Shown here: in pieces, positions 1 through 64,000 of the stretch | Position numbering within the stretch: the stretch's first letter is position 1 | How the letters are laid out: every line of letters starts with the position of its first letter | Source: a phage | Sequence record: PZ445526.1 | Direction: 5' to 3' (one strand) | Length of the DNA stretch: 64,000 bases | Notes under the pieces: model-generated | Seen by the model: the letters and a program-made list of their open reading frames with translations, nothing else | Databases searched by the model: none | What the model was told of the DNA's origin: nothing | Position numbers and translations under genes: made by a program

Positions 1-682
1 CCAGTGATAAAATACCAGCATCCAAAACACCTTTAGATGAATAACTATCGAGTTCGCCAATAGTTTTACGAAAATCAGGAAAATTCTTTTTAACCAAAGC
101 TGCTACAACTTTCATATCAGCTATAGCAATTCCTTCATGCTTACAGATTTCAGTCAATCGACGAATCATCTGCTTCATCATTTCAATTTTATCTTCATCG
201 GTCGGTTGACCGAATGTAATAACTCGGCAGCGTGACTGAAGAGGTTTAATAATACCATCAATATTGTTAGCAGTAATAATAATACTACAGTTTGAACTAT
301 AAGCTTCCATAAAGGAACGAAGATGTCGCTGAGACTCTGCTAATCCTGAACGGTCAAATTCATCAATAACGATTACTTTTTGACGACCATCAAATGAAGC
401 TGCACTGGCAAAATTAGTCAAAGGACCACGAACGAAATCAATTTTACAGTCTGATCCATTCACAAACATCATATCAGCATTTACATCATGACACAATGCT
501 TTCGCTACAGTTGTTTTACCTGTTCCTGGAGAAGGAGAATGAAGAATAATATGTGGAATCTTACCTTTACTTGTAATAGATTTAAAGGTTTCTTTATCAA
601 AGGCGGGAAGAATACATTCATCGATAGTAGATGGACGATATTTCTGTTCAAGAATGTGTTCTTTTTCATTTACGGTAATCAT
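1..682 (-). CDS. 44: sliding-clamp loader large subunit (AAA+); start codon in window, C-terminus beyond window start
   Basis: Minus-strand ATG at 680-682 reads MITVNEKEHILEQKYRPSTIDE..., Walker A HSPSPGTGKTT; lies directly downstream of gene 45 as in T4. Confidence 0.85.
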   Translation of the reverse strand, partial: MITVNEKEHILEQKYRPSTIDECILPAFDKETFKSITSKGKIPHIILHSPSPGTGKTTVAKALCHDVNADMMFVNGSDCKIDFVRGPLTNFASAASFDGRQKVIVIDEFDRSGLAESQRHLRSFMEAYSSNCSIIITANNIDGIIKPLQSRCRVITFGQPTDEDKIEMMKQMIRRLTEICKHEGIAIADMKVVAALVKKNFPDFRKTIGELDSYSSKGVLDAGILSL

Positions 683-714
683 AATTTCCTCATTCAAGTT
701 TTAGTGTAAATTAT

Positions 715-733
715 AAAGGGCCGAAGCCCTTTA
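715..733 (-). terminator. GC hairpin GGGC-UUCG-GCCC between genes 45 and 44 (partial terminator / RNA stability element)
   Basis: Inverted repeat gggccgaagccc read directly; UUCG tetraloop on the transcribed strand; U-rich tail weak. Confidence 0.4.
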
Positions 734-1420
734 TTAAAAATCGTGGGTAGAATCAGCTTCAAGAGCTACTACATAATTCGCATGTTCACCTTCAAATTTA
801 GCAGCACCTTGTTTACCTTTTGCCCAGAGCAGAAGTTTATAATTTCCTGGTTGCATTTTCATATTTGCCATATTGATAATGAAATTAAATGTATTTTCAC
901 CATCATAATCACCAAGAGTCAAAGAATATTTAACACGGGTCAGAGCAGAATCTTCTACTTTATTAAAACCGTTAATTACGATTTTACCTTCTTTTACCGT
1001 GATAGCAATTGTATCAATTTGCAGACCACGAGATACACGCAACAGTTGTTGAAGGTCTTCAGCTTTAATTTCAGTAACAACAGATGCTACCGGGAATGGA
1101 ATTGGTTTATTAGGAGCAACTACTGTGCTCGGATCGGCTGCTGGCCAAAAAATTGTTGAGCGGGCATCAGCAATTTTAATATTTCCATCTTCTGACTGGG
1201 AAATTTCTGCATCATCATTAACTAGAGACAGAATACCGAGAAAACCGTTCAAATCGTAAATTGCTACATCAAAATCAATAACGTCAGAAATATTTGCTTC
1301 CGCATAAGTTGTACCATTAACTGCGCGAGTCATAATAAATTGACCGGATTTAAGCATAATACCGGAGTTAATAGTAGCGAAATTTTTAAGCAGAGCAGTA
1401 GTATCTTTAGACAGTTTCAT
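734..1420 (-). CDS. 45: DNA polymerase sliding clamp
   Basis: 228 aa, MKLSKDTTALLKNFATINSGIMLKSGQF...; length and sequence match T4 gp45 by recall. Confidence 0.95.
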   Translation of the reverse strand: MKLSKDTTALLKNFATINSGIMLKSGQFIMTRAVNGTTYAEANISDVIDFDVAIYDLNGFLGILSLVNDDAEISQSEDGNIKIADARSTIFWPAADPSTVVAPNKPIPFPVASVVTEIKAEDLQQLLRVSRGLQIDTIAITVKEGKIVINGFNKVEDSALTRVKYSLTLGDYDGENTFNFIINMANMKMQPGNYKLLLWAKGKQGAAKFEGEHANYVVALEADSTHDF

Positions 1421-1475
1421 GTAATTTCCTTCAATTCAAATGAGATTTAATTTTATAACTAATTTAATAAAGCAA

Positions 1476-1865
1476 TTAACGATTAAAATCAGCCGCAATT
1501 GTTTCCGCAACAATTTGAGCAGCAACAATTAAACGTTCATCTGCATTACCGCAATAATCATCTTCAAGGCGTTCACCACATGAAGTCATAATAAATTTAG
1601 CACCGGCGTTTAGGGATTCTGCAGTATGTTTGCGCATTAGTTCAATCCATTTATTACTTACTTCACGATCGATAGCTTCATAATACGCATGACGAGCAGG
1701 TGCAGATTTAATTTTATTCTGAATAACTTCCATTGCGTTATCAGAAAGAGACAAAACCCATGCTCGACGAATTTTATTTTGGTTTTGTGGATTTGATTCA
1801 GAACGCACGTGTTTTGGCTGAATATCTTTTACATCAACAGTATAATTCACAGTAATTTTAGTCAT
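1476..1865 (-). CDS. rpbA: RNA polymerase-binding protein RpbA
   Basis: 129 aa ORF between genes 45 and 46, position and size as T4 rpbA. Confidence 0.8.
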
Positions 1866-1874
1866 AATACACCT

Positions 1875-2063
1875 TTAGTCATAATAATCAGTAACAGTCC
1901 AAGCTTCATTTCTATTGGACATTATTTTTGTATATTCTGCTTTAAATGCATTCCTAAGCATAGATTCAGTAACTATATGCTCTTCATTAGAAAAATTATT
2001 TCTCAGAATATATCGTTTTATTTCAGGAATGGTTAATAGATGCTGTCCGGTTGAATATTCCAT
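1875..2063 (-). CDS. hypothetical protein (T4 45.2 position)
   Basis: 62 aa ORF in the rpbA-46 interval. Confidence 0.5.
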   Translation of the reverse strand: MEYSTGQHLLTIPEIKRYILRNNFSNEEHIVTESMLRNAFKAEYTKIMSNRNEAWTVTDYYD

Positions 2064-2118
2064 GTTTTTCCTCCATAGAGATTATACTCTAATAAATTAA
2101 AGCATAATCTCTTATAAA

Positions 2119-3801
2119 TTAAACCATTACAGTAAATCGACCAACTTTCTTCATTTGAAGATGCTGACCGTATGCTTGTGGGTCATGGTCTCTATGCGAA
2201 ATAACAAAAACATTAGTATTTTTTAAACTATCTAAAATAGTTGAAATAGCTTTTACACCTTCAACGTCGGTCGCTGAATCAAAAACTTCATCAAGAATCA
2301 GTGTGTTTATTTTAACACCTGAAACTTTTTCAGCAATATCACGCCAAGTAAATAAAAGAGCAATATCAATTCGCGCTTTTTCACCTTGACTAAATGAAGC
2401 ATAACTAAAATCTTCACGACCACGGGATTTAATTGTCTCATTAAATTCTTCATCTAATGTAAACACATAATCCGCTTCCATTATTTTAAGATAATGGTTA
2501 ATCTGCTTATTAAATAATGGAATGTACTTTTTAATAATAGCACCTTTAATACCAGAATCTTTGAGCATATCAGTCAAAATTCCTCGGTGGTATTTTTCCA
2601 TTACTAAATTAGTTTTTGTCTTAACAATTTTATCAAGTTCTTCTTGAAGCAGTGCTATTTCATCAGCATGGTCAATAAACTCAGAAGATGCTTTTTCTAT
2701 AGCTGCTTTAACTTTTTTAGCTTTATCTACCGTCGTGATTAGAGATTGCTTTTTATTGCGAATATCATTTGCCAACGACTGTTGGGTTTTAATATTATCT
2801 CGGTATTCATCAACAAGAACTTTTAAATTATCACGATGTGTTGAAAGCTGTTCAAACGAATGCGTACATTCAGAAACTTTATCTTTAATTTTAGAAACAA
2901 CTTTATCACCGGAACTTAATTGTGACAAACAGGTTGGACATAATCCACCTTCGTGATACATATTAATGACTTTATTATACGAGTCAATTTTTGATTTAAT
3001 TAAAACTGCTTCTTGACCGATTTTATTAAATGCATCAGTCGGGTCTTCATCCAAAACAATATTAACTAATCTTTCATTAGCTTCTTCTATTTCCGATTTT
3101 AGCGTTCTAGCTTCCTTTGCCAAATCGTCATACATATTCTGCAGACGAGTAAGGTTGTCACCAGACAATTTTTTCTGGCGTTCAACGTTATCATTATATA
3201 TTTTAATTTGTTGGATAATACTATCTTTTTTAACATCAAGCACTTGGTTCTGCGAATTTAATTCACGTATTAGTGCTTTATTAAGCTTATCCATTTCAGC
3301 TAATGTTCCTACCTCGAGCAGGTCTTCCACAAGCTTTCTTCGCGCAGGGGTCGACAAACCCATGAAAGGGGTATACCCTGCTGTACCAAGGACAACAATC
3401 TGCTTGAAACTGGCATATGACATTCCGATAAGCTGTTCAAATTCTGCTTGGAAATCTTTACTGCTGGCAGATTCATTAAGACGTGTACCGTTAACGGTGA
3501 TTTCGAAAACGTTTGGTTTTTGTCCTCTTTTGATATAGTACTTTTTCTCATCATATTCCATCCACAGTTCAACTAAAAGTTCTTTCTTATTTGTGCTGTT
3601 TATTAATTGACCTTTCTTTACATCACGGAATGGCTTGCCAAAAAGCCCAAATGTGATGGCTTCTAACATAGTAGACTTACCACCGCCATTTCGTCCAGTA
3701 ATAAGAGTTTTTTGAACCTTATCTAATTGAATGTCAATAGGATTTCCACCTACTGACATTATATTTTGATACCTAACTCGGTTTAGTTTAAAATTCTTCA
3801 C
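2119..3801 (-). CDS. 46: recombination endonuclease subunit gp46 (Rad50/SbcC-like ATPase)
   Basis: 560 aa; Walker A GRNGGGKST near N-terminus, long coiled-coil middle, CPTC zinc hook, C-terminal Walker B LILDEVFD. Confidence 0.9.
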   Translation of the reverse strand: MKNFKLNRVRYQNIMSVGGNPIDIQLDKVQKTLITGRNGGGKSTMLEAITFGLFGKPFRDVKKGQLINSTNKKELLVELWMEYDEKKYYIKRGQKPNVFEITVNGTRLNESASSKDFQAEFEQLIGMSYASFKQIVVLGTAGYTPFMGLSTPARRKLVEDLLEVGTLAEMDKLNKALIRELNSQNQVLDVKKDSIIQQIKIYNDNVERQKKLSGDNLTRLQNMYDDLAKEARTLKSEIEEANERLVNIVLDEDPTDAFNKIGQEAVLIKSKIDSYNKVINMYHEGGLCPTCLSQLSSGDKVVSKIKDKVSECTHSFEQLSTHRDNLKVLVDEYRDNIKTQQSLANDIRNKKQSLITTVDKAKKVKAAIEKASSEFIDHADEIALLQEELDKIVKTKTNLVMEKYHRGILTDMLKDSGIKGAIIKKYIPLFNKQINHYLKIMEADYVFTLDEEFNETIKSRGREDFSYASFSQGEKARIDIALLFTWRDIAEKVSGVKINTLILDEVFDSATDVEGVKAISTILDSLKNTNVFVISHRDHDPQAYGQHLQMKKVGRFTVMV

Positions 3802-4061
3802 AAAAGATTCCTTTTAATGTATCTTTTAGACCATTCTATCATATCATCATAATCTAAAAAGTATTCATCAAATTCAGCCATGCAAACAACACCTTGTGCT
3901 GTTTTTGATGTAATATAAATTATTCCAACATATCTAGAATCTTCTTCGGTATAATCAATGTTTGCTATGAATTCATCATTAATGTCAAATGTCGAAAACT
4001 TCACAGTATGCATCCTTAATACAAGATACAGCCATATCTCGTAATGATTTAGGTGTGTCAT
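3798..4061 (-). CDS. hypothetical protein (T4 46.1 position); true start may be the internal ATG at 4013
   Basis: 87 aa ORF; overlaps next ORF by 77 nt if the first ATG is used. Confidence 0.4.
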   Translation of the reverse strand: MTHLNHYEIWLYLVLRMHTVKFSTFDINDEFIANIDYTEEDSRYVGIIYITSKTAQGVVCMAEFDEYFLDYDDMIEWSKRYIKRNLL

Positions 4062-4248
4062 TATCTAAAATGTTGAAGTTAAAAGATACAGCCCAGTCAG
4101 TGCAGACCGTGACCTTTTTAATACAATTATCTTCAACCTCTAACGGTTCAAACCAATATTCAATAATTTCTTTATGTCCAATATCATCTTTTACTTCGCA
4201 TTCAAAATGCTGACTCATCATAACATTTTTAAATTCATCAAAAGTCAT
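3985..4248 (-). CDS. hypothetical protein (T4 46.2 position)
   Basis: 87 aa ORF, stop overlaps gene 47 region. Confidence 0.45.
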   Translation of the reverse strand: MTFDEFKNVMMSQHFECEVKDDIGHKEIIEYWFEPLEVEDNCIKKVTVCTDWAVSFNFNILDNDTPKSLRDMAVSCIKDAYCEVFDI

Positions 4249-5264
4249 TGTGTTGCCTCTACATATAACTGATTTGCATATTGAATAAGTGCTTCGCGAT
4301 CAGAATCAGTGATGTCTGGAATTGCATTAATGTATTCTTCCATCAATGTCTGAAGAGATTGAACTTCAACTTCTTCACTGTCATCTGACTCGACAGAGTT
4401 ATCAATCTTTGACACAACTCGTAACGAATGCACAACTTTTTCTAGTTCAGATTCGAACTTCGTCAGATTTTTGTCTACTTCAGTTACTATAACACGTACT
4501 GATAGATTTGTAAAATCTTTATAGTCAATTTTTCCTTTAAATGGATAATGAATTCTACGATGCCAGGTAGTATTGTTTGGAATAAATTCCATTCGTTCTG
4601 TTTCTGTATCAAACACCCAGAACCCACGAGGGTCATTCTCGTCACCTGCAGTTAGTGTCCATGGTGTCCCAATATATCTGACGTTTGCAGCCTCAGAGAT
4701 AGTATGGAAGTGACCAGACCACACTTCTTTATAAGTCTTAAGGAAATCAGGTTCAAGACCGTGAGATTTCATTCCTTTATAAAAATAAAATCCATTCAGT
4801 TCCCAGTGACCAACACAAAAAGAAGCAGATGAAGTTTTGATGTGCTCAAGAATTTCACCAGTATTTTCTTCACACATCCAAGGAATTAAATCAATTAAAC
4901 ATCCGTCAAAATCTACCGTAGTAGGCTTATCATATACTTTAACATTAGGATATTTAGCCAAAAGCTCAGTAGAGGCATTTGGATGCATTACATTTTTGTA
5001 GTGGAGATCGTGATTTCCTACAACAGTATGTAGGGTAATACCAGCATCATCAAGCATTTGAACTATTTCACGGGCGAACTCCATAGTTTTATGCGTGATT
5101 GCTTTTCGCACATCAAAAATATCACCGTATTGAATCCATACCGTAATTCCATTTTTCTTAGAATATTCTATCGCTTGCTTAATTCCATCAATTTGAATAC
5201 CGCGAATCCACTCATCATCAGCTTTAACGCCTAAATGCCAATCACCTAAATTTAAAATTTTCAT
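4245..5264 (-). CDS. 47: recombination nuclease subunit gp47 (Mre11-like phosphoesterase)
   Basis: 339 aa; MKILNLGDWHLG... calcineurin-like phosphoesterase motifs (GDxHxG, GDIFD, GNHD). Confidence 0.9.
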   Translation of the reverse strand: MKILNLGDWHLGVKADDEWIRGIQIDGIKQAIEYSKKNGITVWIQYGDIFDVRKAITHKTMEFAREIVQMLDDAGITLHTVVGNHDLHYKNVMHPNASTELLAKYPNVKVYDKPTTVDFDGCLIDLIPWMCEENTGEILEHIKTSSASFCVGHWELNGFYFYKGMKSHGLEPDFLKTYKEVWSGHFHTISEAANVRYIGTPWTLTAGDENDPRGFWVFDTETERMEFIPNNTTWHRRIHYPFKGKIDYKDFTNLSVRVIVTEVDKNLTKFESELEKVVHSLRVVSKIDNSVESDDSEEVEVQSLQTLMEEYINAIPDITDSDREALIQYANQLYVEATQ

Positions 5265-5401
5265 ATATCAAGAACCGTCATTGAAATGCAAAATAAAATT
5301 ATTGAAATAAATCCATCTAGAGTGCTAAAGAACCCAATCCAACATGCTCTAGTGAATAGATAAAATGCAAGAAAAAGTATCACATATCCAAGAAATATCA
5401 T
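5261..5401 (-). CDS. small hydrophobic protein (T4 47.1 position), 46 aa
   Basis: Hand-translated: MIFLGYVILFLAFYLFTRACWIGFFSTLDGFISIILFCISMTVLDI; stop overlaps gene 47 ATG (ATGA); below the ORF-track size cutoff. Confidence 0.4.
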   Translation of the reverse strand: MIFLGYVILFLAFYLFTRACWIGFFSTLDGFISIILFCISMTVLDI

Positions 5402-5424
5402 TATATCAAACTCCGTATAAAGCT

Positions 5425-5443
5425 AAAGGGCCGAAGCCCTTTA
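5425..5443 (-). terminator. GC hairpin GGGC-UUCG-GCCC at the a-gt stop codon
   Basis: Same aaagggccgaagcccttta motif as at 715-733, read directly. Confidence 0.35.
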
Positions 5444-6643
5444 TTTTGTAATAATGTCAAACTGTTCTTTAAAGCAGAAGCTTGAATCTTGGTGCTGATA
5501 CAAAAATTCATATGCTTTTTCTCGCTCACGGTCATAAAGAGCTCGGTCAGATGACAGTTCTTTAATACGCTCGAGTGTTGATTCCATATCATTTTCATCA
5601 AACCAAATGATACCGCTATCATGCGAGGTCAAAGGAGTATTATCAACACGGAATTTTAAATTTTCGCCAGTAGATTTCCAAAATACCGGAATTGTTCCAC
5701 ATGCACCAAGCTCGAGATGAGTATATTCTAAAGAACGTTGTAGATATTTTTTGTCCAACTTACTCAGCTGATAACCAAATCCGGATTTACTCATGCGTTC
5801 AAGCATTTCGCTATTTACATAACGGTCAAGAATTTGCGTTGGCAAATTAGGAGCAATTTTAATTTGGTCTACTTGATGAAGACGATAATACTCGTATGGA
5901 ATTCCTTTTTCTTTAATAGGAATGAACGCTGGAGAACGTTCCAGACCTTCCATAATAGTACTTAGTCCTGCAGGTTTAAGATGTTTTTCGTGAAAATCAA
6001 ACATCTGGTAAAAACCTTTCCATGTAGTCGTACGACCAATCCAACGGTTGATATTCATGTTAATTTCAGAAACATCTTTCCAGTAGGTTGATCGAACCTT
6101 CGCAATATCCATAGGAGGCTGAAAGTTGTATACGGTCGGTGCTTCTTCAATATCATCAAACAGAGAAACTGTTTCTGGATACCATTCTTTCATCAAAACT
6201 TTATTAAAGTCACCATTATCAGAATGGCTAAAAATAACATCAGCTCGACGAACAGTTTCTTCTAATCCCAAATTTCGACGCAAAGAAAGAGAAGAATGGT
6301 CATGTTGATAAACTACAACACGAACCGAAGGTTTAATGTTATCAATAATTTTTTTATAGTTATTAATAGTGTCTTCTTCAACTGAAGTAGCAGGAACTGA
6401 ATTGATAATTAGAATATCACAATCATTTACCAGCTTAAGTGTTTTATCGTATTCTTTTGCCAATAAAACCGGAATTGAAAATGATTTATAATCATGTGCA
6501 CAGTTACGAGTAAATGATTTATCTTTAGCATAAACCAAAGTTACTTCATGACCATTTTTAATAAACCAATCACGTTGCTCAAGAGAAAATTTAGTTACAC
6601 CGCAACCTTCAAGACCTCGAGCCATAAAAATACATACTTTCAT
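5441..6643 (-). CDS. a-gt: DNA alpha-glucosyltransferase
   Basis: 400 aa, MKVCIFMARGLEGCGVTKFSLEQRDWFIKNGHEVTLVYAKD...; matches T4 alpha-gt by recall. Confidence 0.9.
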   Translation of the reverse strand: MKVCIFMARGLEGCGVTKFSLEQRDWFIKNGHEVTLVYAKDKSFTRNCAHDYKSFSIPVLLAKEYDKTLKLVNDCDILIINSVPATSVEEDTINNYKKIIDNIKPSVRVVVYQHDHSSLSLRRNLGLEETVRRADVIFSHSDNGDFNKVLMKEWYPETVSLFDDIEEAPTVYNFQPPMDIAKVRSTYWKDVSEINMNINRWIGRTTTWKGFYQMFDFHEKHLKPAGLSTIMEGLERSPAFIPIKEKGIPYEYYRLHQVDQIKIAPNLPTQILDRYVNSEMLERMSKSGFGYQLSKLDKKYLQRSLEYTHLELGACGTIPVFWKSTGENLKFRVDNTPLTSHDSGIIWFDENDMESTLERIKELSSDRALYDREREKAYEFLYQHQDSSFCFKEQFDIITK

Positions 6644-6709
6644 TTAATATCCTCTTTGTTTTGGTTTATTTTACCAAAAATTTATAAAGCAATATAGGAG
6701 CCGAAGCTC

Positions 6710-6883
6710 CTATCCACATAATACGCCATACAGAGGCTCGTTAGAACTTCTAAATTTTCTGCGCTTATATGTTATAGTTCCTTCTGCTTTAGCTTTATCA
6801 TGAGACTCTTTAAAGCGTCTCATCATTTCCTCTTTAGAGGAACTAATTTTATTATAATCTATTTCAGAAGTCTGGGTGTTCAT
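6710..6883 (-). CDS. small hypothetical ORF (57 aa)
   Basis: Hand-translated MNTQTSEIDYNKISSSKEEMMRRFKESHDKAKAEG...; ends in a GGAGC-UUCG-GCUCC hairpin; below track cutoff. Confidence 0.25.
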   Translation of the reverse strand: MNTQTSEIDYNKISSSKEEMMRRFKESHDKAKAEGTITYKRRKFRSSNEPLYGVLCG

Positions 6884-6886
6884 CTT

Positions 6887-7093
6887 TCATAACTGCCACC
6901 ATTTTTTAACTTGATAAGAATCAACCCACACTTTCATATTAGGGTCTGCTCTTACAATAGGAGGATTAACTTCTTTAATTGAACTATCACGGTATTCTTT
7001 TTCAGAAATTTTCACACAAAGATGACCATTCAAAGATTCAGTAAATCCTGCATTAATTTTAAGACGCTTGAATTTTACGTGTGTAAGCATCAA
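6887..7093 (-). CDS. hypothetical protein
   Basis: 68 aa ORF in a-gt to 55 interval. Confidence 0.4.
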   Translation of the reverse strand: MMLTHVKFKRLKINAGFTESLNGHLCVKISEKEYRDSSIKEVNPPIVRADPNMKVWVDSYQVKKWWQL

Positions 7094-7376
7094 TCATATC
7101 CTCAATCTGCGATCTAGTAGTCTTCCAAAGAATACTAATGAGTTCATCGTTATATGGCTGTTTTAGAATATCCCGACTTTTCTTGATAGCATATTCGTAT
7201 TGAGCAAAATTATTATTTTCAGCTGCAATCTGAGCGTGCTTATAAAGACGATTCAGTTCGCGTTTGTTTTTAGACAATAACTTATTTGCTTTTCTTTCTG
7301 CTTCAAGACGGTTCTTTTCTTCAATAGAAGAAATAAGCTTTTCCACTTCATCATTAATTTCGGGTTTATCAGTCAT
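7059..7376 (-). CDS. hypothetical protein
   Basis: 105 aa ORF, charged and helical. Confidence 0.45.
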   Translation of the reverse strand: MTDKPEINDEVEKLISSIEEKNRLEAERKANKLLSKNKRELNRLYKHAQIAAENNNFAQYEYAIKKSRDILKQPYNDELISILWKTTRSQIEDMIDAYTRKIQAS

Positions 7377-7377
7377 A

Positions 7378-7596
7378 TTATTTCTCTAATATAAAATAAA
7401 AATCATCATCTGTTAAATGATACCGATAGTTTAATTCTACACCATTAGATTTAAAAGCGGTATCATACGGATTTTCTGGATCAATATCAATGTCAAGAGC
7501 TAAAACTTCCCTGAGATACATTTTAAGTAAATAGGGAATAGCTTCAACTTCAGGTATTTCTTCCAAGAATCCGGAGAGGTTAATCGTTAGCCTCAT
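7378..7596 (-). CDS. hypothetical protein
   Basis: 72 aa ORF directly downstream of gene 55. Confidence 0.45.
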
Positions 7597-8137
7597 ATAA
7601 AAAATCCAAACTAGGAGAATCGTCTACAACACTTTTCTTTTCAGCCCCCGGTGTTCTATAGGTTGATTCTTCGTAATGCGTCATTTTATCGTAGATGTCT
7701 TGAATAAAAGTTTCATCTACTAACGCAACCATATCGTCGTCACGGCTGTCATAGACATTGTGAACGAAGTAACTATATTTCTTTGCAACTTCCTTACGTT
7801 CTTTTTTAATACGTTGGACGAATGCATTAAAACAAGCTTGAGTTATATACGCATGTGGATTTTTATATTTCGTTTCATCAAAATTATGAAGCCCCTTAAT
7901 AGAAGCTTCTATACCATCTGCAATCATTTCTTGTTTCCAAGACTGGGTGTATCCTGAAAAGTTGAAACGTTTAGATAAGCCTTCTGCAATAAGCATAATG
8001 GCTAATCCGATAGTATCATTCTGACGAACTACTTTATTTGGGTCTTTATTATTTGCTAATTCTGTTTTCCAATCAATAATAGCTTGTAAAAGCTCTTTAT
8101 TGTTTACGTAATTATATTTAGGCTTAGTTTCTGACAT
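7580..8137 (-). CDS. 55: late-transcription sigma factor gp55
   Basis: 185 aa from the ATG at 8135-8137 ([23 protein letters not shown]...); track start is a GTG two codons upstream; RBS GAGGTG. Confidence 0.9.
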
Positions 8138-8215
8138 TTTCACCTCTTAGCTTAATTCATAGATCTATTATATCATAATATTTGAAGATCTATCTTAAAG
8201 CATAGAGGATATCAG

Positions 8216-8485
8216 TTATCTAAGTAAACAGTATGCTTGGAATACTTTTTCCATCATCTTTTTAAATTCATGAATATCTATATAATGACTAGTTAAATCA
8301 GCATGATATAAAAAGTCTAAAAACTTTTCATGTGTATTAACATATTCGCTTTCATTTAATTCAGAAACATGGCTTTCCCAATATCCAACACCAGTCTTAT
8401 TTGGGAAAAATGAAATTTTCATGTATTGGTCAACATAGAAAATGCCATAATTTTCAATAGTAATAGAAATATTAATAAATTTCAT
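8216..8485 (-). CDS. hypothetical protein
   Basis: 89 aa ORF, ATG start. Confidence 0.4.
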   Translation of the reverse strand: MKFINISITIENYGIFYVDQYMKISFFPNKTGVGYWESHVSELNESEYVNTHEKFLDFLYHADLTSHYIDIHEFKKMMEKVFQAYCLLR

Positions 8486-8697
8486 ACATTCATCAACTTA
8501 GCCGCTCCAAGAGCTGTATCTAGTGAATCAAATTGATCAACATATTCAATCAATTCGCCGTAATTGGCATATAACCACCATTGGCTAAATTCATACTCAA
8601 GGATGAATCCATTTCCTTCAATTTGAGTTAAACCATTGCCGTTTGTATTTACTTCATATCCGGCAAGACGCAAATCGTTAATAAGAGTTTCGTTCAT
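8482..8697 (-). CDS. hypothetical protein
   Basis: 71 aa ORF, ATG start, overlaps neighbour by 4 nt. Confidence 0.4.
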   Translation of the reverse strand: MNETLINDLRLAGYEVNTNGNGLTQIEGNGFILEYEFSQWWLYANYGELIEYVDQFDSLDTALGAAKLMNV

Positions 8698-8699
8698 AA

Positions 8700-9026
8700 T
8701 TATACCTTAGTAATTTTCAGGTCTGCAAATTTTTTCTTGCGTTGATTTTTCATGCGACGAATAGTTTTATCGGAAATTTCATGCTTTTGATAAGCTTTAG
8801 ATTCTACACCAAAAGCTTTAACATCAAATTCTGACAAGATATATTGAACCATCAATTCGCGGACAGTGTTGCGTCCAATTTTCTGATCATTCTGTTTCAT
8901 CGTCTGATGAAGCTCTTTTTCCCATTTATCCAAAATTTGAGGAGTTACAATATCGCCTTTTTCTAGCAAAGAAACTACTTTATCATATGCGTAAGAATTG
9001 ATGGCGTTTTTAATTTGAATAGTCAT
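8700..9026 (-). CDS. hypothetical protein
   Basis: 108 aa ORF, basic C-terminus. Confidence 0.45.
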   Translation of the reverse strand: MTIQIKNAINSYAYDKVVSLLEKGDIVTPQILDKWEKELHQTMKQNDQKIGRNTVRELMVQYILSEFDVKAFGVESKAYQKHEISDKTIRRMKNQRKKKFADLKITKV

Positions 9027-9063
9027 ACATTATCCCCAATTACGTTAAAATTTTATTATCCAA

Positions 9064-9080
9064 AAAGGGCCGAAGCCCTT
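9064..9080 (-). terminator. rho-independent terminator (GGGC-UUCG-GCCC hairpin plus U-run)
   Basis: gggccgaagccc followed on the minus strand by TTTTTG. Confidence 0.5.
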
Positions 9081-9279
9081 AGCTAAACTTTTTTGCACCC
9101 TTCCAGCCTTCGTACATCATTGCGACTGACAATGACAAAGCTCCTTCACATGCTGCATACTTATTATTCCAGAACCAATTTAGAAAAACTTCATCCTCAA
9201 TACCATTGTGTTTCATGTTCTGGAAAAATTTGGCGCGTTCTTCAGCAATTCGCTGCGATAATTTAGATTCAGGATTCAT
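9079..9279 (-). CDS. hypothetical protein
   Basis: 66 aa ORF. Confidence 0.4.
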   Translation of the reverse strand: MNPESKLSQRIAEERAKFFQNMKHNGIEDEVFLNWFWNNKYAACEGALSLSVAMMYEGWKGAKKFS

Positions 9280-9418
9280 TTAAATTTCCCAATTGCCATT
9301 TTCATCAATAAATTTAATCCAGTCATTTACTGACCACTTAGTTGTATCGCCTTTTGGAGTAACATTTAAAGTATATAGCCCTTGCTTAAAAAGCATTCGT
9401 TTGATATTCATATTTTCC

Positions 9419-9712
9419 TCAGCTGTAACGATAACACTCGTTTGATTTACGTTTAGCAACTCGTTGAGAAGTATTATAATCAAAATCATCATCAATGTAA
9501 ACTGATTTTTTCAACTTTCTTACTTCACCGCGTAATTGACGATTTAACTCATCTTTAACTTCTGAATCAATACCTTTCATTCTACGCCATTTATCTGAGC
9601 GAAAAATGTTTTCAACCATATCTTTATGACTTACACCATCAGGAGCTTTACGCTTTCCGAAATAGTCATAATCACGCACTTTTAAGTCTTTACGACGATA
9701 CGTTTTACCCAT
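9419..9712 (-). CDS. hypothetical basic protein (start set to internal ATG)
   Basis: Track ORF starts at a GTG; first ATG gives MGKTYRRKDLKVRDYDYFGKRK..., 97 aa. Confidence 0.4.
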   Translation of the reverse strand: MGKTYRRKDLKVRDYDYFGKRKAPDGVSHKDMVENIFRSDKWRRMKGIDSEVKDELNRQLRGEVRKLKKSVYIDDDFDYNTSQRVAKRKSNECYRYS

Positions 9713-9887
9713 GGAGTTTAATTTCCTTAGCAACTGAACTAAATGCAGCACGATCGCAAATCATGCGTTTATGTAACTTGAGTATAATATAGCAAACTTC
9801 AAAACTATTTACATGAGTAACACGAACAGCATTACCATTAATGAGATAATACTGTCCCTTTTTAATTTCTTTATCAACCATAACCAT
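9705..9887 (-). CDS. hypothetical protein
   Basis: 60 aa ORF directly downstream of an early promoter. Confidence 0.4.
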   Translation of the reverse strand: MVMVDKEIKKGQYYLINGNAVRVTHVNSFEVCYIILKLHKRMICDRAAFSSVAKEIKLHG

Positions 9888-9917
9888 ATCAATTCCTCAA
9901 AGGTAATTCATATGTTA

Positions 9918-9947
9918 ATAATACCATAGTTTGAACTTGTTGTAAAC
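9918..9947 (-). promoter_or_regulatory. sigma70-type T4 early promoter (-35 GTTTAC, -10 TATTAT)
   Basis: Minus strand reads GTTTACAACAAGTTCAAACTATGGTATTAT. Confidence 0.5.
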
Positions 9948-10028
9948 AACTTTGTGAAAAATATTTTAGGGAATGATAAGAAAGGAACGATAGCTTAGAA
10001 TGGTAATATACAGAATGTGAGAAAGAAA

Positions 10029-10041
10029 GGCCCAGAGGGCC
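10029..10041 (-). terminator. GC hairpin downstream of nrdH
   Basis: ggcccagagggcc inverted repeat just past the nrdH stop. Confidence 0.3.
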
Positions 10042-10045
10042 CGTC

Positions 10046-10354
10046 TTAATCTTCTATGATATCTCTATCATATCCAAGTGAAATGAGAGTTTCTTTGAAG
10101 TGTTTAATGTTCTTTTGTCTAGAATCATTAATGAAAATGACTGGATAACGAATGTTAAGAGATGTGAATCCAGCGCGTTTAGCAAGAGATACAATCAGCG
10201 GACGATCATACTCAATCTTACCATTATTTGTAAGAACTTTATAGAAAGTAAAAGGAGCATTGAGCTCCTTTAGAAGTTTTGTAACTGATTGACATCCAGG
10301 ACAACGACCTACTTCATCTGGAATTCCATAGACTTCAATCTTATTTTGTTTCAC
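10046..10354 (-). CDS. nrdH: glutaredoxin-like protein NrdH
   Basis: 102 aa with CPGC redox motif (VGRCPGCQSV); sits next to nrdG/nrdD. Confidence 0.75.
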   Translation of the reverse strand: MKQNKIEVYGIPDEVGRCPGCQSVTKLLKELNAPFTFYKVLTNNGKIEYDRPLIVSLAKRAGFTSLNIRYPVIFINDSRQKNIKHFKETLISLGYDRDIIED

Positions 10355-10356
10355 AA

Positions 10357-10569
10357 CTATTCCTTACTAAGAGCAGCATTCAGCTTGTTAGTAATTTTAT
10401 CCAGACGCTCACTGAACTCACTTGAAGATAAGCCCTTTTCTGGAGAAATTAAACTAATCACGAAAAATATAGCAATAAAAGGAATAAGGAAAATAGCTCC
10501 AACTGCCATAAACAGAAAGAATGTTACAGTTGTAAGAAAATCAGCTAAACCTTTACGAAATTTATACAT
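10357..10569 (-). CDS. small membrane protein
   Basis: 70 aa, hydrophobic stretch VTFFLFMAVGAIFLIPFIAIFFVISLI. Confidence 0.45.
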   Translation of the reverse strand: MYKFRKGLADFLTTVTFFLFMAVGAIFLIPFIAIFFVISLISPEKGLSSSEFSERLDKITNKLNAALSKE

Positions 10570-10687
10570 TTACCTTTACCTTTAATTGATTAACCAAGCA
10601 TTAATAAGCACTAAACTATATTGTGAATAAAATTCTGGACCAAAATGAAAAATCATATCATTTATAGTATCCATAATATAATTCAAT

Positions 10688-11158
10688 TTAATCATGTTTC
10701 CACACCCCATCGGTATTTGACCAAAGTCGCTGATTATCTGATCCTCGCCACAGCTTTTTAGTCGGAAGATTTTTCTCATACTTCCCATCAATAATAACAT
10801 CAACATATTTAAGCATTTCTAGTTGTTTAATATCTTCAAACTTATATCCTGTCCACAACCAAATGCTTTTATTGGGATAAAGATTTTTTACTGTTTGAAC
10901 AATGCAATGAACAACATCTCGATTGTCAGGATAGAGAGGGTCTCCTCCAGTTATAGTTAATCCTTCTATATAATCATTATTCAAACATTCAATCAATTGT
11001 TCTAGTGTTTCACCAGTGAATGGAATACCATTTCTAGCATTCCATGTTGATTTATTATAACACCCTTCGCATTTATGCAAACAACCTGTAACGAAAAGAA
11101 CGACCCTGCATCCAGGGCCATTCACAAAATCACAAGGATAAAATCTATCATAATTCAT
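10688..11158 (-). CDS. nrdG: anaerobic ribonucleotide reductase activating protein (radical SAM)
   Basis: 156 aa; radical-SAM cysteine motif CLHKCEGC; stop overlaps nrdD. Confidence 0.9.
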   Translation of the reverse strand: MNYDRFYPCDFVNGPGCRVVLFVTGCLHKCEGCYNKSTWNARNGIPFTGETLEQLIECLNNDYIEGLTITGGDPLYPDNRDVVHCIVQTVKNLYPNKSIWLWTGYKFEDIKQLEMLKYVDVIIDGKYEKNLPTKKLWRGSDNQRLWSNTDGVWKHD

Positions 11159-12972
11159 TGGTGTTTAACCCTATGCATGATTTCTTTATTTTTACCGAGA
11201 TTAAATCCGCGTTCGTTCGGATTTCCCAAATAACCACATGTTCTTCTTATTGTGTTCATCTTTTTAGGATCAGTTTCTCCACAAATAGAACAAACAAATC
11301 CGTTTTCAGTAGGAGTCATTTCATGGGTACTTCCACATGTAAAACATTTATCTACTGGCATATTAACACCAAAATAATCTAAATGTTGTGCAGCATAATC
11401 CCATACGGCCTCAAGACCCTTTAAGTTATTTTTCATATCAGGAAGTTCAACATAAGAAATGTGACCACCTGTCGCAATGAAATGATATGGTGCTTCACGA
11501 GAAATCTTTTCAAACGGAGTAATATTTTCTTCTACTGAAACATGGAAACTGTTAGTGTACCAGCCTTTATCGGTAACATCTTTTACGCTTCCATATTTTT
11601 CTGTATCGAGTTTACAGAAGCGATAACAAAGGTTTTCAGCAGGAGTCGAATATAAACTAAAAGCAAATCCAGTTCTTTCAGTCCACTGTTTAAGATGAGC
11701 ATTCATTTTAGTTAAAATTTCCTGTCCAATATCACGACCGACAAGAATATTCAATTCATGAATACCAATGTATCCTAGGGACACTGAACTTCTACCGTTT
11801 TTAAATAACTCAATTACGTCGTCATCAGGTTTAAGACGAACCCCGAATGCACCTTCTTGGTAAAGAATAGGAGCAACAGTCGCTTTAACTCCTTTTAAGG
11901 AACTAATTCTACACATCAAAGCTTCAAAACACAAATCCATTCGTTCATTGAATAATTCAACAAATTTATGTTCATTGAACTGTGTTCCAATATAAGAATC
12001 TAACGCGATGCGAGGAAGATTCAGTGTTACAACACCAAGATTATTACGTCCATCAAGAATTTCATTACCAGTCGAATCTTTCCATACGCTCAAGAAACTA
12101 CGGCAACCCATTGGAGAAACAGGAACAGATGAACCAGTGATAGCTTTATTATTCTTAGCTGAAATAATATCAGGATACATCCTTTTGCTTGCGCACTCTA
12201 GAGCAAGCTGCTTAATATCATAGTTCGGATCGTCTTTATAAAGATTAACGCCTTCTTCGACGAACATAACAAGCTTAGGAAAAATAGGAGTTATCCCATC
12301 ACGACCGAGACCTTTAATACGATTTTTCAGAATTGCTTTCTGAATCATTCGTTCAGTCCAGTCAGTTCCCGTACCAAATGTAATTGTTACAAAAGGAGTC
12401 TGTCCGTTTGAACTAAAGAGAGTATTTACTTCATATTCATAAGCTTGGAATGCATCGTATACGTCTTTTTCTGTTTTAGATTGAGCATAATTCAACGCAT
12501 CAGCGATTTGCCATTTTTCTGCATCCTCAATATGTTTTGCATAGGTGCGTTTAACATAAGGAGAAAGTACTTTATCTACATTCGCAAAAGTCGTTCCGCC
12601 GTATTGGTGAGAAGCAACCTGTGCAGTAATTTGTGCCATAATTGCAGTAGCAACACCGATTGATTTAGGAGTTTCAATCTGTGCATTACCAAGCTTAAAT
12701 CCATTCTCAAGCATTCCTTTTAAATCTACTAAACAACAATTAGTAAATGGAAGAGCAGGGGAATAATCAATATCGTGGAAATGGATAATTCCGCTTTCAT
12801 GCGCTTTCATAATAAAAGACGGGACCATATTTTTGGCAATGTGTTTAGACACAATACCAGCCATAAGGTCCCGTTGAGTTGGAAAAACACGAGAATCTTT
12901 ATTAGCATTCTCGTTTAAAAGGTCTTTATTAGTTTTATGAATCAATCCTTCAATTTCTTTTTCAATTGTCAT
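11155..12972 (-). CDS. nrdD: anaerobic ribonucleoside-triphosphate reductase (class III), uninterrupted
   Basis: 605 aa continuous ORF; C-terminal glycyl-radical motif RRTCGYLG and zinc ribbon CFTCGS...CSICG. Confidence 0.95.
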   Translation of the reverse strand: MTIEKEIEGLIHKTNKDLLNENANKDSRVFPTQRDLMAGIVSKHIAKNMVPSFIMKAHESGIIHFHDIDYSPALPFTNCCLVDLKGMLENGFKLGNAQIETPKSIGVATAIMAQITAQVASHQYGGTTFANVDKVLSPYVKRTYAKHIEDAEKWQIADALNYAQSKTEKDVYDAFQAYEYEVNTLFSSNGQTPFVTITFGTGTDWTERMIQKAILKNRIKGLGRDGITPIFPKLVMFVEEGVNLYKDDPNYDIKQLALECASKRMYPDIISAKNNKAITGSSVPVSPMGCRSFLSVWKDSTGNEILDGRNNLGVVTLNLPRIALDSYIGTQFNEHKFVELFNERMDLCFEALMCRISSLKGVKATVAPILYQEGAFGVRLKPDDDVIELFKNGRSSVSLGYIGIHELNILVGRDIGQEILTKMNAHLKQWTERTGFAFSLYSTPAENLCYRFCKLDTEKYGSVKDVTDKGWYTNSFHVSVEENITPFEKISREAPYHFIATGGHISYVELPDMKNNLKGLEAVWDYAAQHLDYFGVNMPVDKCFTCGSTHEMTPTENGFVCSICGETDPKKMNTIRRTCGYLGNPNERGFNLGKNKEIMHRVKHQ

Positions 12973-13442
12973 TTTAAACTCTTTCTAAGCTGCTTCTTGA
13001 ATGAAGCTATTAATTGTGTTTTGGTGTCAGATTCATTATATTCAAATCCTCTTTGAAGCATCTCAGCCATCATTTCCTCTTTTCCTAAACGAGAAAATTC
13101 CTTTGATTTATCTCCAACGAAGTTAGGGTGAATATTATTTTGGGTGTAATCGGATTTTAAATAAGTAAGTAAATTTTCTAACCATTCAAGATAATCAACA
13201 CCTTGTCCCTTTAAGCCAGAACGATTAAATTTATGCTTCATTTGACCTTCTGCGGCATTGCAGAGATTACAAAGCAATCCACGTACCTTTCCTGCTTTTG
13301 GTCCATTTAATTCATGGTCATGGTCGAGGTGATTAGCTTGAACGTCAGGATTTAGTTCTCGTTGGCAAATTAAGCATTTACCGTTTTGTGCATCATAAAA
13401 TTTCTGTTTTTCTTCTTTATATAATTTGCCAGTCAATAACAT
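12969..13442 (-). CDS. 49: endonuclease VII (Holliday junction resolvase)
   Basis: 157 aa, MLLTGKLYKEEKQKFYDAQNGKCLICQRELNPDVQANHLDHDHEL...; matches T4 gp49 by recall. Confidence 0.95.
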   Translation of the reverse strand: MLLTGKLYKEEKQKFYDAQNGKCLICQRELNPDVQANHLDHDHELNGPKAGKVRGLLCNLCNAAEGQMKHKFNRSGLKGQGVDYLEWLENLLTYLKSDYTQNNIHPNFVGDKSKEFSRLGKEEMMAEMLQRGFEYNESDTKTQLIASFKKQLRKSLK

Positions 13443-13483
13443 AATAAACCCTTACCTTAAATAGATAAGGGTATTTATTATTT

Positions 13484-13969
13484 TCAAGTATTGTAAAACA
13501 TTTGATGCAATCGCTTATATTGCCGAATCTTTTGGTCAGAAAAAGAAATTTGAGTTTCAAGCCATTCAATGTACTCTGCGGCAGCTTGCATTAAATTTCC
13601 TTCATAACCATCGTTATTTTCTTGTGCAGCTAATTTAGCTAATGCATATGAAATGCGTTCACCTTGAAAAGCGGCTTTAGGTTTATGAATAGCTTGATCA
13701 ACTCGTTCTACGACTTCTTCAATTTCGCCATTTTCTACTGATTCAGTATTCCACAAACACCAATACGTAATTGGCTTATCGTAGATGTTAATAATCTTTC
13801 CATCAGAAAGTTCAATTTCAATAATTCCAGTATCAGGTTCTATATCATCTTCACATTCTTTTGCAAGTTCACGAACTTTAAAGACAGTACCTGCACTAAG
13901 TTCCGGCCAGTAATTACATAGCCCTGTATCAGCACGATTAATTCTAAACCACTTATCTACTGTAATCAT
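13484..13969 (-). CDS. pin: probable Pin (inhibitor of host Lon protease)
   Basis: 161 aa from the ATG (MITVDKWFRINRADTG...); track start is an upstream TTG; position and length match T4 pin. Confidence 0.55.
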   Translation of the reverse strand: MITVDKWFRINRADTGLCNYWPELSAGTVFKVRELAKECEDDIEPDTGIIEIELSDGKIINIYDKPITYWCLWNTESVENGEIEEVVERVDQAIHKPKAAFQGERISYALAKLAAQENNDGYEGNLMQAAAEYIEWLETQISFSDQKIRQYKRLHQMFYNT

Positions 13970-14092
13970 GTCCCATCTCCATATCAATTAAGTCATTTAT
14001 CGTTGGTTCATTATATACTGTTTCTTCATCAGTGTAAACCGGTTCTTCCGGCTCTGGCTCTACAGTTTCCCATCTAGCCGCCCACCAAGGTT

Positions 14093-14413
14093 TTATAGCG
14101 TAATCCATTCTCGTACTGTCTGAATTACTACACGTTCTCGAAGCTCAACCAGTTCAACAGTAGGAACTGCATAATACCAGTCAGAATGGTAAGAACCTGA
14201 GCGAGATTCATTTACGGAAACATATACGTGGTGTTTTGAGCTAAAGTAAATTACTCGACGATATTGGCATTTGCCTTGTTGAGTCCATTCTTCGGATTCA
14301 ATCGGAATAAGATAGTCGGAAAAATCGAAATCATAGTTTTCCGAAAATGCATCATGGTCTTCGATGATTTCACTCAGAATTGCATCAACATCTAATTTAT
14401 TTTCAATAGTCAT
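14093..14413 (-). CDS. hypothetical protein
   Basis: 106 aa acidic ORF. Confidence 0.45.
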   Translation of the reverse strand: MTIENKLDVDAILSEIIEDHDAFSENYDFDFSDYLIPIESEEWTQQGKCQYRRVIYFSSKHHVYVSVNESRSGSYHSDWYYAVPTVELVELRERVVIQTVREWITL

Positions 14414-14424
14414 TTTTTCACCAA

Positions 14425-14634
14425 TTAATTTCGCAATTTATTAAGTTCTTCATAATCAATCCAGGATTCTAATCCTGATGGCAAATCAGATTCAATTTCC
14501 CAAAGAAGCTCTTCAATTTTCTGAAGACGATCTAGTTCTTCAGCTGGAATAGTAACCATTGATGGAGTTCTTGATACACTAATATCGTAAATCATATTTA
14601 CCCCAGTTTGACCATGCAATCGCCGTATTTCCAC
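14425..14634 (-). CDS. hypothetical protein
   Basis: 69 aa ORF. Confidence 0.4.
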   Translation of the reverse strand: MEIRRLHGQTGVNMIYDISVSRTPSMVTIPAEELDRLQKIEELLWEIESDLPSGLESWIDYEELNKLRN

Positions 14635-14813
14635 TTAGAAATAGACTTTTCACCATTAGAATAATAAACTTCGAGTTTAGCACGATTATTTTTAATTTGA
14701 ATAACCTTGGCTGTCATCAAAGTTCCATACCCATAGTAAACTGCAACTTCATCACCTACATATACCGCGCTTCCGCGGTAATCATGGATATAATCAGTTC
14801 CTTCAAGCATCAT
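14598..14813 (-). CDS. hypothetical protein
   Basis: 71 aa ORF. Confidence 0.4.
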   Translation of the reverse strand: MMLEGTDYIHDYRGSAVYVGDEVAVYYGYGTLMTAKVIQIKNNRAKLEVYYSNGEKSISKWKYGDCMVKLG

Positions 14814-15073
14814 TTAAAGTATTCCCGCAATTGGTCAAATCCACCAATATGACTTCCATCAGGAGCAAATACCTGAGGCATCGTCAGTCCAATTTGAGTA
14901 TCACGACCTAGTTTAGTCAGAAGCTCAGCGATTTTCTCATCATCAAAAACACCTTTTTCCGGCATAATGTTGATAAATTCAAATGGCTGTTTCTTCACGG
15001 TCAAAAGACGTTTTGCATTATCGCAATACACACATTTATGGATGTTGCTATCATAACCATATACTTTAAACAT
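14810..15073 (-). CDS. nrdC: thioredoxin/glutaredoxin NrdC
   Basis: 87 aa, MFKVYGYDSNIHKCVYCDNAKRLL... with CVYC redox motif; matches T4 NrdC. Confidence 0.9.
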   Translation of the reverse strand: MFKVYGYDSNIHKCVYCDNAKRLLTVKKQPFEFINIMPEKGVFDDEKIAELLTKLGRDTQIGLTMPQVFAPDGSHIGGFDQLREYFK

Positions 15074-15074
15074 A

Positions 15075-15317
15075 TTATTCCTTAATTCCTAGTACTTGTT
15101 TAAAAGTCTCGTCGTAATCAAGACTTTGGCCCGTTTGTTCTTTATGTTTGTATATAATATCACTTACTTCTGATAGCATATTTTTATATGAACGAGTTAA
15201 AGCAGATTTAAGCACGCTGTATCTATCAGGAAATTTACCATGTTCATTATAATAAGCTATTGCTAATTCACGGACTGCCTTTTCAGCAGTCTCCATATAT
15301 TCTTTACGCTTGGTCAT
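15075..15317 (-). CDS. hypothetical protein (start set to internal ATG)
   Basis: [29 protein letters not shown]..., 80 aa; upstream track extension overlaps next gene. Confidence 0.4.
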
Positions 15318-15618
15318 TTTCTTCTCGGTCAAATCGGTGTTTACAATGGCGACATTTATAACGAAGATTATTAGTCTGCCAATGGACCAATTGCACCTGT
15401 TCAGTTCCACATTCAGGGCAATTAGGAACGTTTTTAGAAGCCCTTTCGCGACGTTCAACCATGACCATTACAGAATCCCAATTAATAGGGCTGCTATAAT
15501 CATCACAACCGTGAATCTTTCCACGCATTTCCAGATCGTCTTCTTCACCAGCCATAATAATTTTAATTAGACTAGAATTACTTGAAGCTGCAATGTCTTC
15601 TAATAGACGCTTTTTCAT
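15304..15618 (-). CDS. small zinc-ribbon protein
   Basis: 104 aa; CPECG...CRHCKH four-cysteine motif. Confidence 0.45.
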
Positions 15619-16541
15619 TTCAATACCTCAATAGCATTACGTAAACCATTTGCTTTTGCATTAAGAGCTTTTAACAATTTGGTGTGTTCTGCAATTTGGG
15701 CTTCAACTTCAATCAAACGAGCATTGAGATATTCGCGTTCTTCTTTCATAGTATCATTCCCATGATTGGATTTTGGTGTAGGTTTAAATTCACTAGGGTC
15801 CTTTAATTTAATAACAAATTTAGTTTCAAACAGTGAAAGACCATAATTCGTATTATCATCAAAGGATTTGACTACATCCATATCAGATAATAACACGCGT
15901 AAATTATAAGCCAAAGAACTAATAGTTTCATTGTGTTTATTAGCTTCGCGTGGTTTCATATACGGAAGATTTTTATATATCTCGTGCGGAGCACAAATGA
16001 TAATTGACAATTCAAATTGCCCATTCTGGGACGATGGAGTGAATTTAGCCGTAACCCAGTCTTTTACATTCACATTAATAGTACGGTTATCACCATGACA
16101 AAACAGTCTACGAGAATGCTTAAAAAGCATATTCACGTTATTATTGAATTCGTGTGAAAATTCACTAGCAAATTTTTCTTTACTATCTTTAGAAAACCAT
16201 TCTTCTAAATAAGTTCTTTTCACGTCGTTAATAATATTAAATGTAACAACACTAGCATTTGATACATTAGTCTCAATGTAGCTTGGATACATAAATTTTT
16301 TAACATTATTAACAGCTATCACAGAAGATAGTAATCGGGAACGTTTGAACCACTCGAGCAAAGAACCAAGAGAATGTGAATACGCATTTTGTGTATCTTT
16401 ACAAATATGGTTTTCCCATCCAATATAGTCTAAAAAATCACGAAGAATATTATTGATTACTGCTCTGTGTCCTATCTGATAATTACGATGTTTAGTAATA
16501 AGACTGTCAAAATAATCAATATAATGTTTACGAGTTTTCAT
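15615..16541 (-). CDS. hypothetical protein, coiled-coil family member A
   Basis: 308 aa; C-terminal heptad region [33 protein letters not shown]; shares SRLLS motif with member B. Confidence 0.5.
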   Translation of the reverse strand: MKTRKHYIDYFDSLITKHRNYQIGHRAVINNILRDFLDYIGWENHICKDTQNAYSHSLGSLLEWFKRSRLLSSVIAVNNVKKFMYPSYIETNVSNASVVTFNIINDVKRTYLEEWFSKDSKEKFASEFSHEFNNNVNMLFKHSRRLFCHGDNRTINVNVKDWVTAKFTPSSQNGQFELSIIICAPHEIYKNLPYMKPREANKHNETISSLAYNLRVLLSDMDVVKSFDDNTNYGLSLFETKFVIKLKDPSEFKPTPKSNHGNDTMKEEREYLNARLIEVEAQIAEHTKLLKALNAKANGLRNAIEVLK

Positions 16542-16595
16542 GTTCTTCTCACTTGGTTAATGATTTATACTCCGAGCCATCCTTGGCTTTAAATT

Positions 16596-17597
16596 TTACT
16601 TAATTAACTGTAAAGCTTGTTCCAGACGATCAAGACGATTAACAGATTCTTCCCAAATCCTTTTAGCCTGCTCATATTCTTTCTGCGCTTTATTAGAAAT
16701 TTCTAGAACTTCTTTATAAGCTTTTTCTAATGCAATAACTTCTGGACGAATTTCTATCGGTTCAGGTGAATCATCAAGACATTCCATTAGTTCCTCAAGG
16801 GTAGTTTCTTCTTTAGGAGTATTCACAATTTCATCACATTTTTGTTGGTAAATTTCTTTATCAGTAGGTGAGTACGCGCACTTTACTTCACGAAGACTAA
16901 TTACAATTTTATATCCTTCCCAACCGCATATATTCTTAAAAGGATAAGTATGAATATTTTCTACTGTTTCCATACAAAGTAATGCGGTCTCTAATTGACG
17001 AGTTATAGTGCTAGCAATTGAGAAAAATTTATTAATATTCTTTTGGTTAGTTTCTGGTGTAAAAAATCCATAATTCACAAAAATAGATACTTTATTTTTA
17101 TCAAGTTCATATTCTTTTATGATAATCATATCAGAAGCCAAAGGATGAATTTGACGATAATCGCCATAACATAATTTAGAAGCTGATTTTAGAATCTGTC
17201 CTTTGAAAAGTCTGAAATTACTAATCCAACGACGAGTAAAAATATTCTCAGGGTCTTCTTTATTATTAAGATGATAAGAATTAACATCACCGAACCAATT
17301 ATATCCTACTACATCTTTGGTTCGTTTAATTTCTTTCCCAAAATTACCAAGAATATCCCGATTAACCAAATATGAAAGAAGACGAGACTCTTTAAAGGTT
17401 TTCTTGATAACATCTTTATCTACACGGCTAGAAATTTTACGAATTTCATGAATAAATTTAGTAGAAGAAACAATACTTGCATCAACACTATTGAGCCATT
17501 GATTGATAATAGAAAGAACGCTATTTTGGCCAAACATCGGTATAGCTTTATCATCAATAACGCTATTGAATGATTTGATATATTCGTTACGAGTCAT
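16596..17597 (-). CDS. hypothetical protein, coiled-coil family member B
   Basis: 333 aa from ATG (MTRNEYIKSF...) behind RBS GAGGAG; C-terminal coiled coil; motif FRLFKGQILKSASKL. Confidence 0.5.
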   Translation of the reverse strand: MTRNEYIKSFNSVIDDKAIPMFGQNSVLSIINQWLNSVDASIVSSTKFIHEIRKISSRVDKDVIKKTFKESRLLSYLVNRDILGNFGKEIKRTKDVVGYNWFGDVNSYHLNNKEDPENIFTRRWISNFRLFKGQILKSASKLCYGDYRQIHPLASDMIIIKEYELDKNKVSIFVNYGFFTPETNQKNINKFFSIASTITRQLETALLCMETVENIHTYPFKNICGWEGYKIVISLREVKCAYSPTDKEIYQQKCDEIVNTPKEETTLEELMECLDDSPEPIEIRPEVIALEKAYKEVLEISNKAQKEYEQAKRIWEESVNRLDRLEQALQLIK

Positions 17598-17654
17598 ATT
17601 AATCTCCTCAGTAGAAAGTAAGAACATTATACCACATCCTTGTGGCAAAGTAAA

Positions 17655-18683
17655 CTAGTTCAGTGCATTTAGTGCATTGTTCAGTTTAGAACGTTGCTTT
17701 GTCAGATTTTGAACCCTTGACTGAGCTTGTTTTAACACCTTTTCAGCTTCTAACACTTCATTAGTTGCTTTAACGAGTTCAGCATCTACTGCTTTAAGAG
17801 ACTTCTCAATCGCATCTGCATGCCATTTTTCAACAGGTTTAAGACTCGGATTTTCAATAGGAAGAAAATTCACTTTATTGAATTTCCATGCATCCTTATT
17901 ACCTGAACTATACATCCAAAATTTAGGATCGTTTGATAAGTAATTGGATAAATTTAAATTTAAGTTATCTTGTACTTCTTGCTTTTTCTCTTGTGTAACT
18001 TCGTCCTTTCTCAAAAAATCATATTTAAATGAAACAATCATATCAAGTTCATATGATGTTGTATCTAACTTAAATCGTTCAAAACGAGGTAAAATCTTAG
18101 ATTGAACAGCAGCAACAACATCCATATACTTAAATGCTTCTGTCAACTGTGATTTAAGGCATTCACAAATTGAAAGAGAATTTTTTGTATTAGGTTTAAA
18201 GCTAATTCGTGCAGTTCTATTATTTTCTTTTAACGGTCTTACTTCCATCTGAAGAGTATAACCATCAAATTTCAGGTTCTTTAAGTTAATATCAGAACCT
18301 TTTAATCGACTTGCTGTGGACAAAATTTGCTTTAATTGTTTACGGAATAGAGCAATAAATCTCCATTCAAGACGATAATGATTTGGATTAAAAAATCCTG
18401 TTGATAAATCGACCTTACTTTGACCAACGCCTTGAACAAATAGAGGATTTTTATAATCAATAGTTTTACAGAAATCGGTGAGCTGTTCACGAGCAGTCAT
18501 TTGCGTAATATACCCTGCTTTACTAAAATTACGCACCCATTCACTGCTATTCGTATACTTAAAGTGATGAATAACACGATTAACTTTATCAGGGTCTAAA
18601 TTATTTTCACACAAAAATGTCATAACATCACGAGTATAGCTGGCATTACGAACCATATCTTCAATTTGAGAACGAGTTTTCAT
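17655..18683 (-). CDS. hypothetical protein, coiled-coil family member C
   Basis: 342 aa; motif FRKQLKQILSTASRL paralogous to member B; C-terminal coiled coil. Confidence 0.5.
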   Translation of the reverse strand: MKTRSQIEDMVRNASYTRDVMTFLCENNLDPDKVNRVIHHFKYTNSSEWVRNFSKAGYITQMTAREQLTDFCKTIDYKNPLFVQGVGQSKVDLSTGFFNPNHYRLEWRFIALFRKQLKQILSTASRLKGSDINLKNLKFDGYTLQMEVRPLKENNRTARISFKPNTKNSLSICECLKSQLTEAFKYMDVVAAVQSKILPRFERFKLDTTSYELDMIVSFKYDFLRKDEVTQEKKQEVQDNLNLNLSNYLSNDPKFWMYSSGNKDAWKFNKVNFLPIENPSLKPVEKWHADAIEKSLKAVDAELVKATNEVLEAEKVLKQAQSRVQNLTKQRSKLNNALNALN

Positions 18684-18691
18684 GGTGTTCC

Positions 18692-19597
18692 TTAAGATTT
18701 AAGTAAATCAACAATTTTAATTAATTTTTCACGTTCAGATTTAGCTTTACTACTCAATCCGGATAGTCTAAAGATTTCATCGTCATATTGTTGAATAGAA
18801 ATATTCAGCTCTTCAATTTGCTTATTAAAATAATCAATTTGTTCAGAATGTTTTTCGTTACTACGAACTGGTACATGGTTTGTAGGCAATTTAGTTAAAC
18901 TGGATTCATCCGGGCGATAAATTAAAATACAACTTGAACCAATCGGACATTTAGCACCAGACACATATTCTAATGTTCCAGCTTCTTTTAAAATTTCAAA
19001 AGCTAAACAGAGATGATGACCCATATTGGCATAATCTGTAGAGTGAGCTCTGACGTAATAATCATCTCCACGAGTGCTAAATTTAAAGCATTTAAGGTCT
19101 TCTGTATTATTAGTTTTAAAAATCATTTGTTTATCTAGACCTTTAGCCAATCGAGCGCCTAATGCTAATAATCGTCGTTGATTTTCCCACAAATCCGCAA
19201 TCATTTGATCGAATGATAATTTCGGCATTAGTCGGCCATAAAGGTCATATCCTTTATTATAATTGCGAAGGATTTCACTCGCATTAATGCGAGACAACGC
19301 TCCAATTTTATTAAGGGCTTTCATGATGCGATTAGATAAACTCATTCCAGACCCGTTTGTTCGCTGTAAATGTTTTTCTAATCCAAATCCAATATCAACT
19401 TTAAATTTATCTAAAATTTTGGCATGAACGTCTCTGTCAATAACATTCAAATCCAAAGTTGGGTTAAATCTATGAAAAAATTTATCTGGCTCTCCACGAC
19501 GAAATACAGTCCATTCATTCATCATTTTTTTATTAACTAAAGATTTAATTACTGCATTGACATTATTAATTACTACTGACATATTTTCCTCACTCAA
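18692..19597 (-). CDS. hypothetical protein, coiled-coil family member D (weaker similarity)
   Basis: 301 aa; C-terminal coiled coil IEELNISIQQYDDEIFRL...EREKLIKIVDLLKS. Confidence 0.45.
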   Translation of the reverse strand: MSEENMSVVINNVNAVIKSLVNKKMMNEWTVFRRGEPDKFFHRFNPTLDLNVIDRDVHAKILDKFKVDIGFGLEKHLQRTNGSGMSLSNRIMKALNKIGALSRINASEILRNYNKGYDLYGRLMPKLSFDQMIADLWENQRRLLALGARLAKGLDKQMIFKTNNTEDLKCFKFSTRGDDYYVRAHSTDYANMGHHLCLAFEILKEAGTLEYVSGAKCPIGSSCILIYRPDESSLTKLPTNHVPVRSNEKHSEQIDYFNKQIEELNISIQQYDDEIFRLSGLSSKAKSEREKLIKIVDLLKS

Positions 19598-19991
19598 TTT
19601 TACTAATTACGCGGAATAAGATTGAACAGACTATATAAGTACCACATATAGATTGAACTAATGCCATTCCAAAGAACCAAACAATATTATCAAACCATGT
19701 CTGTTTTACGTCGAAAGGACGTAAACTTACAGTAATATTATCACCTTTTTCTATTGAAGAATACATCTCTGGTGAAATATATTCACTAAATCTATAACCG
19801 TCTTTGAGTTCATATACAGCAATAAACGATAAACTAGACCCCTTTCCTTGAGTTCCTGTAAGGGTATTAACTACAGTAACATCATAATCTTTATAATGCA
19901 TATAATCATTAATTGCGTAATAACCATATGCAATTACTATACATAAACAACATATCAATAAATTCAATCTTTTAATTATCAACTGTTTCAT
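19590..19991 (-). CDS. membrane protein
   Basis: 133 aa; N-terminal and C-terminal hydrophobic segments. Confidence 0.45.
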   Translation of the reverse strand: MKQLIIKRLNLLICCLCIVIAYGYYAINDYMHYKDYDVTVVNTLTGTQGKGSSLSFIAVYELKDGYRFSEYISPEMYSSIEKGDNITVSLRPFDVKQTWFDNIVWFFGMALVQSICGTYIVCSILFRVISKIE

Positions 19992-20046
19992 AATAATCTC
20001 AATTAAAAGGGCTTAGAACCATTATACCATCCTTGGTATAAAGCGG

Positions 20047-20574
20047 TTATGCGAGTACCGTCTTTAACCGTTCTTCAAACTTCCGAAGAGTATTTTGGCG
20101 TTCAGCTCTTTGCTTTTTGTAAGTTTCAATACGCTCTGAAATGAGAGTGTATCGTTCATTTACTGATTCTTTCATAAAATCAGGAATTTCACGAGAAGCT
20201 TTAATCTCGTCAAATTTATCAATAACAGCTTGCTCTTCAGCAATTAAGTTATCATACATCAAAATATCTTTCTTGATGAACTCAATATCTTCTTGAGTTA
20301 CGCGAGATAATTTAGATGCTTTATCCTTTTTGTACTGTTCGTTAGTATCACGAGACCAGTGTAATGTACGATTTTTATTCGTATTCTTGTAAATTTCTAC
20401 AATACCAATCTCATCAATAATAACGATCCAATTCCAACGGGATTTGTAAATTTGTCCTCCGTCAACCGTGATTTCACCTCCGATTGAGATGTCATTAAAG
20501 AACTTGCTTTGTGCTTCAGATTTAAATTTACCATCATTGTAGTTTACCAAGTTGAAAATATCTTTAGCATTCAT
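20047..20574 (-). CDS. hypothetical protein
   Basis: 175 aa from ATG (MNAKDIFNLVNYNDGKFK...); track extension is the translated promoter/5'UTR. Confidence 0.5.
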   Translation of the reverse strand: MNAKDIFNLVNYNDGKFKSEAQSKFFNDISIGGEITVDGGQIYKSRWNWIVIIDEIGIVEIYKNTNKNRTLHWSRDTNEQYKKDKASKLSRVTQEDIEFIKKDILMYDNLIAEEQAVIDKFDEIKASREIPDFMKESVNERYTLISERIETYKKQRAERQNTLRKFEERLKTVLA

Positions 20575-20602
20575 TTTCTGTTCCTCCGTAGTTGATAGTT
20601 GT

Positions 20603-20632
20603 ATAGTACCACAGAGGAACGGTCTTGTAAAC
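20603..20632 (-). promoter_or_regulatory. T4 early promoter cassette (-35 GTTTAC, TGGTACTAT -10)
   Basis: Minus strand GTTTACAAGACCGTTCCTCTGTGGTACTATACAACTATCAAC then GGAGGAA RBS. Confidence 0.55.
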
Positions 20633-20634
20633 AA

Positions 20635-20949
20635 CTAAAAGAAACTTCTTTCACAATTTTTTCCACTAAACCATGCGCTAACCGCTTTCTTAGTCTCAGG
20701 AGCAGTGTTATCCATAAACCATTCAAAAGCAGCCTTTTTATGATTCTGGAGGGCTTCTCGGGCTTTAATCTGCTCACGGTCTATTAACACTAACATATGA
20801 GCCTTTCTTGTCACCAGGGGCTTCTTATGATTTTTTGAATATTCCCAATCATTTGTCCATCGCATCGTTGTTGCGAATTGAAGTACAGCTTCTTTAATCT
20901 TAGTTTCGTAAATTTCACGAGCCTTTGAGTATAACATCATTACCTCCAT
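20635..20949 (-). CDS. hypothetical protein
   Basis: 104 aa ORF. Confidence 0.45.
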   Translation of the reverse strand: MEVMMLYSKAREIYETKIKEAVLQFATTMRWTNDWEYSKNHKKPLVTRKAHMLVLIDREQIKAREALQNHKKAAFEWFMDNTAPETKKAVSAWFSGKNCERSFF

Positions 20950-21038
20950 TTACTAGTTTAATTCTAGTCATCTTTTTGATGGCAGTCCATATAATCTATT
21001 TCTGAACTGCCTTTTTGTCATAGAAGTCCTCTTATGAA

Positions 21039-22007
21039 TTATTTCAGAAGAGTAACCTCAGCGATTTCTTCCCAACCGTTTTTGTCGGTCATAATAAAGT
21101 CAGCAAGATAAAGAGCAGTACGCAGTGAAACATTGCGTAAACGATTAACATTGACTTTCATCCATGATAATGCTTTATAAGTTTCTTCATCAGAAAGACC
21201 GCGCTTTTGCATCATGTCGGTTGAAAGAATAACATCTTCAACCCTGACCATAATTTCTTCATTAGTGTGAACACCCAAATCCAAATAAACTGAGCGGGAC
21301 ACTAATGCTTGTAAATGTGGAGCAAGTTTAGTACCACGGTCTAATTCGCGGTCAATGTCAACGTTTGTGATAAAAACAATCGTTCCTTTAAATTCAAACT
21401 CACGCTCAATGCCTTTTTCTTCTAAGTAAGAAGATGCAGTGCTCCAGCAGACTTTACGGGTCTCTCCAGTGTCCAGAGCAGCTTTCAGAAGATTAAGAAT
21501 GTCCATATCAGAGAAAACATCCACATCATCAATCAAAAGGACAGAATTCTCTTCACGATTATTCCAAAGCTGTTCATAAAGACCAATACCAGAGATTTTA
21601 CCATTAATGCTTTTATATTCAATGTATCCAATATCATTTGCTTTATTTAAAGCTTTATCTAAAGAATACGTTTTACCAATACCCGCCGCACCAGAGATAA
21701 TTAATGAACGAATGTTTCCGTTAATAATACCATTCGTCATCATTCCCATAACATTAAATCTTTTATTAATGCGGGTTTTCATATCTTCATATGATTCTTT
21801 AACTTCTTCAACTTTTACACCATCATATGAAATGTCTGATTTGTAAACCCAAACACCGCGACGTTTACCGTCAATTTCAACAAAAACTTTACCATCTCCT
21901 TGTGCATCTACCGGAGCATTATCTGGGAACCATTCACCTAAGAGCTCAAAAGTTCCAGAGATTTCTTTACCGAAGTAGATACCCTTATTGATAGTTACAG
22001 TTTTCAT
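21039..22007 (-). CDS. P-loop AAA-type ATPase
   Basis: 322 aa from ATG (MKTVTINKGIYFGK...); Walker A SGAAGIGKT, Walker B VLLIDDVD. Confidence 0.6.
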   Translation of the reverse strand: MKTVTINKGIYFGKEISGTFELLGEWFPDNAPVDAQGDGKVFVEIDGKRRGVWVYKSDISYDGVKVEEVKESYEDMKTRINKRFNVMGMMTNGIINGNIRSLIISGAAGIGKTYSLDKALNKANDIGYIEYKSINGKISGIGLYEQLWNNREENSVLLIDDVDVFSDMDILNLLKAALDTGETRKVCWSTASSYLEEKGIEREFEFKGTIVFITNVDIDRELDRGTKLAPHLQALVSRSVYLDLGVHTNEEIMVRVEDVILSTDMMQKRGLSDEETYKALSWMKVNVNRLRNVSLRTALYLADFIMTDKNGWEEIAEVTLLK

Positions 22008-22041
22008 TTTATTCTCCAAATCCGTATCAGTTGATAGTTGT

Positions 22042-22071
22042 ATAGTACCATAAAGCTTTATGCTTGTAAAC
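22042..22071 (-). promoter_or_regulatory. T4 early promoter cassette
   Basis: Minus strand GTTTACAAGCATAAAGCTTTATGGTACTATACAACTATCAAC, A/T-rich upstream, GGAGAATAAAATG RBS. Confidence 0.55.
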
Positions 22072-22097
22072 CGTTTTGTGAAAAAATTTTGAAATAA

Positions 22098-22120
22098 AAA
22101 GGGAGCCCGAAGGCTCCCTA
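22098..22120 (-). terminator. rho-independent terminator
   Basis: GGGAGCC-UUCG-GGCUCCC hairpin followed by UUUUUAUUUC, immediately after the 22121 stop. Confidence 0.65.
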
Positions 22121-23134
22121 TCATTTATAATAACTTCGGTGGTTTTCAAGATAGACCTTCTCAAGGAAGTCATCCCAGAAACCCATGTCTACTTTTTGCT
22201 GCATACCGTTCTTAGAAGCTTCAGTAGATGCTGCTTCTACTTGATCGACCACATCTTCCAAAAACTCTTGAACTGTTTTAAATGGATGTTTACCCAACTT
22301 CACGTCGAGAATAAATGGAGCATCTTGGAGTGGATAAACCAAGTCACCAGTTTTGTAAATTTCCAATAGTTGAAGTCCACCACGACAAGCATGGCTCAGA
22401 GCTTTCCAGTCAATACCTTCATTGGCTTCGGCCTTACGAGCACGTTCACCGTATTCAGCATCTAATTTGTTCAGTGACTGCTTAAGCTCAATAAGAGAAA
22501 GCGTTGTCTGATATTTACGACCCAACACAGTGTAGAACGTTTGTGGGCCTGTTTTCTCATGATTATGGAACACCCATTCACAGAATTCGTTTTCTGGAAG
22601 ACGATGCTTAATATCTTCAACTTTAGTACGACGCTGCTTAATGGAACCGTCTTCTTGGTAATCAACCCATTGCTCAGGGATTTGATTAACTACTTTCAAT
22701 ACATCGCGTAATGCAGCCAAACGAGAACCCTTGACACCGTATTTAGAAGCTTGCTTGCGAACATATCCTAAATAGGATTTCATGTTAGTCGTATAAAAAC
22801 GAGAACGGTTGTCTTGAATAAACTTCCACACATCAGGCAAATCAGATTTAACCACTAGTTCAGGTGGAGTGTGAAGCATATCCAATGCTACAGTTTCACC
22901 ATCTGCTGCTAATTTAAAGAAATATTTAAGACTGTATAGTTCATGGTCAATATCATCTTTAGTGTTTTTAGATGATGTGTTGTTAGTGTTTTTACTCATG
23001 TGCTCTTTAACATTTCCAATAAGAATATCACGAGCAGGAGGAACAAAGATTTCTTTAAAATCTACATCAGATTCTAGAGTAGAAGTTCCATAAAGATGAC
23101 TACCAAAATAGCTTTTCATTACTGTTTTCATCAT
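22121..23134 (-). CDS. predicted Pol-beta-superfamily nucleotidyltransferase
   Basis: 337 aa; N-terminal GSHLYGTSTLESDVDF fits the G[GS]x(9-13)DxD NTase signature. Confidence 0.5.
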   Translation of the reverse strand: MMKTVMKSYFGSHLYGTSTLESDVDFKEIFVPPARDILIGNVKEHMSKNTNNTSSKNTKDDIDHELYSLKYFFKLAADGETVALDMLHTPPELVVKSDLPDVWKFIQDNRSRFYTTNMKSYLGYVRKQASKYGVKGSRLAALRDVLKVVNQIPEQWVDYQEDGSIKQRRTKVEDIKHRLPENEFCEWVFHNHEKTGPQTFYTVLGRKYQTTLSLIELKQSLNKLDAEYGERARKAEANEGIDWKALSHACRGGLQLLEIYKTGDLVYPLQDAPFILDVKLGKHPFKTVQEFLEDVVDQVEAASTEASKNGMQQKVDMGFWDDFLEKVYLENHRSYYK

Positions 23135-23592
23135 TCAGCCTTATATTCAATAACAGGACATACTTTAGCTTTACGAGCTTTTAAAAATTCAACGATAACC
23201 GATTTCTTGGGTTGAATAGGAGGTAAACCTTTATACGCCCTATCAATATTTTCTACGTGTAAAGCATAATCCTTTTTCCATTTATAATCTTTATATTTTT
23301 CACGCAAATGTGCAGGAATAACAAATGAACCGATAATAAGTAAAACAACCAAAAGCGCAAGTATAAATGCTGATGGAAGCAAAGTCCATAAACTACCAAA
23401 AATAATCCAACGCTGTAGGCTTTCTGCACAAATAATTGTTAGCCCTACGAGTATAGCACATCCAAAAATAGAAACGAAAAATGTAGGAATGGCAATAGAC
23501 CAAAAATATGCGCATAGTGTCTTAGGTCGTTGCCATTCATCGTTAAACAATTTGAATAATTTATAGTGCCAAGAGTTTTCATTAATAATCAT
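23131..23592 (-). CDS. membrane protein
   Basis: 153 aa; two to three hydrophobic helices (AYFWSIAIPTFFVSIFGCAILVGLTIICA, LLALLVVLLIIGSFVIPA). Confidence 0.5.
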   Translation of the reverse strand: MIINENSWHYKLFKLFNDEWQRPKTLCAYFWSIAIPTFFVSIFGCAILVGLTIICAESLQRWIIFGSLWTLLPSAFILALLVVLLIIGSFVIPAHLREKYKDYKWKKDYALHVENIDRAYKGLPPIQPKKSVIVEFLKARKAKVCPVIEYKAE

Positions 23593-23594
23593 AA

Positions 23595-24116
23595 TTATCC
23601 TTTCATTGAAGGCGTAACGGTTGTTAAATACTTAATCATAGCTTCAGCTTCTGATTTTGATAATGAAATTTCTCCATTGTTTTGACGAATAGAAATAAAA
23701 TCCGGATGACGGTCACCACCAGCTTTTAAAACACACATATAAGTATCAACTTCGCCTTCAATATTTGAAATGATTGAAGCAGTTCCACATGAATGCGGTT
23801 TTTGATAAATCAATACAGCTTTTCTTCCGCCATTTGACTGCTCATAGGCTTTTAATACATCAAACAAATCAGTTCTTTTATCAATAGCTAAAATGTTATT
23901 TTCATCTTCAATGTTAAATCCTTCGGATACTTCATAAAGCGTTACCCATAAATCACCAATGTCAATAACAGCATTTACTTTTCCACGGCTTTCAAGGGTA
24001 TGACAAATTTTCTTGATTTCGTCATAACTCATTTTAATAATATCATCTCCTTGAATAAGGAAGATGTCATTTTTAAATTCAACACGAATTAAACCGCTTC
24101 CACTTGAAATAAACAT
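23595..24116 (-). CDS. hypothetical protein, paralog pair member 1
   Basis: 173 aa; shares EGFNIE...SEAEAMIKYLTTVTPSM architecture with next ORF. Confidence 0.5.
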   Translation of the reverse strand: MFISSGSGLIRVEFKNDIFLIQGDDIIKMSYDEIKKICHTLESRGKVNAVIDIGDLWVTLYEVSEGFNIEDENNILAIDKRTDLFDVLKAYEQSNGGRKAVLIYQKPHSCGTASIISNIEGEVDTYMCVLKAGGDRHPDFISIRQNNGEISLSKSEAEAMIKYLTTVTPSMKG

Positions 24117-24122
24117 ATTTCC

Positions 24123-24668
24123 TCACTTTGAAATCATAGTTGGAATAACAGAATCAAGATAAGTCTTTAGCGCAATAGCTTCGTCTTTGGTAAATGTGAC
24201 AATATGTGCTCGAAAATCATCAATTTGACGAATAGTTAAGACATCTCCATCTTCATAACATTTTGATACGTTTAAAACAGTTTCATCATTCTGATCGCAA
24301 GCGTTAGTAATAATAGCATTGCAATTTTTAAGCCATTTTAAACTATGTTTTCTTTCATTAGAATAATAAAAATATTTAATCTTAGTTATAAAATTATCCC
24401 AATTATTAATTGATAAGCATATTGACTCGCTTTCAATATTAAATCCTGGGCATAAAGAATAAAAATGAATTTTATGCTCATCATTAATGCTTACAATTTT
24501 ATCAGTATAAGAATTTTCAATTTGGGTTAAATGAATAATTTCGTTAGGCGTAAAATATAACATATCGTCTTCTTGTGTCAAACGATACATATTATTTACT
24601 TTTTCTATAGCCAATTCACCAAAAAGTGAACTAACTTCTAATACTAATCGTTTCGCCTCGCCCATCAT
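24123..24668 (-). CDS. hypothetical protein, paralog pair member 2
   Basis: 181 aa; PGFNIE...DEAIALKTYLDSVIPTM. Confidence 0.5.
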   Translation of the reverse strand: MMGEAKRLVLEVSSLFGELAIEKVNNMYRLTQEDDMLYFTPNEIIHLTQIENSYTDKIVSINDEHKIHFYSLCPGFNIESESICLSINNWDNFITKIKYFYYSNERKHSLKWLKNCNAIITNACDQNDETVLNVSKCYEDGDVLTIRQIDDFRAHIVTFTKDEAIALKTYLDSVIPTMISK

Positions 24669-24800
24669 TACATACTCCTCTGAATCATATCAATAATGTT
24701 GTTCACCAGATTATAAGTAAACATTGGGTAATTATATTGAATCATCACATACACAACAAACAAAACTTTCATTCTCTTCTCCTTGGCAGTTGACAAGATT

Positions 24801-24830
24801 ACTATACCATAACCTTGCCAACTTGTAAAC
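24801..24830 (-). promoter_or_regulatory. T4 early promoter (-35 GTTTAC, -10 TATAGT)
   Basis: Minus strand GTTTACAAGTTGGCAAGGTTATGGTATAGT. Confidence 0.5.
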
Positions 24831-24995
24831 CATTAAATGACGTTTTCGATAAAATTCTGAAGCTTTGTGTGAGCATCAACCATGATTTTCATTTCTTCTT
24901 TGGCGAAAGCTATACCTCTTTCCCGAGAAGAACATTCATAGTCAGAAACTGCATTAGCATATTCTTCAATTAGCTTCATTAAAAACATCTGCTTT

Positions 24996-25190
24996 TCAGT
25001 TTTCATTATTCCACCTAATCATTTCAAGATATTGAACTAACTTAGCTTTAGATTTATCCAAATCCTTTTTAGCTGCTTCTATACCGTCGTATGAATATCC
25101 TTCACAATGCTCAACTGCTAATTGATATGAATCTATTTCAATATCACGTGCTAATTTAATGATTTTTTCAAACTGTTCACGTGTTAGCAT
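24996..25190 (-). CDS. hypothetical protein
   Basis: 64 aa ORF. Confidence 0.4.
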   Translation of the reverse strand: MLTREQFEKIIKLARDIEIDSYQLAVEHCEGYSYDGIEAAKKDLDKSKAKLVQYLEMIRWNNEN

Positions 25191-25192
25191 AA

Positions 25193-25411
25193 TTAAACTC
25201 TCGTATTATGATCGATAATTTCATCAAGAAACATATCTAACGCTTCTAAAGCATTATCAACTTTAGCTTCAAATTCTTCAATACCTGATAAGGCAAAGTT
25301 AATGCGTTCCTCATCTGCTTTACGAATTAAAGCTACCAATTCCTTAATTTTATCCGCTTGTTCGATACTAATCATTATTCCACCACATATGAAAGAGAGA
25401 ATATTGCACAC
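25193..25411 (-). CDS. hypothetical protein
   Basis: 72 aa ORF. Confidence 0.4.
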
Positions 25412-25563
25412 GCCATGTGAGTTGCAACTTCATCACACATATTATAACGTTTCTTGAGAAGTTCTACAAGTTCTTCACTAGTAACTTCATCCATGTCGAC
25501 GAAAAAATCACCATTAATGATGACGTAGATATTTCCTTCTTGATTGAGTGCTTCAATTTTCAT
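25375..25563 (-). CDS. hypothetical protein
   Basis: 62 aa from ATG ([10 protein letters not shown]...); GAGGAGA RBS. Confidence 0.4.
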
Positions 25564-25591
25564 GATGTTCTCCTCTTTATCCGATAGTTGT

Positions 25592-25621
25592 ATAGTACCA
25601 CAGCTCAAACGGAAAGTAAAC
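25592..25621 (-). promoter_or_regulatory. T4 early promoter cassette
   Basis: Minus strand GTTTACTTTCCGTTTGAGCTGTGGTACTATACAACTATC. Confidence 0.55.
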
Positions 25622-25630
25622 CGGTAAAAT

Positions 25631-25655
25631 GAAAAAAGTCTCCCGAAGGAGACTA
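25631..25655 (-). terminator. rho-independent terminator
   Basis: GUCUCC-UUCG-GGAGAC hairpin followed by UUUUUUC, just upstream of the early promoter. Confidence 0.6.
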
Positions 25656-25658
25656 ATG

Positions 25659-26045
25659 TTATTCGAGGGAAAGAAGATACTTACTCTGGTAAAACATTCC
25701 AGTAATATCATCTATCGTGCTTTGGATGGCTGGAGGCATTTCTTTATAAATGCTGTTAGATTGGTCTAGTATGTGATCAATCATTTTAATTGTGTCGGTA
25801 GGAAGTTTACTGGCATCTGGAATTGAAGGCGTGTATTTTCTACCAGAATACCCCAAATATTGCTCACCAAATTTATCAATCAAATCTGGCAACTCGGAGA
25901 AAATAAAATCGTATGCTTTGTGTCTAGCATAACTTTTAGTTTCAAAATGCGCAGAATGAAAATAAGCTTGTGCAGCCATTAATAAACCTAAGTATTCATC
26001 TGCCTTTGAAGGTTTTCCACTTTGTGAAAAGTCGCTGAATTTCAT
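25659..26045 (-). CDS. hypothetical protein (T4 rI.-1 position)
   Basis: 128 aa ORF immediately downstream of rI. Confidence 0.5.
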
Positions 26046-26335
26046 TCAGTCTCCAATTTAATTTTCATAATTCTAGCGTATGATTGTGCCATCTCCGCGC
26101 CTCGCTCTATACATTCAAAATCAGAAGAGCACGGGTCATTTTTATAGGTCGTTCTCATAAAACTATAGAATTGTTCAGACGATTCTACGCTTTTATTTTC
26201 AAAAAGCATATAAACGTGCCTAATACCAGATTCCATAAATTTATCAAAATGAGGATCGACATTCGCTTCAATCGATGGAGATAAAACAAATGACAATCCT
26301 AGCATGGCAAATAGTGCCGTTGCTTTTAAGGCCAT
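26042..26335 (-). CDS. rI: lysis-inhibition regulator RI (signal-anchor periplasmic protein)
   Basis: 97 aa, MALKATALFAMLGLSFVLSPSIEANVDPHFDKF...; matches T4 RI by recall. Confidence 0.85.
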   Translation of the reverse strand: MALKATALFAMLGLSFVLSPSIEANVDPHFDKFMESGIRHVYMLFENKSVESSEQFYSFMRTTYKNDPCSSDFECIERGAEMAQSYARIMKIKLETE

Positions 26336-26347
26336 AAAGGCCTCCTA

Positions 26348-26560
26348 TCATTTTTGTCCTGTATTTACTTTATGCCGATGCACGGCCTTAACTTTATCAA
26401 GGTATTTTTCAAAATTTCGCAATCTAGTATAGTCTGCCGGAGATTGGTTGAGTGATACTTCTCGACGCAAAGCTGAAATGATATTTCCAACTTCCCTACG
26501 AATTTCATCTAATTGAAGCACAGTAAGATTGCGAAGTTGCTTTTCAGTTAATTGTAGCAT
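26348..26560 (-). CDS. hypothetical protein (T4 rI.1 position)
   Basis: 70 aa ORF. Confidence 0.45.
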
Positions 26561-26602
26561 ATATACCCCTTTAGTTAGATAAACCTATTTATAACTTTTG
26601 CA

Positions 26603-27184
26603 CTAACCGAGCTTTTTAGTTAATTCATTCCAATGTTTTCTACACAAAGAAACATAAATTTCATCACCAATACAGATTTGATTACCTTCTTTAACTGGTG
26701 TTCCATCTTCCATTAATCGAGCTGTCATAATCGCTTTTTTGCCGCAATGACAAACTGCCTTTAGTTCAATAAGTTTATCTGCAATCGCTAAAAGTTCTTT
26801 AGAACCTTCAAATAATTTTCCAGCGAAATCAGTCCTTAATCCATAAGCCATAACAGGAACATTATATGTATCAACAATTCGACTTAATTGATGCACCTGT
26901 TCAGTTTTTAAAAATTGGGCTTCATCTACAAATACGCAATGAATATCTTTTTGTGCTTCAGCCCATTTATAGAACTCGAAAATATCCATATCATCTGTGA
27001 TAATATTCGCTTCCTGCTTAATTCCAATGCGAGAAACGACTTCACAGACAGAATCGCGAGTATCAATAGCAGGCTTAAGAACTAATACACTCATTCCGCG
27101 TTCTTTATAATTATGTGCAGCAGTCAAAAGAGAAGCAGATTTTCCAGCATTCATTGCTGCATAAGTAAAAATTAAACTCGCCAT
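26603..27184 (-). CDS. tk: thymidine kinase
   Basis: 193 aa; P-loop YAAMNAGKS, zinc ribbon CHCGKK...CRKHW. Confidence 0.9.
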   Translation of the reverse strand: MASLIFTYAAMNAGKSASLLTAAHNYKERGMSVLVLKPAIDTRDSVCEVVSRIGIKQEANIITDDMDIFEFYKWAEAQKDIHCVFVDEAQFLKTEQVHQLSRIVDTYNVPVMAYGLRTDFAGKLFEGSKELLAIADKLIELKAVCHCGKKAIMTARLMEDGTPVKEGNQICIGDEIYVSLCRKHWNELTKKLG

Positions 27185-27185
27185 C

Positions 27186-27374
27186 TTAGTCCTTAGTTAA
27201 ATTTTCTAAATATGTTTCTAAATCATTTTCAGCTTTATCGATAGATTTTACTAATTCGTAATATGTTTCGGCATCTCCATAATCAGAAGATAATTCAAAA
27301 GACAAATCCTTTTCTAAACTAATAATTTCACCAACTAAAAATAATATTTCGTTCTTTTGTTCGCGAGTAATCAT
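27186..27374 (-). CDS. hypothetical protein
   Basis: 62 aa acidic ORF. Confidence 0.4.
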   Translation of the reverse strand: MITREQKNEILFLVGEIISLEKDLSFELSSDYGDAETYYELVKSIDKAENDLETYLENLTKD

Positions 27375-27556
27375 AATGAATTTATATAATCAATGAGTTC
27401 TTGTTCTTTATTATCAAATTCTTTAGAAAGTTCTTCGTATTCATTTGCGCTAAAAGGACCGCATTCATTACAAACTTTTTCCAATTCACTATTTTTATCC
27501 ATAACTTCGTGGATAAGAGAAAAGAGTTTGTCTTTTTGTTCTTTGCTTAGGCTCAT
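27371..27556 (-). CDS. hypothetical protein
   Basis: 61 aa ORF. Confidence 0.4.
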   Translation of the reverse strand: MSLSKEQKDKLFSLIHEVMDKNSELEKVCNECGPFSANEYEELSKEFDNKEQELIDYINSL

Positions 27557-27726
27557 ATATTAATTTCCAGAAGTTTTAAAATAATTCGTTTTTGCTTAAA
27601 TATTTCCATAGTTAAATGATCAGTATCTTTTTGACCAATTCCAATGGCAAAACCTTTATTAGCAGCGAGTTCAATTAAATTATCAAGTTCGCGTAACACT
27701 TCGTACTGTAACTCAGAACTATTCAT
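27553..27726 (-). CDS. hypothetical protein (57 aa)
   Basis: Hand-translated MNSSELQYEVLRELDNLIELAANKGFAIGIGQKDTDHL...; ATGA overlaps on both sides; below track cutoff. Confidence 0.35.
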   Translation of the reverse strand: MNSSELQYEVLRELDNLIELAANKGFAIGIGQKDTDHLTMEIFKQKRIILKLLEINI

Positions 27727-27935
27727 TTCGGTTTACCTTCTTTAACGAAATCTGGATAAGGATAAAATCCCGAATAAAATCCTTCACCTTTATGATTGAT
27801 GCATCCTTTATTAGAACAATAGCACCAATAATCAAAATCACAAGCCATTTCATCGTTGCATAAAGCAAAAACAACCGGCCATTTACACTTTTCACAATGA
27901 GCATTTTTAAGAATACTAGTTTGGCTCATAACCAT
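27723..27935 (-). CDS. small cysteine-rich (zinc-binding?) protein
   Basis: 70 aa with HCEKCKW...CNDEMACDFDYWCYCSNKGCINH. Confidence 0.45.
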   Translation of the reverse strand: MVMSQTSILKNAHCEKCKWPVVFALCNDEMACDFDYWCYCSNKGCINHKGEGFYSGFYPYPDFVKEGKPK

Positions 27936-28138
27936 GTCACCTTTAAGCAGTATTCTTCTACATGCTGTTTACGACCTTTCTTATCAATAAAGGTATATTC
28001 AACGAATGTTCCAATGTAGTCTTTATCGACATCATGTGGACTATTAATTGGACATTTAGTACGGCAAATGCGTTCCCATTGACGAATAATTACTGCCTTA
28101 TTCTTTGGGTCATATGGATGTGGATAATGTATATTCAT
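27926..28138 (-). CDS. hypothetical protein
   Basis: 70 aa from ATG (MNIHYPHPYDPKNK...); track start is TTG. Confidence 0.4.
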   Translation of the reverse strand: MNIHYPHPYDPKNKAVIIRQWERICRTKCPINSPHDVDKDYIGTFVEYTFIDKKGRKQHVEEYCLKVTWL

Positions 28139-28602
28139 AATAATGGTTCCCAATCAACAATCACAATTTCTAATTTAGAGGAATATGTATCTAAAATCCC
28201 CTCAATAATATCCCAGTTCCCTTTACCTATGCCTGCACCAATCCTAGGCATATAGATTGTAGGTTTAGTCAGTTTATTTTCACCAAACTCATTTAATTCT
28301 AACATACAATTCATTAAAGCGGAATACTCAAAATTTGGCCCTGGTTGAAATTGAGTATAAAGGTTGAAGCAATACGCTTTATGAGTCCTAAAGTATTTTT
28401 CATAGACTGAATAAGAACCAAGTTTAGTTACATCACCCCATTCAGTCTGTAATTTATCAGCTTCCAAAATTTTAGGGAAAGCTTTGGTTAATTGACCTGC
28501 GACTCCAGCTTTCATCGCGTGAAAACAATTACATCCATGCGCAATATTTTTACCTTCAGCGAAAAGGGCGACAATATCGCCCTTGATATATTTTACAATC
28601 AT
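28135..28602 (-). CDS. macro-domain-like protein (putative ADP-ribose binding/hydrolase)
   Basis: 155 aa; GDIVALF...AHGCNCFHAMKAGVAGQL and PRIGAGIGKGNW resemble macro-domain glycine-rich motifs; inference, no search run. Confidence 0.5.
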   Translation of the reverse strand: MIVKYIKGDIVALFAEGKNIAHGCNCFHAMKAGVAGQLTKAFPKILEADKLQTEWGDVTKLGSYSVYEKYFRTHKAYCFNLYTQFQPGPNFEYSALMNCMLELNEFGENKLTKPTIYMPRIGAGIGKGNWDIIEGILDTYSSKLEIVIVDWEPLL

Positions 28603-28946
28603 CTAGTACTCAATCCTCGATTATAAGAATCTACCAAACGGTCAACCATTGAATGACAAGCGGCTTTATCTTTCTCCTCCGCAACTGAACATTCTAAAGT
28701 ATTCCACTTTTTAGCATATCGTTTTAACAATGTATAGTTTTTGTATCTGCTTGATTTATCCCTTTCTCCGTCTTTATATGCATATATTAATTTCTGTGCA
28801 AATTCAGCTTGGCATGCTTTATTTTTCCCACAATAATCTGCCGCAGTGCGGTTTACATATTCTCTAATTTCAGTATATGATGTATCTGCTGACGCAGAAG
28901 CAGAAAATGAAATTAATCCTATACATAAAACCAAAATTTTAGTCAT
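28599..28946 (-). CDS. small secreted protein (signal peptide); positionally equivalent to T4 vs
   Basis: 115 aa; MTKILVLCIGLISFSASASA signal peptide, four Cys. Confidence 0.45.
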   Translation of the reverse strand: MTKILVLCIGLISFSASASADTSYTEIREYVNRTAADYCGKNKACQAEFAQKLIYAYKDGERDKSSRYKNYTLLKRYAKKWNTLECSVAEEKDKAACHSMVDRLVDSYNRGLSTR

Positions 28947-29484
28947 TTACTATTTCCAAAAGTTTATTATTTTTAAGGTAATTAGCCTTTTCTAGGACTT
29001 CAGAAGCATATTTAGAACCTGCTTTAACATTCCATCCCGAATTATAAGAGGATATTGCTTTTCTTATATCGCCCTTATGTATATTTAACCAATAAGAAAG
29101 TTCAATGTACGCCCAGGAAGCTGAATTGGATCGTTTATTCAACATTCTTTTTATTTCAGCATCGGTCATATTATAACCAAGTTCCTTAACTCTTGCTCTC
29201 ATAGTAGGCAAATAATTTTGGAACATTCCGTAGGCGTGATGCTTTGGTTTAGATTTTAAATTAACTCCGCCAGAGCTTTCTTGCCATAAAATGGCTGCCA
29301 TTATATGACCTAATCCGCTCTTGTGGATGTTTTTGTGTGTTTTATATTTTCCATCCTTAGAAAATTGTTCCCCGAATTGATACGCGTAACGCATGTTATC
29401 GAGTTGGACATTACTGAAAGTATGCTCGGAGCTATGTGCCATCATTGAAATGGCCAATAGACCAGCGAGTAGTGCTTTTCTCAT
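28939..29484 (-). CDS. secreted lytic transglycosylase (SLT-domain) protein
   Basis: 181 aa; signal peptide MRKALLAGLLAISMMAHS; SLT motifs AILWQESSGG, AYGMFQ, SYNSG. Confidence 0.6.
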   Translation of the reverse strand: MRKALLAGLLAISMMAHSSEHTFSNVQLDNMRYAYQFGEQFSKDGKYKTHKNIHKSGLGHIMAAILWQESSGGVNLKSKPKHHAYGMFQNYLPTMRARVKELGYNMTDAEIKRMLNKRSNSASWAYIELSYWLNIHKGDIRKAISSYNSGWNVKAGSKYASEVLEKANYLKNNKLLEIVND

Positions 29485-29491
29485 GCTTACC

Positions 29492-29953
29492 TCATTGAGT
29501 TTTAATTACTGCTTTAGAAGCCTTTCCTGGTAAACGACGACTGTTAATAATTGCCATCCTACATTGAAGTGACGGGTCTTTGAACTTTGCATTAGGTTTA
29601 CAAACTGTAAATCCAAGCCAAAGATTTCCATCTGTGATTTCTAAACGTCCAGGACGATATTCAACCCCATCAATAAAATCCTCGTCAATGTCAGGACGCG
29701 GTGGCATACTCAAGAATTCATTAACTTCTAAAACATGGTCTTTTATTTTATGGAATAATTCAAAAACATATGTCTCATCAATCTCTCGTTGAATTGCGCG
29801 ATCAAGAAGATGTTGAGAATATTTTAGATGAAACGATGAGACTCCTGCTGCTTTTGATGCCTCACGAATCTCATTGTTAATTTGACGAAACTCCGACTCA
29901 AAGTGACGACGAAGCTTATTTCGACGGATAAAAACTTCTGTATTGATAGTCAT
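29492..29953 (-). CDS. regB: site-specific endoribonuclease RegB
   Basis: 153 aa, MTINTEVFIRRNKLRRHFESEFRQINNEIREASK...; matches T4 RegB by recall. Confidence 0.85.
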   Translation of the reverse strand: MTINTEVFIRRNKLRRHFESEFRQINNEIREASKAAGVSSFHLKYSQHLLDRAIQREIDETYVFELFHKIKDHVLEVNEFLSMPPRPDIDEDFIDGVEYRPGRLEITDGNLWLGFTVCKPNAKFKDPSLQCRMAIINSRRLPGKASKAVIKTQ

Positions 29954-29980
29954 GTTATTCTCCTCTTAACTGATAGAAAA

Positions 29981-30010
29981 ATTATACCACAGTCAAGAGG
30001 AAAAGTAAAC
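29981..30010 (-). promoter_or_regulatory. T4 early promoter upstream of regB (-35 GTTTAC, TGTGGTATAAT -10)
   Basis: Minus strand GTTTACTTTTCCTCTTGACTGTGGTATAAT. Confidence 0.6.
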
Positions 30011-30012
30011 AG

Positions 30013-30291
30013 TTATTCTTTAAATCTAATCAATTTATTCATAGACTTTGAAACTTCTGCACGAACCTCATGTAGATTTTTGAGTTGTTCAAGACGCTGC
30101 GCATAGTAAGCAATTTCATCTTCTTCGAGACAGTCCTGCGAATCTTCTTTAAGATAACGTGCATAGTCCTGGAAAGCGTTACGGACTACTTCCTGGAAGT
30201 CATCAAGACTTTGAATTTTCTTAGGAGCAACAGACACACGACGAGGGGCAGTATAATACTCATAACCAAACCCTGCGCTTAATTGAGCCAT
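30013..30291 (-). CDS. hypothetical protein
   Basis: 92 aa from ATG ([13 protein letters not shown]...); track start is GTG. Confidence 0.4.
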
Positions 30292-30557
30292 TAGTATTTT
30301 TCCTCTGGTTGGAACACTGCGCGACAAGCCCACATACTGGCTTCTTTGAGTTTCGTTTTAGCAATAGTTAACTGATCGAGGCTTTCGGCATAATTCTTCG
30401 CGAATTCACAATCTTCACAATTATCTAGTGCTTCCCAGAATTCGTCATATAAAGCATCAAAGATAAGTCCTAAACGAACTTCAGCGTCTTTGATAGCATT
30501 CACTTTACCGATTTTCTCTTCAGTATGTGGCTTATAACCCTTAATATCTTCAATCAT
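30291..30557 (-). CDS. hypothetical protein; by synteny the T4 vs.4 (Acb2 cyclic-dinucleotide sponge) position, unverified
   Basis: 88 aa from ATG ([18 protein letters not shown]...) behind RBS GAGGAAG; assignment is positional only. Confidence 0.3.
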
Positions 30558-30771
30558 ATTTGACTTCCTCACCAGTGCATAAATCGTATTCAACTAAACG
30601 AATAGGTTCATGAATGCCATATCCCTGAACAGAAATTTCTGTCGTAGGATAAATTCCATCAATATCACCCATATTCAACGCTTCATTAAATTGCTGTTCG
30701 CCTGAATTACTAAACCACTCGGCGAAAGCATTTAGCACATCTTCAGAACCTTCAATAATTATCTTTGCCAT
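30550..30771 (-). CDS. hypothetical protein
   Basis: 73 aa acidic ORF. Confidence 0.4.
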   Translation of the reverse strand: MAKIIIEGSEDVLNAFAEWFSNSGEQQFNEALNMGDIDGIYPTTEISVQGYGIHEPIRLVEYDLCTGEEVKYD

Positions 30772-31133
30772 TACAAACTTTCAGTAAAGGTACGAGCGAT
30801 AACGTCGCGCTGCTGTTCCGGAGTCAGAGAGTTAAAGCGAACTGCATAACCGGATACACGGATGGTCAGCTGCGGATATTTTTCCGGATGCTTAACTGCA
30901 TCTTCCAGAGTTTCGCGACGCAGAACGTTAACGTTCAGGTGTTGACCACCTTCAATTTTAACTGTAGGTTGTGGCTCAATTTCAATTTCACGGGCATGCA
31001 AACCGTAGAAAATTTCTGGGTCTACAAAAGAGTCCTCTTTAAAGGTTTTAGAGACAATAATTCGTGCTTGAATACCATCTTCAAAATAAATAGTACCTTT
31101 ATGTGTGCCTTCAAGAATTTGATATGCTTTCAT
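30771..31133 (-). CDS. autonomous glycyl-radical cofactor (GrcA/YfiD-like; T4 Y06I-like)
   Basis: 120 aa; C-terminal glycyl-radical motif [15 protein letters not shown]; C-terminal ~60 codons visibly GC-rich. Confidence 0.8.
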
Positions 31134-31140
31134 ATAAACC

Positions 31141-31470
31141 TCAATTAGAAAATAAATTTATCCAAGATTGTTCTTTAATTAAAAATGGCTCAGAATCATA
31201 TGCCATTAAACTTTGCGTAATTAATCCTTTAAAAGGTCCATCAATAAATTCCATGGTAAAATATGGAATTTTATTCATTAGCCGTGCATTAGGAGCAGTG
31301 CACAAAACTCTGCATCCTTTGAATACGCCTTTTTGTAATTTGTATTGCTTGGGATAAAATTCGCTTAAAATGTTATTTTTTGCCAAAATTTCAAAATGAT
31401 TCACCAATTTATTTTTAATAGTTTTTGGCGAAAAATAAAGATATTCGAAAAGCTGAGTGTCTGTCATCAT
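31141..31470 (-). CDS. hypothetical protein
   Basis: 109 aa from ATG ([13 protein letters not shown]...); ATGA overlap with upstream gene. Confidence 0.4.
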
Positions 31471-32006
31471 TGCATTCCGATTACGAAAAACTGTGGACGA
31501 GTAATACCACCAATACAACATTTAATATTACAGCAGCAGTGTACAGTGTCAATATGGACACTATAAATCTTATCCATATCAGGAGATTTGACAGGCTCAT
31601 CAATTATATACAAAATTCGCGAAAGCGATAAACCTCTGAACTTGCTTCCTTTATTACCAATAAAACTGCGTACAGAATCAGTAAATAAACGAAAACGTAT
31701 ATCATCATTAGAATAACGCGAAAATTCCTTTTTGATGTTATTTGCAGAAATTTTAGCGTAAGCTGAAGTATTAGAAAGAACAATAACTGTTCCGCCATCA
31801 TACAACCAATTAGCAGCGAAGTTAGTCACAGCAATTGATTTACCAGATTGACGTCCACCATCTAGTCGAAGTGTACAATACTGTTTAAGTAAGTCTTCAA
31901 ATGGCGGGATATATTCGTTTTTACAAATTTCTTCTACTCTAGCATCAGAATGGTGTGTAAAAGCATTCATCAGGGATAGATAAGGACCAGTTAAAAATGT
32001 TCTCAT
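31467..32006 (-). CDS. small P-loop NTPase
   Basis: 179 aa from ATG (MRTFLTGPYL...); Walker A GGRQSGKS, Walker B ILYIIDE. Confidence 0.45.
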   Translation of the reverse strand: MRTFLTGPYLSLMNAFTHHSDARVEEICKNEYIPPFEDLLKQYCTLRLDGGRQSGKSIAVTNFAANWLYDGGTVIVLSNTSAYAKISANNIKKEFSRYSNDDIRFRLFTDSVRSFIGNKGSKFRGLSLSRILYIIDEPVKSPDMDKIYSVHIDTVHCCCNIKCCIGGITRPQFFVIGMQ

Positions 32007-32147
32007 TTTGTTCTCTCTAGGTTTGGGCCATTCCATGGCGCATGAATTGTCCATTTCTCTATTTACCCATTACCGCACTTGGGCTCGACCTTATTACAGG
32101 TTGGCGGGAATCCCTCACAGAATCATGAGGTCCAGGTTGTTCCCATG

Positions 32148-32621
32148 TTATTTGAACGATTTAACGTACTGAATAGAACCTTTACTATTCACAAAGGCAA
32201 TTTTACCATTTTTGTTATACATGGTAGCAGTACGTTGATAACCGTAAGTTTGTTTACCAGATTGATAACCAACTAATGCGAAATTATCTTCACCCATTTT
32301 ATTCTGCTTAGCACGAATGCGTTCATGACCATGTGCCATAAGAACCTTAGCATCACCAGTTGCAATGGATCGACGAGTTTTTTCATCTTCAACTGTATTA
32401 ACAAAGTCGTCAAATGAATCAAATTTAGCATGAGATTTATTATACAGTTTTCCATCTACTGCATAATTATATCCTTGTACATCCATCTCAACTTCTGTAC
32501 CATCATCCAATACAGCAGTGATTTTTTGACCTTTTTTAAATTTCAAAAGATCAGTAAAAGATTCAGCAATAATTTGAGAATTAATAGCTGCTTCAGTAAT
32601 AAATTCTTGATATGTTTTCAT
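32148..32621 (-). CDS. internal-protein-like virion protein with capsid-targeting leader (ipII position)
   Basis: 157 aa; N-terminus MKTYQEFITEA matches the T4 IP/Alt leader; own early promoter. Confidence 0.6.
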   Translation of the reverse strand: MKTYQEFITEAAINSQIIAESFTDLLKFKKGQKITAVLDDGTEVEMDVQGYNYAVDGKLYNKSHAKFDSFDDFVNTVEDEKTRRSIATGDAKVLMAHGHERIRAKQNKMGEDNFALVGYQSGKQTYGYQRTATMYNKNGKIAFVNSKGSIQYVKSFK

Positions 32622-32674
32622 GTGTTTCCTTTAAATGTAAATATTTTTATTATTCTATCCAAGTAATTGTGAAT

Positions 32675-32703
32675 ATATTATCACAATTCTAGGAGCTGTA
32701 AAC
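32675..32703 (-). promoter_or_regulatory. T4 early promoter
   Basis: Minus strand GTTTACAGCTCCTAGAATTGTGATAATAT. Confidence 0.5.
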
Positions 32704-32739
32704 TGCTTTTATTTATAAGCGTCCCAAGTATAAGCTTTA

Positions 32740-33321
32740 TTAAGAATTACCACGGGCTGCATTAGCAACGGCGTAAGCGTACTGAATATTAGCGTCTTTA
32801 AACTTACCTTTAGAGGTATCTATTTCTGCCTTAAAGCCGCCTTTAGTCATAACATCGGCAAATTCTTTACGGAAAGCCATTGCATCAAGACCTTTCCATG
32901 ATGATTTATGCTTGGCAAATTCAAGACCGGCAAAGTTAACAGCCTTAGCTAATTTATTATCAATAACCCATTTACCGGCTTTAGGCACAAACTTCGGACC
33001 TTTCTGTTTAGAGAACAGTTTTAAATTCCAGCGGCGAAGGTCTGCATCAGCTTTAACAAATTCTGAGTCTAAGTTACTAGCAACAACATCTTCAATATGA
33101 GCAAATTTAAGTCCGTCAACTTCAATATTTAAATCGGTACGCCAGCGAAGTCCTTCCCAAGCGAAGGCTTTAAAGTCGGAAGCCTTTGTAGCTAAGTACC
33201 GTTCAATAGGAGCTGTTTTAGGGTCAAAGCCGTTTCCCGATCGGTAGGTCCACTCATCTTTATTAATGCCTTTGGCCTTTACTACAGAAGCTTCAGCAAT
33301 AAATTCTTGATAGGTTTTCAT
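32740..33321 (-). CDS. ipIII: internal protein III
   Basis: 193 aa, MKTYQEFIAEASVVKAKGINKDEWTYRSGNGFDPK...; matches T4 IPIII by recall. Confidence 0.85.
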   Translation of the reverse strand: MKTYQEFIAEASVVKAKGINKDEWTYRSGNGFDPKTAPIERYLATKASDFKAFAWEGLRWRTDLNIEVDGLKFAHIEDVVASNLDSEFVKADADLRRWNLKLFSKQKGPKFVPKAGKWVIDNKLAKAVNFAGLEFAKHKSSWKGLDAMAFRKEFADVMTKGGFKAEIDTSKGKFKDANIQYAYAVANAARGNS

Positions 33322-33375
33322 GTGTTTCCTTTAAATATTTTAATTAGTAATCTATCTATTCAAGTAACTGTGAAT

Positions 33376-33405
33376 ATACTATCACAATTCCAAGAGAAAG
33401 TAAAC
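33376..33405 (-). promoter_or_regulatory. T4 early promoter upstream of ipIII
   Basis: Minus strand GTTTACTTTCTCTTGGAATTGTGATAGTAT. Confidence 0.5.
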
Positions 33406-33409
33406 AACT

Positions 33410-34378
<969 letters not shown>

Positions 34379-34397
<19 letters not shown>

Positions 34398-34867
34398 TCA
34401 GTGATAAAGTTATTTAAATTTTGAGCATATTTCTTTTCATCAAAAATCTTTTGTTGTCTGCGTAAACGCCATGGCATTTCAATGAACATGCGCCATATTC
34501 CTGATAATACTGCTGCTGTAAAAATATTAACAAGTATAGTTAAAAGAATCCAATCTCCTATTCTGTCCATTGGATTTTTTATAAAAAAGTAAAATACGAA
34601 TGATGATATAGGAAGACTAATGATATACCACAGAAGAACCTTCTTATCTGTGAACCAATCAGCATTCGTTAACTTAGCACGACCATTTTGAATACACACG
34701 AATTTATCATCTGTTACAGTAAATGGCTTAGCTGCTTGATATCCCATTCTAAACTCCCTAATTAATCGTTTCTTTGTATCTTCGGAACAACCATTCCAGT
34801 CAACTCTATCAACTGGAATGCCATCATCCCCATCATCTAAATCATACCAGCGAGTTTTTAAAATCAT
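34379..34867 (-). CDS. membrane protein
   Basis: 162 aa; hydrophobic helices LLWYIISLPISSFVFYFFI, ILLTILVNIFTAAVLSGIW. Confidence 0.5.
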
Positions 34868-35226
34868 CTAATTTTCCTGCAATCACTCACAAACTCTTTC
34901 ATTGCTTCATTTTCAATATAAGAAATGTAGCTATTATATTCTTTTAATTGTATTTTGTAATCCTTTTTTCTTTGCCAATTTATTTTAAAATTATCATAAT
35001 GAAAATATAAAATGATACCAAAGAATGAAAACAATGAAATAATTTTAGTATAACAAAGCTCGCTCCAAACTTCTATTATATCTACTGTACCACTGATTTT
35101 TAAAATAAAACAGTCAATTAATAGTCCAATAAGACTACCTGTAAGAGCTGCAGCCAACGCCACAGCAAAAATTAAAAATGACTCGGAAAACGAATATTTG
35201 ACTTTATTTAGTTTTGGCTTTTGCAT
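34864..35226 (-). CDS. membrane protein
   Basis: 120 aa; FLIFAVALAAALTGSLIGLLIDCFIL, ISLFSFFGIILYF. Confidence 0.5.
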   Translation of the reverse strand: MQKPKLNKVKYSFSESFLIFAVALAAALTGSLIGLLIDCFILKISGTVDIIEVWSELCYTKIISLFSFFGIILYFHYDNFKINWQRKKDYKIQLKEYNSYISYIENEAMKEFVSDCRKIR

Positions 35227-35600
35227 CGTGATTCCTTAACAAATTTCATAATTTCATTAAATTCATACTCAGCAAGTTTAAGCTGGTGTTCCTTTTTAAT
35301 CTTTTTGCATTGCACTTTCCAATCACGCACGCGTTTACGATAGTGTCTTTCTTGATACCAGTATCCTATCCAATTTACGGGTACTAATAAAAATGGAACT
35401 ACCAATGGAAGAGTTAGCATTAACATAATTATTACGCCAGATTCAATATCAGTCATAACATCTAAAACACCTCCAATAATCAATAGAATTACAAATGATA
35501 TGAGTATCACAGGACCTATTAATACGTCAGTAGGAATTAGCTGGCGCTTTAATTCATACTTCAAAGGTTTACTTGGAAGGTATAGTGATGGCTTTGACAT
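35208..35600 (-). CDS. membrane protein
   Basis: 130 aa from ATG (MSKPSLYLPSKP...); VLIGPVILISFVILLIIGGVL, IIMLMLTLPLVVPFLLV. Confidence 0.5.
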   Translation of the reverse strand: MSKPSLYLPSKPLKYELKRQLIPTDVLIGPVILISFVILLIIGGVLDVMTDIESGVIIMLMLTLPLVVPFLLVPVNWIGYWYQERHYRKRVRDWKVQCKKIKKEHQLKLAEYEFNEIMKFVKESRCKSQN

Positions 35601-36180
35601 ATTCTCTACATTCCTTAACAAATTTTTCTAGTAATAAATCACTTTCAAAATTAGGATTTTCCACTAATTTATCAAAAAGATCATCAACAATATTCAAGAT
35701 ATTTCTTTTACTAAGAATACGTTTATTTTCATGCTTCGTTTCAGAATCAACTATAAGAGTAAAGAAATATTTCTTTCCCTGAAATTTTACTGTAGTATCA
35801 ATATAGAATAAATTTGACTTTTGTAAGTTACGTTTAAACCATGCGTCACTTAAACTATAAACACCGAGATAATCAAAATCGTCGTTTAAATAACATACTG
35901 TCCATTCAGGAGAAATGAAATCAGTAAATTCAACATCAAAATCACACGTCAATGAATGAATTGATTCAATACTGTTAATAAGTATTCCAGGACGTATTAA
36001 AGACTTTTTACCTCTAGAAAATCTTCCAGAAAGACTTTCATCAGTTTCATATGAAGAACCCCAATAATAATTACGTCCTTCTGCCATACGTTTAAGAGCA
36101 TTTAATAATTGGTCTGGAACATCAACTTGTCTTTGGAATTCTTCAAACATTGAATTGAAATCAATTTGCATTCTTCTCAT
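35569..36180 (-). CDS. hypothetical protein
   Basis: 203 aa ORF. Confidence 0.45.
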   Translation of the reverse strand: MRRMQIDFNSMFEEFQRQVDVPDQLLNALKRMAEGRNYYWGSSYETDESLSGRFSRGKKSLIRPGILINSIESIHSLTCDFDVEFTDFISPEWTVCYLNDDFDYLGVYSLSDAWFKRNLQKSNLFYIDTTVKFQGKKYFFTLIVDSETKHENKRILSKRNILNIVDDLFDKLVENPNFESDLLLEKFVKECREYVKAITIPSK

Positions 36181-36199
36181 TCCTATTTACTCCAAGTAA

Positions 36200-36218
36200 T
36201 AGGGGCCGAAGCCCCTTA
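36200..36218 (-). terminator. GC hairpin GGGGC-UUCG-GCCCC
   Basis: aggggccgaagcccct read directly; no clear U-run. Confidence 0.3.
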
Positions 36219-36221
36219 TCG

Positions 36222-36815
36222 TTATTTCAGAGAATTAATGTATTCCTGAACATCGGCAGAGGTAGTTTCAACCCCAGAAATATTACCATTAAAGGTTTCA
36301 ACTCGAGCGAGAGTGTCTTCAATATCAACCTTAGTCAGTGCTGCAATTTCAACTACATCATCGGCAGTACTAATTCCAAGTGCATTCGCTGCTCGAGTTT
36401 CACGGATATATTCCAATTTAACTGCAAGTTCTTGGCGAGCATCATCCAATTCAACTACTTTCTTGGCGATTTCAATTCGCATTTCAGCATACCCATCAGC
36501 TTTAGTAGTTAACTGTTCAGCTGTTCGACGATATAGCAAGCCGAGTTTAGCATGCATTGTTACATCTTGACCTTCAGAAAGAAGCTTGCGAATTTCACGC
36601 TCTTTTGATTCGGCCTGTCGATTCTTTTCGACAATAAGTTCACGAATACGTTTTTCTTCATTAATAGATTTAACAGAAGCAGTTTTTAGGTCTTTAATTT
36701 TATCAAGCAGTTTTGCTGCTGCGGCAGTATACTGTTCTTCAACAGATAGATTTTTAGCCATAGCAGAACCAAGTTTAGTGCGAATAAACTCAACAATTTT
36801 CTTCAGTGTGTTCAT
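36222..36815 (-). CDS. coiled-coil protein (PspA-like?)
   Basis: 197 aa, highly helical with heptad-like repeats; fold assignment speculative. Confidence 0.45.
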
Positions 36816-36858
36816 AGTATTTCCTTAGGTTAATTAAGATTTAAAATCCATGAGAGTA

Positions 36859-37035
36859 TTATACTCCGGATAGTTTGTAAACTATTTCAACATCGCCTTT
36901 TGCTGCTTTATAACCTTCAGCCCAAGATACAACCGAGTTTTTATCTGAAGATTCAAATTCTGGCATTGGGCTTTCGCCAATGTTCACGCAGTATGTTTCT
37001 TCATTTTCGTCGAACCAAATAATTAAAGTAGTCAT
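36859..37035 (-). CDS. hypothetical protein (58 aa)
   Basis: Hand-translated MTTLIIWFDENEETYCVNIGESPMPEFESSDKNSVVSWAEGYKAAKGDVEIVYKLSGV; below track cutoff. Confidence 0.35.
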   Translation of the reverse strand: MTTLIIWFDENEETYCVNIGESPMPEFESSDKNSVVSWAEGYKAAKGDVEIVYKLSGV

Positions 37036-37103
37036 TTATTTCTCCGTTTCTGTATTTGTTTTGATAAGTCTATAATAACACCGTCCTTGGTGTTTGTACA
37101 CAA

Positions 37104-37367
37104 TTATTTCATATTATTGAAATATTCTTCTGCAATTTCGTCGTTATCATGGTAAACTTTAGAAGACAGTTTAACATAACCTTCAGCAGTGAACATGTTA
37201 ATCACAACCTTTACAGTATACCACTGACCATCTTCATTACCCATTACTGCATAGGTTTCAAACATCGGATGGTCAGGACCGATAACTTTAATATCATTCA
37301 CTGTACGACCAAAATCTTCTGAAACACATTTCATAAAGAAGTTGAACAGTTCGCCGTAATTATCCAT
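37104..37367 (-). CDS. hypothetical protein
   Basis: 87 aa from ATG (MDNYGELFNFF...); GGAGAATAAAATG RBS; track start is TTG. Confidence 0.45.
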   Translation of the reverse strand: MDNYGELFNFFMKCVSEDFGRTVNDIKVIGPDHPMFETYAVMGNEDGQWYTVKVVINMFTAEGYVKLSSKVYHDNDEIAEEYFNNMK

Positions 37368-37410
37368 TTTATTCTCCAAGTTGTTTTCTGTATCAGTAGT
37401 TGATATTGAT

Positions 37411-37440
37411 ATAGTACCATGGAAGAACAGGGATGTAAAC
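37411..37440 (-). promoter_or_regulatory. T4 early promoter cassette
   Basis: Minus strand GTTTACATCCCTGTTCTTCCATGGTACTATATCAATATCAAC. Confidence 0.55.
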
Positions 37441-37569
37441 AGTTTTGTGAAAAATTTTTTAAAAAGTTTTGGGGAATTCTAGGGCAGGGAGGGGCAATTA
37501 AAGGATAGGATAATATATTATAAAGGATAGAAACTAAATGATGCCTAGAGAGGCCCAGAAAGGTCTAGA

Positions 37570-37598
37570 TGCCAAAAAGCCCTATCATTTAGATAGGG
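37570..37598 (-). terminator. rho-independent terminator
   Basis: CCCUAUC-UAAAU-GAUAGGG hairpin followed by CUUUUUGG, directly after the 37607 stop. Confidence 0.55.
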
Positions 37599-37606
37599 AT
37601 TTAAAA

Positions 37607-38173
37607 TTATTTGCTTAGTTTAGTTATTATAGCTTCTGCGGCAGCTTTTAGCTTAGATGCGGTGTTAATACGATTTTTAATTTCAGTATACGCATCGCCA
37701 AGAACATCAAGGCTATCAGAATAAACACTTACACTATTGCGTTCGCTATTTGAAATAGAACCTTTAGTTTTACGATCAAAATCGGTGTATACGTCTTGAA
37801 GATCGCGTGCTGCCTTCTTTGCATCATCCAATGCATCAAGAGCTTTATTCAAAGCATTAACGTATTTTTTAGTATCGAACATATTCTTAGAAATTTTAAC
37901 AGGCGCACGTTCAGGAGTAGCTAAGGCAGATTTAGGAAGAACCTGTTTGCCAGATGCCAGTTTCTTAGAAATTTTGAAAAACGCTTTATTGAAATTATTT
38001 TCTTGACTCATCGTAAAAGAACTATTATCAATGTTATACATTTCAATAGCTTTAGCTTTCCACTTAAGAAAATCGCCACGGTCTTTTGGGTCCAAGTGGA
38101 AGAATACTTTAGTAAGATCTGCTTCAGATGGTAATTTTGCTGCTTCGGTTAAAAATTCGGCATAGGTTTTCAT
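37607..38173 (-). CDS. internal-protein-like virion protein with capsid-targeting leader
   Basis: 188 aa; N-terminus MKTYAEFLTEAAKL resembles the T4 IP leader. Confidence 0.5.
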   Translation of the reverse strand: MKTYAEFLTEAAKLPSEADLTKVFFHLDPKDRGDFLKWKAKAIEMYNIDNSSFTMSQENNFNKAFFKISKKLASGKQVLPKSALATPERAPVKISKNMFDTKKYVNALNKALDALDDAKKAARDLQDVYTDFDRKTKGSISNSERNSVSVYSDSLDVLGDAYTEIKNRINTASKLKAAAEAIITKLSK

Positions 38174-38247
38174 TTAAAATCCTTGAAATAATTTATTGGT
38201 TATTAATTATTTATTATCCGTAACAGCATTCTCTGAGTGATTCAAAC

Positions 38248-38277
38248 TAAAAAGCCCCAACCTTTCGGTCAGGGCTA
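38248..38277 (-). terminator. rho-independent terminator closing the tRNA/stable-RNA unit
   Basis: 10-bp stem (AGCCCUGACC/GGUUGGGGCU with two G-U pairs), GAAA tetraloop, then UUUUU. Confidence 0.65.
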
Positions 38278-38587
38278 AGCCTTGCGGCAACCTTGTCGGG
38301 GTTCCACCTGCTAAGGCAAGTGTTTGTACGAAACGCCGGGACTTGAACCCGGTTATTAAGTAGTTGACGCTACTCAATATTTTTAAAAGGCCATATCTCG
38401 ACCATATCCGAACGTTCCGTCAAAAACGCTACTCGGCTTACGGCAAAGATATTTCCTCGAATCGATAATTCGGTGCGCCGTTTCTGCTGTGATGTAAGGG
38501 GATATTAACAAATCGTAAAGATTTATTAAGACCAGTCCTTACTCAGGGAACATCAGTCCGACGACTTACCGGTAGCGACCCGGTTTC
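38278..38587 (-). ncRNA. candidate structured stable RNA(s), possibly counterparts of T4 species 1/2 RNAs
   Basis: No ORF of 60 aa or more on either strand; tRNA-like T-arm CCGGGUUCAAGUCCCGG at 38336-38352 with possible acceptor pairing CGGAACG/CGUUUCG; adjacent to tRNA cluster and followed by strong terminator. Confidence 0.4.
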
Positions 38588-38938
38588 TTAATATTCTTTT
38601 AAAGCATCAATCTGTTCACGGCGTTTACGCCATAAATCAATTGCTTCATACGCGGATTCAGCATTTCGAATTGGTCGGCATTTATGTAAAGACTTGTGAT
38701 TTTGATATTTTGTAGATAATGGAATTTTATCTAAAAGGTCTTTACGTTCAAAGTATTCGTAACCATCTAAACCAAATGAACGATTTTTGAGAAATTGCCA
38801 ATGACCATATTCGTTTTGGATGTAAATATAATCCGCGTGTTGATAAAGCAAATTAGTTTCACGAGATGAGATATGGTTTTCATATTCATTGAAGTAAAAT
38901 GTTAAATCATGAACTACTAAATAAACATTACCTTTCAT
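38588..38938 (-). CDS. hypothetical protein
   Basis: 116 aa ORF between the stable-RNA region and tRNA-Arg. Confidence 0.45.
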   Translation of the reverse strand: MKGNVYLVVHDLTFYFNEYENHISSRETNLLYQHADYIYIQNEYGHWQFLKNRSFGLDGYEYFERKDLLDKIPLSTKYQNHKSLHKCRPIRNAESAYEAIDLWRKRREQIDALKEY

Positions 38939-38956
38939 ATTTTCCTCACTTATAAT

Positions 38957-39032
38957 TGGTCGAGGCAGTAGGGATCGAACCTACGACCCAGGACTTAGAA
39001 GGTCCTTGCTCTTCCTTCTGAGCTATGCCTCG
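38957..39032 (-). tRNA. tRNA-Arg (anticodon UCU)
   Basis: Hand-folded cloverleaf: acceptor CGAGGCA/UGCCUCG, anticodon loop CUUCUAA, T-loop GGUUCGAUCC, encoded CCA. Confidence 0.8.
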
Positions 39033-39036
39033 GATT

Positions 39037-39111
39037 TGGCGGACGTGATAGGATTCGAACCTATAACCAATCGCTTAACAGGCGATCGCTCTGCCATTGA
39101 GCTACACATCC
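39037..39111 (-). tRNA. tRNA-Asn (anticodon GUU)
   Basis: Acceptor GGAUGUG/CACGUCC, anticodon stem AUCGC/GCGAU with loop CUGUUAA, T-loop GGUUCGAAUCC, encoded CCA. Confidence 0.75.
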
Positions 39112-39115
39112 AAAT

Positions 39116-39202
39116 TGGTGGGGAGTGATGGAGTCGAACCACCCGAGTCGCAATGACAATGGATTTACAGTCCACACCGCTACCTCTACGGGATAACTCC
39201 CC
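39116..39202 (-). tRNA. tRNA-Tyr (anticodon GUA), long variable arm
   Basis: Acceptor GGGGAGU/ACUCCCC, anticodon loop CUGUAAA, long extra arm, T-loop GGUUCGACUCC, encoded CCA. Confidence 0.7.
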
Positions 39203-39212
39203 CAAATTAATT

Positions 39213-39287
39213 TGGTGGCCCTGGGTGGAATTGAACCACCATCTGGCGATTATGAGTCGCTTGCTTGAACCTTCCAGCTACAGGGCC
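39213..39287 (-). tRNA. tRNA with CAU anticodon (T4 tRNA-Ile counterpart, or Met)
   Basis: Acceptor GGCCCUG/CAGGGCC, anticodon loop CUCAUAA, T-loop GGUUCAAUUCC, encoded CCA; same position as T4 tRNA-Ile. Confidence 0.7.
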
Positions 39288-39288
39288 T

Positions 39289-39364
39289 TGGTGCTGATTG
39301 ACGGAATCGAACCGCCGACCTTCTCATTACAAGTGAGTTGCTCTACCTACTGAGCTAAATCAGC
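39289..39364 (-). tRNA. tRNA-Thr (anticodon UGU)
   Basis: Acceptor GCUGAUU/AAUCAGC, anticodon loop CUUGUAA, T-loop GGUUCGAUUCC, encoded CCA. Confidence 0.75.
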
Positions 39365-39369
39365 AAAAC

Positions 39370-39459
39370 TGGCGGAGGCGATAGGATTTGAACCTATGAG
39401 TCGCCGGAGCGACTGCCGGTTTTCAAGACCGGTGCATTAAACCACTCTGCCACGCCTCC
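39370..39459 (-). tRNA. tRNA-Ser (anticodon UGA), long variable arm
   Basis: Acceptor GGAGGCG/CGCCUCC, anticodon stem CCGGU/ACCGG with loop CUUGAAA, long extra arm, encoded CCA. Confidence 0.75.
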
Positions 39460-39461
39460 AG

Positions 39462-39535
39462 TCTCCGTGGCAGGATTTGAACCTACGACATTCTGCTCCC
39501 AAAGCAGACGCTCTACCAAACTGAGCTACACGGAG
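39462..39535 (-). tRNA. tRNA-Pro (anticodon UGG), CCA not encoded
   Basis: Acceptor CUCCGUG/CACGGAG, anticodon stem UCUGC/GCAGA with loop UUUGGGA; 3' end reads ...GAGACUGG. Confidence 0.75.
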
Positions 39536-39545
39536 TAAATTAAAT

Positions 39546-39619
<74 letters not shown>

Positions 39620-39624
39620 AAATT

Positions 39625-39711
39625 TGGTGCGAGAAGTGGGACTCGAACCCACAAGGAAATCATTCCGCAGCATTTTAAGTGCTGTGCCTTTACCAATTTG
39701 ACCATTCTCGC
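39625..39711 (-). tRNA. tRNA-Leu (anticodon UAA), long variable arm
   Basis: Acceptor GCGAGAA/UUCUCGC, anticodon stem CAGCA/UGCUG with loop CUUAAAA, long extra arm, encoded CCA. Confidence 0.75.
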
Positions 39712-39712
39712 G

Positions 39713-39785
39713 CTGGGAATAAAGGACTCGAACCTTTGCATCCTGGAATCAAAATCCAGTGCCTTACCAACTTGGCTAATTCCCA
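39713..39785 (-). tRNA. tRNA-Gln (anticodon UUG), CCA not encoded
   Basis: Acceptor UGGGAAU/AUUCCCA, anticodon stem CUGGA/UCCAG with loop UUUUGAU, T-loop GGUUCGAGUCC. Confidence 0.75.
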
Positions 39786-39882
39786 ATTATTAACAAAGGC
39801 TCTCTAACAAGAACCCTTGATGATAGAGGGTATTAATCAGTGCGGTATGAGTTAATAATAACAAATAATTCTTAAAGCATAT

Positions 39883-40170
39883 TTACCATTTATGATGATA
39901 CATACTTACGATGCATTCAAGACCCAAAGGATTCTTGAAAATATCATATTCAAGAGGACCTTTTTCTGTTTCAATAAAGAAATCAAAATTTACTGTATTA
40001 AATTTACGGTCTTCCTTTACTAATTTAACTTGAGAAGATGAACGGTCAATGTAAACCCTTTCAACTTCAAAACATGTTAAAATGCCATAATCATCAATCA
40101 AGGCTTTAGCCGCGGATTGATCATATTTATATCCATTTTCAATGGATGATACTTTAGCATAAAGAATCAT
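39883..40170 (-). CDS. hypothetical protein
   Basis: 95 aa ORF. Confidence 0.4.
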   Translation of the reverse strand: MILYAKVSSIENGYKYDQSAAKALIDDYGILTCFEVERVYIDRSSSQVKLVKEDRKFNTVNFDFFIETEKGPLEYDIFKNPLGLECIVSMYHHKW

Positions 40171-40172
40171 TA

Positions 40173-40583
40173 TCAGCCTCTATCAACGATAGTATGAGTA
40201 TGGGCATTTACGATTTGCCACCAGTCGAAACGATTGGAACCATAATCTGGTTTATTTTCATTTTCTTTAATGATATCACGCAGCTTATCTTCTGTTTCAG
40301 CATACGCAATTAAATCATCATATCCACCACAAGGATAATAATTATCACCTGCGAATAAAAGAAAATTTACCTTAGATGGATTTACGTAATAATGGTCTTT
40401 AGGATATTTAGTTCCTCTCCAATCAGTTACTTCAACATAACGGTAAGAAAATCCATTTTTACTTTCAATCCAACTCCACGCTTCAAAAGGAGTATTAAAA
40501 ACTTTATCAGGTATTAAATTACCTTCAAAATGAGAAGGATTTGCATAATCCCCGGCATAAACATAATATTCGTTAATACTCAT
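40173..40583 (-). CDS. hypothetical protein
   Basis: 136 aa ORF, Tyr/Trp-rich. Confidence 0.45.
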   Translation of the reverse strand: MSINEYYVYAGDYANPSHFEGNLIPDKVFNTPFEAWSWIESKNGFSYRYVEVTDWRGTKYPKDHYYVNPSKVNFLLFAGDNYYPCGGYDDLIAYAETEDKLRDIIKENENKPDYGSNRFDWWQIVNAHTHTIVDRG

Positions 40584-40769
40584 TTATTCACCTTTAGAAA
40601 TTTTATCCATAACGATAGCGATTAAACCAATTAAAAATGCTACTACAAGTGAAAACACATTTTCTGCTGTAGTTAATAATCCGCATATAAATCCAGCAAA
40701 CATTGAAAAACTAAAAGCGGAAGCAGAAATTGCAATAGCAACATTTCGAATTAATTCACAGCGTTTCAT
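40584..40769 (-). CDS. small membrane protein
   Basis: 61 aa from ATG (MKRCELIRNVAIAISASAFSFSMFAGFICGLL...); track extension is translated promoter/5'UTR. Confidence 0.45.
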   Translation of the reverse strand: MKRCELIRNVAIAISASAFSFSMFAGFICGLLTTAENVFSLVVAFLIGLIAIVMDKISKGE

Positions 40770-40797
40770 TTTATTCTCCTCAGTAGTTGATAGTGTA

Positions 40798-40827
40798 ATA
40801 GTATCACAACTAAAACCGCATGTAAAC
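40798..40827 (-). promoter_or_regulatory. T4 early promoter cassette
   Basis: Minus strand GTTTACATGCGGTTTTAGTTGTGATACTATTACACTATCAACTACTGAGGAGAATAAAATG. Confidence 0.55.
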
Positions 40828-40830
40828 AAT

Positions 40831-41055
40831 TTATTCAACACCAGCGGCTTTCAAAAGTTTCTTAAGATTGGCAACACCTTGAGCAGAAAATGTGACCTTG
40901 CCACCTTTTTCACTGATAGAACCAACCAATTTAGCAAGTTTATCATTAGGAATTTTTTTAAAATCAGCCAATGTTCCATCAAAGGTTTTTGAAACAAAAG
41001 GCAGTTCATCTTCATGTCTTTTAGCTTCTACAATAAATTTTTGATATGTTTTCAT
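40831..41055 (-). CDS. internal-protein-like virion protein with capsid-targeting leader
   Basis: 74 aa from ATG: MKTYQKFIVEAKRHEDELPF...; own early promoter. Confidence 0.55.
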   Translation of the reverse strand: MKTYQKFIVEAKRHEDELPFVSKTFDGTLADFKKIPNDKLAKLVGSISEKGGKVTFSAQGVANLKKLLKAAGVE

Positions 41056-41091
41056 TTTATTCTCCAATTTCACATTTGTTTTGATAGGGTA

Positions 41092-41121
41092 ATAGTATCA
41101 CTACCCCATCTAAAAGTAAAC
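41092..41121 (-). promoter_or_regulatory. T4 early promoter cassette
   Basis: Minus strand GTTTACTTTTAGATGGGGTAGTGATACTATTACCCTATCAAAAC. Confidence 0.55.
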
Positions 41122-41131
41122 AGTTTATAAA

Positions 41132-41440
41132 CTATTTTATTCCGCGTGATGCAATTGTGTTCTGTCGTTTAACACCAGTTTGTTTAAAGTCATGATTGTC
41201 GATTTGATCGGTACGAGCAACTCCGAATGATGATTTGATCTTAGCTTTAGATCCTTTAGTTATAGAAATAAACATCTCAGAAGCCCCTTTCTTAAAGTCC
41301 GAGGCGATTACTTCAACGCCGTTCTTAGCAAGTGACTTCAGAATTGCCTCCGCGTATTCATCGTCAAGACTTGCCTGAGTATTAATAACGAATGTCTTTG
41401 GCGCAGCCGCTTCATTGATAAATTCTTTAAATGTTTTCAT
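41132..41440 (-). CDS. internal-protein-like virion protein with capsid-targeting leader
   Basis: 102 aa: MKTFKEFINEAAAPKTFVINTQ...; own early promoter. Confidence 0.55.
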   Translation of the reverse strand: MKTFKEFINEAAAPKTFVINTQASLDDEYAEAILKSLAKNGVEVIASDFKKGASEMFISITKGSKAKIKSSFGVARTDQIDNHDFKQTGVKRQNTIASRGIK

Positions 41441-41470
41441 TTTATTTTCCTAATTAATTTTGATAGGGTA

Positions 41471-41500
41471 ATAGTATCACTACCCTATTTAAAAGTAAAC
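41471..41500 (-). promoter_or_regulatory. T4 early promoter cassette
   Basis: Minus strand GTTTACTTTTAAATAGGGTAGTGATACTATTACCCTATCA. Confidence 0.55.
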
Positions 41501-41773
41501 TCATTTTAAATAAATTGCGTATTTTTTATAACCCGCTGACTCATGACGAAGACCCTTATCATTAGCAAAACGCTCAATGTTGTTAATTTGATTCTGATCA
41601 AGTTCAGAGATGTCAAACACGAAAAAGTTACGTTTGTTACCAACTGTTATATAGTCAGTTAAATCAATATCATATAGGTAATTGATGTCAGCAATCAAAG
41701 TCTTGACAGCTTTGCTAATTTTTACTTTTTCGTTAAAAGCAGCTTCAGCAATAAATTCTTGATACGTTTTCAT
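41501..41773 (-). CDS. internal-protein-like virion protein with capsid-targeting leader
   Basis: 90 aa from ATG: MKTYQEFIAEAAFNEKVKISKAVKT...; identical leader to IPIII. Confidence 0.55.
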   Translation of the reverse strand: MKTYQEFIAEAAFNEKVKISKAVKTLIADINYLYDIDLTDYITVGNKRNFFVFDISELDQNQINNIERFANDKGLRHESAGYKKYAIYLK

Positions 41774-41801
41774 TTTATTCTCCTCAGTAGTTGATAGGGT
41801 A

Positions 41802-41831
41802 ATAGTATCACTACTAAAACCCAGTGTAAAC
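41802..41831 (-). promoter_or_regulatory. T4 early promoter cassette
   Basis: Minus strand GTTTACACTGGGTTTTAGTAGTGATACTATTACCCTATCAACTACTGAGGAGAATAAAATG. Confidence 0.55.
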
Positions 41832-41843
41832 AACTTTGTGAAA

Positions 41844-42540
<697 letters not shown>

Positions 42541-42541
<1 letters not shown>

Positions 42542-43266
42542 TATAGTACCTTTAGTGTATTTTTAATTTTAGAAAAAAGTTCTTCAAGAGAACCATCGTT
42601 TGTAATTACTAAATCGCCATCACGAATTGGCAATCCAGCTTCTGTAATATGTGTATCATTGGATTTTTGACCAGGACGAACTACATGAATTACTGTAGCA
42701 CCCATCGCCCTAGCCGCATCCATTTCATGATCTTGACGGGTATCAGGAACGATATAATAATCATAACCTGAGTTAAATTTATCAAGATAATCTAAAGCAA
42801 ATAATTTTACCCAGTACATGCGGTCGAAGTTATTAACAATCAAATCCGTACCTAGGGCTTGCATCAGACGACGGACTGACCATTGATCTTCAATATTATT
42901 TATAACGTCAATAATCTTGTTAAATGCTACGGAATTAACTGATTCTTGTCCTTCGTCATCAAAAACAAACACACCCTTAATTGGGCTTTTACCATTAAGA
43001 TAGCAAAATGCTTGTTCCATAATCGTGATTACTTCTAATTTAGTCAGATTTAAATTAGTCTCACGATCATAGTCAATTCCTTCAAACTCTTTACGAGTTA
43101 AGCAAGGATAGTCAGTGTTTGCTGCAAATACTCCCCATGCATAAGCCAATGCATCCTTAATAGGACCAGCAAGTTGGTATTTAACTGCAGAATAATTGCT
43201 CATGATAAAATCAGCAGTAGTATCTTTTCCACTACGCTTTACACCGCTTAAAAAGATTAGTTTCAT
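42541..43266 (-). CDS. 1: deoxynucleoside monophosphate kinase
   Basis: 241 aa from ATG (MKLIFLSGVKRSGKDTTADFI...), P-loop GVKRSGKDT. Confidence 0.9.
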
Positions 43267-43315
43267 GTGTTTCTCCTCAAATTTAATTAAGATTATAACA
43301 CACAAAACTGAAGCA

Positions 43316-43846
43316 TTAAACTTCTGCTATAATTTTACCATCTTTTTCTACTTGAAAATAGGTGTAAGGAATCGTTGCAGTACATACTAAAGCCGGGTCT
43401 GAATCTTCTGTGTAGCTAAATTCTACTTCAGATAGGTCAGAAACCCAAGGCTTATAAAAATTTATTGACATCACGATTTCAGTTTTGCTATTATCTAAGA
43501 TGTAAAGCGTAATGTACTCAGGACCTGTTTTTTGGGCAGTATTTTCACCTGTAAGATAGTTGCTAGTTCCTAGCATCCATTCATACATTCCTATCCACGA
43601 CTTAAGTTCTTCATCAACTATAAATCTCACAATGAGTGGATCATACTCAAATGTAACACCTGGACGTTGTGCTCGGCCTAGTCCAAACGGCCCAGTCACG
43701 GTATCAGTAACAGGTATTCTAATTCCTGGAATAGGAACTGACTGAGCATTTAAAGTAAAAGCAGATGTAGTATTACTGTGCGGTATTGATACTACAAAGT
43801 TAGTTGTATTTGCTTGGTTAAAAATTTGTTGCAGAGCTTGCGACAT
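43316..43846 (-). CDS. 3: tail tube terminator / sheath stabiliser gp3
   Basis: 176 aa from ATG (MSQALQQIFNQANTTNF...); position between genes 1 and 2. Confidence 0.8.
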   Translation of the reverse strand: MSQALQQIFNQANTTNFVVSIPHSNTTSAFTLNAQSVPIPGIRIPVTDTVTGPFGLGRAQRPGVTFEYDPLIVRFIVDEELKSWIGMYEWMLGTSNYLTGENTAQKTGPEYITLYILDNSKTEIVMSINFYKPWVSDLSEVEFSYTEDSDPALVCTATIPYTYFQVEKDGKIIAEV

Positions 43847-43952
43847 ATATTCCTCATAATGCTTTATAACTGTTGGTGGTATAATGGGTCTAAGTCCCTT
43901 CCATTCAATTCCATTTAGAACAAACAACAGAAAAGAATGGAAGATAATAGAA

Positions 43953-44777
43953 TTAGATATTTGACCAGACTTTGTTTGCAGAGAAACGTTTTCCTTTTGA
44001 AACGAACTGCTGAAGTGGCATTAACACAACGTTCGCCCAGTCTTTCGGGGCGATTTCAACAAGGCTACCCATAATATTACCGGGTATATATGCCTTAATC
44101 ATTTGGTCTGCACCCCTAAATCCTTTCACTTGACTCCAATCAATTTTTAATTTCGTTTTATTAGTAATAGTAGGTGTATTTGCATATTGCTTTAAAAGCT
44201 CTTCTAGAAATTGCTGACGAGCTTTAGGTGGAATATAGTGCAAGTTTAATCCGTACATTAAATTATGCTTGCCTAAACCAAGGTAAATTATCAAAGGAAA
44301 TTTATCCCAGTAAGGAAGAGTTTCCTTGTGTTTAGCATCATAAGCAAAAGCATATATTCGTCCCGGCTGCGGGCGAACAACTTTATGTCCTTTTACTTGC
44401 TTAATAGTTTCAGCAAACCACTTTCTGGTTTTATTATTAATTGCTGCACCTTCATTACGAATTTTATCACGCAATGTTTGTCTGAATGAATTTATCATAA
44501 GCAGTTGTCTTTCTTGCTTATTGAGTTTATTCATTGGTTTTGATTCAAGCTTTTGAATCTTTTCAGCCGTTTTAATTCCTGAAGCATATTTTGACATTGC
44601 TGAAGTAAACGTAGAGTATTTGATTCCTCTTTCTTCAGCAAATTGCTTTCCTGTCATTCCTTTTGCTTTGGCCTTTTTATATTCAAGACCTATCTGAATC
44701 CATTTCTTTTCGTTTAATGATTGCTTAACCTTTGGAACTTGGGGAGTGCTTTCATTAATTATTTGAAAAATAGCCAT
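43953..44777 (-). CDS. 2: DNA end-protector protein gp2
   Basis: 274 aa basic protein; position and length as T4 gp2. Confidence 0.85.
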
Positions 44778-45229
44778 TATGCCCCCTTAAAGCCAAGAGC
44801 TCGTAATCCATCTTCTGTTAGAATTCTAAATTTTATTCCACGCTTTTCAGCTAAAGATTGTGCTGCTTTCCATTTGTCGGTATTAACAGAATATGTATAA
44901 ATTTCATTCATAAATCTTTTCTTCGCTGCAGTTGTTAGATGTGCTGGTTTAACTGGTGGTTGTGTTTCTTTTTTAGGTTTTATTTCAATAAAAAATTCTT
45001 GTCCAGAAGAATCTTTCATCCAAATATCCATGAAGTATCTACGTTTTTTCCCTTCTGCATTACAAAAATAAGGAATTACTGCTGTTTCACTACCCCATGC
45101 AATAATTTCTGGATTTTTATCTAACCATTCAAAAAAGAATTTTTCCCAATTTGATCTATACGTAATTTTTTTAGGGTCACCTCTATACTTTGATATATTT
45201 TTAGGAACCCATTTTCCAGAATATGCCAT
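44777..45229 (-). CDS. 4: head completion protein gp4
   Basis: 150 aa; ends at the divergent late-promoter region facing gene 53. Confidence 0.85.
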
Positions 45230-45240
45230 TGGATTCTCCT

Positions 45241-45248
45241 TATAAATA
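45241..45248 (+). promoter_or_regulatory. late promoter (TATAAATA) for gene 53
   Basis: Exact TATAAATA about 28 nt upstream of the gene 53 ATG. Confidence 0.6.
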
Positions 45249-45255
45249 GATAATA

Positions 45256-45263
45256 TATTTATA
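45256..45263 (-). promoter_or_regulatory. late promoter (TATAAATA) for gene 4, divergent from the gene 53 promoter
   Basis: Plus strand tatttata is TATAAATA on the minus strand, upstream of the gene 4 ATG. Confidence 0.55.
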
Positions 45264-45276
45264 AACAGGAGGGCCC

Positions 45277-45867
45277 ATGCTCTTTACATTTTTTGATCCG
45301 ATTGAATATGCGGCCAAAACGGTGAATAAAAACGCGCCGACTATTCCTATTACAGATATTTTTAGAAACTATAAAGACTATTTTAAACGCGCTCTTGCGG
45401 GATACCGTTTACGTACTTATTATATTAAAGGTTCACCACGCCCGGAAGAATTAGCAAATACTATATATGGAAATCCACAGTTGTATTGGGTTTTATTGAT
45501 GTGTAATGATAATTATGATCCGTATTATGGATGGATTACTTCACAAGAAGCTGCTTATCAAGCATCTATACAAAAATACAAAAATGTAGGTGGAGACCAA
45601 ATAGTATATCATGTGAATGAGAATGGTGAAAAATTTTATAATTTAATATCATACGATGATAATCCATATGTTTGGTATGACAAAGGTGATAAAGCTAGAA
45701 AATATCCTCAATATGAAGGAGCACTTGCTGCGGTCGATACGTATGAAGCTGCTGTTCTTGAAAATGAAAAACTTCGTCAAATAAAAATAATAGCAAAATC
45801 AGACATCAATTCATTTATGAACGACCTTATACGTATAATGGAGAAATCTTATGGAAATGATAAGTAA
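45277..45867 (+). CDS. 53: baseplate wedge protein gp53
   Basis: 196 aa; first plus-strand late gene, position as T4. Confidence 0.9.
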   Translation: MLFTFFDPIEYAAKTVNKNAPTIPITDIFRNYKDYFKRALAGYRLRTYYIKGSPRPEELANTIYGNPQLYWVLLMCNDNYDPYYGWITSQEAAYQASIQKYKNVGGDQIVYHVNENGEKFYNLISYDDNPYVWYDKGDKARKYPQYEGALAAVDTYEAAVLENEKLRQIKIIAKSDINSFMNDLIRIMEKSYGNDK

Positions 45868-47578
45868 TAACCTTAATTGGTTTGTTGGTGTTGTTGAAGA
45901 TAGAATGGACCCATTAAAATTAGGTCGTGTTCGTGTTCGTGTGGTTGGTTTGCATCCACCTCAAAGAGCACAAGGTGATGTAATGGGTATTCCAACTGAA
46001 AAATTACCATGGATGTCAGTTATTCAACCTATAACTTCTGCAGCGATGTCAGGAATTGGAGGTTCTGTTACAGGGCCAGTAGAAGGAACTAGAGTTTATG
46101 GTCATTTTTTAGACAAATGGAAAACTAACGGAATTGTCCTTGGCACGTATGGTGGAATAGTTCGCGAAAAACCGAATAGACTTGAAGGATTTTCTGACCC
46201 AACTGGGCAGTATCCTAGACGTTTAGGAAATGATACGAACGTATTAAACCAAGGCGGAGAAGTAGGATATGATTCCTCTTCTAACGTTATTCAAGATAGT
46301 AACTTAGACACCGCAATAAATCCCGATGATAGACCACTATCAGAGATTCCAACCGATGATAATCCAAATATGTCAATGGCTGAAATGCTTCGCCGTGATG
46401 AAGGATTAAGACTAAAAGTTTATTGGGATACCGAAGGATATCCGACAATTGGTATTGGTCATCTTATCATGAAGCAGCCAGTTCGTGATATGGCTCAAAT
46501 TAATAAAGTTTTATCAAAACAAGTTGGTCGTGAAATTACTGGAAACCCAGGTTCTATTACAATGGAAGAAGCGACGACTTTATTTGAACGTGATTTGGCT
46601 GATATGCAACGGGACATTAAATCACATTCTAAAGTAGGACCGGTCTGGCAAGCTGTCAACCGTTCTCGTCAAATGGCGTTAGAAAATATGGCATTTCAGA
46701 TGGGTGTTGGTGGTGTAGCTAAATTTAACACAATGTTAACTGCTATGTTAGCAGGAGATTGGGAAAAAGCATATAAAGCTGGTCGTGATTCATTGTGGTA
46801 TCAACAAACAAAAGGCCGTGCATCCCGTGTTACTATGATTATTCTTACGGGAAATTTGGAATCATATGGTGTTGAAGTGAAAACCCCAGCTAGGTCTCTA
46901 TCAGCAATGGCTGCTACTGTAGCTAAATCTTCTGACCCTGCTGACCCTCCTATTCCAAATGACTCGAGAATTTTATTCAAAGAACCAGTTTCTTCATATA
47001 AAGGTGAATATCCTTATGTGCATACAATGGAAACTGAAAGCGGACATATTCAGGAATTTGATGATACCCCTGGGCAAGAACGATATAGATTAGTTCATCC
47101 AACTGGAACTTATGAAGAAGTATCACCATCAGGAAGAAGAACAAGAAAAACTGTTGATAATTTGTATGATATAACCAATGCTGATGGTAATTTTTTGGTA
47201 GCCGGTGATAAAAAGACTAACGTCGGTGGATCAGAAATTTATTACAACATGGATAATCGTCTTCACCAGATAGATGGAAGCAATACAATATTTGTGCGTG
47301 GCGATGAAACTAAGACGGTTGAAGGTAATGGAACTATCCTAGTCAAAGGTAATGTTACTATTGTAGTTGAAGGCAATGCTGACATTACAGTTAAAGGAGA
47401 TGCTACCACTTTAGTTGAAGGAAATCAAACTAATACAGTAAATGGAAATCTTTCTTGGAAAGTTGCTGGGACAGTTGATTGGGACGTTGGTGGTGATTGG
47501 ACAGAAAAAATGGCATCTATGAGTTCTATTTCATCTGGTCAATATACAATTGATGGATCGAGGATTGACATTGGCTAA
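45851..47578 (+). CDS. 5: baseplate hub / cell-puncturing protein with lysozyme domain gp5
   Basis: 575 aa, MEMISNNLNWFVGVVEDRMDPLKLGRV...; internal lysozyme domain EMLRRDEGLRLKVYWDTEGYPTIGIGHL paralogous to e; C-terminal VxGxxxxxx beta-helix repeats. Confidence 0.95.
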   Translation: MEMISNNLNWFVGVVEDRMDPLKLGRVRVRVVGLHPPQRAQGDVMGIPTEKLPWMSVIQPITSAAMSGIGGSVTGPVEGTRVYGHFLDKWKTNGIVLGTYGGIVREKPNRLEGFSDPTGQYPRRLGNDTNVLNQGGEVGYDSSSNVIQDSNLDTAINPDDRPLSEIPTDDNPNMSMAEMLRRDEGLRLKVYWDTEGYPTIGIGHLIMKQPVRDMAQINKVLSKQVGREITGNPGSITMEEATTLFERDLADMQRDIKSHSKVGPVWQAVNRSRQMALENMAFQMGVGGVAKFNTMLTAMLAGDWEKAYKAGRDSLWYQQTKGRASRVTMIILTGNLESYGVEVKTPARSLSAMAATVAKSSDPADPPIPNDSRILFKEPVSSYKGEYPYVHTMETESGHIQEFDDTPGQERYRLVHPTGTYEEVSPSGRRTRKTVDNLYDITNADGNFLVAGDKKTNVGGSEIYYNMDNRLHQIDGSNTIFVRGDETKTVEGNGTILVKGNVTIVVEGNADITVKGDATTLVEGNQTNTVNGNLSWKVAGTVDWDVGGDWTEKMASMSSISSGQYTIDGSRIDIG

Positions 47579-47612
47579 TATACTTCCAATGAGCGCTGAT
47601 TTAGGAGAATCC

Positions 47613-48107
47613 ATGGAAGGTTCTTCTATCGACGTCACCTTTACCGCTCAATTAGAAACAGGTGAAACGTTAGTATCTATAAATATAACTAGTTACGAAG
47701 AAACTCCTGGAGTTTTAGTAGAAGAAAATCGCTTATATGGAACATATGAATCTGTATTTGGTTTCGGAAATGACGCGTTGAAATATCGTTTAGGCGATGA
47801 ATTTAAAACTGCTGCTTCATGGGAAGAACTTCCTACTGATTCTGATACTCAGTTGTATTTGTGGAAAGCTCCTCAAAACCTCCAGAAGACATTCACTTAC
47901 GAAGTAACATTAATATATGACTACCAAGAACAAAGTGAATCTGGATGTTCTGGCAGTAATTCTAGGTCATCTTCTGATACTACTGAACCGACAGATCCTC
48001 CTGCTCCAGTAAGAAAAACTCTAGTTAAAAATTATACTAAAACTATAGTTGGAAATTGGAGTCGTTGGGCTAATAAATTGAGAAGCTATGTGTATGAGAG
48101 GCCATAA
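47613..48107 (+). CDS. 5.1: hypothetical protein gp5.1 (start uncertain)
   Basis: Start set to ATG behind AGGAGAA RBS (MEGSSIDVTF...); track ORF begins earlier at a non-ATG codon. Confidence 0.55.
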   Translation: MEGSSIDVTFTAQLETGETLVSINITSYEETPGVLVEENRLYGTYESVFGFGNDALKYRLGDEFKTAASWEELPTDSDTQLYLWKAPQNLQKTFTYEVTLIYDYQEQSESGCSGSNSRSSSDTTEPTDPPAPVRKTLVKNYTKTIVGNWSRWANKLRSYVYERP

Positions 48108-48401
48108 ATGTCAGGATTAAGTTATGATAAGTGTGTTACTGCTGGCCATGAAGCGTGGCCTCCAACAGTTGTGAATGCTACACAAAGTAAAGTATTCACT
48201 GGAGGAATTGCTGTTCTCGTAGAAGGCGATCCAATTACAGAACATACAGAAATTAAAAAGCCGTATGAAACACATGGCGGAGTGACACAACCTAGAACTT
48301 CTAAGGTATATGTCACTGGAAAGAAAGCTGTTCAAATGGCTGATCCAATATCATGCGGTGATACTGTGGCTCAGGCATCATCTAAAGTATTCATTAAATA
48401 G
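48108..48401 (+). CDS. 5.4: PAAR-repeat spike tip protein gp5.4
   Basis: 97 aa, position after 5.1 and length as T4 gp5.4. Confidence 0.8.
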
Positions 48402-48409
48402 GATTTAAA

Positions 48410-50392
48410 ATGGCAAATACCCCTGTAAATTATCAATTAACAAGAACAGCAAATGCTATTCCCGAGATATTCGTCGGGGGTACGTTTGCTGAAATAAAAC
48501 AAAACCTCATTGAATGGCTTAATGGCCAAAATGAATTTTTGGATTATGATTTTGAAGGCTCAAGATTAAACGTTCTGTGCGACCTTTTGGCTTATAATAC
48601 GCTGTACATTCAACAGTTTGGTAATGCTGCTGTGTATGAAAGCTTTATGCGTACTGCTAACTTACGAAGTTCAGTTGTTCAAGCTGCACAAGATAACGGA
48701 TATTTACCTACTTCAAAATCCGCTGCGCAGACCGAAATTATGTTAACATGCACTGACGCATTGAATAGGAATTACATTACAATTCCTCGCGGAACTCGCT
48801 TTTTAGCATATGCAAAAGATACTTCTGTTAATCCATATAACTTCGTTTCTACCGAAGACGTTATTGCTATTCGTGATAAAAATAACCAATATTTTCCGCG
48901 TTTAAAATTGGCTCAGGGACGTATAGTAAGAACTGAAATCATTTATGATAAATTAACACCTATTATCATTTATGATAAAAATATTGATAGAAACCAGGTT
49001 AAATTATACGTTGATGGAGCGGAATGGATTAACTGGACGAGAAAGTCAATGGTTCATGCTGGTTCAACATCAACGATTTACTATATGCGTGAAACTATTG
49101 ATGGAAACACTGAATTCTATTTTGGTGAAGGTGAAATTTCTGTTAATGCTTCTGAAGGAGCTTTGACCGCTAATTATATCGGAGGTCTTAAACCTACTCA
49201 GAACTCTACGATTGTCATTGAGTACATCAGTACTAACGGCGCTGACGCGAACGGAGCAGTCGGATTTTCATACGCAGATACATTAACGAATATAACTGTC
49301 ATCAATATTAATGAAAATCCAAACGATGACCCAGATTTTGTTGGGGCAGATGGTGGCGGTGATCCAGAAGATATTGAGCGTATTCGCGAATTGGGTACTA
49401 TTAAACGCGAAACTCAGCAACGATGCGTAACTGCGACTGACTACGATACATTCGTTTCAGAGAGATTTGGTTCTATTATTCAAGCTGTTCAAACTTTCAC
49501 TGATTCTACTAAACCTGGGTATGCATTTATTGCTGCTAAACCTAAATCAGGATTGTATTTAACTACTGTACAACGTGAAGATATTAAAAATTATCTCAAA
49601 GACTATAATTTAGCTCCTATTACACCTTCAATTATTTCTCCTAATTATCTTTTTATTAAGACTAATTTAAAAGTTACATATGCTTTAAATAAACTGCAAG
49701 AATCCGAGCAGTGGCTTGAAGGTCAAATAATTGATAAAATTGATCGCTATTATACCGAAGATGTAGAAATTTTTAACTCATCTTTCGCTAAATCTAAGAT
49801 GTTGACATATGTAGATGATGCAGATCATTCTGTCATTGGTTCATCAGCGACTATTCAAATGGTTCGTGAAGTACAAAACTTCTATAAAACACCTGAAGCA
49901 GGTATTAAATACAATAATCAAATAAAAGATCGTTCTATGGAATCTAATACGTTTTCATTTAATTCTGGACGAAAGGTTGTAAATCCTGATACTGGTTTAG
50001 AAGAAGATGTATTATATGACGTTCGTATAGTATCAACAGACCGAGATTCTAAAGGAATTGGTAAAGTTATTATTGGTCCATTTGCTTCTGGCGATGTTAC
50101 AGAAAATGAAAACATTCAGCCGTATACAGGCAACGATTTTAACAAATTAGCAAATTCTGATGGACGTGACAAATACTATGTTATCGGTGAAATAAATTAT
50201 CCAGCTGATGTGATTTATTGGAATATCGCTAAAATTAATTTAACATCTGAAAAATTTGAAGTTCAGACTATTGAATTATATTCTGACCCAACCGATGATG
50301 TTATCTTTACTCGCGATGGTTCATTGATTGTATTTGAAAATGACTTACGTCCACAATACTTAACTATCGATTTGGAGCCTATATCACAATGA
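48410..50392 (+). CDS. 6: baseplate wedge protein gp6
   Basis: 660 aa, synteny. Confidence 0.9.
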   Translation: MANTPVNYQLTRTANAIPEIFVGGTFAEIKQNLIEWLNGQNEFLDYDFEGSRLNVLCDLLAYNTLYIQQFGNAAVYESFMRTANLRSSVVQAAQDNGYLPTSKSAAQTEIMLTCTDALNRNYITIPRGTRFLAYAKDTSVNPYNFVSTEDVIAIRDKNNQYFPRLKLAQGRIVRTEIIYDKLTPIIIYDKNIDRNQVKLYVDGAEWINWTRKSMVHAGSTSTIYYMRETIDGNTEFYFGEGEISVNASEGALTANYIGGLKPTQNSTIVIEYISTNGADANGAVGFSYADTLTNITVININENPNDDPDFVGADGGGDPEDIERIRELGTIKRETQQRCVTATDYDTFVSERFGSIIQAVQTFTDSTKPGYAFIAAKPKSGLYLTTVQREDIKNYLKDYNLAPITPSIISPNYLFIKTNLKVTYALNKLQESEQWLEGQIIDKIDRYYTEDVEIFNSSFAKSKMLTYVDDADHSVIGSSATIQMVREVQNFYKTPEAGIKYNNQIKDRSMESNTFSFNSGRKVVNPDTGLEEDVLYDVRIVSTDRDSKGIGKVIIGPFASGDVTENENIQPYTGNDFNKLANSDGRDKYYVIGEINYPADVIYWNIAKINLTSEKFEVQTIELYSDPTDDVIFTRDGSLIVFENDLRPQYLTIDLEPISQ

Positions 50393-53300
50393 CAGTAAAA
50401 GCACCTTCAGTCACTAGTCTCAGAATTTCCAAGTTATCCGCAAATCAGGTGCAAGTACGCTGGGATGACGTTGGTGCTAATTTCTACTATTTTGTAGAAA
50501 TCGCTGAGACAAAAACAAACTCGGGGGAAAAACTCCCGAGTAATCAATATAAATGGATTAATTTAGGATATACAGCAAATAATAGTTTCTTTTTTGATGA
50601 TGCTGATCCATTAACAACATACATTATTAGAGTAGCCACAGCTGCGCAAGATTTTGAGCAGTCTGACTGGATTTATACAGAAGAGTTTGAAACTTTTGCT
50701 ACAAATGCTTATACATTTCAAAACATGATTGAAATGCAATTAGCCAATAAATTCATTCAGGAAAAATTTACTCTTAATAATTCTGATTATGTTAATTTTA
50801 ATAATGACACTATAATGGCTGCATTGATGAATGAATCGTTCCAATTCAGCCCATCATATGTTGATGTTTCATCAATAAGTAATTTTATTATTGGTGAAAA
50901 TGAGTATCATGAAATACAAGGTTCTATTCAGCAAGTATGTAAGGATATTAACCGTGTTTATTTGATGGAATCAGAAGGGATTCTATATCTTTTTGAGCGT
51001 TATCAACCTGTAGTTAAAGTATCTAATGATAAAGGACAAACCTGGAAAGCTGTAAAGCTCTTCAATGACCGTGTAGGATATCCTTTATCTAAGACAGTAT
51101 ATTACCAATCTGCGAACACTACATACGTTCTAGGATACGACAAGATTTTCTACGGCCGTAAATCTACTGATGTTAGATGGTCAGCTGATGATGTCAGATT
51201 TAGTTCGCAGGATATAACATTCGCTAAACTTGGCGACCAATTACACCTAGGATTTGATGTAGAAATTTTTGCCACTTATGCGACTTTACCAGCGAATGTA
51301 TATCGCATTGCAGAAGCTATTACTTGCACCGATGATTACATTTACGTTGTCGCTAGAGACAAAGTTAGATACATAAAAACGAGTAATGCACCTATAGATT
51401 CTGATCCATTATCTCCAACATATTCGGAAAGACTTTTTGAACCTGATACTATGACTATAACCGGAAATCCTAAAGCAGTATGCTATAAAATGGATTCTAT
51501 CGGTGATAAAGTTTTTGCTCTTATTATTGGAGAAGTTGAAACATTAAATGCCAATCCGAGAACTTCAAAAATAATTGATTCTGCTGATAAAGGAATATAT
51601 GTTTTAAATCATGACGAAAAAACATGGAAAAGAGTTTTCGGTAATACCGAAGAAGAAAGAAGACGTATTCAACCCGGATATGCGAATATGTCAACTGACG
51701 GTAAATTAGTTTCTCTGTCTTCGAGTAATTTTAAATTTTTAAGTGATAATGTTGTTAATGACCCTGAAACTGCAGCAAAATATCAGTTAATCGGTGCTGT
51801 TAAATATGAATTTCCTCGTGAATGGTTAGCTGATAAGCATTATCATATGATGGCATTTATAGCGGATGAAACAACTGATTGGGAGACTTTTACTCCTCAA
51901 CCAATGAAATACTACGCAGAACCATTCTTTAACTGGTCTAAAAAATCTAACACACGCTGTTGGATAAACAACTCTGATAGAGCTGTAGTAGTTTATGCTG
52001 ATTTAAAATACACTAAAGTTATAGAAAATATTCCGGAAACATCACCAGATAGATTAGTTCATGAATACTGGGATGATGGTGATTGCACTATAGTAATGCC
52101 AAATGTTAAATTCACTGGATTTAAAAAATACGCATCAGGAATGCTTTTCTACAAAGCCTCCGGTGAAATAATTTCTTACTATGATTTTAACTATCGTGTG
52201 AGAGATACGGTAGAAATTATTTGGAAGCCAACTGAAGTATTTTTAAAAGCATTTTTACAAAACCAAGAGCATGAGACTCCTTGGTCACCAGAAGAAGAGC
52301 GTGGATTAGCTGACCCCGATTTAAGACCATTAATTGGCACAATGATGCCTGATTCTTATTTGTTACAGGATTCGAATTTTGAGGCATTTTGCGAAGCATA
52401 TATTCAGTATCTTTCCGATGGATATGGAACTCAGTATAATAATTTACGAAATTTAATTCGTAACAAATATCCACGAGAAGAGCATGCATGGGAATATTTG
52501 TGGTCAGAGATATATAAAAGAAACATTTATTTAAACGCTGACAAACGCGATGCTGTTGCAAGATTTTTTGAATCACGTAGCTATGATTTTTATTCTACTA
52601 AAGGAATTGAAGCATCATACAAATTTCTTTTTAAAGTTCTTTATAATGAAGAAGTTGAAATTGAAATTGAATCTGGGGCTGGTACTGAATATGACATAAT
52701 CGTTCAATCTGATTCTTTGACTGAAGACTTAGTAGGACAAACGATTTATACGCCAACAGGAAGATGTAATGTTACTTATATAGAAAGAAGCTATTCTAAT
52801 GGTAAATTGCAATGGACCGTAACTATTCATAATCTTTTAGGGCGATTAATTGCTGGTCAAGAAGTTAAAGCAGAAAGACTCCCTAGTTTTGAAGGCGAAA
52901 TTATTCGTGGGGTTAAAGGAAAGGATTTGCTTCAAAACAATATAGACTATATTAATAGAAGTAGATCATACTACGTAATGAAAATTAAATCCAATTTACC
53001 TTCTTCTCGCTGGAAATCTGATGTTATTCGTTTTGTTCATCCAGTAGGATTTGGATTTATAGCAATTACCCTTTTAACAATGTTTATTAATGTTGGTTTA
53101 ACTCTTAAACATACAGAGACTATAATTAATAAATACAAAAACTATAAATGGGATTCTGGATTGCCTACTGAATATGCTGATAGAATAGCTAAATTAACTC
53201 CAACTGGTGAAATTGAGCATGATTCAGTAACAGGCGAAGCAATTTATGAGCCTGGCCCAATGGCTGGTGTAGAATATCCTCTTCCTGATGACTATAATGC

Positions 53301-53487
53301 TGAAAATAATAATTCAATATTTCAAGGTCAATTGCCGTCTGAACGACGTAAATTAATGAGTCCTTTATTTGATGCATCTGGAACAACATTTGCACAATTT
53401 AGGGATTTAGTTAATAAACGTCTAAAAGATAATATAGGAAATCCAAGAGACCCTGAAAATCCAACACAGGTTAAAATAGATGAATGA
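50389..53487 (+). CDS. 7: baseplate wedge initiator gp7
   Basis: 1032 aa, synteny. Confidence 0.9.
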   Translation: MTVKAPSVTSLRISKLSANQVQVRWDDVGANFYYFVEIAETKTNSGEKLPSNQYKWINLGYTANNSFFFDDADPLTTYIIRVATAAQDFEQSDWIYTEEFETFATNAYTFQNMIEMQLANKFIQEKFTLNNSDYVNFNNDTIMAALMNESFQFSPSYVDVSSISNFIIGENEYHEIQGSIQQVCKDINRVYLMESEGILYLFERYQPVVKVSNDKGQTWKAVKLFNDRVGYPLSKTVYYQSANTTYVLGYDKIFYGRKSTDVRWSADDVRFSSQDITFAKLGDQLHLGFDVEIFATYATLPANVYRIAEAITCTDDYIYVVARDKVRYIKTSNAPIDSDPLSPTYSERLFEPDTMTITGNPKAVCYKMDSIGDKVFALIIGEVETLNANPRTSKIIDSADKGIYVLNHDEKTWKRVFGNTEEERRRIQPGYANMSTDGKLVSLSSSNFKFLSDNVVNDPETAAKYQLIGAVKYEFPREWLADKHYHMMAFIADETTDWETFTPQPMKYYAEPFFNWSKKSNTRCWINNSDRAVVVYADLKYTKVIENIPETSPDRLVHEYWDDGDCTIVMPNVKFTGFKKYASGMLFYKASGEIISYYDFNYRVRDTVEIIWKPTEVFLKAFLQNQEHETPWSPEEERGLADPDLRPLIGTMMPDSYLLQDSNFEAFCEAYIQYLSDGYGTQYNNLRNLIRNKYPREEHAWEYLWSEIYKRNIYLNADKRDAVARFFESRSYDFYSTKGIEASYKFLFKVLYNEEVEIEIESGAGTEYDIIVQSDSLTEDLVGQTIYTPTGRCNVTYIERSYSNGKLQWTVTIHNLLGRLIAGQEVKAERLPSFEGEIIRGVKGKDLLQNNIDYINRSRSYYVMKIKSNLPSSRWKSDVIRFVHPVGFGFIAITLLTMFINVGLTLKHTETIINKYKNYKWDSGLPTEYADRIAKLTPTGEIEHDSVTGEAIYEPGPMAGVEYPLPDDYNAENNNSIFQGQLPSERRKLMSPLFDASGTTFAQFRDLVNKRLKDNIGNPRDPENPTQVKIDE

Positions 53488-54484
53488 TTCAAGTGTTATC
53501 TATCGTGCGATAGTTACTTCAAAATTTAGAACAGAAAAAATGTTGAATTTTTATAATTCAATTGGAAGTGGTCCGGATAAAAACACTATCTTTATCACAT
53601 TTGGAAGATCAGAACCGTGGTCATCAAATGAAAATGAGGTGGGCTTTGCCCCACCTTATCCAACCGATTCTGTATTAGGCGTAACTGACATGTGGACACA
53701 TATGATGGGAACAGTAAAGGTTCTTCCATCAATGCTTGATGCTGTTATTCCTCGCAGAGATTGGGGAGATACTAGATATCCGGATCCATACACATTTAGA
53801 ATTAACGATATTGTAGTGTGTAACTCAGCTCCTTACAACGCTACTGAATCAGGCGCAGGCTGGTTAGTATATCGTTGTTTAGATGTTCCTGATACCGGAA
53901 TGTGTTCAATAACATCTTTAACTGATAAGGATGAATGCCTCAAATTAGGTGGAAAATGGACTCCTTCTGTTAGGTCAATGACTCCGCCTGAAGGCCGAGG
54001 AGATGCTGAAGGAACAATTGAACCTGGAGACGGATATGTTTGGGAATATTTATTTGAGATTCCGCCCGATGTATCTATAAATAGATGCACGAATGAATAT
54101 ATCGTGGTTCCTTGGCCTGAGGAATTAAAAGAAGACCCGACTAGATGGGGATATGAAGATAATCTCACTTGGCAACAAGATGATTTTGGATTAATTTACC
54201 GTGTTAAGGCAAATACTATCCGTTTTAAAGCATATTTAGATTCAGTTTATTTTCCTGAAGCTGCATTGCCAGGAAATAAAGGATTTAGACAAATATCAAT
54301 AATCACGAATCCTCTTGAAGCTAAAGCTCATCCAAATGACCCAAACGTTAAAGCTGAAAGGGATTATTATGACCCAGAAGATTTAATGAGGCATTCGGGT
54401 GAAATGATTTATATGGAAAATAGGCCACCTATTATTATGGCAATGGATCAGACAGAAGAAATCAATATTCTGTTTACATTTTAA
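53480..54484 (+). CDS. 8: baseplate wedge protein gp8
   Basis: 334 aa, synteny. Confidence 0.9.
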   Translation: MNDSSVIYRAIVTSKFRTEKMLNFYNSIGSGPDKNTIFITFGRSEPWSSNENEVGFAPPYPTDSVLGVTDMWTHMMGTVKVLPSMLDAVIPRRDWGDTRYPDPYTFRINDIVVCNSAPYNATESGAGWLVYRCLDVPDTGMCSITSLTDKDECLKLGGKWTPSVRSMTPPEGRGDAEGTIEPGDGYVWEYLFEIPPDVSINRCTNEYIVVPWPEELKEDPTRWGYEDNLTWQQDDFGLIYRVKANTIRFKAYLDSVYFPEAALPGNKGFRQISIITNPLEAKAHPNDPNVKAERDYYDPEDLMRHSGEMIYMENRPPIIMAMDQTEEINILFTF

Positions 54485-54489
54485 ATTAA

Positions 54490-54512
54490 GGGAGCCCATG
54501 GGCTCCCTTTTT
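54490..54512 (+). terminator. rho-independent terminator after gene 8
   Basis: GGGAGCCC-AUG-GGCUCCC hairpin followed by UUUUUCUUU. Confidence 0.65.
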
Positions 54513-54515
54513 CTT

Positions 54516-54523
54516 TATAAATA
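54516..54523 (+). promoter_or_regulatory. late promoter (TATAAATA) for gene 9
   Basis: Exact TATAAATA about 25 nt upstream of the gene 9 ATG. Confidence 0.6.
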
Positions 54524-54547
54524 CTATAAACTCATAAGGAAACCGCT

Positions 54548-55414
54548 ATGTTCATTCAAGAACCAAAGAAATTGATTGATACCGGCGAAATTGGTAACGC
54601 TTCTACTGGTGATATCTTATTCGACGGTGGTAATAAAATTAATAGTGATTTTAACGCAATTTATAATGCGTTTGGCGATCAACGCAAAATGGCAGTAGCA
54701 AATGGCACTGGAGCAGATGGTCAAATTATCCATGCTACTGGATATTATCAAAAACACTCTATTACAGAGTACGCAACTCCAGTGAAAGTTGGCACTAGAC
54801 ATGATATTGATACCTCTACTGTAGGTGTTAAAGTTATCATTGAAAGAGGCGAACTCGGCGATTGTGTTGAATTCATTAACTCAAATGGATCAATATCAGT
54901 TACTAATCCTTTAACAATTCAAGCTATTGATTCAATTAAAGGTGTTTCGGGTAATTTAGTAGTAACTAGCCCATATAGTAAAGTTACTTTACGCTGTATT
55001 TCATCTGATAATTCTACTTCGGTTTGGAATTATTCTATTGAAAGTATGTTTGGACAAAAGGAATCACCAGCTGAAGGTACATGGAATATTTCTACATCCG
55101 GATCAGTTGACATTCCATTATTTCATCGTACTGAATACAATATGGCTAAATTGCTAGTTACGTGCCAATCGGTAGATGGAAGAAAAATTAAAACAGCAGA
55201 AATAAATATTCTTGTGGATACTGTTAATTCAGAGGTCATTTCTTCTGAATATGCTGTCATGCGAGTTGGGAATGAAACCGAAGAAGACGAAATCGCTAAT
55301 ATTGCATTTAGTATTAAAGAAAATTATGTAACGGCGACTATAAGTTCTTCAACTGTCGGTATGAGAGCAGCAGTTAAAGTTATCGCTACGCAGAAAATCG
55401 GGGTGGCTCAATAA
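54548..55414 (+). CDS. 9: baseplate long-tail-fiber attachment protein gp9
   Basis: 288 aa, synteny. Confidence 0.9.
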   Translation: MFIQEPKKLIDTGEIGNASTGDILFDGGNKINSDFNAIYNAFGDQRKMAVANGTGADGQIIHATGYYQKHSITEYATPVKVGTRHDIDTSTVGVKVIIERGELGDCVEFINSNGSISVTNPLTIQAIDSIKGVSGNLVVTSPYSKVTLRCISSDNSTSVWNYSIESMFGQKESPAEGTWNISTSGSVDIPLFHRTEYNMAKLLVTCQSVDGRKIKTAEINILVDTVNSEVISSEYAVMRVGNETEEDEIANIAFSIKENYVTATISSSTVGMRAAVKVIATQKIGVAQ

Positions 55415-57222
55415 TGAAACAAAATATTAATATCGGTAATGTTGTAGATGATGGTACCGGTGACTACCTGCGTAAAGGTGGTATAAAAATAAATGAAAAC
55501 TTTGATGAGCTTTATTATGAACTCGGTGATGGTGATGTTCCATATTCAGCCGGTGCCTGGAAAACTTATAATGCTTCATCAGGACAAACATTAACAGCAG
55601 AATGGGGAAAATCATACGCTATTAATACATCTTCTGGAAGAGTGACTATAAATCTTCCAAAGGGTACAGTTAATGATTACAACAAGGTAATTAGAGCTAG
55701 AGACGTATTTGCTACATGGAACGTCAACCCAGTTACACTAGTAGCTGCTTCCGGTGATACGATTAAAGGGTCTGCAGTACCAGTTGAAATTAACGTTCAA
55801 TTCAGCGATTTAGAATTAGTGTATTGTGCCCCAGGACGTTGGGAATATGTCAAAAATAAACAAATTGACAAAATTACCAGTTCAGACATTAGTAATGTAG
55901 CTCGTAAAGAATTTTTAGTCGAAGTCCAAGGACAAACAGACTTTTTAGATGTTTTCCGTGGAACTAGTTATAATGTAAATAACATCAGAGTAAAACATCG
56001 CGGTAACGAATTATATTATGGCGATGTATTTAGCGAAAACAGTGATTTTGGCTCTCCAGGTGAAAATGAAGGAGAACTGGTTCCTCTTGATGGATTTAAT
56101 ATTCGATTAAGACAGCCTTGTAATATTGGTGACACTGTTCAAATTGAAACATTTATGGATGGTGTATCGCAGTGGAGAAGTTCATATACAAGACGTCAAA
56201 TTAGATTGTTAGATTCAAAATTAACGTCAAAAACTTCTCTAGAAGGAAGTATTTACGTTACTGATTTATCAACAATGAAATCAATTCCATTTTCTGCTTT
56301 TGGATTAATTCCAGGAGAACCTATTAATCCTAACTCTCTTGAGGTTCGTTTTAATGGGATTTTACAGGAATTGGCTGGCACAGTTGGAATGCCATTATTT
56401 CATTGTGTTGGTGCCGATTCAGACGATGAAGTAGAATGCTCTGTTTTAGGTGGAACTTGGGAACAATCTCATACCGATTATTCAGTTGAAACTGATGAAA
56501 ACGGCATACCGGAAATTTTACATTTCGATAGAGTATTTGAGCATGGTGACATTATCAATATCACCTGGTTTAATAATGATTTGGGTACATTATTAACAAA
56601 AGATGAGATTATTGATGAAACTGATAATCTCTATGTATCGCAAGGACCGGGAGTAGATATTTCTGGTGATGTAAATTTAACAGACTTCGATAAAATTGGT
56701 TGGCCAAATGTAGAAGCAGTTCAATCTTATCAACGCGAATTTAATGCTGTTTCAAATATCTTTGATACGATTTATCCTATTGGAACTATATATGAAAACG
56801 CTGTTAATCCAAACAACCCTGTTACATATATGGGATTCGGCTCATGGAAATTATTTGGGCAAGGAAAAGTTTTAGTTGGATGGAATGAAGATATTTCGGA
56901 TCCGAATTTTGCTCTAAATAACAACGATTTAGATTCTGGTGGAAATCCTTCGCATACTGCAGGTGGAACAGGTGGTTCTACTTCGGTTACATTGGAAAAT
57001 GCTAATCTTCCTGCAACTGAAACAGATGAAGAAGTTCTAATAGTTGATGAAAATGGATCAGTCATTGTTGGTGGGTGTCAATACGATCCAGATGAATCCG
57101 GTCCAATTTACACTAAATACCGTGAAGCTAAAGCATCTACTAACTCTACTCACACTCCGCCAACATCAATAACTAACATTCAACCATATATTACAGTTTA
57201 TCGTTGGATAAGGATTGCATAA
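55414..57222 (+). CDS. 10: baseplate wedge / short-tail-fiber attachment protein gp10
   Basis: 602 aa, synteny. Confidence 0.9.
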
Positions 57223-57881
57223 TGAGTTTACTTAATAATAAAGCGGGAGTTATTTCCCGCTTAGCCGATTTTCTTGGTTTTAGACCTAAAGCTGGTAATA
57301 TAGATGTAATGAATCGTCAATCAGTTGGGTCAGTGACAATTTCTCAATTAGCGAAAGGATTTTATGAACCAAACGTAGAATCAGCTATTAATGACGTTCA
57401 TAATTTTTCTATAAAAGACGTTGGTACAATTATTACTAATAAAACTGGTGTTTCTCCTGAGGGTGTTTCTCAAACTGATTATTGGGCATTTTCTGGAACT
57501 GTAACAGACGATTCTCTTCCTCCGGGTTCTCCTGTTACGGTATTAGTATTTGGTCTTCCAGTTTCAGCAACAACTGGAATGACGGCAATTGAGTTTGTTG
57601 CAAAAGTTCGTGTTGCCCTTCAAGAAGCTATTGCGTCATTTACTGCTATCAACTCATATAAAGACCATCCAACAGATGGTAGTAAATTAGAAGTTACTTA
57701 TTTAGATAATCAAAAACATGTATTAAGCACATATTCTACATATGGAATAACTATTTCGCAGGAAATTATTTCTGAGTCTAAACCTGGCTATGGTACATGG
57801 AATTTATTAGGCGCACAAACTGTAACTTTAGATAATCAGCAGACTCCTACAGTATTTTATCATTTTGAGAGAACAGCATGA
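57222..57881 (+). CDS. 11: baseplate wedge protein gp11
   Basis: 219 aa from ATG ([14 protein letters not shown]...), TAATG overlap with gene 10 stop. Confidence 0.9.
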
Positions 57882-59461
57882 GTAATAATACATATCAACA
57901 CGTTTCTAATGAATCTCGTTATGTAAAATTTGATCCTACCGATACGAATTTTCCACCAGAGATTACTGATGTTCAGGCTGCTATAGCAGCCATTTCTCCT
58001 GCTGGCGTAAATGGAGTTCCTGATGCATCGTCAACAACAAAGGGAATTTTATTTCTTGCCACTGAACAGGAAGTTATAGATGGAACTAATAATACCAAAG
58101 CAGTTACACCAGCAACGTTGGCAACAAGATTATCATATCCAAACGCAACTGAAACTGTTTACGGATTAACAAGATATTCAACCAATGATGAAGCCATTGC
58201 CGGAGTTAATAATGAATCTTCTATAACTCCAGCTAAATTTACTGTTGCTCTTAATAATGCGTTTGAAACACGAGTTTCAACTGAATCCTCGAATGGTGTT
58301 ATTAAAATTTCATCTCTACCGCAAGCATTAGCTGGTGCAGATGATACTACTGCAATGACTCCATTAAAAACACAGCAGTTAGCTATTAAATTAATTGCGC
58401 AAATTGCTCCTTCTGAAACCACAGCTACTGAATCGGACCAAGGTGTTGTTCAATTAGCAACAGTAGCGCAGGTTCGTCAGGGAACTTTAAGAGAAGGCTA
58501 TGCAATTTCTCCTTATACGTTTATGAATTCATCTGCTACTGAAGAATATAAAGGCGTAATTAAATTAGGAACACAATCAGAAGTTAACTCGAATAATGCT
58601 TCTGTTGCGGTTACTGGCGCAACTCTTAATGGTCGTGGTTCTACAACGTCAATGAGAGGCGTAGTTAGATTAACAACAACGGCTGGTTCACAGAGTGGAG
58701 GCGATGCTTCATCAGCCTTAGCTTGGAATGCTGATGTTATCCACCAAAGAGGCGGTCAAACTATTAATGGAACACTTCGCATTAATAACACACTTACAAT
58801 AGCTTCAGGTGGAGCAAATATTACCGGAACAGTTAACATGACTGGCGGTTATATTCAAGGTAAGCGTGTCGTAACACAAAATGAAATTGATAGAACTATT
58901 CCTGTCGGAGCTATTATGATGTGGGCCGCTGATAGTCTTCCTAGTGATGCTTGGCGTTTTTGCCACGGTGGAACTGTTTCAGCATCCGATTGTCCATTAT
59001 ATGCTTCTAGAATTGGAACAAGATATGGCGGAAGCTCATCAAATCCCGGATTACCTGACATGCGTGGTCTTTTTGTTCGTGGCTCTGGTCGTGGCTCTCA
59101 CTTAACAAATCCAAATGTTAATGGTAATGACCAATTTGGTAAACCTAGATTAGGTGTAGGTTGTACTGGTGGATATGTTGGCGAAGTACAAAAACAGCAG
59201 ATGTCTTATCATAAACATGCTGGCGGATTTGGTGAATGGGATGATTCTGGGGCATTCGGTAATACTCGTAGATCAAATTTTGTTGGTACACGTAAAGGAC
59301 TTGACTGGGATAACCGTTCATACTTCACCAATGATGGATATGAAATTGACCCAGCATCACAACGAAATTCCAGATATACATTAAATCGTCCTGAATTAAT
59401 TGGAAATGAAACACGTCCATGGAACATTTCTTTAAACTACATAATTAAGGTAAAAGAATGA
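57878..59461 (+). CDS. 12: short tail fiber protein gp12
   Basis: 527 aa, synteny. Confidence 0.9.
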
Positions 59462-60921
59462 CAGATATTGTACTGAATGACTTACCATTCGTTGACGGCC
59501 CTCCTGCAGAGGGCCAGAGCCGCATTTCCTGGATTAAAAACGGCGAAGAAATATTAGGAGCTGACACGCAGTATGGAAGTGAAGGTTCAATGAATAGGCC
59601 TACAGTTTCTGTACTAAGAAATGTTGAAGTTCTCGATAAAAACATTGGAATACTTAAAACATCTTTAGAAACCGCAAATAGTGATATTAAAACAATTCAG
59701 GGCATCTTAGATGTATCTGGTGATATTGAAGCTTTGGCCCAAATAGGTATCAATAAAAAGGATATTTCTGACCTCAAAACGCTAACCAGTGAACACACAG
59801 AAATATTAAATGGAACTAATAATACGGTTGACAGTATTCTTGCCGATATTGGTCCATTTAACTCCGAGGCCAACTCTGTATACAGAACGATCAGAAATGA
59901 TTTACTATGGATAAAGCGTGAACTTGGACAATACACAGGTCAAGATATTAATGGTCTTCCTGTTGTAGGAAATCCTAGTACAGGAATGAAGCATCGCATT
60001 ATTAATAATACTGATGTCATTACTTCACAGGGAATACGTTTAAGCGAATTAGAAACAAAATTTATTGAATCTGATGTAGGTTCTTTGACCATTGAAGTTG
60101 GTAATCTTCGTGAAGAGCTTGGACCGAAACCGCCATCGTTTTCACAGAACGTTTATAGTCGTTTAAATGAAATTGACACTAAACAGACAACATTTGAATC
60201 TGACATTAGTGCTATTAAGACCTCAATAGGATATCCAGGGAATAATTCGATTATCACGAGTGTTAATACAAACACTGATAATATTGCATCTATTAATTTA
60301 GAGCTAAATCAAAGTGGAGGTATTAAACAGCGTTTAACCGTTATTGAAACTTCCATTGGTTCAGATGATATTCCTTCGAGTATTAAAGGTCAAATCAAAG
60401 ATAATACAACTTCAATCGAATCTCTAAATGGAATCGTCGGTGAAAACACTTCATCCGGTTTAAGAGCGAATGTTTCATGGTTAAACCAACTTGTTGGAAC
60501 TGATTCTAGCGGTGGACAACCTTCTCCTCCTGGGTCTCTTTTAAACCGAGTTTCTACAATTGAAACTTCTGTTTCAGGCTTGAATAACGATGTTCAAAAC
60601 CTACAAGTAGAGATTGGTAATAACAGCACAGGAATTAAAGGGCAAGTTGTAGCGTTAAATACTTTAGTAAATGGAACTAATCCAAACGGTTCAACTGTTG
60701 AAGAGCGCGGATTAACCAATTCAATAAAAGCTAACGAAACCAACATTGCATCAGTTACACAAGAAGTGAATACAGCTAAAGGCAATATATCTTCTTTACA
60801 AGGCGATGTTCAAGCTCTCCAAGAAGCCGGTTATATTCCTGAAGCGCCAAGAGATGGGCAAGCTTACGTTCGTAAAGACGGCGAATGGGTATTGCTTTCT
60901 ACCTTTTTATCACCAGCATAA
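59458..60921 (+). CDS. wac: fibritin (whisker, neck protein)
   Basis: 487 aa; long coiled-coil segments; C-terminal foldon [27 protein letters not shown]. Confidence 0.95.
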
Positions 60922-60924
60922 CAT

Positions 60925-60940
60925 GGGGCCGCAAGGCCCC
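60925..60940 (+). terminator. GC hairpin GGGGCC-GCAA-GGCCCC after wac
   Basis: Inverted repeat with GNRA-type tetraloop read directly; U-run weak. Confidence 0.4.
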
Positions 60941-60952
60941 AAAGGATTTTAA

Positions 60953-62654
<1,702 letters not shown>

Positions 62655-62695
62655 TAAATATTATAAACTAATTAAAGCCCAGATTAGGAGAAATC

Positions 62696-64000
<1,305 letters not shown>

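Follow-up and report, generated by a model that had tools for sequence, protein, structure and literature searches.

In phage T4 the gene directly downstream of ipIII encodes internal protein II, and the locus described here raises the question of what occupies that position in a close relative, and by what route it came there. The window, by which we mean the whole 64,000-nucleotide stretch of phage DNA that was analysed (PZ445526.1), belongs to Tequatrovirus, and the closest phages in the collection, G4498 and Shfl2, are ~96% identical to it. An initial annotation, made from the sequence alone, held that the ipII position has been taken over by a different and larger leader-bearing protein with an early promoter of its own, a swap of cargo of the kind expected for injected proteins under selection by host defences. 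The ORF in question (Table 1) begins with ATG, encodes 157 aa with the N terminus MKTYQEFITEA, and does lie directly downstream of ipIII, across a spacer of 118 nt; its upstream neighbour, an ORF of 193 aa, is T4 IPIII at 193/193 residues. Gene e (33410..33904) precedes ipIII, with nudE further upstream in the direction of transcription, and a homologue of vs.8 (31467..32054) is the downstream neighbour. The same two neighbours, ipIII upstream and vs.8 downstream, flank the corresponding gene in PST and Shfl2. T4 IPII is 100 aa long, in agreement with the length of about 100 aa given in the annotation.

Table 1. Features of the two internal-protein (IP) loci, in positions of the window
Feature	Position	Strand	Basis
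ipIII, second leader-bearing gene of the locus	32740..33321	-	PHROG 5341
Left homology arm, ~140 nt: gene e 3'-end relic, promoter, hairpin, RBS, leader	32590..32729	-	Direct repeats, blastn breakpoints
Early-promoter-like site TTTACA-16-TAATAT, extended -10 TG	32675..32702	-	Promoter scan; homology to T4 ipII promoter region
AT-rich hairpin, GAATTGTGA / 8-nt loop / TCACAATT, -10 hexamer in loop	32665..32694	-	RNA fold
Shine-Dalgarno AGGA within AAAGGAAACAC, upstream of ATG	32627..32630	-	Sequence reading
ip4 (ipIV) coding sequence	32148..32621	-	ORF list; 157 aa plus stop
Capsid targeting sequence MKTYQEFITE, codons 1-10, ending in gp21 I-x-E motif	32592..32621	-	Leader alignment
Putative propeptide extension, codons 11-20, second I/L/M-x-E site (I18-A19-E20)	32562..32591	-	Conservation
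Right homology arm, ~90 nt, non-coding, ip4 stop to vs.8 start	32055..32147	-	T4 homology resumes at 32144
Second IP locus, adjoining 57B: leader-bearing gene, 102 aa, PHROG 2667	41132-41440	-	
Second IP locus, adjoining 57B: leader-bearing gene, 90 aa, PHROG 7673	41501-41773	-	

The occupant is ip4. The coding sequence matches T2 ip4 at 467/474 nt, and the Ip4 amino-acid sequence is 100% identical in T2, RB14, SH7, pSs-1 and many others, where the database labels read 'ipIV / Ip4 internal head protein' or 'internal virion protein'. It has a full-length match to Pfam DUF7412 (PF24183; 319 bits, E 5.7e-96, cut-off 27; residues 1-157 on model positions 1-158) and a match to PHROG 3155, 'internal virion protein' (339 bits, E 6e-102), and its sole significant match in the BFVD viral structure library is Ip4 of Enterobacteria phage K3 (Q38388, 99% identical, TM 0.96). 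A tblastn search of 50,697 phage records located Ip4 in 471 of them (291 at 99% identity or more) and T4-type IPII in 198, so that T4 is the carrier of the less common protein. The cargo is thus different from IPII, as initially proposed, but it is not a novel one: the gene is already named ip4 in T2 and is widely annotated in hundreds of relatives, and what is seen here is the ordinary shuffling of injected-protein genes that is already in the literature for this locus. Among the entries for this gene, the 39-aa database protein P0020 is ip4 frameshifted at an AAAAAA run in codons K28-K30 (32532-32540, minus strand). A 2025 preprint lists this homopolymer, in T2 ipIV, as a candidate contingency locus, with zero slippage measured; apart from that mention, literature searches gave nothing specific on the function of Ip4.

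The alternative that the initial annotation had allowed for, and for which it had proposed an alignment with T4 IPII, is that this protein is IPII enlarged by an insertion or a C-terminal extension, and hence a divergent ortholog. Ip4 does share with IPII the site after ipIII, an upstream cassette that is collinear at about 97% nucleotide identity, a 10-residue leader that is the same apart from A9T, and a basic product, and full-length BLASTP aligns the two at 31% identity over 77 residues (E 7e-7); IPII also weakly matches DUF7412 (E 0.022, 15 bits, under the 27-bit cut-off). Nearly all of this protein similarity, however, lies in the 11-residue leader, in which 10/11 residues are identical to the T4 IPII/IPIII leader and which by itself scores 24.3 bits (E 2e-7, pairwise). 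With the leader removed, the bodies have no significant similarity (16.5 bits at best, E 0.07 from one pairwise alignment, and out of register), and the mature part of IPII is both unrelated and shorter (90 aa versus 137-147 aa for Ip4). The PHROG families differ as well, 3155 for Ip4 and 7857 for IPII, with no match of Ip4 to the latter; the DNA homology with T4 ends abruptly at codon 11; and in one Klebsiella phage ip4 and ipII stand side by side. Because the leaderless bodies are unrelated and the families differ, IPII with an insertion is excluded, and we consider descent of Ip4 from IPII by any such enlargement to be extremely improbable. The reading of the locus as ip4 in the position of ipII stands.

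What was exchanged is nevertheless more than ipII, and in this respect the swap as first described requires correction. Relative to T4, homology is unbroken from nudE down to 32590 (about codon 11), a stretch that takes in e, ipIII, the spacer and the leader, and it is picked up again at 32144, which is four bases beyond the ip4 stop and corresponds to the end of denV in T4. Between these breakpoints the window holds 445 nt, the ip4 body, versus 748 nt in T4, comprising the ipII body, a spacer and denV; the ip4 body stands in for the ipII body plus denV, not for ipII alone. In T4 denV adjoins ipII; across the whole 64 kb of the window, neither the IPII body nor denV has a tblastn match. Relative to T2, in which ip4 lies immediately after e without ipIII, the window has ~700 nt extra (ipIII) between two direct copies of a ~147-nt cassette, 33436-33290 and 32729-32590. 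The blastn breakpoints against both T4 and T2 lie at the edges of the left-arm cassette. The first ip4 codons match the T4 ipII cassette (AAAACATAT) and those from codon 9 onward match T2 ip4 (ACTGAAGCAGCT), and since the T4 ipII-like codons turn T2 ip4-like at that point, the crossover lies inside the leader. The breakpoints cleanly show the coding leader itself as a recombination arm.

The left arm is directly repeated upstream of ipIII at 33290-33436 (~147 nt), in direct repeat families D1-D3 that are 88-96% identical at a spacing of about 700 nt, and the Shine-Dalgarno AGGA is invariant in five aligned cassettes. The downstream copy opens, after ipIII, with an 18-nt relic of the last gene e codons (ACTTGGGACGCTTATAAA; 32710-32729, minus strand), which indicates that the duplicated unit spanned the end of e into the leader. 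A single base change in this relic creates TATAAATA, the T4 late-promoter consensus, at 32710-32717, some 90 nt ahead of ip4. T4, in which 2 nt are deleted at this spot, is without the motif, and in the window the motif is not enriched (11 occurrences versus 10.3 expected).

The right arm is common to T4 (after denV) and T2 and, less closely, to a Klebsiella phage with an Ip4 of 70% identity, where the segment is likewise kept downstream of ip4. It contains several in-frame stops, so vs.8 must begin at 32054 or later; T4 annotates the same segment (minus strand) as the N terminus of a 219-aa Vs.8. A structured RNA in this G+C-rich stretch was considered and rejected, as it has no Rfam match and folds no better than shuffled sequence (z +0.24). 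Over 31000-34000 the only Rfam hit was to SNORD116 (E 0.14), which is below threshold and inside the ip4 coding sequence, and therefore a chance match.

Neither do ip4 and ipII behave as strict alternatives for a single site. The Klebsiella phage, vB_Kpn_K65_evo9, carries e-ip4-ipII in tandem, phage G4498 has four ip genes in the locus (e-ip-ip-ipIII-ip4), and PST has ipIII-ip4, along with five IP differences from T4 (PMC4122927, Comeau et al.). From this variation among arrays it follows that the ip genes are independent cassettes in a variable array and not strict alleles. Mobility of such a cassette would depend on its two conserved arms, the ~140-nt left arm and the ~90-nt non-coding right arm before vs.8, between which a cargo gene may be swapped, added or removed by homologous recombination within the arms. 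Recombination of this kind would account for the pairing in the window of a T4-type ipIII with a T2-type ip4, without ipII and denV.

The left arm also carries the signals from which ip4 is presumably expressed. The initial annotation credited ip4 with an early promoter of its own, and there is indeed such a site in the spacer (Table 1), although the bare-consensus scan that finds it is not statistically unusual (3 sites versus 5.4 expected in the region); since the scan is not above chance, support for the promoter comes from conservation and position. The stretch is collinear with a T4 region in GenBank X04567, both lying in a single alignment of 97% identity, and an ipII -10 element and an inverted repeat B/B', a possible terminator, are annotated in that T4 region. 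It is also close to the PST/T4 consensus TTTACW-N17-TAYWAT of PeSL promoters (PMC4122927), from which it departs by a spacer of 16 nt and by the third base of the -10 hexamer. RNA folding of the whole ipIII-ip4 spacer gave z -1.8. The hairpin in which the -10 hexamer lies has a loop that is flipped with respect to the T4 ipII cassette, as revealed by a 30-nt match to T4 that runs in inverted orientation: the stems are identical, and the 8-nt loop TAATATAT is the exact reverse complement of the T4 ipII loop ATATATTA. The flip (32665-32694, minus strand) rewrites the -10 hexamer, and the ipIII cassette has the same orientation as the window.

PeSL-like promoter/stem-loop elements have been noted at the two highly variable IP loci, which harbour more than 30 IP variants (PMC2839356, Arbiol et al., citing Repoila et al. 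1994), and the cassette described here resembles the PeSL type in several ways. Both are intergenic combinations of promoter, stem-loop and RBS that flank non-essential genes and serve as a site of recombination; a stem-loop overlapping the -10 box, as in the window, is one described class; and the repeated promoter/stem-loop/RBS unit occurs here in two copies with the T4 and T2 junctions at its edges. The IP-locus elements are nevertheless analogues and not homologues of the PeSLs of RB49/phi1 (PMC2839356), from which they differ in a T4-early-type promoter and a weaker, AT-rich stem, and unlike PeSLs the homology arm of the window reaches into the coding leader. PST, also unlike the window, has no promoter/hairpin between ipIII and ip4.

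That leader gives an indication of what becomes of the protein. In T4 the first 10 residues of IPIII are enough to bring a protein into the prohead core, and foreign proteins joined to ten residues of this leader are packaged; positions 4 and 7 are important to targeting, as are positions 8 and 10 to processing (PMC9026906, Kuhn and Thomas). Ip4 retains all of these experimentally mapped determinants (Y4, F7, I8, E10) in an N-terminal targeting sequence of about ten residues, and M1, K2, F7 and E10 do not vary among 13 aligned homologues with identities down to 61%. Cleavage by the gp21 prohead protease takes place after the Glu of L/I-x-E, and known propeptides have 10-19 residues (PMC9026906); in the same 13 homologues E20 is likewise unvarying and position 18 is occupied only by I, L or M, a conservation which suggests a second I/L/M-x-E site at residues 18-20 and a mature protein of 137 aa. 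The cleavage site of T4 IPI, behind ITE at residue 19, lies at a comparable distance. By these motifs gp21 would cleave Ip4 after E10 and, probably, again after E20, with a predicted mature product of 16.5 kDa and pI 9.14 (residues 11-157, 147 aa) or of 15.5 kDa and pI 9.28 (residues 21-157, 137 aa). A small and basic mature protein is characteristic of the T-even IPs, and so is a location in one of the two variable IP loci behind a promoter/stem-loop element, such as ip4 has between e/ipIII and vs.8.

By analogy with the T4 leader experiments, then, MKTYQEFITE would bring the precursor into the prohead scaffolding core, gp21 would trim it, and the basic product of 15.5-16.5 kDa would remain with the packaged DNA and be injected along with it. 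The same delivery device (targeting sequence, gp21 cleavage and co-injection with DNA) serves IPI*, Ip2 and Ip3. The searchable literature, virion proteomics included, yielded no direct evidence of Ip4 in virions or of its injection, and this, together with the early-type promoter, is what might be said for a protein that acts early in the cytoplasm, is not packaged in useful amounts and bears its leader as a relic. A relic would hardly be expected to keep both the leader and the two cleavage motifs in homologues down to 61% identity, or to persist as an altered leader (MNFEQFLNES) down to 34-36% identity; T4 ipII and ipIII share the promoter type and their products are packaged, and the ten residues concerned package foreign proteins in T4. 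We therefore regard a relic leader as very unlikely, and packaging of Ip4 by its leader remains our preferred reading.

In the window Ip4 is one of four proteins at the two classical IP loci, the others being Ip3 and the products of two 'internal head protein' genes at the second locus (41132-41773). Ip1, Ip2 and denV were not found in the 64 kb, which cover both loci; for the T4 IPI body the sole match is to the 7-residue start of the leader. A fifth leader-bearing ORF (188 aa, MKTYAEFLTEAAKL..., 37607-38173, minus strand) lies outside these loci, downstream of the tRNA cluster, and belongs to PHROG 2280, which is labelled 'unknown function' and not internal protein. The tRNA cluster itself (38957-39785, minus strand) comprises ten genes, with Asn, Tyr and Met among them; that of T4 has eight, without these three but with an Ile tRNA missing from the window, and where T4 carries segB between the Ile and Arg tRNAs the window has no visible segB-sized gap.

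AlphaFold supplied with 13 close homologues gave an unusable model (pLDDT 50), whereas addition of three distant homologues from an exhaustive HMMER search raised the pLDDT to 83.8 (15 sequences, pTM 0.78). In this model residues 1-20, up to the putative second cleavage site, are of low confidence, whereas the rest of the chain (21-157) folds into a compact alpha/beta domain, for the most part at pLDDT >90 except around 121-130. The model has no significant structural relative and no match among solved structures, and a sequence-profile search of the PDB with Ip4 gave nothing below E 0.06.

The family to which this domain belongs is narrow: a search of 5.8 billion proteins grouped at 90% identity gives 14 clusters, and one of 1.84 billion grouped at 50% identity gives 7 representatives. 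Its three distant members (34-36% identity) bear other leaders (MNFEQFLNES, MNFKDFLNES...LNES and ...SLNES), and because they pair the domain with other targeting peptides, the Ip4 cargo domain appears to be older than the Tequatrovirus leader. One of them, P0015 (36% identical to Ip4), has a 95%-identical relative on a 381-kb IMG/VR contig (IMGVR_UViG_3300011242_000001), where positions 1005-4474 (L008) hold four M-x-F-x-x-F-L-N-E ORFs of 138, 243, 83 and 157 aa, one of which is the Ip4 homologue; by its sequence, this cluster resembles an array of internal-protein genes that has another leader and belongs to a very large uncultivated phage. A scan of viral contigs for another distant homologue, P0016, returned no match.

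It remains to consider what Ip4 would do once injected. Each of Ip1, Ip2 and Ip3 of T4 inhibits a different GmrSD type IV restriction enzyme, without cross-protection (PMC12373910), and IPII in particular inhibits the ECOR21 GmrSD/BrxU enzyme. The host-defence rationale of the initial annotation is well founded for these three proteins, with which Ip4 shares the two variable loci and a small, basic product; for Ip4 itself it is an analogy. The mature parts of IPI*, Ip2 and Ip3 have no sequence relation to Ip4, and comparison with these characterized GmrSD inhibitors revealed no relation of sequence or fold. Moreover, when ip4 to ip10 were assayed in 2025 against active GmrSD variants no reproducible inhibition was seen (PMC12373910, Supplementary Fig. 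9; Silas et al.), so that the simplest anti-restriction idea for Ip4 has already been tried without success. Within Tequatrovirus Ip4 is near-invariant (291 records at 99% or more) and varies by presence or absence, which counts against the rapid diversification that is sometimes expected of a protein in an arms race.

The same observations lend something to the view that Ip4 is packaged but chiefly structural, a basic, DNA-associated or assembly-assisting component of the head such as has in part been proposed for IPIII: the protein is basic (pI about 9.2) and near-invariant, it had no reproducible effect on GmrSD variants, and in IPIII mutants heads assemble more slowly and polyheads are more numerous (PMC9026906). 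Against a mainly structural role, phages of the family can dispense with the gene, T4 being altogether without ip4; it comes and goes as a cassette beside proven anti-restriction proteins; and all three T4 IPs proved to be defence inhibitors, IPIII included in spite of its assembly phenotype. We judge a chiefly structural Ip4 to be unlikely, if a more serious contender than either of the alternatives weighed above. By analogy with Ip1, Ip2 and Ip3, an anti-defence role is slightly more probable than not; in it, Ip4 inside the host would most likely neutralize a defence acting on incoming glucosyl-hmC DNA. The account as a whole, of ip4 as a T-even internal head protein gene exchanged as a cassette, we hold with considerable confidence. 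The sequence comparisons directly establish the identity of the gene, the structure of the cassette, the breakpoints and the conservation of the leader, whereas packaging, cleavage and injection are deduced from the T4 leader experiments and the anti-defence role from the analogy with Ip1, Ip2 and Ip3. More tentatively, and at somewhat less than an even chance, Ip4 may be injected to inhibit some host defence outside the GmrSD variants assayed, with a fold that has no solved relative and an old cargo domain that is portable between capsid-targeting systems.

For the phage itself, the IP repertoire and the published work together predict resistance to ECOR17-type GmrSD and sensitivity to CT596- and ECOR21-type systems, and the lack of denV in the window predicts a UV sensitivity like that of T2. 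As the commonest occupant of the locus, and one without a structural relative, Ip4 would be a sensible choice for the next anti-defence screens. If its cargo domain is indeed old and portable, leaders and cargo domains would recombine independently of one another across distant phage lineages.

Follow-up and report, generated by a model that had tools for sequence, protein, structure and literature searches.

A gene beside the stable RNAs of a T4-like phage, predicted to encode a capsid-targeted internal protein, points to a third site for such genes

We analysed a stretch of 64,000 nucleotides of phage DNA (PZ445526.1; here called the window), which is that of a T4-like phage of the genus Tequatrovirus. 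Next to its tRNA and stable-RNA region lies a gene for a 188-aa protein that starts with a variant of the capsid-targeting leader of T4 internal proteins. Capsid-targeted internal proteins are a known kind; the literature puts ip genes at two loci (PMC12373910), and a third ip locus is undescribed. All sequence-level predictions for an extra capsid-targeted protein at this third site were borne out, which supports the assignment. Taking the whole reading together, we consider it probable that the 188-aa product is a new T4-type internal protein, which would be packaged by its leader, injected and directed against host defence.

The gene and its leader

The gene occupies positions 37607-38173 on the minus strand. 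It starts with ATG, there are zero in-frame codons between the preceding stop and this ATG, and the N-terminus of the encoded protein reads MKTYAEFLTEAAKLP. Together with a promoter-like box and a terminator the gene forms a small cassette. Its upstream boundary is the hairpin at 38253..38276, which is also the recombination repeat described below, and its downstream boundary is the promoter of the next gene, e.8 (37104-37379, minus strand). In the direction of transcription, the elements are:

38253..38276, minus strand: terminator hairpin closing the tRNA/stable-RNA unit, AGCCCTGACCGAAAGGTTGGGGCT then TTTTT
38208..38215, minus strand: late-promoter-like box AATAAATA, matching 7/8 positions of T4 TATAAATA, 35 nt 5' of the ATG
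38180..38184, minus strand: Shine-Dalgarno sequence AAGGA, read from the sequence, 8 nt 5' of the ATG
38144..38173, minus strand: leader codons 1-10, MKTYAEFLTE, with the predicted prohead-protease site L-T-E↓A (pattern scan and family conservation)
37610..38143, minus strand: predicted mature part, 178 aa (composition, AlphaFold2 and domain conservation)
37607..37609, minus strand: stop codon TAA, read from the sequence
37570..37598, minus strand: intrinsic terminator of the cassette, stem CCCTATC-TAAAT-GATAGGG at 37598-37580, then CTTTTTGG
37411..37439, minus strand: early sigma-70-type promoter of e.8, TTTACA-17-TACTAT with TG, conserved with T4

The original prediction of an ORF with a variant capsid-targeting leader, followed by a clean terminator at 37570-37598, was confirmed: the ORF and its ATG are as proposed, and both the hairpin stem and the tail of the terminator are present. 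The leader MKTYAEFLTE is 7/10 identical to MKTYQEFIAE of the window's IpIII and ipI-locus genes, the variant residues being A5, L8 and T9. In T4, the gp21 prohead protease cleaves at (L/I)-x-E motifs, and L8-T9-E10↓A11 is the sole [LI]-x-E in the 188-aa protein. A six-frame scan of the 64 kb with the leader pattern M-[KR]-[ST]-[YF]-x-[ED]-[FYL]-[ILVM]-x-E gave 5 matches, where about 5e-4 would be expected by chance (a rough estimate from amino-acid frequencies). All five coincide with the starting Met of minus-strand ORFs of 90-193 aa, namely the target, 41501-41773 and 41132-41440 at the ipI locus, and 32740-33321 and 32148-32621 at the ipIII/ipII locus. Differences among five orthologues of the target are mostly synonymous and in third positions (e.g. 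13 synonymous versus 3 non-synonymous codons), hence the ORF is a real coding gene under purifying selection. Leader scan and substitution bias together rule out a chance ORF at 37607-38173.

Escherichia phages ph0021 and Pu-Krd-SF3 encode proteins with 100% identity to the 188-aa protein. One public source calls a 187-aa member of the cluster 'isopenicillin N synthase-like dioxygenase', a label that finds no support in the sequence or the structural model and looks like a spurious annotation.

Genomic location

According to the T4 annotation, the order on this strand is 57A, 57B, ipI, tRNA.4-.2, the tRNAs, rnaD, rnaC and e.8, continuing to e, ipIII and ipII. The window carries ten tRNAs at 38957-39785, followed by a 116-aa ORF, the stable-RNA homologues, the hairpin, the 188-aa gene and e.8. 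The counterpart hairpin of T4 is situated approximately 50 nt 3' of the annotated rnaC, and the flank on the e.8 side aligns base-for-base with T4. Placement of the ORF in the classical ipI locus was considered and rejected, as the T4 annotation has ipI across the tRNA cluster. The gene had also been described as lying far from the classical loci. It does occupy a distinct third site, since the ten tRNA genes, the stable RNAs and several other genes separate it from both and it has its own promoter-like element and terminator; the distance, however, is a relative matter, ipI lying about 3 kb upstream of the gene and ipIII about 4.3 kb downstream of it, all on one strand. T2, T4, T6 and PST carry no cassette at the third site, and its being empty in T2, T4 and T6 explains why it was overlooked; the PST annotation names internal proteins at the two classical loci only.

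Several features of the neighbourhood were recorded along the way. The 116-aa ORF (38588-38938, minus strand), between tRNA-Arg and the stable RNAs, resembles RB69ORF150c and belongs to PHROG 3355, of unknown function; it is present in T2 and RB69 and absent from T4, T6 and PST, which have segB or nothing thereabouts. The rnaD/rnaC homologues at 38249-38590 (minus strand) are highly conserved in comparison with T4 and phiD1. Searched at the gathering threshold, Rfam matched the ten tRNAs alone, and none of its families corresponded to the stable RNAs.

The classical loci of the window were inspected likewise. At the ipI locus there are two leader-bearing genes, both with T4-type early promoters upstream. 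Within the pair 41132-41440/41501-41773, the 102-aa gene (MKTFKEFINEA) matches T2 'internal head protein 7' in length and position, and in the 90-aa gene (MKTYQEFIAEA) the leader Met is preceded by 25 in-frame codons. The ipII/ipIII locus (32148-32621 and 32740-33321, minus strand) encodes IpIII (193 aa) and a 157-aa leader-bearing protein whose size and position match 'IpIV' of PST and not T4 IpII (100 aa). A perfect late promoter TATAAATA is found at 32717 in this locus.

Conservation of the leader in a divergent protein family

A HMMER scan of 1.84 billion representative sequences with the mature part recovered its own cluster, fragments and one relative of 29% identity. By tblastn and profile searches from this relative, further members were found in Mosigvirus, Karamvirus and Dhakavirus and in T4-like phages of Klebsiella, Erwinia and Yersinia. 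In an alignment of 12 family sequences E10 is invariant and [FY]4-x-[EQD]-[FI]-[LIT]-x-E is kept, while the body falls to 16-27% identity. Relatives in Mosigvirus, Karamvirus and other T4-like genera that share 22-31% identity with the target over the rest of the protein occupy the same site and retain the leader. The leaders themselves vary (MITFNEFLNE, MLNFKQFIAE, MRFKEFLTE, MLKFKDILTE) and retain the aromatic residue 4, the hydrophobic pair 7-8 and Glu10. That the leader is kept across genera while the body and the leader DNA diverge requires selection to act on the leader itself. Among the sequence evidence for a functional leader, we regard this conservation amid divergence as the strongest.

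The family bodies consist of a helical N-domain that is conserved, a Pro/Ala/Lys-rich linker whose length varies and a C-terminal helical domain with at least two versions. The family genes of Mosigvirus JQD51 and Karamvirus KMB19 directly follow the stable-RNA terminator, and each has its own terminator; at these two loci a perfect TATAAATA precedes the ATG by 43 nt (JQD51) and 33 nt (KMB19).

For the target, the predicted mature protein has 178 aa, a mass of 19.8 kDa, a pI of 9.5 and 32 Lys+Arg; the IpIII of the window has a pI of 9.65. Structure prediction of the mature part, proposed earlier as a check, was carried out with AlphaFold2 and the family alignment. It gave a helical two-domain model (pLDDT 76, pTM 0.46) with helices at about 17-73, a disordered P/K-rich linker at 77-95 and a long helical hairpin at 102-187. 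Comparison of the target with the window's IpIII, its IpIV-like protein and phiD1 g140 by hhalign and BLASTP aligned only residues 1 to about 25. Searches of Pfam, PHROGs, PADLOC and PDB sequences with the protein and the family alignment yielded only PHROG 2280 ('unknown function') and a sub-threshold helical match to cytochrome b562. In these databases the mature protein had no recognisable fold relatives and no sequence or fold similarity to known anti-restriction proteins.

Cassette exchange at the third site

A three-way alignment of the window with T4 and phiD1 revealed the polymorphism of the site. T4 has an empty site, its hairpin running straight into TATCTAAGCC. In the window the cassette, i.e. 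box, gene and terminator, sits between the hairpin and CATCTAGACC. At the same position phiD1 carries a different cassette with a perfect TATAAATA and a 157-aa gene, g140, whose product begins MKSYTQFLNEAVLNE; its terminator is a near-copy of the upstream hairpin. The tail of the window's cassette terminator, GGGCTTTTTGG(C/T)ATCTAG, repeats the T4 junction that follows the upstream hairpin.

Two types of cassette gene are widespread at this site. The target gene, here type A, was detected by tblastn in 165 phage records at 95-100% identity, save one at 86%; RB14ORF136 is a member, and the gene is labelled hypothetical in all matches listed. Type B, the 157-aa gene with the leader MKSYTQFLNE↓A and a body unrelated to that of the target, occupies the same site in 512 records. 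In a BLASTP comparison of g140 with the target, the match is limited to 11 leader residues and the N-terminal domains are unrelated. The C-terminal helical domains of type B and of the Karamvirus members are related (BLASTP 6e-8), and type B aligned to the family profile with an hhalign E of 1e-4 (probability 58%). Cassette types A and B are therefore mosaics of shared modules.

Both types occur in tandem in G50, CrRp10, F26 and KarlGJung, in the order hairpin, B gene, hairpin copy, A gene and A terminator. Single and empty arrangements contain one hairpin copy, the tandem B-A phages two, and the arrangement of the window is the product that recombination between the two copies of a B-A phage would leave. 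The cassette is a single-gene module with repeated stem-loop/promoter flanks and indel junctions at the repeats, as in PeSL-type modules. Judging from these junctions, the third site is one that gains and loses leader-bearing cassettes through recombination at repeated terminator hairpins.

RB69 (AY303349) has a type A copy at 5095-5657 that is about 96% identical but frameshifted and annotated as ORF149c and ORF148c, so the gene is dispensable at least in this phage. RB69 is a Mosigvirus, and at this site other Mosigviruses have a diverged member of the family, which suggests either that the copy moved between genera recently and then decayed, or that the sequence contains an error.

Expression of the cassette

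The box AATAAATA is the sole copy on the minus strand between 30000 and 43000 and the only promoter-like element of the target. A T4-type early promoter was looked for upstream of the target gene and is absent; the four classical-locus ip genes of the window, by contrast, are preceded by T4-type early promoters (GTTTAC...TGATACTAT). A perfect TATAAATA stands at the corresponding position in front of the genes that JQD51, KMB19, phiD1 and G50 carry at this site. The target's own box is imperfect, which counts against late expression. In the proposed reading the target's own copy would be transcribed late, from its own small, terminator-insulated cassette.

Transposon insertions in the Bas37 orthologue

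Phage Bas37 (KarlGJung, MZ501089) has been screened by HIDEN-SEQ (10.1101/2025.11.20.689424). Its gene bas37_0243 (141028-141591) is a 96%-identical orthologue of the target. Only 1/48 TA sites of this gene was disrupted, with mean counts of 0.2, and it was classed as 'Essential'; its neighbours bas37_0242 (the e.8 orthologue) and bas37_0244 (type B) were hit at 23/23 and 29/34 TA sites, respectively, and are non-essential (10.1101/2025.11.20.689424). The authors of the screen do not mention bas37_0243 (10.1101/2025.11.20.689424).

Taken at face value, the dense insertions in both neighbours and the high identity of the orthologue would mean that the gene is truly essential, for instance because it neutralises a defence of E. 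coli K-12 or another phage-encoded activity. We regard this as rather improbable. The gene is missing from close relatives and frameshifted in RB69, and the screen's authors did not single it out. Moreover, hoc, inh, wac, segC and segE are dispensable genes in the T4 literature. In the same screen T4 hoc (8/100), inh (1/49) and wac (0/118) as well as segC and segE were scored 'Essential' (10.1101/2025.11.20.689424). Selection relied on a transposon-borne acrVIA1 against Cas13a targeting the late major-capsid transcript, and the promoter of the marker is not described (10.1101/2025.11.20.689424). Since the marker needs to be transcribed, insertions in late-only, terminator-insulated units are probably unrecoverable, and the 'Essential' call on bas37_0243 is probably an artefact of late-only transcription. 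If so, the screen indirectly supports a late-only, terminator-insulated unit, as with hoc, inh and wac. Loss of the gene from the laboratory stock was considered as another cause of the call; it is possible and unsupported, one TA site having been hit, as in true essentials.

It is a long shot that the screen is right after all and that, jointly, the gene is indispensable even on K-12, the tRNA-proximal late-promoter site is an ancestral ip locus conserved across Tevenvirinae genera and its two-domain family has a role other than blocking restriction of the GmrSD/McrBC type. Were bas37_0243 essential, it would be the first essential capsid-targeted cargo.

Two further observations concern the screen. 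The 'Essential' calls for hoc, inh, wac, segC and segE look like a systematic class of false positives, probably of late-only or poorly transcribed units, which takes in bas37_0243 as well. In addition, bas37_0239 and bas37_0240, the orthologues of e.5 (35569-36180) and e.6 (36222-36815), were strongly depleted in one comparison of K-12 with a clinical isolate (log2 fold change -3.6 and -6.5, q about 0). Both are conserved genes of unknown function located just downstream of the cassette, and they may serve counter-defence in particular hosts.

Packaging and function

From the sequence, the 188-aa protein is predicted to be packaged, cleaved and injected. Residues 1-10, MKTYAEFLTE, would steer the precursor into the scaffolding core of the prohead, and gp21 would remove the leader after Glu10. 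The basic mature protein of 19.8 kDa would then stay in the DNA-filled head and enter the host with the DNA. Literature searches on the leader peptide, on virion proteomes of type A carriers and on fHe-Yen9-01 proteomics returned nothing usable. The type B product g140 was scored as particle-associated by LC-MS/MS of Yersinia phage fD1 (phiD1) (PMC8309999). The fD1 preparation also held the non-structural proteins NudE, DenV, lysozyme, e.5 and e.6 (PMC8309999); it was thus not clean, and the score for g140 is weak evidence.

Alternatively, the leader might be left over from recombination among ip cassettes, in which case the protein would act in the infected cell without being packaged. Such copying is conceivable, as ip genes share 5' DNA that recombination could transfer, and the target's imperfect late promoter would agree with it. 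We consider this reading very improbable, because the leader motif and Glu10 are kept in homologues of other genera whose leader DNA and body have diverged, these homologues have perfect late promoters, and the product of the sister cassette was detected in fD1 virions.

As to what a packaged protein would do, the anti-defence role is proposed by analogy: the leader-bearing proteins tested so far, Ip1, Ip2, Ip3 and Bas37_0260, are defence inhibitors. Ip1 inhibits GmrSD of strain CT596 (PMC12373910; PMC9391042), Ip2 and Ip3 inhibit distinct GmrSD variants without cross-protection (PMC12373910), and Bas37_0260, from the ipI locus, inhibits McrBC (10.1101/2025.11.20.689424). In studies from 2022-2025 every tested internal protein blocks a specific type IV restriction enzyme (PMC12373910; PMC9391042; 10.1101/2025.11.20.689424). 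By the same analogy the injected target protein would most likely neutralise a first-line defence of the host, probably a variant of a type IV (modification-dependent) restriction enzyme, with the variable C-terminal hairpin as a candidate specificity module.

The conservation of the N-domain across genera is less usual for anti-defence proteins, which evolve fast, and is in keeping with a broader role. The protein could be packaged via its leader and serve a structural or physical purpose, as a basic core or DNA-associated protein that aids condensation, packaging or ejection. Its pI and its 32 Lys+Arg in 178 residues would suit this role, as would an N-domain conserved in several Tevenvirinae genera at a fixed site, unlike the variable bodies of classical internal proteins; in T4 heads, internal proteins contact the phosphates of the DNA through their lysines (PMC3012670). 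Nevertheless, this role appears unlikely to us. The absence of the gene from T2, T4, T6 and PST and its frameshift in RB69 indicate that it is not needed for any general function of the head, family members have swapped C-terminal domains, as expected of a target-specific module, and no leader-bearing protein tested has turned out to be anything other than a defence inhibitor.

A leader-packaged anti-defence protein remains our preferred reading, and its interest extends beyond the window. Internal proteins serve as the first-minute counter-defence of the phage, and the third ip site adds two widespread cassette types (165 and 512 records), one of them with cross-genus relatives. The cassettes at this site are candidates for new anti-defence activities and for the prediction of host range in therapeutic Tequatroviruses, and one carrier, Bas37/KarlGJung, is already genetically tractable. 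Apart from this, the analysis flags a class of likely systematic false 'essential' calls in a phage transposon screen.

Comparison with known systems

The classical capsid-targeted internal proteins of T4 (Mullaney & Black 1996) are the closest known system. They share with the target an N-terminal capsid-targeting sequence of ten residues that closes with (L/I)-x-E↓A, a small basic body without similarity to other internal proteins beyond the leader, and a location close to the tRNA cluster, on the same strand and in a plastic region, where presence and absence vary among close relatives. They differ in being encoded at ipI (57B-tRNA.4) or ipII/ipIII (denV-e), whereas the target lies between the tRNA/stable-RNA terminator and e.8. 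The target has a late or late-like promoter only, in contrast to the early promoters of the four classical-locus ip genes of the window, and unlike the classical proteins its body belongs to a two-domain family conserved in several Tevenvirinae genera.

The inhibitors of McrBC (Bas37_0260) and GmrSD (Ip2/Ip3) have the N-terminal leader and the phage group in common with the target. They show no similarity to its body, and their genes tolerate transposon insertions, which bas37_0243 does not. The phiD1/fD1 g140 cassette (RB32ORF133c, AR1 ar1_137) shares the insertion site of the target, a leader of the form MKS(Y)xQFLNE↓A and an arrangement with its own late promoter and terminator. Type B, however, has a perfect TATAAATA and is insertion-tolerant in Bas37, whereas the box of the target is imperfect and its orthologue intolerant.

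Modular shuffling has been described for T4-type genomes (PMC4122927), and the site in the window resembles it except for the late promoter. PeSL-type shuffling (Arbiol 2010; Comeau 2014) likewise involves single-gene cassettes bounded by repeated stem-loop/promoter elements, with indels exactly at the repeats. PeSLs combine an early promoter with a stem-loop; at the third site a terminator hairpin is joined to a late promoter.

Follow-up and report, generated by a model that had tools for sequence, protein, structure and literature searches.

Comparing sequences and predicted folds, we found that the minus strand of positions 38278-38587 is made up of the orthologues of the T4 genes rnaD and rnaC (positions refer to the window, i.e. 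the whole 64,000-nucleotide stretch of phage record PZ445526.1 that was analyzed). Taken as a whole, the locus is very probably explained as the rnaD and rnaC orthologues closing a T2-type tRNA cluster, with rnaC being released in a tRNA-like manner. Sequence orthology, synteny, the terminator and the covariation-supported folds of both RNAs were computed in this analysis. The two RNAs are already known in T4-like genomes, having been known from T4 since the 1970s as small stable RNAs and being annotated there, and as they are textbook T4 features, their presence in a T4-like genome is expected. A sequence-only reading of the interval had likened it to processed stable RNAs such as the T4 species 1 and 2 RNAs, which proved literally correct, and had treated it as one structured region, which had to be revised: the interval consists of two RNA genes and a trailer.

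The locus at the end of a T2-type tRNA cluster

Searching by megablast with positions 38180-38960 returned 762 phage records, nearly all Tequatrovirus, infecting Escherichia, Shigella, Yersinia and their relatives, and the genome is thus that of a Tequatrovirus (T4-like). On the minus strand, ARAGORN and Rfam detected 10 tRNA genes at 38957-39785, running Gln, Leu, Gly, Pro, Ser, Thr, Met, Tyr, Asn, Arg; this layout is the T2-type form of the T4 cluster that PMC2330249 describes. In the T4 RefSeq record (NC_000866) the equivalent stretch carries two misc_RNA features directly after tRNA-Arg, namely rnaD, recorded as 'species 2 RNA' (71053-71171), and rnaC, recorded as 'small, stable RNA; species 1 RNA' (70908-71046). 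Alignment with T4, proposed earlier as a check, led to exactly these annotated genes, the window aligning base for base with T4 rnaD, the 6-nt spacer, rnaC, the trailer and the terminator. Identity to T4 was 136 of 139 nucleotides (97.8%) for rnaC and 103 of 116 (~89%) for rnaD, with the rnaD differences clustering in its apical part. T4 rnaC occupies the same place after rnaD, has the same trailer and terminator ahead and the same predicted fold, and differs at three positions: two T-loop bases (UUCAAGU here, UUCGAAU in T4) and one base of the long arm are substituted. In T4 rnaD the 5' hairpin, the P2 stem and the core are identical, whereas the apical hairpin has diverged.

The context upstream differs from T4. 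The cluster here is of the T2 type with the trna.2 ORF, whereas T4 has the segB layout. The trna.2 ORF of 116 aa (38588-38938) lies between tRNA-Arg and rnaD as in T2L and RB68, and was identified as T2L 'trna.2' by published primers #24/#25, which match its two ends; the RB68 layout (tRNA-Arg, 116-aa ORF, rnaD, rnaC) is that of the window, and rnaC and rnaD are annotated at the same stretch in RB68, RB3 and other GenBank records. T4 rnaD starts 1 nt past tRNA-Arg, whereas here the 5' end of rnaD overlaps the end of a protein ORF, the first three rnaD bases being the stop codon of trna.2. Given that trna.2 between tRNA-Arg and rnaD is a known variant of this locus, the assignment of rnaD stands.

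Comparative support for a cloverleaf-like fold of rnaC

The rnaC (species 1 RNA) orthologue is 139 nt long (38465..38327, minus strand), and its limits and its tRNA-like four-way junction follow from the T4 alignment and from a covariance model, R1. We built R1 from a MAFFT alignment of 14 sequences, for which RNAalifold gave a consensus fold of 40 pairs, 17 of them compensatory. The model scored the window rnaC at 175.4 bits and T4 rnaC at 176.4 bits, and gathered 29 distinct sequences in which 45 pairs were 97.8% paired and 24 showed changes on both sides. Moving the partners by 1-3 columns as a control lowered pairing to 37-52%. The 29-sequence alignment was fitted to R1 and leans towards the model, and the independent MAFFT result agrees with it; covariation for both rnaC and rnaD was counted on sequences and not on independent events. 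RNA folding, one of the checks suggested by the sequence-only reading, likewise favored structure over shuffled sequences, the z-scores being -4.5 (rnaC part), -3.0 (rnaD part) and -6.05 (whole region). Together, comparison over at least eight genera makes a cloverleaf-like four-way junction a well-supported prediction for rnaC.

The junction is closed by an acceptor-like stem, in which CGAUUCG (positions 2-8 of rnaC; 38458..38464) pairs with CGUUUCG (positions 131-137; 38329..38335), followed by UA, the mature 3' end of rnaC in the T4 annotation. These 7 bp (C2-G8 with C131-G137) were 100% paired in the 29 homologues and include two invariant U.U as well as one covarying pair, A4-U135 to G4-C135. 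A different acceptor, CGGAACG with CGUUUCG, had been proposed from the single sequence; it does pair there, but the homologues have A.C in 16 of 29 cases, with further mismatches of U.U, C.U and U.C, and we rejected it on these grounds; covariation pairs CGUUUCG with the 5' end of rnaC itself. CGGAACG is part of helix 5 in the long arm, a helix that was 100% paired with four covarying pairs. This long arm (positions 9-78, 70 nt; 38388..38457) takes the place of the D arm and consists of three helices separated by internal loops, with compensatory changes in most of its 17 pairs and loop 1, UUGACG (positions 43-48; 38418..38423), at its tip. An A-rich linker leads to arm 3 (positions 87-112; 38354..38379), a 10-bp stem in the place of the anticodon arm, with covariation in eight of nine counted pairs and a 6-nt loop 2, CGUCAA (positions 97-102; 38364..38369). 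The T arm, CCGGG UUCAAGU CCCGG (positions 114-130; 38336..38352), abuts the acceptor 3' strand. That CCGGGUUCAAGUCCCGG on the minus strand (38352..38336) represents a real T arm, as read earlier from the letters, was borne out by its stem, which covaries among the homologues (G-C, U-A, U.G). Of the nine copies of the T-arm core GGTTCRANTCC in the window, against 0.15 expected by chance, eight lie in tRNA genes and one in rnaC.

Like canonical tRNA (RF00005), rnaC has a four-way junction in which a 7-bp acceptor-like end stem abuts a 5-bp T stem with no linker, as well as a T loop of 7 nt (UUCRANU in most genera), and its setting is a tRNA operon. It differs from tRNA in that it has no D arm, with the 70-nt long arm standing there, and no anticodon loop; in arm 3 a 10-bp stem carries a 6-nt loop, as opposed to the 5 bp and 7-nt loop of an anticodon arm, and the acceptor holds two U.U. 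For the 3' tail, most genera, the window included, encode G-U-ACA-A in place of CCA, and Marfavirus encodes G-U-CCA-A. In Kanagawavirus and Winklervirus the T loop is non-canonical (UGCAUGC and UGCAUCC), indicating that strict tRNA-like tertiary folding is not conserved. None of the 10 tRNAs called by ARAGORN falls in the interval, and RF00005 gave no match there at E values up to 10. The suggestion of a degenerate tRNA therefore holds only insofar as rnaC is tRNA-like, with ARAGORN and the Rfam tRNA model both silent. Conversely, R1 matched genuine tRNAs weakly (13-25 bits) through their acceptor and T arms, ARAGORN made spurious tRNA calls of 95-96 nt within two rnaC homologues, and the T arm of rnaC is almost the same as the one in tRNA-Gln of phage Moon.

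The covariance-model search that had been proposed yielded no Rfam family for rnaC or rnaD, either at the gathering threshold or at E values up to 10, and returned chance-level matches and a T-arm fragment only. The fragment, the only Rfam similarity in the interval, was a 17-nt T-arm match to mascRNA-menRNA scoring 15.3 bits against a gathering threshold of 42.5. The tRNA-like domain of tmRNA and mascRNA/menRNA are tRNA-like RNAs released by RNase P. They resemble rnaC as proposed here in that a mimic of acceptor and T arm gives a non-decoding RNA its processing handle; mascRNA/menRNA and rnaC are not homologous, and their host kingdoms differ. A tmRNA was also considered for the locus and rejected, as ARAGORN found neither a tmRNA nor a tag reading frame and Rfam gave no tmRNA match.

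A candidate kissing contact between two rnaC loops

The two 6-nt loops of rnaC, UUGACG and CGUCAA, are exact complements over all 6 nt in 29 of 29 sequences. Both are invariant in all genera except Marfavirus, while the stems below them change freely, and in the Marfavirus clade both have changed, to UUGGCG and CGCCAA, with the six pairs all retained. Among random loops of equal size and composition such a 6-nt complement arose in 0.13% of trials. The predicted energies of the loop-loop duplexes were -5.5 and -7.6 kcal/mol, and the half-changed states differed in that G.U would be tolerable (-4.9 kcal/mol) and A.C would not (-0.4 kcal/mol). BLAST from four family members in search of further changed rnaC loops returned the Marfavirus clade only. 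Based on this single evolutionary double change and the invariance elsewhere, we rate it as probable, by a modest degree, that the loops form a 6-bp kissing contact. Such a contact could form within one rnaC molecule or between two; in the intramolecular case, the long arm would have to bend sharply to meet arm 3. HIV-1 TAR/TAR* and ColE1 RNA I/RNA II are fully paired 6-nt kissing loops, and the rnaC loops resemble them in being complementary at every base. They differ from these pairs in that both lie on one 139-nt RNA and in that their contact is a predicted one. A contact of this kind has the merit that its loss and rescue could be engineered with two point mutations. The fold of rnaC or the complementarity of its loops may have been noted in papers of the 1970s-80s.

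Two pairings between the RNAs were compared by eye and dismissed. That of the rnaD P1 loop CGCUAC with GUAGCG of rnaC is not conserved, the loop differing in phage A73, which has no rnaC, and that of rnaD GUCGUC with rnaC GACGA fails in Marfavirus.

Comparative fold of rnaD

The rnaD (species 2 RNA) orthologue of ~120 nt (38591..38472, minus strand) was delimited by the T4 alignment and scored 145 bits with its own covariance model, R2. It begins with the P1 hairpin, ACCGG GUCGCUA CCGGU (38568..38584), predicted by the minimum free energy fold and showing covariation in four of five pairs across the family. The main domain (38473..38565) is made up of the P2 closing stem, a conserved core and a variable apical hairpin. 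P2 has 7 bp, formed by GUCGUCG with CGGCG-C-AC. In the core, GACUGAUGUUCCCUG stands opposite AUCACAGCAGAAAC; these strands are nearly invariant and carry an invariant CCC bulge. The apical hairpin has been swapped in other phages for unrelated sequences with insertions and deletions, and the variant found in the window is well paired and differs from that of phage BW-1. Across 19 sequences, aligned by fitting to R2 and hence leaning towards the model, 23 pairs were 93.3% paired and 13 were compensatory, including a G-C to C-G change in P2. By these comparisons rnaD is a family separate from rnaC, with an invariant core. The spacer GAAUUA (38466..38471, minus strand; 6 nt), mapped from the T4 annotation, separates the two RNAs.

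Two known motifs that rnaD calls to mind were set aside. The hammerhead-like elements CUGAUG...GAAAC have flanks that pair as P2, so that stem I and a strand for the cleavage site are missing; the hammerhead core has U instead of A at position 9, and Rfam gave no match. The box C/D (k-turn) elements CUGAUG/CUGA share one strand, separated by 6 nt, and come in the wrong order.

Transcription and proposed processing

Downstream of rnaC lies a 3' trailer of 50 nt (38277..38326, minus strand), which the T4 annotation leaves out of mature species 1 RNA; it is 94% identical to that of T4 and contains a conserved hairpin, CACUUGC CUUA GCAGGUG, at 38322..38305. The unit of the tRNA cluster ends in an intrinsic terminator (38248..38276, minus strand) with a 10-bp stem (6 G-C), a GAAA loop and TTTTT; one pair of the stem covaries. 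The 10-bp GAAA-tetraloop terminator had been recognized earlier from the letters, and we located its hairpin and T-run at 38276..38253, directly 3' of the interval. In T4, a middle promoter located shortly before tRNA-Gln drives transcription of the cluster into a ~1.75 kb precursor, whose end lies past the species I gene (PMC2330249, citing Broida and Abelson). In the window, sequences resembling a MotA box with a -10 element occur upstream of tRNA-Gln (~39881, minus strand) and again inside trna.2 (~38852), both as consensus matches only. PMC9697503 and PMC3014915 describe the mature products as small, stable and late, without an assigned function, and T4 RNAC was checked by Northern blot (PMC9697503).

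The ends of mature rnaC annotated in T4 fall 1 nt 5' and 2 nt 3' of the acceptor-like stem. From this geometry and the T4 annotation we infer that rnaC may be cut out like a tRNA by way of its acceptor-like stem and T arm. Abutting without a linker, the two would present a minihelix of the kind that RNase P recognizes, and the ends would fit cleavage by RNase P at the 5' side followed by trimming by a 3' exonuclease. The GAAUUA spacer would then be the leader removed at the 5' end of rnaC, and what remains between this cut and the gene before it would be rnaD, a structured RNA with its ends guarded by P1 and the P2 closing stem.

Distribution and modularity of the two RNAs

Database searches found the rnaC-containing region in ~760-800 phage records and rnaD in 735. 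Using BLAST from several members, we traced rnaC to Tequatrovirus, Karamvirus (PG7), Kanagawavirus, Kagamiyamavirus (EcS1), Winklervirus, Gelderlandvirus, Moonvirus and Marfavirus. All rnaC homologues are located inside, adjoining or just downstream of tRNA clusters and on the same strand, in the middle of the cluster in some genera and at its end in others. R2 revealed diverged rnaD copies, scoring 20-39 bits, within tRNA clusters of Moonvirus, Kanagawavirus and related viruses, and a copy of 61 bits in Marfavirus. Escherichia phage A73, which belongs to Vequintavirinae, a different phage family, has a clear copy of 99 bits after its tRNA-Met. Several lineages (L006, L037, L038) carry rnaD without rnaC, indicating that the two RNAs are independent modules. 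At a junction lacking rnaC, the gene appears as a clean cassette: ...GCGCACCGAA / UUAUCGA...CGUACAAA / CACUUGCC...

The interval had no blastn match in 5,426 complete E. coli genomes. A loose rnaC pattern occurred at no fewer than 120 loci; of 76 new ones among these none scored as rnaC with the model, the sole model match reaching 20 bits, as expected by chance or from tRNA likeness. The rnaD core pattern matched a single genome, a Massilia MAG, and this match was dismissed as chance in a G+C-rich sequence without the 3' half.

Possible functions of rnaC and rnaD

The function of rnaC and rnaD is a question of about 50 years' standing, still described as unknown in 2010, 2022 and 2025 (PMC3014915, PMC9697503, PMC12685909). 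In phage BW-1, a convergent SNP of host adaptation was mapped to the rnaD region, and virulence rose alongside it from 0.17 to 0.98; its authors saw no clear structural effect and called the function of rnaD unknown (PMC12685909). Placed on the family model and read on the transcribed strand, the SNP is an A to G change in the apical hairpin of rnaD (CACAGUUUUACU[A]UG to CACAGUUUUACU[G]UG) that turns a C.A mismatch into a C-G pair. The G allele was present in all related sequences checked, seven distinct ones, made up of six loci (three scoring identically) together with KNP1 and AugustSocin, and the A allele occurred over 61 nt in only 5 of 148 database records. By RNAfold, BW-1 rnaD with A loses the consensus fold (-25.9 kcal/mol) and with G recovers it (-31.0 kcal/mol). 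The data suggest that the fold of rnaD matters for growth on some hosts, and rnaD would thus act in a host-dependent manner that requires its fold. The three BW-1 lines may share a standing variant rather than carry independent mutations.

Given that some lineages lack rnaC and that the T4 tRNA region is non-essential (PMC2330249), any function would be accessory. As arms with complementary loops replace the D and anticodon arms, rnaC cannot decode. Its body may be held together by the loop-loop contact, and the role that we consider the most likely, though with considerable doubt, is that of a tRNA mimic binding a host or phage factor that recognizes tRNAs. Somewhat less likely is that both RNAs work purely in cis, as elements for the processing or stability of the tRNA operon whose excised pieces are stable by-products. 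They would give RNase P a place to enter and would protect 3' ends by their structure, setting the order of tRNA maturation or shielding the mRNAs of neighboring ORFs. The position of both RNAs at the tRNA clusters, on the same strand, would fit this, as would an acceptor and T-arm handle of the kind RNase P requires and the dispensability of the region in T4. A processing handle, however, would have no need of the rnaC loops and the CCC-bulge core of rnaD, which are invariant or covary across genera, and the placement of rnaC in the middle or at the end of the cluster depending on the genus, the independent occurrence of the two RNAs and an adaptive SNP in the rnaD apical hairpin, far from any processing site, speak against it as well. 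We consider it improbable that the conserved loops target host or phage mRNAs by base pairing in trans. Short invariant loop sequences are there, and PMC9697503 and PMC12685909 loosely name these RNAs small regulatory RNAs; yet the rnaC loops complement each other and change together, leaving almost no conserved single strand free, processing as annotated in T4 removes the U-tail of the terminator and with it the usual 3' handle for Hfq, and no target came to light.

That the locus is made up of degenerate tRNA genes or of inert, functionless spacer is very improbable. The T arm and acceptor-like stem do look tRNA-derived, as the likeness to the Moon tRNA-Gln T arm and the ARAGORN calls in two homologues illustrate, and some lineages are without rnaC. 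Against decay, 24 of 45 rnaC pairs and 13 of 23 rnaD pairs, arms unlike those of tRNA included, have been kept through double changes, which across genera are the signature of selection on structure, and rnaC has remained 97.8% identical to T4 while the apical region of the adjacent rnaD has diverged far more. A coding function is harder still to credit. As the sequence-only reading had stated, no ORF of 60 aa or more exists on either strand of 38278-38587, the longest overlapping ones having 56, 42 and 34 aa, and several GenBank records do annotate a CDS or hypothetical proteins here. Besides falling short of 60 aa, two of these three ORFs start with TTG, and they span the terminator or the boundary of rnaD and rnaC; the substitutions compensate base pairs, the apical segment of rnaD is swapped with insertions and deletions in relatives, and the T4 curators annotated RNAs at this place.

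Bringing the two RNAs together, we consider it possible, though well short of probable, that they are two distinct families of structured RNA, conserved far outside T4 and serving as host-specific infection factors; rnaC would be a tRNA-derived scaffold locked by the kissing contact, which stands in for the decoding half of a tRNA, and rnaD a family marked by its invariant CCC-bulge core. Were this so, they could be, e.g., decoys or ligands for host defense directed at tRNA or RNA, and a single restored base pair in the apical hairpin of rnaD would suffice to turn the semi-permissive E. coli ECOR34 into a permissive host. The rnaC scaffold would then be shared by at least eight genera of Tevenvirinae, and rnaD would be common to Straboviridae and Vequintavirinae. 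The comparative folds of both RNAs, the kissing candidate and the modularity make the question of function more testable, and with the BW-1 SNP re-read as the repair of an rnaD pair, ECOR34 would be a host in which an rnaD phenotype is measurable.

An rnaD homologue outside the T4-like phages and a variable position in rnaD

Exploring the loci of related phages, we found an rnaD homologue scoring 99 bits with R2, the covariance model of rnaD, in Escherichia phage A73 (Vequintavirinae; L034, 1490-1593), directly 3' of a tRNA-Met. The homologue is clear, and A73 belongs to another family than the phage studied here. Its core is identical to that of T4, and in its 5' hairpin P1 pairing is kept through C-G to U-A changes. 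A search for rnaC at this A73 locus did not find it. In the window, a plus-strand terminator-like match at 38568-38584 is the antisense of the P1 hairpin with T-rich sequence after it, and is probably not a terminator.

A convergent adaptive SNP has been described in Escherichia phage BW-1 (PMC12685909). The SNP, at position 164264 of OR125554.1 (L168) and by equivalence at about 38511 of the window, maps to the apical hairpin of rnaD, where the change regains a C-G pair. The ancestral allele, A, is the rare one at this site, found in 5 of 148 records.

The trna.2 ORF and promoter-like sequences upstream of rnaD

Between tRNA-Arg and rnaD lies a minus-strand ORF of 116 aa (38588-38938; family phrog_3355) that T4 does not carry. 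Both of its ends match primers #24 and #25 of PMC2330249, which on sequence grounds identifies it as the 'trna.2' ORF of T2L. Its TAA stop codon (38590-38588) shares bases with the 5' start of the rnaD homologue. When the other genes of the cluster were scored with the tRNA model of Rfam, which has a gathering score of 29, tRNA-Tyr(GTA) (39116-39202, minus strand) reached only 30.2 bits; the remaining nine tRNAs scored 59-74 bits.

Two minus-strand MotA-box-like sequences, in which TGCTTTA is followed after about 12 nt by a -10-like hexamer, were detected, one upstream of tRNA-Gln (~39881) and one within the trna.2 ORF (~38852); judged by its sequence, the latter could be a separate promoter for rnaD and rnaC. 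The T4 late-promoter consensus TATAAATA has a sole minus-strand match within 37001-41500, at 40124-40131. In the related loci L006, L014, L025 and L037, TATAAATA lies immediately downstream of the U-run of the terminator; at this place the window carries TTTTTAGTTTGAATC.

Insertions downstream of the rnaC terminator

Relative to T4, the window carries an insertion at this position: a minus-strand ORF of 188 aa (37607-38173; phrog_2280), with its own terminator at 37598..37580, separates the rnaC terminator from the sequence that comes immediately after it in T4. In the related loci L002, L008, L009, L012, L013 and L017, the 3' half of the trailer and terminator is present twice, the second copy about 600 nt downstream, and the two copies flank an inserted ORF. 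The site following the rnaC terminator looks, from these arrangements, like a hot spot of gene-cassette insertion.

Annotation of the rnaC/rnaD locus

ARAGORN calls tRNAs of 95-96 nt within two rnaC homologues, 'tRNA-Phe' in L021 (7816-7911) and 'tRNA-Met' in L028 (8491-8585). In GenBank, rnaC carries the label tRNA-OTHER in some records, and in many others rnaC and rnaD are covered by CDS features named 'hypothetical protein'. Such tRNA calls, labels and CDS features look like systematic misannotations of the locus.

Follow-up and report, generated by a model that had tools for sequence, protein, structure and literature searches.

Background

The internal proteins (IPs) of phage T4 are small, basic proteins which are carried in the head at roughly 300 copies each (PMC9026906). 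They are marked by an N-terminal capsid-targeting sequence (CTS), of which ten residues suffice for the packaging of foreign proteins in T4. Mutagenesis of the CTS of T4 IPIII assigned residues 4 and 7 to targeting and residues 8 and 10 to processing, the prohead protease gp21 cutting after the motif L/I-x-E, and in the case of Alt the propeptide that is lost amounts to 7 residues only (PMC9026906). T4 Ip1, Ip2 and Ip3 are each active against a single GmrSD variant, and none protects against the variants blocked by the other two (Silas et al. 2025, PMC12373910), and the authors of that study proposed that all the proteins of both Ip loci target GmrSD variants.

A close characterised relative of the locus described here is T4 ipI, located between 57B and trna.4, whose small basic product is processed by gp21 and, as IPI*, inhibits the GmrSD of E. 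coli CT596. A richer version of the same locus occurs in phage RB15. As far as the RB15 GenBank entry (Repoila et al. 1994, EMBO J 13:4181) records them, ip9, ip7 and ip8 were first described there, in the same order and with the same leader and promoter cassette, and they are not new. Locus, leader and cassette, together with the notion of shuffling, likewise go back to 1994, as later papers summarise that work; the anti-defence idea was put in print between 2007 and 2025.

Two further systems invite comparison. The PeSL cassettes of RB49 and phi1 (Arbiol et al. 2010, PMC2839356) combine an intergenic promoter with a stem-loop and lie on either side of small accessory genes, where recombination between them allows modules to be shuffled; the same authors class the T-even IP elements as analogues of PeSL and not as homologues. 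Anti-CRISPR and other anti-defence hotspots gather unrelated small inhibitors at one site, and anti-restriction proteins such as P1 DarA/B and T7 Ocr reach or are made in the host as soon as infection begins (PMC12373910, PMC5512222). The present locus resembles these hotspots and injected proteins and would differ from them, by analogy with T4, in delivery via a cleavable 10-residue tag that the T4 scaffolding core and gp21 recognise, an address-tag mechanism specific to T4-like phages.

Results and discussion

Identity and genomic context of the three genes

The window, that is, the whole 64-kb stretch of phage DNA that was analysed, belongs to a Tequatrovirus (T4-like phage). The locus is matched by 685 phage records, nearly all of them from Tequatrovirus and its relatives, the best match being Escherichia phage 310Ecol104PP (97.6%), and the arrangement of the window is covered to 80% or more by only 19 of the 685. 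Five minus-strand genes lie in 40,584-42,302 (Table 1) and the gene order is that of T4, namely gp2, gp3, gp1, 57A, 57B, the array, trna.4, trna.3, trna.2 and the tRNA cluster. Where T4 has the single gene ipI, the window has three ORFs, and testing of the array's location placed it in the 57B/Acb1-trna.4 interval, one of the two IP loci (57B-trna.4 and denV-e). An earlier note on this DNA had put three minus-strand ORFs with the starts MKTYQKFIVEA, MKTFKEFINEA and MKTYQEFIAEA at the T4 ipI locus, and both the ORFs and the placement were confirmed.

The two flanking genes are readily recognised. The product of 57B matches the Pfam family PF23474 (Acb1) at 2.7e-60; the array therefore adjoins the gene of an anti-CBASS protein. 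On the other side, the trna.4 homologue, which starts MKRCELIR and is without a CTS, matches phrog_1692 at 5.7e-35, holds the position of T4 trna.4 and in OR062946 bears the label '6.6 kDa protein in segB-ipI intergenic region'.

By sequence comparison, the three ORFs between them are the already named T-even internal-protein genes ip9, ip7 and ip8. Their products share 96.7% (Ip9), 100% (Ip7) and 100% (Ip8) amino acid identity with the RB15 proteins CAA84463-CAA84465, and Ip7 is 98% identical to T2 ip7. The RB15 locus as a whole has the same three genes in the same order, the same flanks (57B and trna.4), the same leader and the same promoter/inverted-repeat cassettes, with 95.7% nucleotide identity over 1125 bp; unlike RB15, the window is without ip5. 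In PHROGs, ip9, ip7 and ip8 correspond to phrog_7673, phrog_2667 (2.2e-41) and phrog_8765 ('internal virion protein', 3.4e-25), the labels being internal head or internal virion protein, and RefSeq NC_054918 annotates the same three genes as internal head/virion proteins. All three ATG starts lie 6-8 nt downstream of GGAG/AGGA ribosome-binding sites. Longer, TTG- or GTG-initiated versions of the ORFs do not agree with the starts that related genomes annotate. Across 50,697 phage records, Ip7 was found in 284, Ip9 in 193 and Ip8 in 108.

Table 1. Coordinates of the internal-protein array, its promoter cassettes and flanking genes, and of further internal-protein-like genes in the window
Feature	Coordinates	Strand	Description
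57B (Acb1, anti-CBASS phosphodiesterase)	41844..42302	-	152 aa; upstream boundary of the IP array; position as T4 57B
Cassette copy 1, subtype A	41774..41843	-	upstream of ip9; GTTTAC 41831-41826, TACTAT 41807-41802 preceded by TG; RBS GAGGAG
ip9	41501..41773	-	internal protein precursor of 90 aa with leader MKTYQEFIAE↓A; 80 aa (pI 8.2) predicted for the mature form
Cassette copy 2, subtype B	41441..41500	-	upstream of ip7; GTTTAC 41500-41495, TACTAT 41476-41471
ip7	41132..41440	-	internal protein precursor of 102 aa with leader MKTFKEFINE↓A; 92 aa (pI 9.65) predicted for the mature form
Cassette copy 3, subtype B variant with longer 5'UTR	41056..41131	-	upstream of ip8; GTTTAC 41121-41116, TACTAT 41097-41092
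ip8	40831..41055	-	internal protein precursor of 74 aa with leader MKTYQKFIVE↓A; 64 aa (pI 9.6) predicted for the mature form
Cassette copy 4, subtype A	40773..40830	-	upstream of leaderless trna.4 homologue
trna.4 homologue	40584..40772	-	62-aa hydrophobic membrane-type protein; downstream boundary of the IP array
Unannotated 188-aa ORF	37607..38173		starts MKTYAEFLTEA, CTS-like leader
Second IP locus	32148..33321	-	ip4 and ipIII; either gene has a GTTTAC/inverted-repeat cassette in a version of its own
ip4	32148..32621	-	157 aa; annotated ipIV/Ip4 in other records
ipIII	32740..33321	-	193 aa; 100% identity with T4 IPIII in the 182 residues of the mature part that were compared

Leader peptides and mature domains

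A search of the window with the pattern MKT[YF].[EK]F[IL].EA returned 6 ORFs and none in 200 shuffles; besides the array, the matches are ip4, ipIII and a 188-aa ORF (Table 1). The three leaders of the array all keep Y/F4, F7, I8 and E10, followed by Ala, so that the residues required in T4 for targeting and processing are conserved, and the gp21 motif L/I-x-E can be read at residues 8-10 of each (IAE↓A, INE↓A and IVE↓A, from the motif only). The assignment of these N-termini to the capsid-targeting type of the T4 IPs, made previously from the letters of the window, is supported. The leaders of T4 ipII and ipIII and of ip4 and ipIII in the window are identical or near-identical to them (MKTYQEFIAEA/MKTYQEFITEA), while that of T4 IPI, unlike those of the array, is a 19-residue variant (MKTFKEFTSTTTPVSTITE↓A).

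The predicted mature forms of Ip7, Ip8 and Ip9 are small and basic like the T4 IPs (6.8-9.9 kDa, pI 8.2-9.7). Pairwise BLASTP among Ip7, Ip8, Ip9, RB15 Ip5, Ip4, T4 IPI/II/III and the 188-aa ORF gave E > 0.09 throughout, the exception being the IPIII of the window against its T4 orthologue. The mature parts are thus unrelated to each other and to IPIII, as had been claimed, and the mature domain of IPI is likewise without detectable similarity to Ip7, Ip8 and Ip9.

The 188-aa ORF belongs to neither of the classical IP loci: it sits in the interval that separates the e.8 region from the tRNA cluster, and no GTTTAC cassette was found with it. Among the 25 of 165 matching Tequatrovirus records that were listed, it is hypothetical, unnamed or without annotation, and never an internal protein. 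Its leader raises the possibility of an internal protein encoded at a third locus.

Promoter cassettes and possible late expression

Four direct-repeat copies of a 55-69-nt intergenic cassette, spaced by 294, 379 and 331 nt, separate the genes of the array. They share a 21-nt core, GTGATACTATTACCCTATCAA, which is exact in three copies, carries one mismatch in copy 4 and is absent elsewhere in the window; copies 1 and 4 are 91% identical over 69 nt. Each cassette contains GTTTAC, a 17-nt spacer (counted from the TTTAC(A/T) -35 hexamer) and TACTAT with an upstream TG, as in T4 early promoters. Of the 14 GTTTAC-type motifs in the window, four fall within these 1.1 kb, and every one of the 14 is on the minus strand, which is the one transcribed early. 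A generic sigma-70 scan recognised two of the four cassette promoters, missing the others because the combination of -35 TTTACT and -10 TACTAT scores 8/12, below the cut-off; a T4-early-specific pattern finds all four.

An inverted repeat (ATAGGGTA/TACCCTAT) covers the -10 element before ip7, with a G-T variant before ip8 and a compensatory variant (TGATGAGGTA/TACCTCATCA) in the T4 ipI and RB15 ip5 cassettes. The stems are AT-rich (-12.7 to -16.8 kcal/mol), and in three of the four copies they score z = -1.3 to -2.9 against shuffled controls, the stem-loop of copy 3 reaching -2.9; copy 4 has no significant stem (z = +0.26). A terminator scan of the cassettes found none, and no stem is followed by a U-tract. 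PeSL cassettes are defined by a sigma-70-like promoter together with a stable GC-rich stem-loop acting as a terminator; the IP cassettes are built on T4 early promoters and their stems are weaker and AT-rich.

The cassettes fall into two subtypes, which differ in spacer and 5'UTR. Subtype A precedes ip9 and trna.4; subtype B precedes ip7, T4 ipI and RB15 ip5, and the copy before ip8 is a variant of B. The leaderless trna.4 has such a cassette in T4 as well, so that the cassette marks module boundaries of the locus in general and is no property of the CTS genes. The earlier note had described an early promoter/5'UTR cassette for each leader-bearing gene, and this holds in that a GTTTAC-N17-TACTAT cassette stands before every one of them; it has to be amended in that a fourth copy serves a leaderless gene and that two subtypes exist. 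For T4 ipII and ipIII and for the ip4 and ipIII genes of the window, too, every gene has its GTTTAC promoter, the -10 element of which is overlapped by an inverted repeat, but ip4/ipIII-type cassettes, unlike those of the ip9-ip7-ip8 array, belong to another sequence family (GAATTGTGATAgTATATTCACAATT).

A further difference concerns late expression. A consensus late promoter (TATAAATA) lies upstream of ip4, at 32717, while none was found inside the ip9-ip7-ip8 array, the nearest upstream on the right strand being at 42904, inside gene 1. Protein for prohead assembly would therefore have to come from early synthesis or from read-through, for which an upstream late promoter such as that at 42904 may be the source.

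Early-type promoters at every gene, no consensus late promoter within the array and the use of the same cassette to drive the leaderless trna.4 would fit early accessory genes acting in the cytoplasm, unpackaged, with the shared N-terminus as a by-product of a recombining promoter/5'UTR/start cassette. Several observations make such an account highly improbable: the conserved stretch runs 30 nt into the coding region, the residues for targeting and gp21 cleavage are exactly preserved while nucleotides and other residues vary, and ten leader residues are sufficient for packaging foreign proteins in T4 (PMC9026906). Moreover, more distant members of the Ip9 family keep a leader that is similar though divergent, MKSFKEF[VL]TES, which points to selection on the peptide.

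Polymorphism and probable shuffling of the array

Gene identity, leader, cassette anatomy and polymorphism between phages are direct observations of this work. Six different arrays were found at the same site among the compared phages: ipI in T4; ip5-ip7 in T2; ip5-ip9-ip7-ip8 in RB15; ip9-ip7-ip8 in the window, G4498 and 310Ecol104PP; ip9-ip7 in Pu-Krd-SF4; and, in KIT06, a gene for a 95-aa internal head protein, genes of the size and position of ip9 and ip7, and a 42-aa ORF. An apparent Ip7::Ip9 chimera (P0017, phage OLB35) was set aside, its record being flagged UNVERIFIED.

In RB15, ip5 is bracketed by a 31-nt direct repeat, GATTTAAAATAATTTCACAAAGTTGTTTACA, which covers the last codons of 57B and of ip5, and a single crossover between the two copies would give exactly the 57B-ip9 junction of the window. 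On the sequences compared, this repeat-junction pattern fits the published model of cassette-mediated modular shuffling. Each gene is a self-contained module made of an early promoter, an inverted repeat, a short 5'UTR with a strong RBS, the 10-residue leader and an unrelated basic domain, and the near-identical cassettes and leaders would act as patches of homology for recombination. Exchange across such patches would allow whole modules to be gained, lost and reordered between phages, which would explain the different arrays at one site.

Proposed function of Ip7, Ip8 and Ip9

This is very probably an ipI-type polymorphic IP locus, in which ip9, ip7 and ip8 would encode CTS-tagged, gp21-cleaved and injected proteins that most likely block GmrSD-type nucleases. 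By analogy with T4 IPI, IPII and IPIII, the leader would attach the precursor to the scaffolding core while the prohead assembles; gp21 would then cut after I-x-E10, and the mature proteins would be retained in the head with the DNA and ejected along with it into the next host. Their most likely role there would be to bind host nucleases directed against glucosyl-hmC DNA (GmrSD-type type IV enzymes) and so to block them, each Ip presumably having a narrow target of its own. Packaging, cleavage, injection and anti-restriction function are thus attributed to Ip7, Ip8 and Ip9 by analogy, and the anti-defence reading follows a published hypothesis. The suggestion that these genes are candidate injected anti-defence effectors agrees with that view, although the genes were already named and annotated and do not form an unrecognised array. 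Neither proteomic data from virions nor reports of cleavage or of a phenotype turned up for Ip7, Ip8 or Ip9 in the literature that was searched.

Homology searches with the three proteins gave only sub-threshold noise in Pfam, nothing in NCBIfam and nothing below E = 0.02 in the PDB sequence search, and their mature domains have no sequence or fold similarity to the characterised GmrSD inhibitors IPI*, Ip2 and Ip3. In comparisons of the modelled domains with solved structures, no specific resemblance was found beyond generic ferredoxin-like or ACT-like folds. The AF2 model of Ip7, a weaker one (pLDDT 66.6), predicts that residues 15-71 fold into an ACT/RRM-like core, followed by a basic tail that is disordered and rich in Lys and Arg. 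The predicted folds point to no enzyme and would be compatible with small binding proteins of whatever target.

Folds that indicate neither an enzyme nor a known inhibitor, the basic pI of all the predicted mature forms, the Lys/Arg-rich tail of Ip7 and the copy number of T4 IPs quoted above (PMC9026906) could also describe proteins which are packaged as generic core or DNA-associated components, contributing to charge neutralisation, head filling or DNA ejection with no specific host target. We consider this unlikely. It leaves unexplained both the frequent swapping of unrelated folded domains at one site and the fact that three of three T4 IPs are highly specific nuclease inhibitors (PMC12373910), while the conserved, well-packed domain of Ip9, with its invariant residues, suggests a specific surface. 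Blocking of GmrSD-type nucleases is retained as the preferred function; T4 Ip2 and Ip3 are inhibitors of GmrSD variants (PMC12373910).

The Ip9 domain outside T4-like phages

The findings on the Ip9 domain beyond the T4-like phages go slightly past the literature consulted. An exhaustive HMMER search of 1.84 billion representatives recovered 18 cluster representatives of the Ip9 family, some of them with the divergent leader mentioned above and others leaderless. A leaderless 72-aa protein is 50% identical to residues 19-90 of Ip9 and starts exactly at the end of leader and linker; in phage contigs of ~41-45 kb it is the first gene of a rightward operon, behind a divergent intergenic region of ~480 bp, a position typical of first-expressed anti-defence genes. 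In Ackermannviridae, a 755-aa protein of Kuttervirus maane carries the domain at its C-terminus, and a 1096-aa protein from an Aglimvirinae phage contains it internally. Pfam found no domains in these large proteins, their sole match being phrog_3867, which has no function assigned there.

The occurrence of the Ip9 domain with and without a leader fits, at the level of sequence, the CTS as a portable tag on pre-existing phage accessory domains. As the homologues occur in phage types without evidence of hmC DNA, it also argues against a strictly glucosyl-hmC-specific target, at least for Ip9. The three proteins might then be injected anti-defence effectors of which at least Ip9 is aimed at something other than a glucosyl-hmC-dependent type IV enzyme, a version that we put forward tentatively. 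In its favour are the operon-first stand-alone homologue, the presence of the same domain inside the two Ackermannviridae proteins and the composition of the family, which is small and includes both leader-bearing and leaderless members. Against it, the GmrSD family shows extreme diversity and includes enzymes that act on other modifications, and the Ips characterised to date lead to GmrSD in three cases out of three (PMC12373910). Taken one step further, and as a speculation which we find possible yet doubtful, Ip9 could derive, by addition of the address tag, from an early anti-defence protein that is free-standing and common to unrelated phages, its target being a defence system not specific to glucosyl-hmC, and the CTS could be a portable tag which T4-like phages have grafted, time and again, onto anti-defence domains captured from other phages.

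Conclusions

With GmrSD-type nucleases as their most likely targets, Ip7, Ip8 and Ip9 are three concrete candidates for injected proteins that inhibit the defence nucleases of the host. At the frequencies given above, they count as common among T4-like phages of the therapeutic type, and they probably influence host range. For Ip9, the leaderless homologues offer a simple handle for finding the target. If Ip9 is indeed a tagged copy of a free-standing protein, grafting of the CTS would turn expressed inhibitors into pre-loaded, injected ones.

Promoters of the internal-protein genes

The repeated early-promoter/5'UTR cassette of the internal-protein (IP) array is not confined to genes with a capsid-targeting leader, as a fourth copy drives the trna.4 homologue, which lacks one (see table); the same arrangement, a cassette before a leaderless gene, occurs in T4. 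An inverted repeat spans the -10 element, and where one of its arms differs from copy to copy the other differs to match (ATAGGGTA/TACCCTAT vs TGATGAGGTA/TACCTCATCA), suggesting selection on the palindrome itself, whether as a protein-binding site or as an RNA or DNA hairpin. The cassettes of the second IP locus, before ip4 and ipIII, belong to a different sequence family, in which the palindrome spanning the -10 element reads GAATTGTGA...TCACAATT. In T4, ipII occupies the position of ip4, whereas the mature IPIII protein is identical in the two phages by sequence comparison.

A consensus T4 late-promoter motif precedes ip4. No motif of the TATAAATA type was found within the ip9-ip7-ip8 array itself; one lies further upstream, ahead of 57A, 57B and the array, and late read-through transcription from it could reach the IP genes.

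Features of the internal-protein loci and related sequences
Feature	Location	Strand	Details
ip4	window 32148-32621	-	157 aa; second IP locus
Late promoter TATAAATA	window 32717		consensus; upstream of ip4
ipIII	window 32740-33321	-	second IP locus
188-aa ORF	window 37607-38173	-	starts MKTYAEFLTEA; leader like the capsid-targeting sequence, with L-x-E|A site
tRNA cluster (expected)	window 38950-39800	-	10 tRNAs
trna.4 homologue	window 40584-40772	-	62 aa, hydrophobic
Fourth cassette copy	window 40773-40830	-	subtype A; 91% identical to copy before ip9
Cassettes compared for inverted repeat	window 41471-41490, 41092-41111; T4 (L004) before ipI; RB15 (L003) before ip5
Ip9 mature domain	window 41504-41719		Ip9 residues ~19-90
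Gene 57B (Acb1)	window 41844-42302	-	Pfam PF23474, 2.7e-60
Late-promoter motif TATAAATA	window 42897-42904	-	consensus T4; inside gene 1 (dNMP kinase)
Ip9-domain loci elsewhere	L005 3007-3225; L006 2974-3231; L007 2959-3201; L008-L010 5001-5219
ORF labelled 'ip7 protein'	L015 1258-1491		77 aa; Escherichia phage OLB35, MH992122

A candidate internal protein outside the classical loci

The 188-aa ORF is a candidate for an unrecognised internal protein. It is located outside both classical IP loci, flanked by the e.8 region on one side and the tRNA cluster on the other, with a terminator-like hairpin upstream and no GTTTAC cassette, and its predicted mature product has a pI of 9.5. The protein is assigned to phrog_2280 (unknown function) and is held by 165 Tequatrovirus records, none of the 25 listed annotating it as an internal protein; no homologue was found in T4 e.2-e.8. 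From closely related annotated genomes, the tRNA cluster of this phage should encode tRNAs for Arg, Asn, Tyr, Met, Thr, Ser, Pro, Gly, Leu and Gln. T4 has eight tRNAs interrupted by segB, a gene not identified among the ORFs of the window interval expected to hold the cluster.

The Ip9 domain beyond the array

The Ip9 mature domain forms a small family, for which a set of 1.84 billion proteins yields no more than 18 representatives at 50% identity; in some of its members the leader is present in a divergent form, MKSFKEF[VL]TES. Without a leader, the domain occurs both as a 72-aa protein whose gene opens an operon in phages of ~41-45 kb, and as part of Ackermannviridae proteins of 755 and 1096 aa (phrog_3867). 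The OLB35 ORF, from a record flagged UNVERIFIED, is a chimera in which Ip7 residues 29-72 are fused to the C-terminal end (~33 residues) of an Ip9-type protein, and is either a product of recombination within an IP array or an assembly artefact.

An anti-defence neighbour

Directly upstream of the array lies gene 57B, for which the label 'RNA ligase' persists in several public records. Its product is Acb1, the anti-CBASS cyclic-nucleotide phosphodiesterase, so that the IP array borders directly on a gene of proven anti-defence function.
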